Source: an uncultured Clostridia bacterium (GTDB lineage Bacteria; Bacillota; Clostridia; Christensenellales; UBA1750). From it: a stretch of 35,895 nucleotides of DNA. Made by a program: the position numbers and the translations under genes. Each line of letters begins with the position of its first letter. Positions within the stretch are counted from its first letter, which is position 1. The stretch is taken from NCBI GenBank assembly GCA_944381265.1, contig CALWKN010000188.1, positions 1 through 35,895 on the forward strand. The letters run 5' to 3'. Shown here one piece after another: positions 1-35,895 of the stretch. The notes beneath the pieces were generated by a model that saw nothing but the letters and a program-made list of their open reading frames with translations, had not been told where the DNA came from and ran no database searches.

Positions 1-504
1 CGCAACAACACCACCTGGGCGCTGGCCAAGGCCTTTGGCGGCGACGAGAGCTACGGCATACTGCTGCGCGACACCTACGGCCGCGGGCAGCTGATCACGC
101 TGGCGGTGCCGGACGCCGTCTCGGACCTGCGCAAGCTGCCGCAGAGCGTGCTCACCCGCATCCGCGCCGAATTGTGCGCAGGTTCGGTCTACCTCGACGC
201 CCCGGCGCAGATCTCCCTCTTTACCTACGACGACGACGCCTTCTGCCTCTACCCCTACGCCTGCGACGGCTGCGCGATGCAGCGCGTCCGCGTGCGCGTG
301 CGCGGCGTGGCCGAGGCGCTGACCGCCCTGGAAGGCAGCCGCGAGATCAAGCCGCTCTACGTCACGCCGAACAACGAGACGGTCTTCGAGCTCATGACCG
401 AGCCGGGCGAGTTCTCCTTCTACCGCATCCGCTGGGCGGAGAACCGAGAAGGGACCGCGCTGCAGGCGGACTGGGGCTCCGCGCCGCACGAGTTTGAGGA
501 CTAA
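1..504 (+). CDS. hypothetical protein, C-terminal part (5' end outside window)
   Basis: Frame 1 is open from base 1 to TAA at 502-504. Track ORF 106..504 is only the in-window Met-bounded part. A strong intrinsic terminator follows. No family recognised. Confidence 0.5.
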   Translation, partial: RNNTTWALAKAFGGDESYGILLRDTYGRGQLITLAVPDAVSDLRKLPQSVLTRIRAELCAGSVYLDAPAQISLFTYDDDAFCLYPYACDGCAMQRVRVRVRGVAEALTALEGSREIKPLYVTPNNETVFELMTEPGEFSFYRIRWAENREGTALQADWGSAPHEFED

Positions 505-516
505 ACCCCGCTTACC

Positions 517-551
517 ATCGGCCCTGTGCCCCGCGCACAGGGCCGATTTTT
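517..551 (+). terminator. intrinsic terminator of the partial plus-strand gene
   Basis: Perfect 13-bp stem atcggccctgtgc / gcacagggccgat with loop cccgc, followed by TTTTT. Confidence 0.85.
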
Positions 552-596
552 GCGCAAAAAAAGAAGGCCGCGCGCGGGTCCGCTCACCCATCTGCA

Positions 597-762
597 GCGA
601 ACAAAAGAGAGAGAGCGGCCGCGGGGCGCTTGTCGGCGCTTCCTGGCGGGGGTGCGGGGGAGCAGCTCCCCCGCTGCCGCGGCGCGCAGCGCCGCGGGTC
701 CGCCCGGCGCCGTTCGCGCCGGGCGGACGGACGGGTGGGTGGGGCGTAGCCCCCCCCACCCG
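597..762. repeat. GC-rich multi-hairpin intergenic repeat, copy 1
   Basis: Aligns by eye with 3334..3496 in the same orientation. The 112-nt core has about 9 mismatches. Three perfect hairpins are present: 654-674, 677-697 and 698-728. Confidence 0.8.
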
Positions 763-764
763 AT

Positions 765-793
765 AACAAAGACCCCGCATGATAAGCGGGGTC
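765..793 (-). terminator. intrinsic terminator after the glycosyltransferase gene
   Basis: On the minus strand: gaccccgc-ttatcat-gcggggtc followed by TTTGTT, directly after the stop at 802. Confidence 0.75.
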
Positions 794-801
794 CGGTGCC
801 G

Positions 802-1908
802 TCAGGCATAGCTCTCGATGAGCTTTTGCAGGTCGTCCGTGGCGTTGGGCTTGCCAAAGGCGATCTGACACTCGCGCATGAGCTCGCGGCGGCGCTCGTT
901 GGTCAAAAGCTGCCAGACCACCACGTCCACCGGCAGATGCTTGTTCGTGCGCATGGCCATGCCGTGGTTGGTGAGGAAGTCCATGTTGCGGTCCTCCTGC
1001 CCGGGGATGGGGTCGATGAGCACCATGGGCAGCTGCTTGGCGATGGCCTCGGAGACCGAGAGCCCGCCGGGCTTTGTCACGATCAGGTCCGCCGCGCTCA
1101 TCAGCACGTCCACCTCGTTGGTAAAGCCCAGCACCGTCAGGCGCTTGACCGTGGACAGGGCGGAAACGCGCGCGCGCAGCTTCTCGTTGCTGCCGCAGAT
1201 CACCACCATCTGGAAGTCGAGCGGCAGGCGGTCCATCTTCTCGATGGCGCTGAGCACGTCGCCATGGCCCATGCTGCCGCCCATCAGCAGGACGGTGGGC
1301 ATGTCCGGCAGCCCGGCCCGGGCGCGGGCCTCGGCCTTGTCGATGCGCACGTTGAACTTGGGGTGAATGGGGATGCCAAAGGGGCGGATGATGCGCTCCG
1401 GCATGCCCGCCTGCACGATGTAGTAGGTCAGCTGCTCCGAGGGCGTGACCAGCGCGTCGAGGTTGGCGCCCTTCCAGTAGGGGTGCAGCGTGTAGTCCGT
1501 GACGATGCCGATGCGCGGCGCGGCGCACACGCCCATGGAGTAGACGGAAGAGGAGATCTGCGCCGCACAGGAGTGCGTGGAGACCACGACGTTGGGCTGG
1601 AAGCTCTCGTAGACGTCGAAGAGGTCCTTGCTCAGGTAGTCCGAGAGCTTCTGGTTCACCTTCACCGTCAGGGGGATGTTCTGCTCCGCCTTCTCCATCA
1701 TGCGGAAGGCCCGGCCAAAGACCTTGGGCGTGTGGGCCACGGTCATGCGGTAGCCCTTGTCCACCGCCTCGCCAAAGGCCGGCTGAATGTACTCAAACGT
1801 GTCCAGCAGCTTGCAGACGTGGCCGCGCTCGACCATGCGCTGCATGATGCCCTTTGCGGTCTGGTTGTGCCCCTGTCCCGCCGTGACGGACAAAAACAAG
1901 ATGTGCAT
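802..1908 (-). CDS. MGDG-synthase/UgtP-like diacylglycerol glycosyltransferase (GT28)
   Basis: The N-terminus MHILFLSVTAGQGHNQTAKGI matches the G-x-GH motif of UgtP/YpfP-type glycolipid synthases. AGGAGG RBS. 17 nt downstream of folC. Confidence 0.85.
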   Translation of the reverse strand: MHILFLSVTAGQGHNQTAKGIMQRMVERGHVCKLLDTFEYIQPAFGEAVDKGYRMTVAHTPKVFGRAFRMMEKAEQNIPLTVKVNQKLSDYLSKDLFDVYESFQPNVVVSTHSCAAQISSSVYSMGVCAAPRIGIVTDYTLHPYWKGANLDALVTPSEQLTYYIVQAGMPERIIRPFGIPIHPKFNVRIDKAEARARAGLPDMPTVLLMGGSMGHGDVLSAIEKMDRLPLDFQMVVICGSNEKLRARVSALSTVKRLTVLGFTNEVDVLMSAADLIVTKPGGLSVSEAIAKQLPMVLIDPIPGQEDRNMDFLTNHGMAMRTNKHLPVDVVVWQLLTNERRRELMRECQIAFGKPNATDDLQKLIESYA

Positions 1909-1925
1909 CGTTCCTTCGCACCTCC

Positions 1926-3203
1926 TTAAAAACCCAGCATGCTTCGCACCTCGCCCGCCAGGTACAGCGAGCCGCAGACGAGCACCACGCCCGCCTCCCC
2001 GGCCAGCTCCCGGGCGCGCTTCAGTCCCGCCGCGGTGTCCTGCGCGGCATAGACCGGCTTTTCGGTGTACGTTCTATAGAGATCGCGCAGCGCTTCCGCC
2101 GGCAGGGCGCGCACCGCCGCCTCCGGCTGCACGCACACCACCGCCTCGCCCAGCGCCGCCGCCTCCCGCGCCATGGTGGAAACGTCCTTGTCCGCCATGG
2201 CCCCGGTCAGCAGCACCACGCGCCGCCCGCCCAGAAACGCCTCCGCGTACTGCCGCAGCGCGGCGATGCCCTGCGGGTTGTGCGCGCCGTCCAGCAGCAC
2301 GTTGCCGCACCACTCCAGCCGCCCCGGCCAGCGCGCCGCTTTCAGGCCCGCCTTCGCCGCCTCCGGCGGCACGCGCAGCCCCTCCGGCAGCAGCGACAGC
2401 GCCGCCAGCGCCGTCACGGCGTTGTCCACCTGGTGCGCCCCCGGCAGGGCGATTTCATACGCCTGCGCCGCAAGGCCGGGAAACCCCGCCCAAAAGCGCG
2501 CCCCGCGCGCGTGCAGCTCCACCCCTTGCGGCCTGTGCGCCGCGCAGTCCAGCAGCGGCGCGCACTTTTCCGCGCAGATGCCGCGAATGACCGCGGCGAC
2601 GTTCTCCCCCTGCGCCTGCAGCGCCACCGGCACGCCGGGCTTTATGATGCCGCCCTTGACCGCGGCGATCTCTTCCAGCGTGTGGCCCAGCGTCTTTGTG
2701 TGGTCCAGGCCGATGCGCGCGATGGCGCAGACCGAGGGGCGCACCACGTTCGTGGGGTCCAGCAGGCCGCCCAGCCCCACCTCGATCACCGCCGCGTCCA
2801 CGTTTTCCCGCGCCATCCAGCTCAGCGCGATGGCCGTGCCGATCTCAAACACCGTGGGGTAGACGCCCTCGCCCTCCAGCGCCCGCACGTGCGCCGCCAC
2901 TTCTGTGGTCAACGCCGCAAGCGTTTCGTCCGGGATCTGCGCGCCGTCTATGCGCATGCGCTCGTTGTAGCGCATGAGGTAGGGCGAGGTGTAGAGCCCC
3001 ACGCGGTACCCCGCCTGGCGCAGCGCGGCGTCCAAAAAGGCGCAGACGGAACCCTTGCCGTTTGTCCCCGCCACGTGCAGGCAGCGCACGCTCTCCTGCG
3101 GATTCCCCAGGCGCTCCAGCAGCGCGCGCATATTCTCCAGCCCGCGCTTTACGCCCTTGCCCGCCTTTCCGTGTATGTAAGACACGGCCTGCTCGTAATT
3201 CAT
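1926..3203 (-). CDS. folC: folylpolyglutamate synthase / dihydrofolate synthase
   Basis: P-loop HVAGTNGKGS and Mur-ligase-like layout. The track ORF extends to a TTG at 3275. The ATG at 3203 (MNYEQAVSYIHG) gives the usual N-terminus. Confidence 0.9.
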   Translation of the reverse strand: MNYEQAVSYIHGKAGKGVKRGLENMRALLERLGNPQESVRCLHVAGTNGKGSVCAFLDAALRQAGYRVGLYTSPYLMRYNERMRIDGAQIPDETLAALTTEVAAHVRALEGEGVYPTVFEIGTAIALSWMARENVDAAVIEVGLGGLLDPTNVVRPSVCAIARIGLDHTKTLGHTLEEIAAVKGGIIKPGVPVALQAQGENVAAVIRGICAEKCAPLLDCAAHRPQGVELHARGARFWAGFPGLAAQAYEIALPGAHQVDNAVTALAALSLLPEGLRVPPEAAKAGLKAARWPGRLEWCGNVLLDGAHNPQGIAALRQYAEAFLGGRRVVLLTGAMADKDVSTMAREAAALGEAVVCVQPEAAVRALPAEALRDLYRTYTEKPVYAAQDTAAGLKRARELAGEAGVVLVCGSLYLAGEVRSMLGF

Positions 3204-3333
3204 CGCACCGCTCGCCTTCTTTCCATCTTCCAGTTTACAAAAATCCCGCGCCGATTGCAAGCCCTTTTGCGTCAAAACGATTCGCCATAGAACCGCCCGC
3301 TGTCCCCCGCCCGCATGCGCGTCTTCGGACGAA

Positions 3334-3496
3334 GCGAAGGAGAGAGCGCGGCCGCCGGGCGTTTTCCCGGCGCTTCCCGGCAGGGGTGCGGGGGAGTTGC
3401 TCCCCCGCTTCCGCGGCGCACAGCGCCGCGGGTCCGCCCGGCGCCGTGCGCGCCGGGCGGACGGGCAGGTGGGTGGGGCGCAGCCCCACCCACCCG
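3334..3496. repeat. GC-rich multi-hairpin intergenic repeat, copy 2
   Basis: Same element as 597..762. It lies between the valS stop and the folC start. The hairpin stems are identical and the differences fall in loops and linkers. Confidence 0.8.
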
Positions 3497-3500
3497 CCCG

Positions 3501-3543
3501 AAAAAGCGCAGCGCGGCCCGCCGCGAAAACGACAGGCCGCGCT
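3501..3543 (-). terminator. terminator-like hairpin downstream of valS
   Basis: On the minus strand: agcgcggcc-16 nt-ggccgcgct, then gcgcTTTTT. The long loop makes it a weak or partial terminator inside an apparent operon. Confidence 0.45.
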
Positions 3544-3548
3544 TTGTA

Positions 3549-6191
<2,643 letters not shown>

Positions 6192-6233
6192 TTGCTATCC
6201 ATCCTCCATCGCACACTGCGTTTTTTGCCTTTG

Positions 6234-6398
6234 TCAGAGAAAACAGAGCGTCGCGCCGAGCAGAGCCAGCACAAGGCTCGCGATCTTTGCCGGGAGCTTC
6301 CATCTCTCCGGTATCGCCCGGCCCAGGAGCATCAGCGCCGCGCCGAGCAGCAGCAGCGCAAGCCCCACCGGGCTAAGGCTCATCAGCCTGCTGAGCAA
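6234..6398 (-). CDS. small two-helix membrane protein (54 aa from TTG, 49 aa from the ATG at 6383)
   Basis: Hand translation: LSRLMSLSPVGLALLLLGAALMLLGRAIPERWKLPAKIASLVLALLGATLCFL*. GGAGAGGAGGG RBS 7 nt upstream. High GC3 like neighbouring genes. Below the length cutoff of the ORF track. Confidence 0.5.
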   Translation of the reverse strand: MLSRLMSLSPVGLALLLLGAALMLLGRAIPERWKLPAKIASLVLALLGATLCFL

Positions 6399-6421
6399 GC
6401 GCCTTCCCTCCTCTCCTGTGC

Positions 6422-6695
6422 AAAAAAGAAGCGCCCGTCCTTTTTATCGCAAAAGGACGGGCGCGCCGTGGTACCACCTTTTTTCGCAAGGGGACAGGCC
6501 CCCTGCCTCGTTGTCCGCGCGCTACCGGGCGCGACCCGCCGCGCGCTAAGGCCCGTATCCGCCCTTCACGCGCGCCCTGCCGCAGGCGACCTTCCGGAAC
6601 CCGGGGACCCCCTGGCGGCCTTTCAGCCGGCGAACCGCCTCTCTTGTTTGGGGCCTGATTCCGTACTCCTCCTGCCTCAACGGGGGAAAATCTAA
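6422..6695 (-). promoter_or_regulatory. T-box riboswitch leader (valine) with terminator/antiterminator
   Basis: On the minus strand. Stem I elements are AGUA opposite GAA in the specifier loop, the AGAGAG bulge and a GGCUGAAAGG distal loop. The T-box sequence is AAGGUGGUACCACGG. A 14-bp terminator stem (6431-6444 / 6451-6464) plus UUCUUUUUU follows. The likely specifier is GUC (6588-6590), followed by a purine. Confidence 0.9.
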
Positions 6696-6700
6696 CGTGT

Positions 6701-6729
6701 ATTATACCATGCCCGTTTCCGCGCGTCAA
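6701..6729 (-). promoter_or_regulatory. sigma-A type promoter of the T-box/valS operon
   Basis: TTGACG, 17 nt, TATAAT, with TG at the extended -10 position (catggTATAAT). Confidence 0.8.
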
Positions 6730-6757
6730 CGCCGCCGCGCCTGAGTTAACGCAAAGC

Positions 6758-8131
6758 TTACGGCTTCCAGAGCGTGTAGCGGGCGGGGGCGTAGGTGCCG
6801 GCGCGAAGGCCCGCGGCGGTGTCCGCGACCACGACGCGCAGGCGGGAGACGATGGTGTCGAACGTCTCCTCGTAGACGATCTGTATCGTGCCGTCCGCCA
6901 CCAATTGGTGCGCCAGCGGCACAAGCAGCCACTGCTTGAAGTTCTCGATCTGCTCCTCCGTCCAGAACTCGCGCAAGGGGTCGTAGATCTCCTCGTCGCA
7001 GAAGCGGTCGCGCACCATGTACAGGAGGTTGGAAAAATCCTCCAGATTGCTGCCCGGCTCCAGCGTAAAGAGCATGCGGAAAAAGAGATTCCAGTCGTAA
7101 TCCGCGTTCATCTGCAGCATCAGGTGGTCGGCCAGTATGTTCAGGAACGGCTCCTTGCCGCGGAAGGGCGCCTCCAGCGTCAGCGGCGCCTCAAAGTCGA
7201 TGTCGGCCATGGCGATGCGGTTGATGCGCTGGAAGATGTCCATCAGGCTCTGGGCCGGGCGGCGGGTGATGGGGTTCTGGCGCGAGAGTATGTAGCGGCT
7301 GAGTATGTCGCAGGAGCGCTTGAAGTTCAGCGTAAAGCCCAGGGAGTCGTGCATCTTCTGGAAGAAGAGGTCGGAGATGGCCTTGGCAAAGAGGGAGCGC
7401 ACCGAGGCCTCGCGCAGGCGGCCGTCCTCCGGCTCGCTCTGGTGCTGGATCTGGTTGTAGATGAGGTAGAGCTGGCGGTCCACGGAGCGCAGGTTGTCGT
7501 AGGCGGAGGCCAGCATCTGCTTCATGAAATCGTCCATGAGGATGTAGCTGTTGTTTTTGTAGATGATCTCGTGCTCGACCTCGGCCCAGAAGACGTGCAC
7601 CAGGGCCTTGATCTGCATCTCAAAGCGCACCGCGTGGCCGATGGGGCCGCACAGGCCGTCGATGCGGTAGATGGCGTAGCCGTTGTTCTGCCGCTGCGGC
7701 TGGGGCGAGGCCATCTCCAGGCGGATGTTGGGCTGCTCCGGCGCGCAGTAGAGCCCGTCGGCGCACTTTTGCGTGAACTGCTCCCGCAGCGCGTCGTAGA
7801 GCACGGACTCCTCCTCCAGAAATCTGCACTGTATGCGCACGCCGATGAGGTCGGAGAGGTTCTGTATGATGCCCTCGGGGTAGGCGTAGCGCTTGTAGAG
7901 GTTTTTGCGCAGTATCTTTTCGCGCAGGCTCTTTTCGCCCTTGACGCGGGTGGAAATGCCCACAAGGCTCTCGCTGTGCGGGCGCAGCGCGCTGAGGAAA
8001 TAGCCCTGCAGCACCTCGGCATAGGTCTCCAGCGTCTTGCGGTTGTCGTTTAAGATCTTTACGGTCCTATCGATCAGGTCGAACACGGGCAGGCGGCTGG
8101 GCGCCTGTTCCATTTCGATTCTCTCTTCCAT
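6758..8131 (-). CDS. RelA/SpoT-fold nucleotidyltransferase (SAS-like) with an uncharacterised ~230-aa C-terminal domain
   Basis: Motifs: TRVKGEKSLREK (RxKx3Sx3K), DLIGVRI (DxxGxR), NGYAIYRI, FEMQIKAL (ExQ), WAEVEHEIIYK. No HD, TGS or ACT domains. ATG at 8131 with a GGAG RBS (the track starts at GTG 8140). Confidence 0.85.
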   Translation of the reverse strand: MEERIEMEQAPSRLPVFDLIDRTVKILNDNRKTLETYAEVLQGYFLSALRPHSESLVGISTRVKGEKSLREKILRKNLYKRYAYPEGIIQNLSDLIGVRIQCRFLEEESVLYDALREQFTQKCADGLYCAPEQPNIRLEMASPQPQRQNNGYAIYRIDGLCGPIGHAVRFEMQIKALVHVFWAEVEHEIIYKNNSYILMDDFMKQMLASAYDNLRSVDRQLYLIYNQIQHQSEPEDGRLREASVRSLFAKAISDLFFQKMHDSLGFTLNFKRSCDILSRYILSRQNPITRRPAQSLMDIFQRINRIAMADIDFEAPLTLEAPFRGKEPFLNILADHLMLQMNADYDWNLFFRMLFTLEPGSNLEDFSNLLYMVRDRFCDEEIYDPLREFWTEEQIENFKQWLLVPLAHQLVADGTIQIVYEETFDTIVSRLRVVVADTAAGLRAGTYAPARYTLWKP

Positions 8132-8165
8132 GCTTCCCACTCCGTATCCCTAGTCTCTCTCTTTT

Positions 8166-8174
8166 ATTATATCA
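8166..8174 (-). promoter_or_regulatory. extended -10 promoter candidate for the RelA/SpoT-fold gene
   Basis: TGATATAAT on the minus strand, about 35 nt upstream of the start. No good -35. Confidence 0.4.
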
Positions 8175-8276
8175 CATCTGCCGCCCGGCTGCCGCCTTGT
8201 TTTTTTTCGCCCGATGGTGTATTCTAAAATGCGACAAAGAAAACCGGCGCCAAGCGCCGCACTGGAGGGCCGAACC

Positions 8277-9470
8277 ATGCAGAAGATCGCCATGAAGACG
8301 CCGCTGGTCGAGATGGACGGCGACGAAATGACCCGCGTGCTCTGGAAGTGGATCAAGGAGATGCTCCTGGAGCCGTACATCGACTTAAAGACCGAATACT
8401 ACGATCTGGGCCTGCCCCACCGGGACGAGACGAGCGACCAGGTGACGCTGGACGCCGCCGCCGCCACGGAGAAGTACGGCGTGGCCGTCAAGTGCGCGAC
8501 CATCACCCCCAACCCGCAGCGCGTGGAGGAGTACCACCTAAAGCAGATGTGGAAGTCCCCCAACGCCACCATCCGCGCGATCCTGGACGGCACGGTCTTC
8601 CGCGCGCCGATCCTGGTGCGCGGCGTCAGCCCCACGGTGCGCACCTGGCAGGCGCCCATCACCATCGCCCGCCACGCCTACGGCGACGTCTACAAGAACA
8701 CGGAGATGAAGATCCCCGGCCCGGGCAAGGTGGAGCTGGTCTACACCGCCGAGGACGGCAGTGAGACGCGCGCCCTGGTGCACGAGTTCAAGGGTCCGGG
8801 CATCGCGCAGGGCCTGCACAACCTGGACGGCTCGATCTCCTCCTTTGCCCGCGCCTGCTTTGCCTACGCGCTGGACACAAAGCAGGACCTGTGGTTCTCC
8901 ACCAAGGACACCATCTCCAAGGTCTACGACCACAACTTCAAGGACATCTTCGCCGAGATCTACGAAAACGAGTACAAGGCGAAGTTCGAAGAGGCGGGCA
9001 TCACCTATTTCTACACGCTGATCGACGACGCGGTGGCGCGCGTCATCCGCTCCAAGGGCGGCTTCATCTGGGCCTGCAAGAACTACGACGGCGACGTCAT
9101 GAGCGACATGATCGCAACGGCCTTCGGCTCGCTGTCGATGATGACCTCGGTGCTCGTCTCGCCCAAGGGCTACTATGAATACGAGGCAGCTCACGGCACC
9201 GTGACACGCCATTACTACCGCTACCTCAAGGGCGAGGAGACGGGCACCAACCCCGTGGCCACCATCTACGCCTGGACCGGCGCGCTGCGCAAGCGCGGCC
9301 AGCTGGACGACATCCCGGAGCTTTGCGCCTTTGCCGACAAGCTGGAAAAGGCGGTCATCGACACCATCGAGTCCGGCGTCATGACCGGCGACCTTGCCGC
9401 GATGTACGAAGGCGAGGCCCATTCCGTTCCCTCCCGCGCCTTCCTGCAGGCCATAGCCGACCGCCTGTAA
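8277..9470 (+). CDS. icd: NADP-dependent isocitrate dehydrogenase, homodimeric type II (IDH1/IDH2-like)
   Basis: [49 protein letters not shown] and [10 protein letters not shown] are near-identical to the eukaryote-type IDH signature. The ATG at 8277 has a GGAGGG RBS (the track starts at 8214). Confidence 0.95.
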
Positions 9471-9489
9471 GCGCCCGCGTTATGTCTCC

Positions 9490-9523
9490 AAAAAGGCCCC
9501 CCGCTTTTGCGGGGGGCCTTTTT
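9490..9523. terminator. bidirectional intrinsic terminator between convergent icd and PBP2
   Basis: AAAAA-ggccccccgc-tttt-gcggggggcc-TTTTT. Perfect 10-bp GC stem flanked by A and T runs. Confidence 0.9.
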
Positions 9524-9531
9524 CGCGTCTT

Positions 9532-12018
9532 TTACGGCACGAAGCTGTCCTGCGCCGGGACCTCGTCGATGTTGGGGTTTTCGCGCTGCTCCATGTAGTG
9601 GGCGATGACGTCCTTGGAGGTAAGGGAGGCCACCGCGCCCTTGTAGCCGTTGGCGATGAAGACCACGACCGCGATCTCCGGCTCGTCAAAGGGGGCGAAG
9701 GCGACGAACCAGGCGTTGTCCTCGATGTCGATGAGGTTGACCTGGGCGGTGCCGGTCTTGGCGCCGATCTGGTCGGTGTAGGGGTAGTCGACGAAGTACT
9801 CCCGCGCGGTACCGCCGTCCTCGGCGGAGATAACGCCGTGCATGCCCTGGCGGATGGCCTCCAGGTACGCCGGGTTTACGTCCAGATGGGAGACGACGTT
9901 GGGCGCCTTGTCGGTGACCACCGCGCCGTCGGCGGAGAGGACCTTGTCCACCAGCTGCACCTCCATGACGTCGCCGCCGTTGGCGATGGCGGCGATGTAG
10001 CGCGCCACGCCCACGGGCGTGACCTCGGTGATGGACTGGCCGATGCCAGTCATGATGGTCTCGGTCGGGGTCCAGCGCACCTCGCGCAGGTAGGAGTTCA
10101 AGGTGTTGAGCAGATAGCGGCTGGAGATCTCCTCGCTGGACAGGCCCAGCTCGTCCATCAGCACGTCGCGGATCTGCGGGATCATCTCGGCGCTGTCGTA
10201 GGTCAGCACCAGGTCCATCAGCTCCTGCGTCACGCGCTCCAGGCGCTCCTCCTCGAAGTTGCGCCCCAGGGCCTCGCCCGTGTCGCGCAGCGTGCGCAGG
10301 ATCGTGCGGGCCACGTAGTTGGTCTTGGAGGAGCGCTGCTCGGTGATGCCAAGGTTCGGGTCGTAGAGCACGGTCTGGTTGCCGACCACGCCCGTGGTCT
10401 CCCCGGCAAGCTCTATGCCGGTCTTGGAGGTGAGCCCCAGGAGCGAGGCCCACTTGTTGAGGTTGTCGATGCCCAGGCGGTCGGCCACGGTGTAAAAGTA
10501 GTAGTTGCAGGAGTTGGTCAGCGCCAGCGTCACATTCTGGTTCTGGTGGTTCTGCGGGTAGCGCGTCCAGCAGCCGGGGGCGTAGGCGGTCTGGTCGTAC
10601 TTGGTGAAGTCGCCAAGGTCGTCGATCTCCTCCGTGAGCGTCACCGCGCCCTCCTCCAGGCCCGCCAGCGCCGTGACCATCTTGAAGATGGAGCCGGGCG
10701 TGGCCTTGGAGGAGATGGCCCGGTTGAACAAGGGCGAGGTGTCGATGTTGTACTTCTCGTTGTACTCCTGCGTGGTCATGCCCTCGATGAAGTCGTTGGG
10801 GTCAAAGCCGGGGTAGCTGGCCATGGCAAGCACTTCGCCGGTGTCCACGTCCAGCACGACGGCCGCGCCCGTCTCCGCCAGGCGCAGCGGCTCGCCGTCG
10901 CGGTTCTCGATCTGCTCCTGGTAGTTTTCCAGCTCCCGCTCCGAGGAGGCGGCGAGCTCCTGCATCTGGATCTTCTGCGCCTCTTCGATGTTGTAGCGCA
11001 GCGACTCCTCCAGGATCTGCTGCATCTCGATGTCGATCGTCAGCTGCACGCTGTTGCCGTTTACGGGGGCGGAGTAGCTGAGCTCGCGCATTACGGCGCC
11101 GTTTGCGTCCACCTCCACCTCGCGGCTGCCCTGGCGGTAGGCGACGTTGGAGGAAAGCTGCTCCTCCATGGAGGCCTCGATGCCGGAGACGCCGACGCGG
11201 TCGTCTGCGGCGTAGCCCAGGGCGGAATACTGCTCGATGTTCTCCTCCGTGATGGAGCCCATGTAGCCGAGTATGTGCGAGGCCAGCTCGCCGCGCGGGT
11301 AGACGCGCTTTGTGGTCTGCTCGATGGCGGCGCCGGTGAGCTCGATGCTGGCGGCCTCGATCTGCGCCACGGTCTCCATGTCCACGTCATAGGCGATCGT
11401 CACGGGCTTGGAGAGGTAGGCGTACATCTGCAGCTCCTGCCAGATGGACAGGAGCTTGTACTGCGTGTCAAAGTCCAGGTCCTCGATGCCGTAGCGGGCG
11501 CAGAGTGTGGAGAAGATCTCGTCCTCGGGCACATTTGTGACGTAGAGGTTGCTGCGCCAGGTCGTCTCGCGCTTGAGGAACGTCTCCTCGTTCTCGGTCA
11601 GAAAGTCGAGGTAGAAGCTGCCGTCCTCGTCCTTGTGCAGATAGAAGTTCTGCACCGTCTCGCCGCCGTTTCCCTCCACGATCTGAAGCACCCGCAGCAG
11701 GATCTGCGTGTAGTTCTTCAGGTCCTCCGAGGAGCTGCGCGAGGGGTCGCGGTAGAAGGTGACGTTGTAGCTCACCTCGTCGTAGGCCAGCGGTATGCCG
11801 TTGCGGTCCAATATCATGCCGCGCTCGCCGGTGAGGGAATAGGTCTTCATCGTGCGGCTCTCGGCGGTGTCGGCGTAGGCCGCGCCGTCGCGCAGCTGCA
11901 GGTTTGCCAGCTGCACAAGGAGCGTGGCGAACAGCACCGCCGCAAGGCCGATGGCCACCGCGTAGCGCGCGCCCAGGCCCTTGCCGCCCGGGTCGCGCCG
12001 GGAAAAGAATCGATTCAT
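9532..12018 (-). CDS. mrdA: penicillin-binding protein 2 (class B transpeptidase, elongasome)
   Basis: SxxK (GSIFK), SxN (SCN) and KTG (GAKTGTA) motifs. N-terminal membrane anchor. Last gene of the mreBCD cluster. 828 aa, with extra segments. Confidence 0.93.
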   Translation of the reverse strand: MNRFFSRRDPGGKGLGARYAVAIGLAAVLFATLLVQLANLQLRDGAAYADTAESRTMKTYSLTGERGMILDRNGIPLAYDEVSYNVTFYRDPSRSSSEDLKNYTQILLRVLQIVEGNGGETVQNFYLHKDEDGSFYLDFLTENEETFLKRETTWRSNLYVTNVPEDEIFSTLCARYGIEDLDFDTQYKLLSIWQELQMYAYLSKPVTIAYDVDMETVAQIEAASIELTGAAIEQTTKRVYPRGELASHILGYMGSITEENIEQYSALGYAADDRVGVSGIEASMEEQLSSNVAYRQGSREVEVDANGAVMRELSYSAPVNGNSVQLTIDIEMQQILEESLRYNIEEAQKIQMQELAASSERELENYQEQIENRDGEPLRLAETGAAVVLDVDTGEVLAMASYPGFDPNDFIEGMTTQEYNEKYNIDTSPLFNRAISSKATPGSIFKMVTALAGLEEGAVTLTEEIDDLGDFTKYDQTAYAPGCWTRYPQNHQNQNVTLALTNSCNYYFYTVADRLGIDNLNKWASLLGLTSKTGIELAGETTGVVGNQTVLYDPNLGITEQRSSKTNYVARTILRTLRDTGEALGRNFEEERLERVTQELMDLVLTYDSAEMIPQIRDVLMDELGLSSEEISSRYLLNTLNSYLREVRWTPTETIMTGIGQSITEVTPVGVARYIAAIANGGDVMEVQLVDKVLSADGAVVTDKAPNVVSHLDVNPAYLEAIRQGMHGVISAEDGGTAREYFVDYPYTDQIGAKTGTAQVNLIDIEDNAWFVAFAPFDEPEIAVVVFIANGYKGAVASLTSKDVIAHYMEQRENPNIDEVPAQDSFVP

Positions 12019-12046
12019 GCCCTATGCCCTTTCTCCCTTTGCGGGG

Positions 12047-12562
12047 TCACCATTTTCTGCCGTGGAACGGAAACAGGGACGCGCGCACGACGTCCCAGCG
12101 GTGCAGCCGGCGCAGCAGCAGGTGCACCGGCACAAAGAGCGCGGCGTCCAGCGCGGCGCACAGCAGCACGCGCAGCAGCGCGTAGCCCCAGGAGACCGTG
12201 GCCCTGGCAAAATAGAGATAGACCGCCGGCACGATCTCCCGCGCCGCGCAGGCGCCGAGCGTCAGCAGCGCCGGCAGCACGATGGCGTCCAGCCGGAAGC
12301 GCTCGTTGACGAGCCCGACGAACATCCCCAGCGCCATGTACTGCAGCGCGTACAGCCCGATGTGCCCAAACGTGCAGTCCAGGATCAGCCCGGCGGCAAA
12401 GCCGCCCACCGCGCCGTAGAGCCAGCCCTGGTTGATGGCGATGCTGGCCAGCAGCACGGCCAGCAGGTCCACGCCCACGCCCCGGTAGGTAAAGTGCGCC
12501 GCCAGCGCGGACTGATACAGCAGCGCCGGCAGCAGCAGCAGGATATCCAGTATGACGCGCAT
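12047..12562 (-). CDS. mreD: rod shape-determining protein MreD
   Basis: 171-aa polytopic membrane protein immediately after mreC. Confidence 0.85.
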   Translation of the reverse strand: MRVILDILLLLPALLYQSALAAHFTYRGVGVDLLAVLLASIAINQGWLYGAVGGFAAGLILDCTFGHIGLYALQYMALGMFVGLVNERFRLDAIVLPALLTLGACAAREIVPAVYLYFARATVSWGYALLRVLLCAALDAALFVPVHLLLRRLHRWDVVRASLFPFHGRKW

Positions 12563-12566
12563 GATC

Positions 12567-13424
12567 TCACTCCTCCGCCGCCTGTCCGCCGGTCATGATC
12601 AGCACCTCTTCTATGTGGGCAAAGTCCACGGCGGGGCTGAGCACCACATAGCGGCCGTCGCCGCTGCTCTCGCGGGAGATGGAGCGCACCGTGCCGATGA
12701 ACAGGCCCTTGGGGTAGACGCCGTCCAGGCCGGAGGTGATCACGCGGTCGCCGGTGTTGAGCTCGCTGCCCTCGGGCAGGTAGTTCATGCGCAGCATCTC
12801 GTCGTTCTCATAGACGTAGAGCGAGCCGTGGCAGATGCCGTTGTCGCGCGTGCGCTCCACGAGCCCGGCGACGGCCGAGCGCGAGTCGATGAGCGTAAGG
12901 ACCACGCTCGTGGAGTCCGTCACCTCCATCACGCGGCCGATCAGGCCCTCGTCGCTGAGCACCGGGTCGTCCTTTTCCACGCCGTCGCGCGCGCCCTTGT
13001 TGACGGTGAAGACCGAGAACCAGCCGCCCGCCTCCTTGGCAACGACGCTGGCGGCGACGTACTCCGTCTCGGGGTTGACCTCCGTCACGCCCAGCAGCCC
13101 GAGCAAGCGCTCGTTTTCGCGCTCCAGCTCTTCCATGCTGGACATCTCCGCCTGCAGGCGGCGGTTCTCCTCGGTAAGGCGCGCGATCTCCTCGTTGAGC
13201 TGGGCGATCGTGGCGCGCTCCTCCAGGCCGCTGCGCACGGCGTTGTAGGCGTTTGTGACAAAGCCCTGCACGGGCGTCACCACAAAACTCACCGCCGACT
13301 CCAGAAACGGGATCTTAAAGATCCCCGTCACCGACAGCCCGAAGAGCGCCGTCAGCAGGCAGAGCACCGCCCCGCAGACGATCAGGGCGATCTTGTGCCC
13401 GCCCGCTCCCGCCTTCCATCGCAT
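12567..13424 (-). CDS. mreC: rod shape-determining protein MreC
   Basis: N-terminal anchor, a coiled coil (LNEEIARLTEENRRLQAEMSSMEELERENERL) and beta-rich C-terminal domains. Lies between mreB and mreD. Confidence 0.92.
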   Translation of the reverse strand: MRWKAGAGGHKIALIVCGAVLCLLTALFGLSVTGIFKIPFLESAVSFVVTPVQGFVTNAYNAVRSGLEERATIAQLNEEIARLTEENRRLQAEMSSMEELERENERLLGLLGVTEVNPETEYVAASVVAKEAGGWFSVFTVNKGARDGVEKDDPVLSDEGLIGRVMEVTDSTSVVLTLIDSRSAVAGLVERTRDNGICHGSLYVYENDEMLRMNYLPEGSELNTGDRVITSGLDGVYPKGLFIGTVRSISRESSGDGRYVVLSPAVDFAHIEEVLIMTGGQAAEE

Positions 13425-13448
13425 ATCGACTCCATTCCTTCCCTTGTT

Positions 13449-14486
13449 TTAGCCCTCTTCCGCAACGCGGGTGATGTGCTTGAGCCGCTCCAGATCGCCG
13501 GAGAGTATCCCGGCGCCTATGGCGACGCAGTCCATCGGGTTGTCCGCCAGCACCACCGGCATGCCCGTCTGCTGCGAGATCAGCAGGTCCAGCCCGGACA
13601 GCTGCGCCCCGCCGCCGGTGAGGTAGATGCCCCGCTCCATGATGTCGCTGGCAAGCTCCGGCGGCGTGTTTTCAAGGCACGTCATCAAATTCTGCAATAT
13701 CGTCTGCAGCGGCTCTTTGAGCGCCTCTGTGATCTCGTCGTTGCTGATCTCGATCATGTGCGGCAGGCCCGTGATCAGGTCGCGCCCGCGCACCATCACC
13801 GTCTCCCGGCGCTTGAGCGGTATGGCGGAGCCTATGCCGATCTTGACCTCCTCCGCCGTGCGCTCGCCGATGAGCAGGTTGTACTCGCTCTTGATGTAGT
13901 TGAGGATCGCCTCGTCCATCTTCTGCCCGGCGGTGCGCACCGAGCAGGAGGTGACCACACCGTTCATCGACAGCACCGCCATTTCCGAGGTGCCGCCGCC
14001 TATGTCCACCACCATGGAGCCGCTGGCCTCCTCCACCGGCAGCCCTGCGCCGATGGCCGCGGCCATGGGCTCGTCCACTAGGTAGACCTGGCGCGCCCCG
14101 GCGCCGCGCACCACCTGCTCCACCGCCTGCCGCTCCACGGGCGTGATGCCGCAGGGCACGCACACCACCACGCGCGGGCGCACGATGGGCACGGAGAAGT
14201 CGTTCGCCTTGTGGATCAGGTACTTGATCATCACCTGCGTGGAGTCCAGGTCCGCGATCACGCCCTCTGTCACCGGGTGGATGGCGGTGATGTTGGCGGG
14301 CGTGCGGCCCATCATCTTCTTGGCCTCCTCGCCCACGGCCAGCACCTGCCGCCGCGCGTCGGAGCGCACGGCCACCATCGTCGGCTCGCGCAGCACAATG
14401 CCCTTGCCGTCCACATAGACCACAATGTTGGCCGTGCCCAGGTCAAAGCCCATTGGTCGGCTCATGAATTTAACGCCTAAAGCCAT
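13449..14486 (-). CDS. mreB: rod shape-determining actin homologue MreB
   Basis: GFDLGTANIVVY, DIGGGTSE and ADNPMDCVAIGAG actin-fold motifs. Confidence 0.97.
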   Translation of the reverse strand: MALGVKFMSRPMGFDLGTANIVVYVDGKGIVLREPTMVAVRSDARRQVLAVGEEAKKMMGRTPANITAIHPVTEGVIADLDSTQVMIKYLIHKANDFSVPIVRPRVVVCVPCGITPVERQAVEQVVRGAGARQVYLVDEPMAAAIGAGLPVEEASGSMVVDIGGGTSEMAVLSMNGVVTSCSVRTAGQKMDEAILNYIKSEYNLLIGERTAEEVKIGIGSAIPLKRRETVMVRGRDLITGLPHMIEISNDEITEALKEPLQTILQNLMTCLENTPPELASDIMERGIYLTGGGAQLSGLDLLISQQTGMPVVLADNPMDCVAIGAGILSGDLERLKHITRVAEEG

Positions 14487-14513
14487 GTTCGGGTTTCTCC
14501 CCTCCGAAAAAAT

Positions 14514-15080
14514 TCACCGTTCTTTTCCAATGCCCGCGCTCTGCATGAGGCGCCGCAGGCCGCACAGCGACAGGCCCACCGTGGCGTAATAATCCCCCTC
14601 GATGCGGCGCACGAACTGCCCGCCAAGGCCCTGTATGCCGTAGCCCCCGGCCTTGTCCAGGGGCTCTCCCGTGCGCGCGTAGGCGGCGATCTCCTCTTCC
14701 GTCATCTCGTCAAAGAACACCTTCGCCCCGTCCACGCGGGTAAACACCGTCTCCCCGCGCAGAAGGCACAGGCCGGTGAGCACCTCGTGCGCCCGCCCGG
14801 AGAGGCGGCGCAGCATCTCCCGGGCGCGCTCTTCCGTCCCCGGCTTTCCCAGGGGCTCGCCGTCCAGGAACACCAGCGTGTCCGCCGCCAGCACCCAGAT
14901 GCCGGGGTGCGCCTTTGCCGCCGCGGCGGCCTTGCGCTGCGCAAGCTCGCGCACGCAGTCCTCCGGCGCGCCGCTCACGCGCTCGTCCACGTCCATCGGA
15001 CAGGGGAAAAAGGGCACGCCCAGGCGCCGCAGCAGCTCCGCCCGCCGGGGCGAGGCGGAGGCCAGCAGTATCTCTTCCAT
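14514..15080 (-). CDS. maf: Maf-like nucleoside triphosphate pyrophosphatase
   Basis: LASASPRRAELLRRLGVPF N-terminus and GAYGIQG-like GGYGIQGLG motif. Canonical position upstream of mreB. Confidence 0.93.
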   Translation of the reverse strand: MEEILLASASPRRAELLRRLGVPFFPCPMDVDERVSGAPEDCVRELAQRKAAAAAKAHPGIWVLAADTLVFLDGEPLGKPGTEERAREMLRRLSGRAHEVLTGLCLLRGETVFTRVDGAKVFFDEMTEEEIAAYARTGEPLDKAGGYGIQGLGGQFVRRIEGDYYATVGLSLCGLRRLMQSAGIGKER

Positions 15081-15083
15081 CGC

Positions 15084-15338
15084 TTACATCCTTCTGTAGA
15101 TGAGAAAGGCGATCACCATGCCCAGCATCGAGCCGATGTTGACCCGCAGAACCAGGCCCGCGGTGAACGTCACAACGCCAAGGTCCAGCGTCAGCGGCGC
15201 GCCGGTCGTGCCCACCGTCAGGGACTTGGCGAAGATCTCCGGCAGGTAGGGCGTCACCAGCGACCAGATCAGGCTGCCGATGATGGCGCCCACCAGGATC
15301 ATCAGCACGAGCATCCAGGGCTCCGTCTTTGCGCGCAA
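15084..15338 (-). CDS. DUF4321 small membrane protein
   Basis: 84 aa, two hydrophobic segments. This type of gene is commonly found next to maf in Firmicutes. Confidence 0.7.
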   Translation of the reverse strand: MRAKTEPWMLVLMILVGAIIGSLIWSLVTPYLPEIFAKSLTVGTTGAPLTLDLGVVTFTAGLVLRVNIGSMLGMVIAFLIYRRM

Positions 15339-15341
15339 AGG

Positions 15342-17258
15342 CTATTCCTCCTCTTCCTCGGGCGTTTCCTGCGCCCCGTCCTCCACGGGCGTCGGGTCGT
15401 CGGGCAGGCCCTCCTCGCCCGTCGTGCGCGGCGTCACGCCCTGGTAGATCTCGCCCTGCACTTCCTTGTAGTAGTCGTCACGCAAAAGCTCGCGGGAGAC
15501 CTCCTCGCCGTCCTGCTTCACCACGCGGTAGGAGCGCACCTTGATGCCCTCGCGGGAGCGCTTCTTGACCTTGGTCTCGTCCGTGTAGGTCACGTGCTCG
15601 CCCTCGGTGTCCAGTATGATCTTGTCCTCCTCCGGCTCTATCGTCTCGTAGACGTCGGTCACGATCTCGATCTCCGTGCCCTCGGGCAGCGGGTAGCCGT
15701 AGATGGACACCGCCACGGTGTTGCCGGAGACGCGCCCCTCGATGAAGATCGGGTAGTCGGTGTTGTTCTTAAAGATCAGGTCCTTGTAGTCGTAGGCCAC
15801 CGCCGCGTCCGTGCCCACGTCCACGTAGGAGACCGGTATGCTGTGCTTGTTGGAGCGCACGATCTCCAGGTTCGCCTTGACCACCGCCTGGTAGAGCGTG
15901 GTGGACACCTGGCACACGCCGCCGCCCGGGCCGTCGACGATCTCGTCGTCCTCGATGACGCCGGCGTTCTGGTAGCCCTGCTCCAGGCCGCGCGGACCGG
16001 TGGTCTGGTTGAAGCTGACCTCCTGCCCCGGCTGCAGCACCATGCCGTTGAAGTAGGACAAAGCCGTCTTCACGTTGTGGATGCGCGCGTCGGACGAGGA
16101 GCCAAGGTCGGTCGAGGCGCGCGAGATGCGCGTCGTCGCCTGCTCCAGGTCCGCGGCGTAGACCGTGGGCGCGACGATGTCCGGCTTGACCTCGATGACG
16201 GTGGTAAAGCCGTTGTCCAGCTGCGTCTTGACCTGACCGACCAGGATCGAGACGTCCACATTGCGGCCGCTGCTCTCCGGGGTGATGGTGAACTTCTCCT
16301 CCGCCGAGGGGTCAAAGGAGATGGAGGCATCCACCGCCGGCAGGTCTATCGCTTCCTTGACCTCGCCGAGCTTCTCCCGCAGCGCCGTCTCGTCGTAGGA
16401 CAGAGCGGTGGACAGGTTCTGCCCCTCCTGCTTCAGGCGCCGGATCTCCCCCTGGCGGGAAAAGATGTTCCCCTCCCGCCCGAGGTTCCAGGCCGCCTCC
16501 AGCTTTTCGTCTATGTCCAGCTCCACGCCCATCTGCTCCGGGGCGATCGACCACTCCCTGTCGTTGTAGGCAAGGCGCACGGTCATGGCCGCCAGGCGGT
16601 CGGCGTTGAGCGCCACGAGCTTCTCCCGCGCCTCCTCCATCGTGTAGCCGTTCAGCTTCAGCCCGTCCACCGACACGCCCGGGTAGAACGTGTCCGCGCC
16701 GCTGTTCAAGTCCAGCACAAGGCGCACGGCGAACACCCCCAGCACCACCAGCGCCAGCGCCGCCAGCAGCGCGATGCGCTTCACGCGCCGCCTGCGCCGC
16801 CGCGCCGCCTGCTTGGCCTGGAAGGCGTACTCCTCACGCGGGCCAGGCTCTGGTCTGGGGCCCGCATCGGGCCGGGGGCCAGGCTCTGGTCTGGAGCCCG
16901 CATCGGGCCGGGGGCCAGACTCTGGTCGGGGGCCGGACTCCGGCCGGGGGGCGTTCGGACCCGCGTATACCCGCCGGTTCTCCCCGTACGCCGCCCGCCG
17001 CGCCTGCTCCCCCCGCGGCCGCCGCTCCACCACCGGCCGGTCCTCTTCCCGCACCCGCCGCGCAGGAGTCCGGCTCGCTACCGGAGACCGACCCTCGGTC
17101 GGGGTCCGGCTCCCAACCGGGGACCGACCCTCAACCGGACGCCGACCTTCGGCGGGGGACCGACCTTCGGCGGAGACGCGGCGCTCTCCCAGGGGCTGAT
17201 CGCGCAGACGCCCGGGAGCGGGCTTTTCCGCGCCGCCGTTCTGCTTATTTTCCGTCAT
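15342..17258 (-). CDS. VanW-family envelope protein with C-terminal G5 domain and a repeat-rich basic N-terminal tail
   Basis: A single TM (IALLAALALVVLGVFAV), then PG_binding_4/VanW-like core and G5-like tail. The ATG at 17258 has a GGAGAAG RBS (the track starts at TTG 17285). Confidence 0.85.
   Translation of the reverse strand: MTENKQNGGAEKPAPGRLRDQPLGERRVSAEGRSPAEGRRPVEGRSPVGSRTPTEGRSPVASRTPARRVREEDRPVVERRPRGEQARRAAYGENRRVYAGPNAPRPESGPRPESGPRPDAGSRPEPGPRPDAGPRPEPGPREEYAFQAKQAARRRRRRVKRIALLAALALVVLGVFAVRLVLDLNSGADTFYPGVSVDGLKLNGYTMEEAREKLVALNADRLAAMTVRLAYNDREWSIAPEQMGVELDIDEKLEAAWNLGREGNIFSRQGEIRRLKQEGQNLSTALSYDETALREKLGEVKEAIDLPAVDASISFDPSAEEKFTITPESSGRNVDVSILVGQVKTQLDNGFTTVIEVKPDIVAPTVYAADLEQATTRISRASTDLGSSSDARIHNVKTALSYFNGMVLQPGQEVSFNQTTGPRGLEQGYQNAGVIEDDEIVDGPGGGVCQVSTTLYQAVVKANLEIVRSNKHSIPVSYVDVGTDAAVAYDYKDLIFKNNTDYPIFIEGRVSGNTVAVSIYGYPLPEGTEIEIVTDVYETIEPEEDKIILDTEGEHVTYTDETKVKKRSREGIKVRSYRVVKQDGEEVSRELLRDDYYKEVQGEIYQGVTPRTTGEEGLPDDPTPVEDGAQETPEEEEE
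16840..16950 (-). repeat. in-frame 18-nt tandem repeats encoding (GPRPEx)n
   Basis: Peptide PRPESGPRPESGPRPDAGSRPEPGPRPDAGPRPEPGPR. A near-perfect 36-nt duplication is visible in the DNA. Confidence 0.85.
17060..17180 (-). repeat. in-frame 18-nt tandem repeats encoding (EGRSPx)n
   Basis: Peptide AEGRSPAEGRRPVEGRSPVGSRTPTEGRSPVASRTP. Confidence 0.8.
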
Positions 17259-17303
17259 AGGTACTTCTCCATCTCCTCCCGGCAAAATGCGCCGGCGCTT
17301 CGT

Positions 17304-18191
17304 TTAGTCAAAGTATATCGTCCGATCCAGCGCCAGGCAGCCCTCGGTGCGCATGAAGTTCATCGCGCGCGTCAGGCGGTCGAGCGTGTTTTCGCGGTCG
17401 CGCCAGCGGGACAGGCCCTGGCCCATCCGCACGCCGGGGCGGTTGGCGCCGTGGAAATCGCTGCCGCCGGTGGGGAGGAAGAGCATGGCGTCGGCGACCT
17501 GGCGCAGCCACTGCGCCTGCTCGGGGCTGCAGCCGCTGTGATAGCACTCCAGTCCGACCAGGCCGTTGCTCTTCATGCGCTTGAGCCAGCGCACCAGGCC
17601 ATCCTCGTCGCGGTCCAGCTGATAGGGATGGGCCAGCACCGGCACGCCGCCGCACTTGCGTATCGAGCGCAGGACGCTCGCGGTCCAAAGCCGCGGCGCG
17701 TCCACATAGGCCGCGCCCATGGGGCCGAGGTAGCGCCGGAAGGCGAGGTCTATGCTGGGCACAAAGCCCTTGTCCACCATCACCCGGGCGATGTGCATGC
17801 GGCTGACGGGCGCGCCGTTTGCCTCTGCCAGCACTTCCTCCGGCGTGATCTCCGTGTTGTAGGCGCGCAGTATGGCGACGATCTTCTCCATGCGGAGCAG
17901 CCGCGTTTTGCGCATGTCCTCCAGCAGCTTCTTGAGCAGGGGGTTGCTGGGATCCACGCCGTAGGCGAGTATGTGCGCCTCACACAGAACGCCGGACGTG
18001 ATCTCTATCCCCGGGATCACCCTCACGCCCAGCTCCCGCCCGGCCTGCAGGGCCTCCTCCAGGCCGTCCGTGGTGTCGTGATCGGTGATGGCAATGACCT
18101 CAAAACCCTTGGCCTTTGCCTGGCGCACCGCCTCCGTCGGGGTGAGCGTCCCATCCGAGGCCGTGGTGTGTATGTGCAGATCCACCAACAT
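17304..18191 (-). CDS. PHP-domain metal-dependent phosphoesterase (TrpH/YciV-like)
   Basis: MLVDLHIHTTASDGTLTP, AITDHD and GGSDFHG motifs. Confidence 0.9.
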   Translation of the reverse strand: MLVDLHIHTTASDGTLTPTEAVRQAKAKGFEVIAITDHDTTDGLEEALQAGRELGVRVIPGIEITSGVLCEAHILAYGVDPSNPLLKKLLEDMRKTRLLRMEKIVAILRAYNTEITPEEVLAEANGAPVSRMHIARVMVDKGFVPSIDLAFRRYLGPMGAAYVDAPRLWTASVLRSIRKCGGVPVLAHPYQLDRDEDGLVRWLKRMKSNGLVGLECYHSGCSPEQAQWLRQVADAMLFLPTGGSDFHGANRPGVRMGQGLSRWRDRENTLDRLTRAMNFMRTEGCLALDRTIYFD

Positions 18192-18357
18192 CGTACAAAA
18201 CCCCCTCTTCGCTATTAACCACTAGGTATTTGCCGCGCCCTCCCCTTTTTCCTGCAAAAAGGGCAAAGTTTAACGGAGCGTTCGTTTTCTCGCCAAAATA
18301 CCGCCGATACGAAGGAGGGACCTGCCGCCGCCGCGGCAGGTCCCCGAAGCGCCTGCG

Positions 18358-20301
18358 TCAGGCGCCGAGCACCTGTTCGATGGGGTTCGCGCCCTTTCCT
18401 GCGCCGTGCAGGGGCGGGAGCTCGTCGCCGCGCATCAGCGCCGCGAACTCCTCCTTGTCCAGCTTCTCCCGCTCGATGAGCTCATGCGCCACGCGCTCCA
18501 GCTTCTCGCGGTTCTGCGTCAGTATCGCCGTGGCGCGGTCCAGCGCCTCGTGCAGCGACTTTTCCAGCTGCTCGTCCACGCGCGCGGCCAGGTCCTCGGA
18601 GTAGTTGCGCGCATGGCCAAAGTCGCGCCCGACGAACACCTCCTGGTCGCCGCCCAGGTACAGCGGCCCGATCTCCTCGTTCATGCCGTACTCGGTGATC
18701 ATGCGGCGGGCCAGGTCGCTGGCGCGGGAGAGGTCGCTGGTGGAGCCGGTGGAGACGTCGCCCAGCATCAGCTTTTCCGCCACGTGTCCGCCCAGCAGCT
18801 CCACGATCTGGTCGCGCAGGCGCGTGCCGGAGACGTAGTGCTTCTCCTCGTCCGGCATGGTCATCGTGTAGCCGCCCGCGCCGCCGCGGGGGATGATGGA
18901 GACCTCGTGCACCGCGTCGCAGCCGGGCAGCACATAGGCCAGCACCGCGTGGCCCGCCTCGTGGAAGGCCACGAGCTCCTTGTCCTTCTCGGTGACGACG
19001 CGGCTCTTCTTCTCCGGCCCGACCTGTACGCGGGTGATGGCCTCCTCCAGCTCGCGCATGGAGATGACCTTGGCGTTGCGCCGCGCGGCCAGGATCGCCG
19101 CCTCGTTCATCACGTTTTCCAGGTCCGCGCCCGTCATGTAGGGCGTGCGGCGGGCAAGCACCGCCAGCGACACGTCCTCGCCCAGGGGCTTGCCCTTGGA
19201 GTGCACCTGGAGGATCTCCTCGCGCCCCTTCACATCCGGGTAGTTGACGGTGATCTGCCGGTCAAAACGGCCCGGGCGCAGCAGCGCACGGTCCAATATG
19301 TCGGGCCGGTTGGTGGCGGCGATGACGATCACGCCCTGGTTGGCGGTAAAGCCGTCCATCTCCACAAGGAGCTGGTTGAGCGTCTGCTCGCGCTCGTCGT
19401 GGCCGCCGCCAAGGCCTGCGCCGCGCTGGCGGCCCACGGCGTCGATCTCGTCGATGAAGACGATGGCCGGGGCGTTGCGCTTGGCCTGCTCAAACAGGTC
19501 GCGCACGCGCGAGGCGCCCACGCCCACGAACATCTCCACAAAGTCCGAGCCGGAGATGGAGAAGAAGGGCACGCCCGCCTCCCCCGCCACGGCCTTGGCC
19601 AGCAGCGTCTTGCCGGTGCCGGGCGGGCCGACGAGCAGCACGCCCTTGGGGATGCGCGCGCCAAGGCGCAGGAAGCGGTCGGAGTGCTTGAGGAACTCCA
19701 CGATCTCGCGCAGCTCCTCCTTCTCCTCGTCCGCGCCCGCCACCTGGGCAAAGGTGACGCGGTTCTTGTCGTCGATCTCGGTGCGGGTGCGGGCCTTGCC
19801 AAAGTTCATCACCTTGTTGTTGCCGCCCATCTGCTGGCGCATAAAGAACCACCAGAAGGCCACCAGCAGCCCGATCATGATGAGATAGGGGATCCACTCC
19901 ACCCACCAGGCGGGCTCGGGTGCCGGTTCATTGAGCAGCGTAAAGCCGTAGTCCAGCGGGGTGATGGCGTCCGGGTCCGCGTTTGTCTTGGCCGCGACGA
20001 CCTGGCGGACGTCGGAGTAGAAGCTGGAGATGTCGTTGGGGATCTGCAGGGTGAAGTCGTAGCGCTCGGGGAAGGCCGAAGCGGGGATGGTCGAGTCGGT
20101 GTAGAGGCCGTAGGCGTCGTACTCGGAGACCATGAGCTGGGACACGCGCCCGTCCCGCACCAGGGACAGGAAGTCGCTGTAGCTGATCTCCTTGTTCGGC
20201 GTCTGCGCCGGCCACATCAGCATCTGCGCCATGATCACCAGCAGCAGCAGGAGCAGGAGCCAGAGCCCCGGCCCCCGCATGAAACTCTTCTTGTTGGGCA
20301 C
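18358..20301 (-). CDS. ftsH: ATP-dependent zinc metalloprotease FtsH
   Basis: Walker A GPPGTGKT, Walker [12 protein letters not shown] region and HEAGH zinc site. GTG start at 20301 (the ATG at 20280 is an alternative). Confidence 0.97.
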
Positions 20302-20335
20302 TTTTTCGTTACGCCTCCCTTCAAGGGGTCGCTTT

Positions 20336-20881
20336 TTACGAATACATCTTCGGGCTGAGTATGCACACGTCCGGCAGGTTGCGGTAGTGTTCGGCGTAGT
20401 CCAGGCCGTAGCCGACCACGAACTCGTCCGGTATGGTAAAGCCGATGTAGTCGGCGGTGAGCTCCACGCGCCGGCGCTCCGGCTTGTCCAGCAGCGTAAA
20501 GAGCTTCAAAGAGGCCGGGCCGCGCGTGCGCAGGTTCTCCTTCAGATAGCTCATGCTCATGCCGCTGTCCACGATGTCCTCCACGATCAGCACGTCCTTG
20601 CCCTCGATGCCGTGGTCCAGGTCCTTCAGGATCCGCACAACGCCGGAGCTCTTTGTCGAGGAGCCGTAGCTGGATATGGCCATAAAGTCGATGGAACAGG
20701 GGATGGTGAGCCGCCGCAGCAGGTCGGCGAACACCGCCACCGCGCCCTTGAGTATGCAGACCACCAATAGGTCGTGCCCGGCGTAGTCGGCGTTGATGCG
20801 CGCGGCCAACTCGTCCAGCCGCCTCTGGATCTCCGCATCGGTCAGGAGCACACGTTCGATCTCGTCCTTGGAATACTGCAT
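20336..20881 (-). CDS. hpt: hypoxanthine phosphoribosyltransferase
   Basis: PRPP motif VLIVEDIVDSGMSM. Sits in the tilS-hpt-ftsH synteny. Confidence 0.95.
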   Translation of the reverse strand: MQYSKDEIERVLLTDAEIQRRLDELAARINADYAGHDLLVVCILKGAVAVFADLLRRLTIPCSIDFMAISSYGSSTKSSGVVRILKDLDHGIEGKDVLIVEDIVDSGMSMSYLKENLRTRGPASLKLFTLLDKPERRRVELTADYIGFTIPDEFVVGYGLDYAEHYRNLPDVCILSPKMYS

Positions 20882-20885
20882 CTTC

Positions 20886-22184
20886 TTACTCCTTCGGTTT
20901 GCTGTATTGCAGGATCAGCGCCTGCGCGCTTTTGTTCGTGATGGAATAGGCCGCGCCCGCGCGCACGCCCGGCAGCCAGGCGATCTCCCCGCCGCACTCG
21001 ACGACGGGCGATGCCTCCCGCAGGGCCCGCGGCACCTTTGCCTGGGAGAGGAGGTCGCTTACGAGCTTGCTGCCGCCGCCGAGCAGGCGCATGCGGTCGC
21101 CCGGCCGCCGCGCGCGCAAAGTAAGCCCGACGCGCAGCGCCTCTGCGTCCAGTACCTGGGCGTCCTTTCCCAGATCGAGTTCCTCGGGAACCGGGGCAAG
21201 GCGCAGCGTAAGGCGCCCAAGCGGCGTCTCGTGCTCCCCGAGATGCAGGGGCACGGGCGCAAAATCCGCCGCCGCGCGCACCGGGCGCACGCCGCGGGCG
21301 TCCCGCTCCAGCAGCATCGAGGCAAAGCTGGCCCGCTTGCCCGCGGGCAGGGCGTGCAGCGCCTCCAGGCGCCGCACGTCGGAAAGCTCCGGCTCGCGCA
21401 GGCCCACCGTTATGAGGTACCTGCGCAGCACCTCGCCGCGCAGGCCCTCGTGCAGCGAAAAGGCCGCGTCCTGCAGCGCCTCGCCCACGAGGTTCTCCCG
21501 CAGCGCCCGCTCGGCCTCCCGCGCGATGTAGTCGCTCTGGGCGCGGCTCAGCTCCGCCAGGCGGCAGAGCGCCTCGCCCGCGCGCGGGTTGAGGCGGCGC
21601 AGGCGCGGCATCACCTCGCGGCGGATATAGTTTCGCGAAAACGCGGTGTCCGCATTCGTCTCGTCCTCCACAAAGGGCAGGGCGTTTTCCTGCGCGTAGC
21701 GCAGGATCTGCGCGCGGGAAAAGGGCAGCAGCGGCCGGAGCAGGCCGTCCTGTTCCTCGCGCATGCCGCCAAGGCCGCGCGCCGAGGCGCCGCGCAGCAG
21801 GTGCAGCAGCACGGTCTCGGCCTGGTCGTCCATGTGGTGCGCGGTGACGATCACGTCAAGGCGCAGGCGCTCCCTCTCGCGCCGCAGGAAAGCGTAGCGC
21901 ATTTCCCGCGCCGTCTCCTCCAGCCCCGTGCCGCGGCGCCGGGCCTCGGCGGGCACGTCCAGATGCGTCAGCGTCAGCATCACGCCGCGCGCCCTGCACA
22001 TCTCCTGCACAAAGGCGCAGTCCCGCCGGGAGTTCTCCCCGCGTATGCCGTGCTCGACGTGCGCGGCGACGACGCGCGCACCCAGCGAAAGCAGCAGGTG
22101 CAGCAGCACCACCGAGTCCACGCCGCCTGAGAGCGCGACAAGGGCGCTGCGCCCTTTCAGGCACTCTGCCACGTGTTCCCGCAC
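20886..22184 (-). CDS. tilS: tRNA(Ile)-lysidine synthase
   Basis: PP-loop ALSGGVDS. Position upstream of hpt-ftsH. GTG start with a GGGAGGG RBS. Confidence 0.93.
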   Translation of the reverse strand: MREHVAECLKGRSALVALSGGVDSVVLLHLLLSLGARVVAAHVEHGIRGENSRRDCAFVQEMCRARGVMLTLTHLDVPAEARRRGTGLEETAREMRYAFLRRERERLRLDVIVTAHHMDDQAETVLLHLLRGASARGLGGMREEQDGLLRPLLPFSRAQILRYAQENALPFVEDETNADTAFSRNYIRREVMPRLRRLNPRAGEALCRLAELSRAQSDYIAREAERALRENLVGEALQDAAFSLHEGLRGEVLRRYLITVGLREPELSDVRRLEALHALPAGKRASFASMLLERDARGVRPVRAAADFAPVPLHLGEHETPLGRLTLRLAPVPEELDLGKDAQVLDAEALRVGLTLRARRPGDRMRLLGGGSKLVSDLLSQAKVPRALREASPVVECGGEIAWLPGVRAGAAYSITNKSAQALILQYSKPKE

Positions 22185-22218
22185 GGTCCAGCCCTCCCAC
22201 CGATTCGATCAGTATAAT

Positions 22219-22247
22219 ATTGTATATGGATTGGCGAAGTATTTCAA
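22219..22247 (-). promoter_or_regulatory. sigma-A type promoter of tilS-hpt-ftsH
   Basis: TTGAAA, 17 nt, TACAAT on the minus strand, in an AT-rich gap. Confidence 0.65.
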
Positions 22248-22275
22248 GCCCCGAAGCAAGTTGTTCGGAGATTTT

Positions 22276-22761
22276 TTACCGGTCGGTCTCCTCGAAGTCG
22301 GCCGCCTCCAGGTCGGATTCCTCAAAGCCCGGGTCCTCGTGCAGCGCGCGCTCCATGTTGGCGGCGATGCGGCGCAGATAGTTCTCAAACAGCGTCCGCT
22401 CCTCCGTGCTGAAGCCCTGCAGCAGCTCCTCGGCCACGCGCAGGCTCTGGCGGTCGCTGACCGCGCACATGCGCTTGCCCTCCTCCGTCAGGTGCACGCG
22501 CAGCACGCGCTGGTCGCTGTTGTCCATGTCCCGCTTCACCAGCCCGGCGCGCTCCATGCGCTTGAGCGTCACCGTGATCGTGGCCGGGGAGAGGTTCAGC
22601 GTCTGCGCCAGCTCCTTCTGGCTCATGCCGTCCGTCTTGCGCAGCAACGCCATGATCGGCGGCTGCCCGCGGAACAGTCCCACCTGCGCCAACTGCGCCT
22701 GCAGCCGGCTGTAATAGAGACGCACCACGCGCGCGAACTCTACCTCAAACTCCTTCATCAT
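22276..22761 (-). CDS. MarR-family transcriptional regulator with acidic C-terminal tail
   Basis: Winged-helix region (MSQKELAQTLNLSPATITVTLKRMERAGLVKRD). Start taken at MMKEF (22761). The upstream part of the track ORF covers its own promoter. Confidence 0.88.
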   Translation of the reverse strand: MMKEFEVEFARVVRLYYSRLQAQLAQVGLFRGQPPIMALLRKTDGMSQKELAQTLNLSPATITVTLKRMERAGLVKRDMDNSDQRVLRVHLTEEGKRMCAVSDRQSLRVAEELLQGFSTEERTLFENYLRRIAANMERALHEDPGFEESDLEAADFEETDR

Positions 22762-22816
22762 GTCCTCCACGCCGTTTCCTCCTTCGTCGCCGCCGTTTTG
22801 AAGGCTAACAATTCGT

Positions 22817-22845
22817 AGTCTAATCACTCGCGCCGCGTTTGTCAA
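22817..22845 (-). promoter_or_regulatory. sigma-A type promoter of the MarR gene
   Basis: TTGACA, 17 nt, TAGACT. Direct repeat AAGTTCACG/AAGTTCGTT just upstream overlaps the -35. Confidence 0.6.
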
Positions 22846-22962
22846 CGAACTTTTCGTGAACTTTTTTCCATAGCGTCCCGACGCCAAAAAACGGGCAGAT
22901 AAACGCCGCGCCTCCAGAGGAGGGGGAAACTCCGCCCCCTTGGAAGCGCGGCCGACGTTGTA

Positions 22963-23619
22963 TCAGACCACGACGTTTTCCGTCTCGCCGCCAAAGTAGA
23001 GGAACCAGCGCGCCCAGTTGACGATGTGGTCGCCGACGTGCTCGATGTACTGGGCCACGTTCACGGCGGTCATCACGTCGCTGTCCTGGGATTTTAAGTC
23101 GCTCTGCCTGGTGATGCACTCGCGGTAGATCTGCTCGTAGAGCACGTCCACCTCGTCGTCCATCTGCAGCACCTCGTGCACCGCCTGCGTGTTGCCGCTC
23201 AGGGAATTGGCCAGCATGCGCTCAAACATGGTCGCCGTGCGCTCGCTCATGCGGTAGATGTCCTCCAGCAACAGCACTTTGCCGTAGCGCGTGCGCAGTA
23301 TGCAGCGGCCGATGGCGGCGGCCTGGTAGCCGATGCGCTCCATCTCGTCGGCCGTGTGGATCAGGTAAAAGAGCTTGCGCAGGTCCACCGCCACCGGGTT
23401 CTGCGTGGCGATCATGCGCATGACGCGCTCGTTGAGCGCCATGCGCATAAGGCGAATGCGCTGATCCTGTTCCAGGACCCGCTCCACGATGGTGAAATCC
23501 CGGCGGCGCGCGGCCTCCATCACATCCTGCAGCGTCTCGGACGCCAGATTGCACATATGGATGCTGTCGCGCTGTATGTCGCGCATTTCCTGATCATAGA
23601 TGCTACGCATAAACCGCAC
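22963..23619 (-). CDS. phoU: phosphate signalling regulator PhoU
   Basis: Two PhoU repeats, 218 aa, immediately downstream of the pstB-like gene. Confidence 0.92.
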   Translation of the reverse strand: MRFMRSIYDQEMRDIQRDSIHMCNLASETLQDVMEAARRRDFTIVERVLEQDQRIRLMRMALNERVMRMIATQNPVAVDLRKLFYLIHTADEMERIGYQAAAIGRCILRTRYGKVLLLEDIYRMSERTATMFERMLANSLSGNTQAVHEVLQMDDEVDVLYEQIYRECITRQSDLKSQDSDVMTAVNVAQYIEHVGDHIVNWARWFLYFGGETENVVV

Positions 23620-23651
23620 TCCCCCATGATATACAAAGAACCTTTATCCCG

Positions 23652-24398
23652 TCATAGAAAGCGGGAGCTGACGAACTGCTCCGTGTGCAGGTGCTTGGGG
23701 TGGTAGAACAGGTCGCTGGTGCGGCCCCACTCCAGCACCCGGCCGTCCTCCATCATCGCCGACTCCTCGGCGATGCGGCCGGCCATCTGCGGCGAGTGCA
23801 CCGCCACGACCATCGTGCACTCCTTGCGCAGGGCGTGGATCAGCGCCTCCACCTTCATGCCGGTCATGGCGTCCAGCAGGCGCGTCGGCTCGTCCAGCAG
23901 CAGCAGCCCCGGCCGCTGCGCCAGCGCCCGCGCGATGCAGGTAAGCTGCGCCTGCCCGCGCGTAAGGCGCGAGGCGTCCTCGTAGAGCAGGTCGCGAAAG
24001 TCGTTGTAGATCTCCATGCGCCGCAGCGTCTCCTCGGCGCGCTCCTCCAGGGCCTGTTTTTTGCGCACGCCCTGCAGGCGCAGCCCGGCGGTGATGTTGC
24101 GCAGCACGGACCCGGCAAAGAGCACGGGCTCGGTAAAGACCATGCCCACTTTTCTTCGCAGTTCGTTTGGCTCCTGCATGAAGATCGAGCTGTTGTCCAG
24201 CATGATGCGGCCGCTGACCACCACGCCGCGCTCCTCCGCCATGCGGTTGATCACGCGAAGAAAGGTGGACTTGCCGCTGCCGGTCTTGCCCATCAGCGCA
24301 AGAACGTGTCCGGCCTGCGCCGTCACCGCCACGTCCCGCAGCAGGAATCGATCCTCCAGCGTGGCGTTTAAGTCCTCTACCACCAGTTGTATCGGCAA
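23652..24398 (-). CDS. pstB: PstB-like ABC ATPase with degenerate Q-loop and signature motifs
   Basis: Walker A GKTGSGKST, Walker B LLLLDEPT, H-loop VAVHS and a PstB-type C-terminus (TEQFVSSRFL). The Q-loop is VGMVFT and the signature is LTRGQAQ. TTG start at 24398 with a GGAGG RBS. The track ORF is over-extended to 24932. Confidence 0.85.
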   Translation of the reverse strand: MPIQLVVEDLNATLEDRFLLRDVAVTAQAGHVLALMGKTGSGKSTFLRVINRMAEERGVVVSGRIMLDNSSIFMQEPNELRRKVGMVFTEPVLFAGSVLRNITAGLRLQGVRKKQALEERAEETLRRMEIYNDFRDLLYEDASRLTRGQAQLTCIARALAQRPGLLLLDEPTRLLDAMTGMKVEALIHALRKECTMVVAVHSPQMAGRIAEESAMMEDGRVLEWGRTSDLFYHPKHLHTEQFVSSRFL

Positions 24399-25165
24399 TT
24401 CGCTTCCTCCCCTTCGCTCCGCCAGCGGCGCTCGGCCGCAAGGCGCAGGGCGATCATCCCCGCCGCCAGGGCAAAGGCCAGCACCGAGGCGTCCTCCCGC
24501 CCAAGCCAGGTCAGGCGGAACAGTTCCGGCGCCAGCAGGCTGTCCGGCGTCACCGCGCAGAGCAGCGCCAGCACCGCCGTGGCCTCGCACAGCACCTTTT
24601 CCGCCAGGCGCAGCAGCGCCCGCACGATCCCCGGCAGCGCCTGCGGCAGCAGCACCATCCACAGCACGGCCATGCGGCTGCCGCCAAGGGCGGTCCCGGC
24701 CCGCTCGTACTTCTCCGGCACCGCGCGCAGCGCCGCGTCCAGGCGCGAGACCAGGAACGGCAGGCACATCACCGCGAGCAGCGCCACCGTCGGCCACAGG
24801 CTCCGGCGCGCCGCGCCGCCGAGCAGCGCGTGGAAGAGCAGGCCCACCAGCACCGCCGGCACGCGCGAGAGGCCGTTTAGGAACCGCTGCACGCGGTAGA
24901 GCCTTAGGCCGTGCAGCGCCTCGTACATCCACAGCGTGATCAGCAGCGCGGCCGGCGCCGTGAACAGCAGCACCAGCAGCAGCACCAGCGCCGTGTTGCC
25001 CACCACCTGCCAGATCCCCGGCAGCACGCCCCAGGAGCGCAGCAGCGCCACGCCCGCGTCCGCCATGAGGCGGATCAGCGGCACGAGCAGCAGCAGCGCC
25101 GCCGTGGCCGACAGTGCCAGCACCGACAGAAGAAACAGCTTATTGCGCAGTTTTCTCTTCTCCAT
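24377..25165 (-). CDS. pstA: PstA-like ABC permease
   Basis: Polytopic. EAA-type loop (EKYERAGTALGGSRMAVLWMVLLPQALPG). The ATG at 25165 has a GGAGGAG RBS. Confidence 0.8.
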   Translation of the reverse strand: MEKRKLRNKLFLLSVLALSATAALLLLVPLIRLMADAGVALLRSWGVLPGIWQVVGNTALVLLLVLLFTAPAALLITLWMYEALHGLRLYRVQRFLNGLSRVPAVLVGLLFHALLGGAARRSLWPTVALLAVMCLPFLVSRLDAALRAVPEKYERAGTALGGSRMAVLWMVLLPQALPGIVRALLRLAEKVLCEATAVLALLCAVTPDSLLAPELFRLTWLGREDASVLAFALAAGMIALRLAAERRWRSEGEEANCRYNWW

Positions 25166-26006
25166 GCCGCTCCTCCCGCTCACTCTCCCTTTGCCCCGGC
25201 TCGCCCTCGTCCATGCCGCCGCTCCGCCTTTCGCCCGAAAGGCTCAGCGATATGACGGCGTTGACCAGCAGCACCAGCGCCGTCAGCAGCCCCGCCAGCA
25301 GCAGCACCAGCCCCACGTTGCTCTCCTCGCCCGTGACGCCCGCGGCGCGCAGTATGCCGGTCACCAGCGTGTCCTCCCCGCCGTAGGCCGAGAGCACCAG
25401 CAGGATCGCCACGCCCTCGCCCATGCAGCGGGCCAGCATCCGCAGCGCCACCGTCAGGTATTCCCGCCGCGCCAGGGGGAAGACGGTATGCAGCATTGTC
25501 TCATAGATATACGCTCCCAGCGACTGCGCGGCCTCCACCGCGGGGTAGAAGCGCTCGTGGATCCGCGTAAGCTCCAGCGTGTGGCGCATCAGGCTCATCA
25601 GGATCAGCGTCACCGTGACGCCCCACCAGGCCGAGTCTATGGCCGGGGCAAAGTAGGTGAGCCCCAGGTACCCGAACACCACCGCCGGGATCGCCGAGGC
25701 GCCGGAAACCGCGCTGCGCGCCCGCTGCAGGCGGCGCGGGCGCAGGAAGACAATGGCCGTGGACAGCGCCCAGGCCAGCGGAAAGGACAGCGCCACCGCC
25801 GCCGCGGCCGTGGAAAGCGTAAAAGCCGTGAGCCTGAGCCCTGTGGGCGCAAGGGACCAGACGCTCCTCAGCATCCCGGCGGCCGAGGCCCGCTCCACCA
25901 GCAGCAGCGCGACTCCCACGATCCCGACGCACAGCAGAAGCAGGAAGACCAGCGTGCCGCCCAGGAAGGCGCCCACGCGCATCAGCTTTTCCCCGGCTCT
26001 CTTCAC
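25140..26006 (-). CDS. pstC: PstC-like ABC permease
   Basis: Polytopic. EAA loop (AVEAAQSLGAYIYETMLHTVFPLARRE). Charged C-terminal tail. GTG at 26006, or ATG at 25982. Confidence 0.8.
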   Translation of the reverse strand: MKRAGEKLMRVGAFLGGTLVFLLLLCVGIVGVALLLVERASAAGMLRSVWSLAPTGLRLTAFTLSTAAAAVALSFPLAWALSTAIVFLRPRRLQRARSAVSGASAIPAVVFGYLGLTYFAPAIDSAWWGVTVTLILMSLMRHTLELTRIHERFYPAVEAAQSLGAYIYETMLHTVFPLARREYLTVALRMLARCMGEGVAILLVLSAYGGEDTLVTGILRAAGVTGEESNVGLVLLLAGLLTALVLLVNAVISLSLSGERRSGGMDEGEPGQRESEREERHGEEKTAQ

Positions 26007-26058
26007 CCTTCCTACCCTCCGCGAAGGCCCCTTTGGACGGGCCCTTTCTTACAAAGAT

Positions 26059-26087
26059 ATTGTATAAAAATTTGCCCATGAGTACAA
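26059..26087 (-). promoter_or_regulatory. promoter of the pstCAB-phoU operon
   Basis: TTGTAC, 17 nt, TACAAT on the minus strand. A tandem AACCTTAACCTT lies 8 nt upstream of the -35. Confidence 0.55.
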
Positions 26088-26140
26088 CCGGCCCAAGGTT
26101 AAGGTTCGGCTAAATCGTTCCGGCAGGCAGAATGCCCGCG

Positions 26141-26167
26141 AAAAAGCGGCCCGCATCGCGGAACCGC
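26141..26167 (-). terminator. terminator-like hairpin after phoR
   Basis: On the minus strand: gcggttccgc-gat-gcgggccgc followed by TTTTT. The stem is interrupted by a small internal loop. Confidence 0.45.
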
Positions 26168-26221
26168 TCTCTTTTTAGTGCGCTGCGTCGTCTCCCGCCG
26201 CTTTTGGGCGGGCGAAAACGC

Positions 26222-27940
26222 CTAGCTTGCGGCCTTTGTGGGCTTTGCATAGGGCAGCGTCACGGTGAACTCCGTGCCGACGCCAAGCTCCGACTGCACG
26301 TCGATCTCCCCGCCCATGTCCATGACGATGTGCTTTACGATGGCAAGGCCCAGCCCCGTGCCGCCCATGTTGCGGCTGCGGCCCTTGTCCACGCGGTAGA
26401 AGCGCTCGAACAAACGCGGGATGTGCTCCTTGGCGATGCCTATGCCCGTGTCGCGCACGCGCAGCAGCACCTTGTCGGCGTTGCGCTCCACGGAAACATG
26501 GACCTTGCCGCCCTCGAGCGTGTACTTGATGGCGTTGTCGATGAGGTTGATCAGCAGCTGCTTGACATGGTCCTCGTTGGCGGTGATGAAGGCGTCCGCG
26601 CCCGTCTGCACGGAGAGGGCGATGTTCTTTTGCCGGGCGCTGTTTTCCAGCATCAGGCAGACGTCCTCGGCGTGCTTGCCCAGGTTCAGCCTCTCCGTGG
26701 GCACGCGCATGCGCCCGCTCTCCATCGAGGAGAGGGAGAGCACGTCGTTGATCAGGCGGGAGAGGCGGTCGGTCTCCATGGAGATGATCTCCAGGAACCG
26801 CTTTGCCATCTCCGGATCCTCGATGGCCCCGGCCTGCAGCGTCTCGACAAAGCCCTTGATCGAGGTGAGCGGCGTCTTGAGCTCGTGGGTGACGTTGGCG
26901 GCAAAATCGGTGCGGATCTGCTCCAGATTGCGGATCTCGGTGATGTCCTCCATCAGCGCCACGGCGCCGATGGACTCGTTTTCATGCTCCAGGGGCGAGA
27001 TGTAGAGGCGGATGAGGCGGTGGCGCGGCGCGGCGCGCACGGGCAGCTCCAGCGTGATGAGCTCCTCGTGCTCCATGGCCTCCTGCAATATGGTCTCCAG
27101 ACGCGAGTTGCCGGTGGCTTCCAGCACGTGCTTGCCCTCGACGGCGCCGGTGACGCCCAGCATATGCTTGGCGGCGTTGTTCATCTGCACCACGTGCAGC
27201 TGGCCGTCCACGGCGATGAGACCGTTGAGCATATGGTCGATGATGGACTCCAGCTCCGCGCTCTTGTGCTGGAGCTTTTCCACCGTCTCCTGCAGGCGGG
27301 TGTTCATCGACTGCAGCGTGCGCAGCAGCTGGTTGAGCTCGGCGTAGCCCTCGATGCGCAGGTTGACGTTGTAGTTGCCGTCGATGATGCCCTGCGCCGC
27401 GCGGGAGATCTGGTTGATCGGGGTGATGATGCGGCGCGCCAGGGCAAAGCTCAGATAGATGCACACCAGCAGCAGCAGCGCCATGAGCGCGGCAAACAGG
27501 CCCCAGTCCCCGTGGCGGAAGACCGTCTCCGTCTTGGTCATGCGCAGGATCGTTCCGTCGTCGTCCAGGACCGACACGGCGATCTCCATCCGGGCCAGAC
27601 CGTCGCGGAAGGTGATCTCCGTGCCCGTGCCGGTGGACAGGGCGTCCAGCACGTCCGGCTGGTCGAGATAGTAGCCCGCCTGGGCGGCGGAGTCAAAGAG
27701 CAGCGCCCCGCTGCGGTCCATGCGCACGACGCGCGCGCCGGTCAGGCCCGAGACGCGGCGGAGCACCGCGTCGTCCTCGATCGCCCCGGCGGCGTAGCGC
27801 GCCGCAGTGAGCAGCTGCTCCTGCAACACCCCCTGCTCCTCCTGCATGGTGATGCGCAGGGCGAAGAAGGAGGCCAGCGCCACCACCAGCAGCGCCAGGG
27901 CCGCCGCCGTCACGACGACGCGCCGATGCATGGATTTCAC
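26222..27940 (-). CDS. phoR: PhoR-like sensor histidine kinase
   Basis: Two TMs flank an extracytoplasmic segment of about 130 aa. Then HAMP, PAS, HisKA (FAANVTHELKTPLTSI) and HATPase (GTGLGLAIVKH). The start overlaps the regulator stop (ATGA). Confidence 0.88.
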   Translation of the reverse strand: MKSMHRRVVVTAAALALLVVALASFFALRITMQEEQGVLQEQLLTAARYAAGAIEDDAVLRRVSGLTGARVVRMDRSGALLFDSAAQAGYYLDQPDVLDALSTGTGTEITFRDGLARMEIAVSVLDDDGTILRMTKTETVFRHGDWGLFAALMALLLLVCIYLSFALARRIITPINQISRAAQGIIDGNYNVNLRIEGYAELNQLLRTLQSMNTRLQETVEKLQHKSAELESIIDHMLNGLIAVDGQLHVVQMNNAAKHMLGVTGAVEGKHVLEATGNSRLETILQEAMEHEELITLELPVRAAPRHRLIRLYISPLEHENESIGAVALMEDITEIRNLEQIRTDFAANVTHELKTPLTSIKGFVETLQAGAIEDPEMAKRFLEIISMETDRLSRLINDVLSLSSMESGRMRVPTERLNLGKHAEDVCLMLENSARQKNIALSVQTGADAFITANEDHVKQLLINLIDNAIKYTLEGGKVHVSVERNADKVLLRVRDTGIGIAKEHIPRLFERFYRVDKGRSRNMGGTGLGLAIVKHIVMDMGGEIDVQSELGVGTEFTVTLPYAKPTKAAS

Positions 27941-28635
27941 GCTTCCTGCTCTCTGTCAACGAAGCGGTAGCCCACGCCTCTGACCGTTTCGATGTAGGGC
28001 TCCTCGCCCAGCTTCTGGCGCAGATGGCGGATGTGCACGTCCACGGTGCGCGTCTCGCCGTAGTACTCATAGCCCCAGATGCGATCCAGCAGGAAGTCGC
28101 GGGTGAGCACCTTGCCGCGGCTGAGGACCAGGACCTTGAGCAGCTCGAACTCCTTGAGCGTCAGGGAGAGCTTCTCCCCGCCCTTAAAGGCCTCGTAGTT
28201 CGTAATGTCGATCATGATGTCGCCGGAGCGCAGCGTCTGCGGCTCGCTCTCCTGCTGGGGCGCGACGCGGCGCAGCAGGGACTTTACGCGCGCGGCAAGC
28301 TCCCGCACCGAGAAGGGCTTGGTGATGTAGTCGTCCGCGCCAAGCTCCAGGCCCAGGATCTTGTCCACCTCGTCGCCCCTTGCGGTCAGCATGATGATGG
28401 GGATGTTGCTGGTCATGCGGTCGCCCTTCAAGCGCCGGCAGACCTCCAGTCCGTCGATGCCGGGCAGCATGATGTCCAGCAGCACGAGCGAGGGACGTTC
28501 CACCTCGCAGCGCTTGAGCGCTTCTTCGCCGGTCAGCGCCGTGACGACGTGGTAACCGGCCGCCTTGAGATTAAAGGAAATCAATTCCAGGATATGGACC
28601 TCGTCGTCCACCGCCAGAATGGTTTCGCTGGCCAT
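27937..28635 (-). CDS. phoP: OmpR/PhoB-family response regulator
   Basis: Receiver (LLDIMLPGIDG) plus winged-helix output (RTVDVHIRHLRQKL). Adjacent to phoR and the pst genes. Confidence 0.9.
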   Translation of the reverse strand: MASETILAVDDEVHILELISFNLKAAGYHVVTALTGEEALKRCEVERPSLVLLDIMLPGIDGLEVCRRLKGDRMTSNIPIIMLTARGDEVDKILGLELGADDYITKPFSVRELAARVKSLLRRVAPQQESEPQTLRSGDIMIDITNYEAFKGGEKLSLTLKEFELLKVLVLSRGKVLTRDFLLDRIWGYEYYGETRTVDVHIRHLRQKLGEEPYIETVRGVGYRFVDREQEA

Positions 28636-28704
28636 GAGAATAAAACCTCCTTCGTCTGTCTATCGGGAAAGCCAGGGGCGGGCGGGGATGTGCCCGGCCC
28701 TCAT

Positions 28705-29166
28705 TTACGACTTTGGCGTCTGCAGCAGGGATTTGAGCTCCTCCATGAACGTGTTGATGTCGCAGAAGGAGCGGTAGACCGAGGCAAAGCGCACATAGGC
28801 CACCTCGTCCAGATTGCGCAGCCGCTCCATGACCATCTCGCCTATGCGGGAAGAGGAGACCTCCCGCTCCAGGGAGTTGTAGATCTGCTGCTCGACGTCG
28901 CGCACCAGGGCGTCCACATCGCCCATGGCCACGGGGCGCTTTTCGCAGGCCTTGATCAGGCCCCGGCGGATCTTGTCCGCGTCAAAGGCCTCGCGGGAGC
29001 CGTCCTTTTTGACGACCATCACCTGCACGTTCTCGATCTTTTCATAGGTCGTGAACCTGCGGCCGCAGTTCATGCACTCCCGCCGGCGCCGGATGGCCAG
29101 GCCCTCGTCCGTCGGCCGGGAATCGATCACGCGGCTGTCGGTGGAATTGCAGTACATGCACTTCAT
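28705..29166 (-). CDS. nrdR: ribonucleotide reductase repressor NrdR
   Basis: MKCMYCNSTDSRVIDSRP...CMNCGRRFTTYE zinc ribbon plus ATP-cone. Confidence 0.96.
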   Translation of the reverse strand: MKCMYCNSTDSRVIDSRPTDEGLAIRRRRECMNCGRRFTTYEKIENVQVMVVKKDGSREAFDADKIRRGLIKACEKRPVAMGDVDALVRDVEQQIYNSLEREVSSSRIGEMVMERLRNLDEVAYVRFASVYRSFCDINTFMEELKSLLQTPKS

Positions 29167-29247
29167 GAACCCTCACCTCGCAACGGCGGCTGCCGCGCCC
29201 CGAAATGGGGGCAAACCGCTTCAAACGGTCATTCGCCGCCGGTTACT

Positions 29248-29276
29248 ATTATATCTCTTTTTTCATCCACCGTAAA
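29248..29276 (-). promoter_or_regulatory. sigma-A type promoter of nrdR
   Basis: TTTACG, 17 nt, TATAAT on the minus strand, in the only AT-rich patch of this gap. Confidence 0.55.
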
Positions 29277-29334
29277 GTCTTTGGCGCGAATTTTGTTAAT
29301 TCTTTTAAGAAGCGGTGAAAAATCAACGAGGATT

Positions 29335-29591
29335 CGGCGTCGTTCCGCCAGGCGAAAAATGCCTGACGCCGCGCGCGGGAACGGAGAGGAACGGTTGCGT
29401 GCAGGCAAAGCCTGCACGCAACATGGCGGAAGGGAGGGGGAGGCGGCCTGCGGCCGCCTCCCCCTCCCTTCCGCCATCCCCCACCACCCGCCCCCACCGC
29501 CCCCGGCGCCCCTGCGCCCGCCTTGGCCTTACGGCCAAGACGGTGGGGCCCGCGGCTGCGCCGCGGACCCCTGTCGGGCCTTCGGCCCGAC
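29335..29591. repeat. cluster of five consecutive GC-rich hairpins, including a perfect 26-bp-arm palindrome
   Basis: Hairpins at 29335-29371, 29395-29421 (12 bp), 29423-29477 (26 bp arms, 3-nt loop), 29522-29539 (7 bp), 29545-29571 (11 bp, one mismatch) and 29573-29591 (8 bp). Confidence 0.85.
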
Positions 29592-29634
29592 GCGCAGGGG
29601 CGCCGGAGACGATCGCGGCGTTGCCTTTCTACCC

Positions 29635-29889
29635 TTAAGCGCGCTCGCCGCAGGGCCCGACGCCGCCCGGCAGGTTCACCAGGATCACGTCCTCGCCCAT
29701 CATCACCACCGCGCCCCAGGGGATCACGATCCCCTGCCCCTTGAACAGCCCCGCCAGGGAAAACGGCGCCGGCGCCACCAGCGCCAGGATCCGCCCGTCC
29801 GCCGACAGGTCCAGGTCGCAGACGTTCCCCAGCCGCGCCCCGTCGCAGGTATTGATGATCTCCTTCTGCTTCAGCTCCGCATATGTCAC
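29635..29889 (-). CDS. ylmC: YlmC/YmxH-family PRC-barrel sporulation protein
   Basis: KEIINTCDGARLGNVCDLDL...GRI and IPWGAVVMMGEDVILV are typical of the family. Canonical position downstream of sigG. GTG start. Confidence 0.88.
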   Translation of the reverse strand: MTYAELKQKEIINTCDGARLGNVCDLDLSADGRILALVAPAPFSLAGLFKGQGIVIPWGAVVMMGEDVILVNLPGGVGPCGERA

Positions 29890-29912
29890 GCCGCATCCAC
29901 TCCCTCCGCCTC

Positions 29913-29943
29913 ATGCCTATGCACCGGGCCCAAGGACGTATTC
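29913..29943 (-). promoter_or_regulatory. possible mother-cell (sigma-E-like) promoter of ylmC
   Basis: gAATAc, 17 nt, CATAGGCAT on the minus strand resembles ATA-N16/17-CATACA. Weak call. Confidence 0.25.
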
Positions 29944-30031
29944 GCGCGCGCGAAAGACGAGGCCGGATTTTTCCCGCGGTCCTTCCCCCGCGCGCGCAAC
30001 GCTTTGCGGCGCGCCGGGCCGCGCCGCCGTC

Positions 30032-30059
30032 AATAAAAAGTTTCGCCGTCAGGCGAAAC
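30032..30059 (-). terminator. second intrinsic terminator downstream of sigG
   Basis: On the minus strand: gtttcgcc-tgac-ggcgaaac followed by TTTTTATTG. Confidence 0.7.
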
Positions 30060-30127
30060 TCTCCGCTTCCTGGGGGAGATTGTCAAGAGGGGGAGTCCCC
30101 CTCTTGACCCCCACCCGGCCCGGCGGC

Positions 30128-30153
30128 AAAAAGATAGGAAGCTGTCGCTTCCT
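30128..30153 (-). terminator. intrinsic terminator immediately after the sigG stop
   Basis: On the minus strand: aggaagc-gaca-gcttcct followed by ATCTTTTT. Confidence 0.75.
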
Positions 30154-30927
30154 TTATATGTACTTACGCATGCGCCCCAGCGCGCTCTTCTCCAGGCGCG
30201 ACACCTGCGCCTGCGAAATGCCGATCTCCTCCGCCACCTCCATCTGCGTCCGCCCGCCGAAGAAGCGCAGCGTCACGATCTTGCGCTCCCGCTCATTCAA
30301 GTGCGCCAAAGCGTTCTTGATCGCGATGTCCCGCGTCCATTCCTCCTCGCCGCCGTGCTCATCGCGGATCTGGTCCATGACGTAGAGCGCGTCGCCGTTG
30401 TCGCGGTAGATCGGCTCGTTCAGGCTCATCGGCTCCTGGATCGCGTCCAGGGCCAGCACCACATCCTCTTCCTTGACCTCCAGCGCCTGCGCGATCTCCT
30501 TTACGCTCGGATCGCGCCCCAGCTCCACCCCCAGCTTCTCCCGCGCCTGCATGGCCTTGTAGGCGATGTCCCGCAGCGAGCGGCTGACGCGGATGGCGTT
30601 GTTGTCGCGCAGGTAGCGGCGGATCTCGCCGATGATCATGGGCACGGCGTAGGTGGAAAAGCGCACGCCCAGCGTCGTGTCAAAGTTGTCTATGGCCTTC
30701 ATAAGGCCGATGCACCCCACCTGGAACAGGTCGTCCATCATCTCGCCCCGCCCGGCAAAGCGCTGCACCACCGACAGCACCAGGCGCAGGTTCCCGCCGA
30801 CAAACTCCTCCCGCGCGCCCTCGTCCCCCGCGTGTATGCGCGCAAACAGCGCCTGCATCTGCGCGTTTGTCAGTACCGGCAGCTTCGAGGTGTCCACGCC
30901 GCAGAGCTCCACTTTGTTTCGTGCCAT
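30154..30927 (-). CDS. sigG: forespore RNA polymerase sigma factor SigG
   Basis: MARNKVELCGVDTSKLPVL..., GNLRLVLSVVQRF, STYAVPMIIGEIRRYLRD. Follows sigE. The ATG at 30927 has a GGAGGG RBS. Confidence 0.95.
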   Translation of the reverse strand: MARNKVELCGVDTSKLPVLTNAQMQALFARIHAGDEGAREEFVGGNLRLVLSVVQRFAGRGEMMDDLFQVGCIGLMKAIDNFDTTLGVRFSTYAVPMIIGEIRRYLRDNNAIRVSRSLRDIAYKAMQAREKLGVELGRDPSVKEIAQALEVKEEDVVLALDAIQEPMSLNEPIYRDNGDALYVMDQIRDEHGGEEEWTRDIAIKNALAHLNERERKIVTLRFFGGRTQMEVAEEIGISQAQVSRLEKSALGRMRKYI

Positions 30928-30956
30928 TGCTTTGCCCTCCGCTCTTTCGTTGCGCA

Positions 30957-30986
30957 TAGTTTCCCCGCGCCGCCCGCAGCTTATGC
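30957..30986 (-). promoter_or_regulatory. forespore (sigma-F/G type) promoter upstream of sigG
   Basis: GCATA, 16 nt, GGGAAACTA on the minus strand resembles GCATR-N15-GGHRARHTX. Located in the sigE-sigG gap, as in Bacillus. Confidence 0.5.
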
Positions 30987-30993
30987 ACCCATG

Positions 30994-31716
30994 CTAGAGC
31001 TTGGCGCTGATCTCTCCCTTCAGGCGCTTGAGTATCCGCTTCTCCAGGCGCGAAATGTAGGACTGCGAAATGCCCAATGCCTCTGCCACCTCGCGCTGCG
31101 TGCGCTCCGGCTGCCCGTCCAGGCCAAAGCGCATGCGCATGATGGCCTGCTCGCGCGTCTCCAGGCGCGATACCGCCTCGCGCAGCAGCGCGCAGTCCGT
31201 CTGCCTCTCCAGCTCCCGCCCAACAAGGTCCGGGTCCGTGCCCATGACGTCGGAAAGCAAGAGCTCGTTGCCGTCCATGTCCACATTGAGCGGCTCGTCC
31301 AGCGACACCTCCATGCGCGTGCGGCTGTGGCGGCGCAAGTACATCAGGATCTCGTTCTCGATGCAGCGCGAGGCGTAGGTCGCCAGCTTGATCTTCTTCC
31401 CCGCGTCAAATGTCCCCACCGCCTTGATCAGCCCGATGGCGCCGATGGAGATCAGGTCCTCCACGCCCACGCCCGTATTCTCGAACTTGCGCGCAATGTA
31501 CACCACCAGGCGCAGGTTGTGCTCGATCAGCCCCTGCCGCACGCTCTCGTCCCCGTCCCGCAGCGCCTGCATGATCCTCTCCTCCTCTTCCCGTGTAAAG
31601 GGCGGCGGCAGCGTCTGCCCGCCGCCGATGTAGTCCACGCGCCCCGCAAGCGCCCGCCGCGCCCGCCAAAGAAGCGCCCTTGTCCAGTCCTTCAGCCACA
31701 AAAATCCCTTACGCAT
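30994..31716 (-). CDS. sigE: pro-sigma-E, mother-cell sigma factor
   Basis: Pro-sequence [27 protein letters not shown], then [13 protein letters not shown] and [13 protein letters not shown]. The ATG at 31716 overlaps the spoIIGA end by 8 nt. The track ORF is over-extended. Confidence 0.95.
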
Positions 31717-32479
31717 CCCGCACGCACCTCCCCGGCACGAGCGCCCGGCCGCCCTCGGCCAGCGCTCCGTCGTACACCGCGATATAGGCCTCCACCTCGC
31801 GCCCGTCCACGCGCACCGCGTCCGCCGCGAACGCCGGCAGCACCCCCTCGCCCCCCACGGAGGCAAAGGGCACCGGCCGCGTGCGCCGCCCCTGCGCCAG
31901 GCCCTGCAGCGCCGCCTTCTCCACCACGATCACCGGCAGATTGCTCACCGGCTCCACCAGCAGGTTCCCGGTGTCCACCACCGCCGGCAGCGTCACTCGC
32001 CGCCCGTCGGCGCGCACGGTGAGCAGCGCCGTCGGGCTCTCCGGCATGCCGATCTCCCGCCGCCCCAGGTACAGCAGCCCTGCGCAGCCCACGATCGCCG
32101 TCAGCGCCAGCGCTCCCGGCCCGTAGCCCGCCGCGCCCAGCAGGTAGAACACCCCCGCCCCCGTGCCGCCCAGCAGCAGCGTCGCCAGCCAGATGAAGCA
32201 GAAGGCCCGCAGCGTCCGCCCGCGGCAGGAAATGCGCGGCCCGGCGCACAGGCACAGCGTCATCCCGGCGCAGACGAGCGTGCGCGGCAGCAGTCCCAGC
32301 AGAAAGCGCCCGCCCGGCAGGTAGGCCGCCACCGCGTAGCCGCAGCCCAGCGCCGCCCCGCTCAGCACCCGCGCAAGGCTCGTGGCAATGCCCGCCAGCC
32401 GCGCCGCCAGCGCCAGCGTCAGCGCGTTCATGCACAGGTTCTGCAGCACGAACCACTCGATGCTCACCGTCATCCGCAT
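31709..32479 (-). CDS. spoIIGA: sigma-E processing aspartic protease SpoIIGA
   Basis: N-terminal polytopic membrane domain plus the VVDTGN active-site motif. Directly upstream of sigE. Start at ATG 32479 or 32473. Confidence 0.9.
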
Positions 32480-32607
32480 CCCCCCTTGTCCCTCCACTAT
32501 AGCGCCCCGCCCCCGCGCTTTTTGTTGTTCCCCCGCCTCGCCTTTTGTCGCCCGCCCGGCAATTTCCGCGTGAAAAAAACGCCCCGCCCGGCGCTTTTTC
32601 TGGCATA

Positions 32608-32654
32608 AACAAAAAAGGGCGCCCGCCCGGGACGTTTTGCCCCAGGCGAGCGCC
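32608..32654 (-). terminator. intrinsic terminator after the sortase gene
   Basis: 14-bp stem (32618-32631 / 32641-32654). It is fully paired only on the minus-strand RNA, with two G-U wobbles. Followed by CUUUUUUGUUU. Confidence 0.75.
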
Positions 32655-32658
32655 ATTT

Positions 32659-33306
32659 CTATTCTGTATCTTCTGTCCGCGCGCAGCGCACCGCGATGCG
32701 CGCCTCTCCTCCCTGTGTGCAGGTCAGGAGCGTCAAGTCCCAGTCCCCCGCCTGCAGCTCCTCCAGCGCGGTCGGGGCCAGCTGTTCCGTCTCCGTCACC
32801 GCGTACTCGACCGCGGTGCCTTCCACATCGGTAAAGCGCACGCGCGCCCCCGGCGAAAGCGCCTGCAGGCGGCCAAAATGTGCCTCGTAGTTGTGCGCGC
32901 AGACCACAAGATCGTCCAGGTAGAGCGAGCCGCTGTAGCGACAGGGCGCCTCGCGCAGCGCCTCATAGCTCCAGGCGCTCAGCACCGGCAGCACAAGCTC
33001 CAGCTCCGGGATCTCCAGATAGCCGATGCAGGCGCGCCCGTCCACCTCCGTCTCCGGCATCGGCCGGTCCGGGTCCAAAGACGGCGTGGGCGTTGGCGAA
33101 GGGGCCGGAGAGGGCGCGGGCGCGGCGCTGGGCGGAGCGATAGGCGTTGCGGCGGGCGTGTGGGTGGGGAGGAGCTCCCGCAGCAGGGCGCGGCTCTCCG
33201 CCTCCGCCCGCTGCGCGCGCCACAGCTCCCGCCCAAGCGCCGCCAGCGACACCGCCAGGCACAGCGCCCCGAGGCAGAGCAGCAGCCTACTTATCCTCCG
33301 GCGCAT
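32659..33306 (-). CDS. sortase (membrane-anchored cysteine transpeptidase)
   Basis: N-terminal anchor, Pro/Ala-rich linker, VVCAHN (His), DLTLLTCT (TLxTC Cys) and a distal Arg (IAVRCAR). The start overlaps the substrate gene by 20 nt. Confidence 0.88.
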   Translation of the reverse strand: MRRRISRLLLCLGALCLAVSLAALGRELWRAQRAEAESRALLRELLPTHTPAATPIAPPSAAPAPSPAPSPTPTPSLDPDRPMPETEVDGRACIGYLEIPELELVLPVLSAWSYEALREAPCRYSGSLYLDDLVVCAHNYEAHFGRLQALSPGARVRFTDVEGTAVEYAVTETEQLAPTALEELQAGDWDLTLLTCTQGGEARIAVRCARTEDTE

Positions 33307-33832
33307 GGTCCTTCTTCCAGCCGCTCAGGCCGAGCAGCAGCAACGCCAGCCCCGCGCCAAGGCTCAGCGCGATGGGCAGCGTGCGCGCGCCGGTCTGCGG
33401 CAGCTTCTCCTGCGCCGCCGGGGCGGGGGTGGGCGCGGGCTCCGGCGTCGCCTCCGGCTCCTCGCTCAGCTCCGGCTCCTCTTCGCTGTAATCCGGGTAG
33501 GCGCCGTGCCACTCGTCCTCCGGCTCCTTGGGGTCCTCGTCCGCGGCGTCCACGGCGCCTTCCCCCTGATACGGGTCCTTGGGGTCTTCATCGTCATACG
33601 GGAGCTTCGGGTCTTCTTCGTCGTCATATGGGGGCTTGGGATCTTCGTTGTCATACGATGGCTTCGGGTCTTCTTCGCCGCCGGGGCCCTGGGGAGTTTC
33701 CACATTGTCGTAAAGGCCCTTCGGCTCCTCGCTGCCGCCCACGGCGCGGATGGGCGCGACCAGGCCGCCCAGCAGCGTCAGCGTCAGCAGCAGGCCCAGC
33801 GCCAGATGCAGTGCGATGGAATGTCGTTTCAT
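33287..33832 (-). CDS. small acidic Tyr/Pro-repeat surface protein with LPQTG sorting signal
   Basis: Signal peptide, DPKxPY(D/Q) repeats, then LPQTG (33389-33403) plus a hydrophobic helix plus a KK tail. Confidence 0.85.
   Translation of the reverse strand: MKRHSIALHLALGLLLTLTLLGGLVAPIRAVGGSEEPKGLYDNVETPQGPGGEEDPKPSYDNEDPKPPYDDEEDPKLPYDDEDPKDPYQGEGAVDAADEDPKEPEDEWHGAYPDYSEEEPELSEEPEATPEPAPTPAPAAQEKLPQTGARTLPIALSLGAGLALLLLGLSGWKKDHAPEDK
33569..33673 (-). repeat. in-frame 27-30-nt tandem repeats encoding DPKxPYD units
   Basis: Peptide DPKPSYDNEDPKPPYDDEEDPKLPYDDEDPKDPYQ. The periodic ggggtcttc / gggtcttcttc units are visible on the plus strand. Confidence 0.8.
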
Positions 33833-33855
33833 GTTTCTTCCTCCTTAAGCGTTGT

Positions 33856-34536
33856 TTATGTGGACGCCGCCTGCAGGCGGCGCGTCACTTCCGCGGCGAT
33901 CTCGGGCATCTTCTCCGTGAGATAGGGGCCGGGGCACTCGGTGTCCTGCCGAAACAAGCTGTGGATGGTGAGGGAGCCGGTGGCGTCGCCCGTCCAGACG
34001 AGCGCCTCCATGCCGTTGCGGCGGCAGATGTCCACGCACAGTTCGATCAGCGCGGCATAGCTGGCGTCGCTGACGTGCCAGTCGCCGCCGCGCTCGTCGT
34101 TGGCCACCTCGATGGTCACGGCGCGGTGGTCGTTCTCCGGGCTGGAGGAGGTCCAGGCGCGGTCGCGCTCCTCGACGTAGAGGGCGACGTTGCCCTCTAC
34201 GTCTATGGCATAGTTGGAGGAAGCGCGGCGCGCCGGGTCGGCAAACACCTCGCCCAGGCGCTCCAGGGAAATGTCCCCCGCCATGTGGTGGATGGTGATC
34301 TTGTCGATGCGCGCCTGACGGGGAAAGGTCGCGTTGGGGCTCAAATGCGCGTAGCGCGCCAAGGGGCTGTTGCGCTCCAGCACTTCCGCCTGCTCCTGGG
34401 CGCTGAGGGTCCGGCCGACGTTTTCCGGCAGCCGGCGCGCGTTTGTCCACCAGGCAAGGAGCGCCGCGGCGCACAGCAGGGCGAACGCCCCCAGCAGCAG
34501 GTAGGATCGGAGGTCTTCCGCGTGTCTTTCCGCCAT
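33856..34536 (-). CDS. membrane-anchored N-acetylmuramoyl-L-alanine amidase (Amidase_2/PGRP fold)
   Basis: ITIHHMAG, SSNYAIDVEGN, RAWTSSSPENDHRAVTIEVAN, ECPGPY. The ATG at 34536 has an AGGAGGGG RBS. The track ORF is over-extended to 34731. Confidence 0.88.
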   Translation of the reverse strand: MAERHAEDLRSYLLLGAFALLCAAALLAWWTNARRLPENVGRTLSAQEQAEVLERNSPLARYAHLSPNATFPRQARIDKITIHHMAGDISLERLGEVFADPARRASSNYAIDVEGNVALYVEERDRAWTSSSPENDHRAVTIEVANDERGGDWHVSDASYAALIELCVDICRRNGMEALVWTGDATGSLTIHSLFRQDTECPGPYLTEKMPEIAAEVTRRLQAAST

Positions 34537-34549
34537 GCTCTCCCCTCCT

Positions 34550-35895
34550 TTAGAACGCGTCGTGAAAGCCGGTGCAGACAAAGAGCGCGAGCCCGGCGGC
34601 GAGGAAGGCGGCCGTCCACAGCGGCGGCGCCTCCCGCTCCCCCGGCTCCGCCGCCGCCAGCAGCGCCAGCGCCGTGATCCCCGGGTAGAAGAAGCTGACG
34701 TCGATGCAGTTGTGCGCGGTGAAGGCGACAAGACCGGGCAGCGCCGCGCCGCCCCGGCGCAGGCCCCGCCCGACGGAAGCGAGCAGGAAGAGCAGCGCCG
34801 GGACGCCCAGTTCCACGCCGACGTGCAGGAAGGCGTTGTGTATGTGCCAGGTGTTGAAGTAGTAGCCGCCGTCCGCCAGGTTCAGGGCGCGCCACCGGTA
34901 GGGCCCGACGCCGAGCAGCGGGTCCTTCCACAAGTACAGAAGGCCGTTTTGCATCATCTGCAGGCGCTCCAGGAAGGTCGAGGGCGCGTTGCCGCGCAGC
35001 AGCACCGCCGTCAGCGCCAGGGCCAGACCGCCGCAGGCCGCCGCGATGCACAGCGCGCGCCTTTTTGCCAGGAAGCGCTCCAGCTCCGGCCACAGATGCG
35101 CCAGCGCCAACAGATAGGGCAGCGCCGCATAGGCCATCTGCGGAACGTCCGCCAGCACGGCCGAGAAGTAGAGCAGGAAGCCCGGGCCCATGCCCAGCAC
35201 GCCCTTGGCCGCCAGCAGGAGGGCCGCTTCCGCCGCCGCGCGCCAGCCGCGCCGACGCGCCAGCTGCAGGAGCTCCGCCGCGACGCCCACGAGCAGCGCC
35301 AGGAAGCTGCCCATGGACAGCGTCAGCGCCAGCGCCGTCAACAGCAGAGGCTCGATCCGCCGCAGCAGCGAGGGCAGCGGCCCGCTCTCTTCCGCGGCGG
35401 GGGCGCAGGCGCGCAGCAGGAACCAGGACAGCACCAGGAAGGCGCCCAGCGCGTTCGGGTTGCCCAGTAGCGTCTCCAGCCGCGCTATCTGGCCCGTCTG
35501 CGCCGCGACGGCGAACTCCAGCGCGCCCAGCGCCGCCACAAAGCCCGCCCACAGCGCAAGGCAGCGCCGCAACAGCAGCCTCTCTTCTGCCTTGAGATGG
35601 GCGGCGGCGACGTAGAGCAGCGGGAAGATCATCTGCGTGTTGAAGAAGCCGTGGAAGACGTCGCCGTAGGTGCGCAGCGAGGACAGCGCGCTGCACAGCG
35701 CGTACCCCAGCAAAGGCGCCAGCGCCCAGGGGTCCCATCGCGCCCCGCTTCGCCCAAACAGCACCGCGCAGAGCACGCAGCCGGCCAGCCCGACGACGCG
35801 CCGGCTCCCGATCCCGGAGACCGTTAACGCAACCACCGCCAGGACCAGCAGCGCCGTCAGCTCGTTTTCCGCCAGGGCCGCCCGGGCGCGCTCCA
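34550..35895 (-). CDS. Wzy_C / O-antigen-ligase-like polytopic membrane protein (5' end outside window)
   Basis: About 10 or more hydrophobic helices and the Wzy_C-type motif WHIHNAFLHVGVELGVPAL. The reading frame stays open to the window edge. Confidence 0.8.
   Translation of the reverse strand, partial: ERARAALAENELTALLVLAVVALTVSGIGSRRVVGLAGCVLCAVLFGRSGARWDPWALAPLLGYALCSALSSLRTYGDVFHGFFNTQMIFPLLYVAAAHLKAEERLLLRRCLALWAGFVAALGALEFAVAAQTGQIARLETLLGNPNALGAFLVLSWFLLRACAPAAEESGPLPSLLRRIEPLLLTALALTLSMGSFLALLVGVAAELLQLARRRGWRAAAEAALLLAAKGVLGMGPGFLLYFSAVLADVPQMAYAALPYLLALAHLWPELERFLAKRRALCIAAACGGLALALTAVLLRGNAPSTFLERLQMMQNGLLYLWKDPLLGVGPYRWRALNLADGGYYFNTWHIHNAFLHVGVELGVPALLFLLASVGRGLRRGGAALPGLVAFTAHNCIDVSFFYPGITALALLAAAEPGEREAPPLWTAAFLAAGLALFVCTGFHDAF

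Follow-up and report, generated by a model that had tools for sequence, protein, structure and literature searches.

The gene at 6758..8131 on the minus strand of the window, the 35,895-nucleotide stretch of DNA analyzed here, encodes what is, by its sequence, a RelC/cloRel-type protein of the RSH superfamily, an assignment made by alignment in the case of C. tetani and by description in the case of C. difficile RelC. The protein is probably a chromosomally encoded, stand-alone, cytoplasmic enzyme of the Firmicutes that has the SAS fold and a rebuilt acceptor loop and that serves the cell's own physiology. Contrary to the original prediction, the protein is no orphan, and the family is not novel. 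There are 184 close full-length homologs; clustering at 50% identity gives 110 clusters with E<1e-30, and relatives occur in at least 586 species genomes. A subgroup was named cloRel in 2011 by Atkinson (PMC3153485), and the same group was named RelC in C. difficile in the 2021 preprint of Poudel et al. (bioRxiv 10.1101/2021.08.02.454818). The preprint already gives for RelC the sequence features of the window protein: behind a SAS domain lies a tail of ~250 aa in which no known domain occurs, the ATP motif is conserved, and the remodeled G-loop lacks the invariant Tyr. The window protein aligns with a C. tetani ORF at 35% identity over residues 14-444 (E 1e-104), and this ORF is cloRel by elimination, because the supplement to PMC3153485 gives the complement of C. 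tetani E88 as Rel, RelP, and cloRel only. No functional study of RelC or cloRel was found in the literature searched.

Full-length proteins are present in the Clostridia, Tissierellia, Erysipelotrichia, and some Bacilli, and the best 80 of at least 586 genome loci, together with all named protein matches, come from the Bacillota (Firmicutes) only. The closest genome matches are to Candidatus Spyradocola MAGs (86-89%). Going by its description, C. difficile RelC (CDR20291_1607) resembles the window protein in having a SAS-type domain followed by a region of ~250 aa without a known domain, in its restriction to the Firmicutes, in its retained ATP motif and stand-alone gene, and in a G-loop that contains an insert and lacks the canonical Tyr. 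The window protein differs from the RelC and cloRel proteins of the two papers in its origin from a Christensenellales-like genome, a lineage not covered there, in possessing an N-terminal extension of ~12 aa, and in the presence of Tyr at position 152. It also lacks the extra C-terminal tail of ~55 aa that is found in the 510-aa Clostridium forms.

The coding sequence is complete, with 457 codons and a stop codon, as judged from the ORF list and the sequence itself, the match to Pfam PF04607, and full-length homologs of 445-510 aa. The ATG start codon lies at 8131 and, read directly from the sequence, a putative ribosome binding site, GGAG (8143..8140, minus strand), lies 8 nt upstream of it; a GTG at 8140 is a second possible start. 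A putative extended -10 element, TGaTATAAT (8174..8166, minus strand), is visible by eye upstream of the gene, in agreement with the original prediction that the gene has a promoter of its own. It was not listed by a consensus promoter scan, which requires a -35 element. When nine loci with long upstream spacers were searched with Rfam, no riboswitch or leader was found 5' of the gene.

The only Pfam match of the 457-aa protein is to PF04607 (RelA/SpoT synthetase), which spans residues 61-194 and scores 51.4 bits against a gathering cut-off of 27 (E 1.5e-13), so that HD, TGS, and ACT regions are absent, as had been predicted. The motifs RVKGEKSLREK, DLIGVR, EMQIKA, WAEVEHEIIYK, and GYAIYR, quoted in the original prediction, are all found in the translation. 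The SAS-type synthetase fold, delimited with AF2, Foldseek, and HMMER, occupies residues 13-231 (7439..8095, minus strand) and in the AF2 model consists of N-terminal helices, a five-strand core, and helices alpha4 and alpha5, with pLDDT mostly >90. The top Foldseek matches of this domain are the RelP/RelQ structures 6ewz, 5ded, and 6fgk (E 1e-8 to 1e-6, TM 0.63-0.75). HMMER alignments with RelP/RelQ chains reach ~residue 230, and helix 201-231 corresponds to alpha5 of RelQ and is still part of the canonical SAS fold. Local matches to ribosomal protein uS3 (residues 58-126, 14-17 bits) in the first search of PDB sequences were judged to be due to chance, because they were lost when the family profile was used. 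The window protein thus has the catalytic fold of RelP/RelQ, including helix alpha5, and like them a chromosomal context of nontoxic type. It is, however, twice as long as the single-domain RelP/RelQ proteins (457 aa versus about 210-230 aa), and it falls far under the cut-off of the NCBIfam equivalog NF053588 (YjbM), with 38.6 bits against 320.

The ATP-donor and catalytic residues known from S. aureus RelP (SaRelP) are, by alignment, invariant or near-invariant in 222 full-length family members. In the motif predicted to bind ATP, the pyrophosphate donor (R62-V-K64-x3-S68-x3-K72-x2-R75; 7907..7948, minus strand), residues R62, K64, S68, K72, and R75 are equivalent in the HMMER alignment to R78, K80, S84, K88, and R91 of SaRelP (PMC5794853). 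R62, K64, and K72 are found in all 222 sequences, S68 in 218, and R75 in 215. The segment D94-L-I-G97-V-R99 (7835..7852, minus strand) provides the predicted catalytic Mg2+-binding Asp and adenine-stacking Arg, equivalent to D107 and R112 of SaRelP (PMC5794853); D94 and G97 are present in every sequence and R99 in 185 of the 222. The third segment, E171-M-Q173-I-K175...W182...H187...Y191-K192 (7556..7621, minus strand), would contribute the catalytic Glu and, on alpha4, the ribose-binding His, since E171 and H187 correspond to SaRelP E174 and H190 (PMC5794853). Here E171, Q173, H187, Y191, and K192 are invariant (222/222 each), and W182 is missing from a single sequence (221/222). The difference between EMQIKA and ExQxRT that the original prediction had pointed out is conservative; ELQIKS is the consensus of the family.

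This pattern bears on whether the protein could be a pseudo-enzyme without catalytic activity, one that no longer binds an acceptor and serves as a nucleotide-binding scaffold or sensor. Such a reading would account for the loss of a conserved G-loop Tyr, and activity has never been demonstrated for any member of the family. Against it stand the invariance of the donor-site and metal-binding residues in 222 diverse sequences, D94, E171, Q173, and H187 among them, and the strong constraint on the remodeled loop itself. Together these form a pattern typical of an active enzyme, and we regard a pseudo-enzyme as very improbable.

Where the family departs from RelP/RelQ is the G-loop, which connects beta3 and beta4. 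In the window protein it comprises residues 139-152 (7676..7717, minus strand), placed between strands 133-138 and 153-161 by DSSP on the AF2 model. It is lengthened in the RelC family, such that HMMER alignment to RelP needs extra residues there, and in place of a conserved Tyr it carries a QPQxQxNG signature, Q144-P145-Q146-x-Q148-K/N-N150-G151-[F/L/Y/H]152. P145 and N150 are found in all 222 relatives, Q148 in 218, and Q144 in 217. Position 152 is variable (F in 112, L in 42, Y in 27, and H in 12 of the 222) and is Tyr in the window protein. Three HMMER alignments disagree over the loop; one places the Tyr position at Y152 ('NGY') and the others at Q146 or Q148. The original prediction took GYAIYR to be a diverged form of the RelP/RelQ motif GYxSxH. 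The motif is present, but that reading is just one of the three alignments that HMMER gave, and although the loop has diverged, into a family-specific signature, the Tyr of its 'GY' (Y152) is retained here without being conserved in the family. In C. difficile RelC the Tyr position is reported to be occupied by Gln and accompanied by an insert, and SAS and RSH synthetases are said to share an invariant G-loop Tyr (bioRxiv 10.1101/2021.08.02.454818). A Y-to-F substitution at the G-loop Tyr position is used to impair FaRel2 (PMC11782079), and position 152 is most often Phe in the RelC family; acceptor chemistry there could therefore be quite different, or weak. The signature is conserved to the same degree as the catalytic residues, and this speaks for a specific acceptor pocket.

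The acceptor site also bears on another alternative, that the protein is simply a third (pp)pGpp synthetase that acts on GMP, GDP, or GTP as RelP/RelQ do, with a tail that alters only oligomerization or stability. RelP/RelQ have the same donor site and catalytic residues and are also the closest fold; N150-G151 is followed by an aromatic residue in ~2/3 of members, resembling the 'NGY' of RelP, and that residue is Tyr in the window protein. In a small sample of species listed from the 2011 census (PMC3153485), moreover, those that bear cloRel have Rel and RelP but no RelQ. Yet the base-stacking Tyr is not conserved across the family, the G-loop is longer and has a different near-invariant signature, the score against the YjbM equivalog is low, and the authors of the RelC preprint noted that several GDP-binding residues are missing (bioRxiv 10.1101/2021.08.02.454818). 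A third (pp)pGpp synthetase of this kind is, on balance, unlikely.

The original prediction described an additional C-terminal region of ~230 aa that is helical and unrecognized. This description stands except for the boundary: because the SAS fold runs through helix 201-231 (alpha5), the additional part starts at ~residue 232 and extends to residue 457 (6761..7438, minus strand). It is a family-specific, all-alpha region, modeled on its own by AF2 with pLDDT 82 and pTM 0.72; helix 234-264 pairs with alpha5 and is followed by a helical bundle. A conserved block is found around W347-N348-x-F-F-R-x-L-F-x-x-E358-P-G-x-N362. The full-length AF2 model has a pTM of 0.52, and the arrangement of the two domains is uncertain for that reason. 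No assignment of the C-terminal half was obtained with Pfam, NCBIfam, PADLOC, or PHROGs. The best hit of the C-domain profile among PDB sequences was a chance match to a de novo protein (E 1.5), and Foldseek with the C-domain model gave best E values of 0.47 in the PDB and 0.29 in BFVD (TM <=0.2), so that the region matches no fold in either collection and cannot be assigned to a family, as originally stated. The C-domain profile retrieves only PF04607 proteins of ~450 aa and a few truncated fragments; as far as its sequence can be traced, the domain occurs solely fused to the PF04607 catalytic domain. In a mean-field DCA of 378 sequences (Neff 227), the convincing co-varying pairs are intradomain, with charge swapping at 327-374 and 321-367, and the pairs of the alpha5/alpha6 hairpin are consistent. 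Few pairs link the N- and C-domains (115-323, 175-307, 93-334, and 155-331); they are under-represented and in part driven by clade, and a DCA-based placement of the C-domain on the catalytic domain was rejected, the interdomain signals being weak.

RelP/RelQ oligomerize through short C-terminal helices, forming a homotetramer with a central cleft. The helical domain of ~225 aa stands in place of these helices and may have replaced them; packed against alpha5 and the catalytic domain, it could serve as a module for regulation, oligomerization, or substrate gating.

An extra C-terminal domain is also a feature of one group of toxic synthetases. The toxSAS families are FaRel, FaRel2, PhRel, PhRel2, and CapRel, encoded in two- or three-gene systems with an antitoxin or carrying a fused pseudo-zinc-finger antitoxin domain. 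CapRel (e.g., CapRelSJ46) is a fused toxin-antitoxin tRNA pyrophosphokinase with a small pseudo-zinc-finger antitoxin C-domain, and it requires the G-loop Tyr. The original prediction raised the possibility of an auto-inhibited, toxSAS-like enzyme in a single polypeptide. On a CapRel-like reading, the protein would be a fused toxin-antitoxin or antiphage toxSAS, with an N-domain that is a toxic pyrophosphokinase acting on tRNA 3' ends or making (pp)pApp, and a C-domain that restrains it until a phage or a stress releases it. Like CapRel, the window protein combines a RelA/SpoT-fold N-domain and an extra C-terminal domain, here a long one, in one chain, and no gene for a separate antitoxin or other partner accompanies it; its acceptor loop is noncanonical, and CapRel (7ztb) and FaRel2 do appear as weaker matches to its fold. 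The only reported attempt to express a member, C. difficile RelC in E. coli, failed (bioRxiv 10.1101/2021.08.02.454818), which is compatible with toxicity. The Foldseek matches to RelP/RelQ are, however, much stronger (E ~1e-8) than those to CapRel (E 2e-4, TM 0.3-0.4) and FaRel2 (E 4e-3), and the large helical C-domain model matches neither the CapRel pseudo-zinc-finger domain nor any known fold. The G-loop Tyr is not conserved in the RelC family.

The genomic distribution of the family also argues against such a role. PADLOC returned 0 matches, and the gene has no association with defense islands or phages: in phages there was no full-length match and a single match to the N-domain at 35% coverage. 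The full-length plasmid matches listed lie on very large replicons, of 0.7-0.9 Mb in C. butyricum and 2.6 Mb in an Acetoanaerobium record; of the 20 plasmid records with a match, 16 are non-mobilizable, and none of the matches is on a small mobile plasmid. The family is spread broadly within Firmicutes classes in clade-stable housekeeping neighborhoods. Its proteins are acidic (median pI 5.1; N-domain 6.0), which, going by the pI of this family, seems ill suited to a tRNA-binding toxSAS. Nothing found suggests a toxin or phage-defense role, and a CapRel-like identity is very improbable. What survives of the original proposal is a noncanonical, long, single-polypeptide homolog of the RelA/SpoT-fold pyrophosphokinases with an intact donor site.

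All-against-all ORF clustering of 80 loci and the window detected no neighbor gene conserved across clades, and no small partner ORF is conserved beside the gene, as had been expected from the window. The neighbors are clade-specific housekeeping genes: icd in the Christensenellales, truB-ribF in the Erysipelotrichales, and a dCMP-deaminase-like gene in the Peptostreptococcales. In the window, 28 nt separate the stop codon of the gene from the -35 element of a promoter, TTGACG-17-TATAAT (6729..6701), and the interval holds no terminator-like site. Beyond this promoter comes a T-box-like leader at 6689..6450 (43 bits, E 3e-8; below the Rfam gathering score of 93), in keeping with the valS T-box promoter of the original prediction. 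The tRNA- or starvation-linked role that it drew from this adjacency did not hold up. The valS gene is immediately downstream only in the window and locus L005, and further downstream in L002 and L001; L003 and L004 have it on the opposite side of the gene, and the remaining 75 loci lack it. Since only a few close relatives share the adjacency, we consider it incidental and reject a functional link to valS or the T-box.

With these alternatives weighed, the preferred reading is of a RelC/cloRel-type enzyme engaged in the cell's own physiology rather than a toxin-antitoxin or phage-defense module. The protein would be an active pyrophosphokinase that requires Mg2+; ATP would donate its beta,gamma-pyrophosphate to a 3'-OH group, and the enzyme would recognize its acceptor otherwise than RelP/RelQ recognize GDP/GTP. 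A guanosine nucleotide is the single most likely acceptor, at somewhat less than an even chance; adenosine or another nucleotide is a serious alternative. A bolder proposal, which is possible but well short of probable, is that the family comprises housekeeping pyrophosphokinases in which the conserved QPQxQxNG loop selects an acceptor other than GDP/GTP, and in which the helical domain of unmatched fold is a sensor that switches the enzyme on. Use of such an acceptor would mean an undescribed nucleotide signal in Clostridia and their relatives, or the modification of some other 3'-OH-bearing molecule.

The window gene itself brings no new principle. It draws attention to RelC/cloRel as a sizeable, uncharacterized branch of the RelA/SpoT superfamily, whose hosts include gut Firmicutes and such pathogens as C. 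difficile, C. perfringens, and C. tetani. The family-wide analysis narrows the options: the enzyme is likely to be active and to have a specific pocket for its acceptor, its helical domain is exclusive to the family and of unmatched fold, and its role is likely to be neither mobile nor defense-linked. Alarmone signaling in C. difficile affects antibiotic survival, biofilm formation, and sporulation. With the donor site intact and the acceptor site rebuilt, the product of the RelC/cloRel enzymes could be a new nucleotide signal or these enzymes could be a third regulated source of alarmone, and the family is thus relevant to clostridial stress physiology, particularly that of C. difficile.

The 457-aa RelA/SpoT-domain protein is best supported as a stand-alone chromosomal RelC/cloRel enzyme. 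Its minus-strand gene opens with an ATG at 8131 and closes with a stop codon at 6758, as the original prediction had placed it, and every peptide motif listed there is found in the translation. Reading of the sequence shows a GGAG 8 nt upstream of the ATG and, as had also been claimed, an extended -10 (TGaTATAAT) at 8174..8166 on the same strand. A plus-strand antisense ORF of 382 aa (6905-8053) overlaps the gene; antisense ORFs of this kind, which mirror conserved coding sequence in G+C-rich DNA, cluster across 29 loci and most probably represent shadow ORFs, not real genes.

The description of the protein as an orphan did not hold. It is matched by 184 proteins at E≤1e-3, most of them across >90% of its length, by 110 clusters at E<1e-30 in a library of 50%-identity clusters, and, in a genome scan with each species represented once, at no fewer than 586 confirmed loci. 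The best 80 of these loci are all from Firmicutes. The closest belong to Candidatus Spyradocola MAGs of the Christensenellales (86-89%), probably the lineage from which the window comes, and others to Fimadaptatus, Oscillospiraceae, Proteocatella, Filifactoraceae, Peptostreptococcaceae, many Clostridium species including C. tetani, Erysipelotrichales, Paenibacillus and Ectobacillus; protein searches add Turicibacter, Brevibacillus and Tissierellia. Bacillus cereus-group relatives (531-535 aa) are annotated merely as RelA/SpoT domain-containing or hypothetical. The distant relatives P0232 (743 aa) and P0257 (782 aa) carry an N-terminal extension of ~270-310 aa ahead of the RelA_SpoT domain, in which no Pfam match was found, and one cluster of such extended proteins bears the name Oscillospiraceae.

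The family has been named twice. In Atkinson et al. 2011 (PMC3153485), cloRel is a Firmicutes SAS subgroup, which the supplement records for C. difficile, C. perfringens and C. tetani. C. tetani E88 is there assigned Rel, RelP and cloRel only, so the C. tetani ORF that matches the window protein (35% identity over residues 14-444, two gaps, E 1e-104) is cloRel by elimination. C. difficile CDR20291_1607 was named RelC in a 2021 preprint (bioRxiv 10.1101/2021.08.02.454818), which attributes to it a putative SAS domain, a C-terminal region of 250 residues without a conserved domain, homologues in Firmicutes only, a conserved ATP motif, and a GDP motif with Gln for the invariant Tyr plus an insert; its authors were unable to express the protein. 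The window protein likewise has a SAS domain, a tail without a known domain, a retained ATP motif and an altered G-loop. A literature search found no functional work on RelC later than that preprint. The original observation is therefore a rediscovery of a family already named and functionally uncharacterised.

PF04607 (RelA_SpoT) is the sole Pfam domain, at residues 61-194 (E 1.5e-13, 51 bits, gathering score 27), and the scan bears out the reported lack of HD, TGS and ACT regions. The only NCBIfam match is to the RelQ equivalog, far below threshold (38.6 bits against a cut-off of 320), and when the PDB was searched by sequence, with the single protein and with a profile of 51 family sequences, all matches were RelP/RelQ-type small alarmone synthetases. 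AlphaFold2, run on the family alignment, gave a confident model (mean pLDDT 87.8), whose pTM of 0.52 leaves the predicted domain arrangement open. In Foldseek against the PDB, the model best matches RelP/RelQ (6ewz, 5ded, 6fgk, 2be3, 3l9d; E 1e-8 to 1e-6, target-normalised TM 0.63-0.75), followed by CapRel (7ztb; E 2e-4, TM 0.41), the FaRel/ATfaRel2 complex (8pu1; E 1.4e-3, TM 0.41) and FaRel2 (8pu4; E 3.6e-3, TM 0.39). In S. aureus RelP, R78 and R112 stack on adenine, K80, S84, K88 and R91 bind phosphates, D107 and E174 hold Mg2+ and H190 binds ribose (PMC5794853). By HMMER alignment R78/R112/K80/S84/K88 correspond to R62/R99/K64/S68/K72 and R91/D107/E174/H190 to R75/D94/E171/H187. Over 222 full-length relatives, R62, K64, K72, D94, E171, Q173 and H187 are each invariant (222/222), with S68 in 218, R75 in 215 and R99 in 185; this near-invariance is the pattern expected of an active ATP-dependent pyrophosphokinase, and makes a catalytically dead pseudo-enzyme unlikely. 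EMQIKA, offered as a departure from ExQxRT, is present, and is a conservative change (family consensus ELQIKS).

The acceptor side differs from RelP/RelQ, whose G-loop carries a tyrosine that stacks on guanine and that has been called invariant in SAS and RSH synthetases (bioRxiv 10.1101/2021.08.02.454818). The counterpart β3-β4 loop, residues 139-152, is longer and has its own near-invariant signature among the 222 relatives: Q144 (217), P145 (222), Q146 (165), Q148 (218), N150 (222) and G151 (210). The sequence does not settle the tyrosine's equivalent, since three HMMER alignments variously set it opposite Q146, Q148 or residue 152. The predicted diverged acceptor motif GYAIYR is present, and the Tyr of its GY, aligned with the canonical one in a single placement, is itself variable: residue 152 is F in 112 relatives, L in 42, Y in 27 and H in 12. 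The tyrosine therefore appears not to be a conserved feature of the RelC family, and the loop is strongly constrained all the same. FaRel2 is crippled experimentally by Y-to-F at this position (PMC11782079). A guanosine nucleotide is the default guess for the acceptor; loss of the conserved Tyr together with the new signature makes another acceptor a serious possibility.

The C-terminus had been described as ~230 aa of helical, unassignable sequence. Helix 201-231 matches RelQ α5 in sequence alignment, so the extra part begins only at about residue 232 and runs to 457; the helical character and lack of a family stand. In the model it opens with a long helix (234-264) predicted to pair with α5, followed by a helical bundle. 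The proposed Foldseek check, run on a stand-alone model of residues 196-457 (pLDDT 82, pTM 0.72), gave no significant fold match (best E 0.47 in the PDB and 0.29 in BFVD, TM ≤0.2), and there was no sequence match in Pfam, PHROG or the PDB. Searching with a profile of just this region brought up 331 proteins, and the 120 matches listed are, bar a few truncated fragments, ~450-aa proteins with PF04607, so among these the C-domain appears exclusive to that architecture. Exploratory co-variation (Neff 227) gave believable intra-domain contacts; those between catalytic domain and tail are weak and partly clade-driven. Many Clostridium-type members (~510 aa; e.g. P0052, P0061, P0068 and P0091) have an additional ~55-aa C-terminal tail of conserved pattern (columns ~640-700 of the family alignment A1), which neither the window protein nor the ~450-aa forms have.

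Clustering of every ORF from the 80 loci and the window found no neighbour common across clades, in agreement with the predicted absence of a partner ORF. The neighbours shared within a clade are housekeeping genes: divergent icd in Christensenellales (10 loci), truB-ribF immediately upstream in Erysipelotrichales (18 loci) and a dCMP-deaminase-like gene in Peptostreptococcales (11 loci). Tightly coupled neighbours in the remaining clades are mutually unrelated, by eye resembling PhzF, a Crp/Fnr-type regulator, deoC, a TauE-type exporter and rRNA methyltransferases. In the window, the isocitrate dehydrogenase-like gene (8277-9470, plus strand) diverges across a ~145-nt spacer; it is the sole neighbour conserved past genus level in the Christensenellales lineage. 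In nine loci whose upstream spacers are long, no riboswitch was found ahead of the RelC gene. None of 50,697 phage records holds a full-length match, and the full-length plasmid matches lie on C. butyricum replicons of 0.7-0.9 Mb and an Acetoanaerobium record of 2.6 Mb, 16 of the 20 matching plasmid records being non-mobilizable. For the window protein PADLOC reports nothing, and the proteins are acidic (median pI 5.1 whole, 6.0 N-domain). Context, mobility and tail fold all fail to support the toxSAS proposal, and a fused, CapRel-like toxin, though chemically conceivable, is very improbable.

The suggested tRNA or starvation link through valS fares no better. valS and its T-box lie directly downstream of the RelC gene only in the window and one other of the 80 loci (L005); valS is farther downstream in L002 and L001, on the opposite side in L003 and L004, and absent beside the gene in the rest, so the adjacency says nothing about RelC function. 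The T-box-like valS leader (6450-6689, minus strand) aligns with the whole of the Rfam T-box model and retains the GGUGGUACC box; at 43 bits (E 3e-8; G+C 70%) it falls below the gathering score of 93, and a default Rfam scan misses it. Between its terminator (6464..6431) and the valS start (6191) sits a minus-strand 54-aa ORF with two hydrophobic helices (6234-6398). Five related MAGs keep this ORF (61-74% identity) immediately ahead of valS, including cases in which valS does not adjoin the RelC gene. The T-box, the small putative membrane protein and valS therefore seem to form a single unit.

The original observation was largely correct, its orphan, toxSAS and valS inferences excepted. On the RelC/cloRel reading its ATP-donor and catalytic machinery is intact, its acceptor pocket would be rebuilt yet specific, and its family-specific helical module prolongs α5, the region in which RelP/RelQ oligomerise through short helices (PMC11782079). 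A tentative and rather doubtful proposal is that the family's product is not a guanosine compound and that a sensor domain with an unmatched fold controls its synthesis. The window gene is an additional member of a known, named and functionally uncharacterised family.
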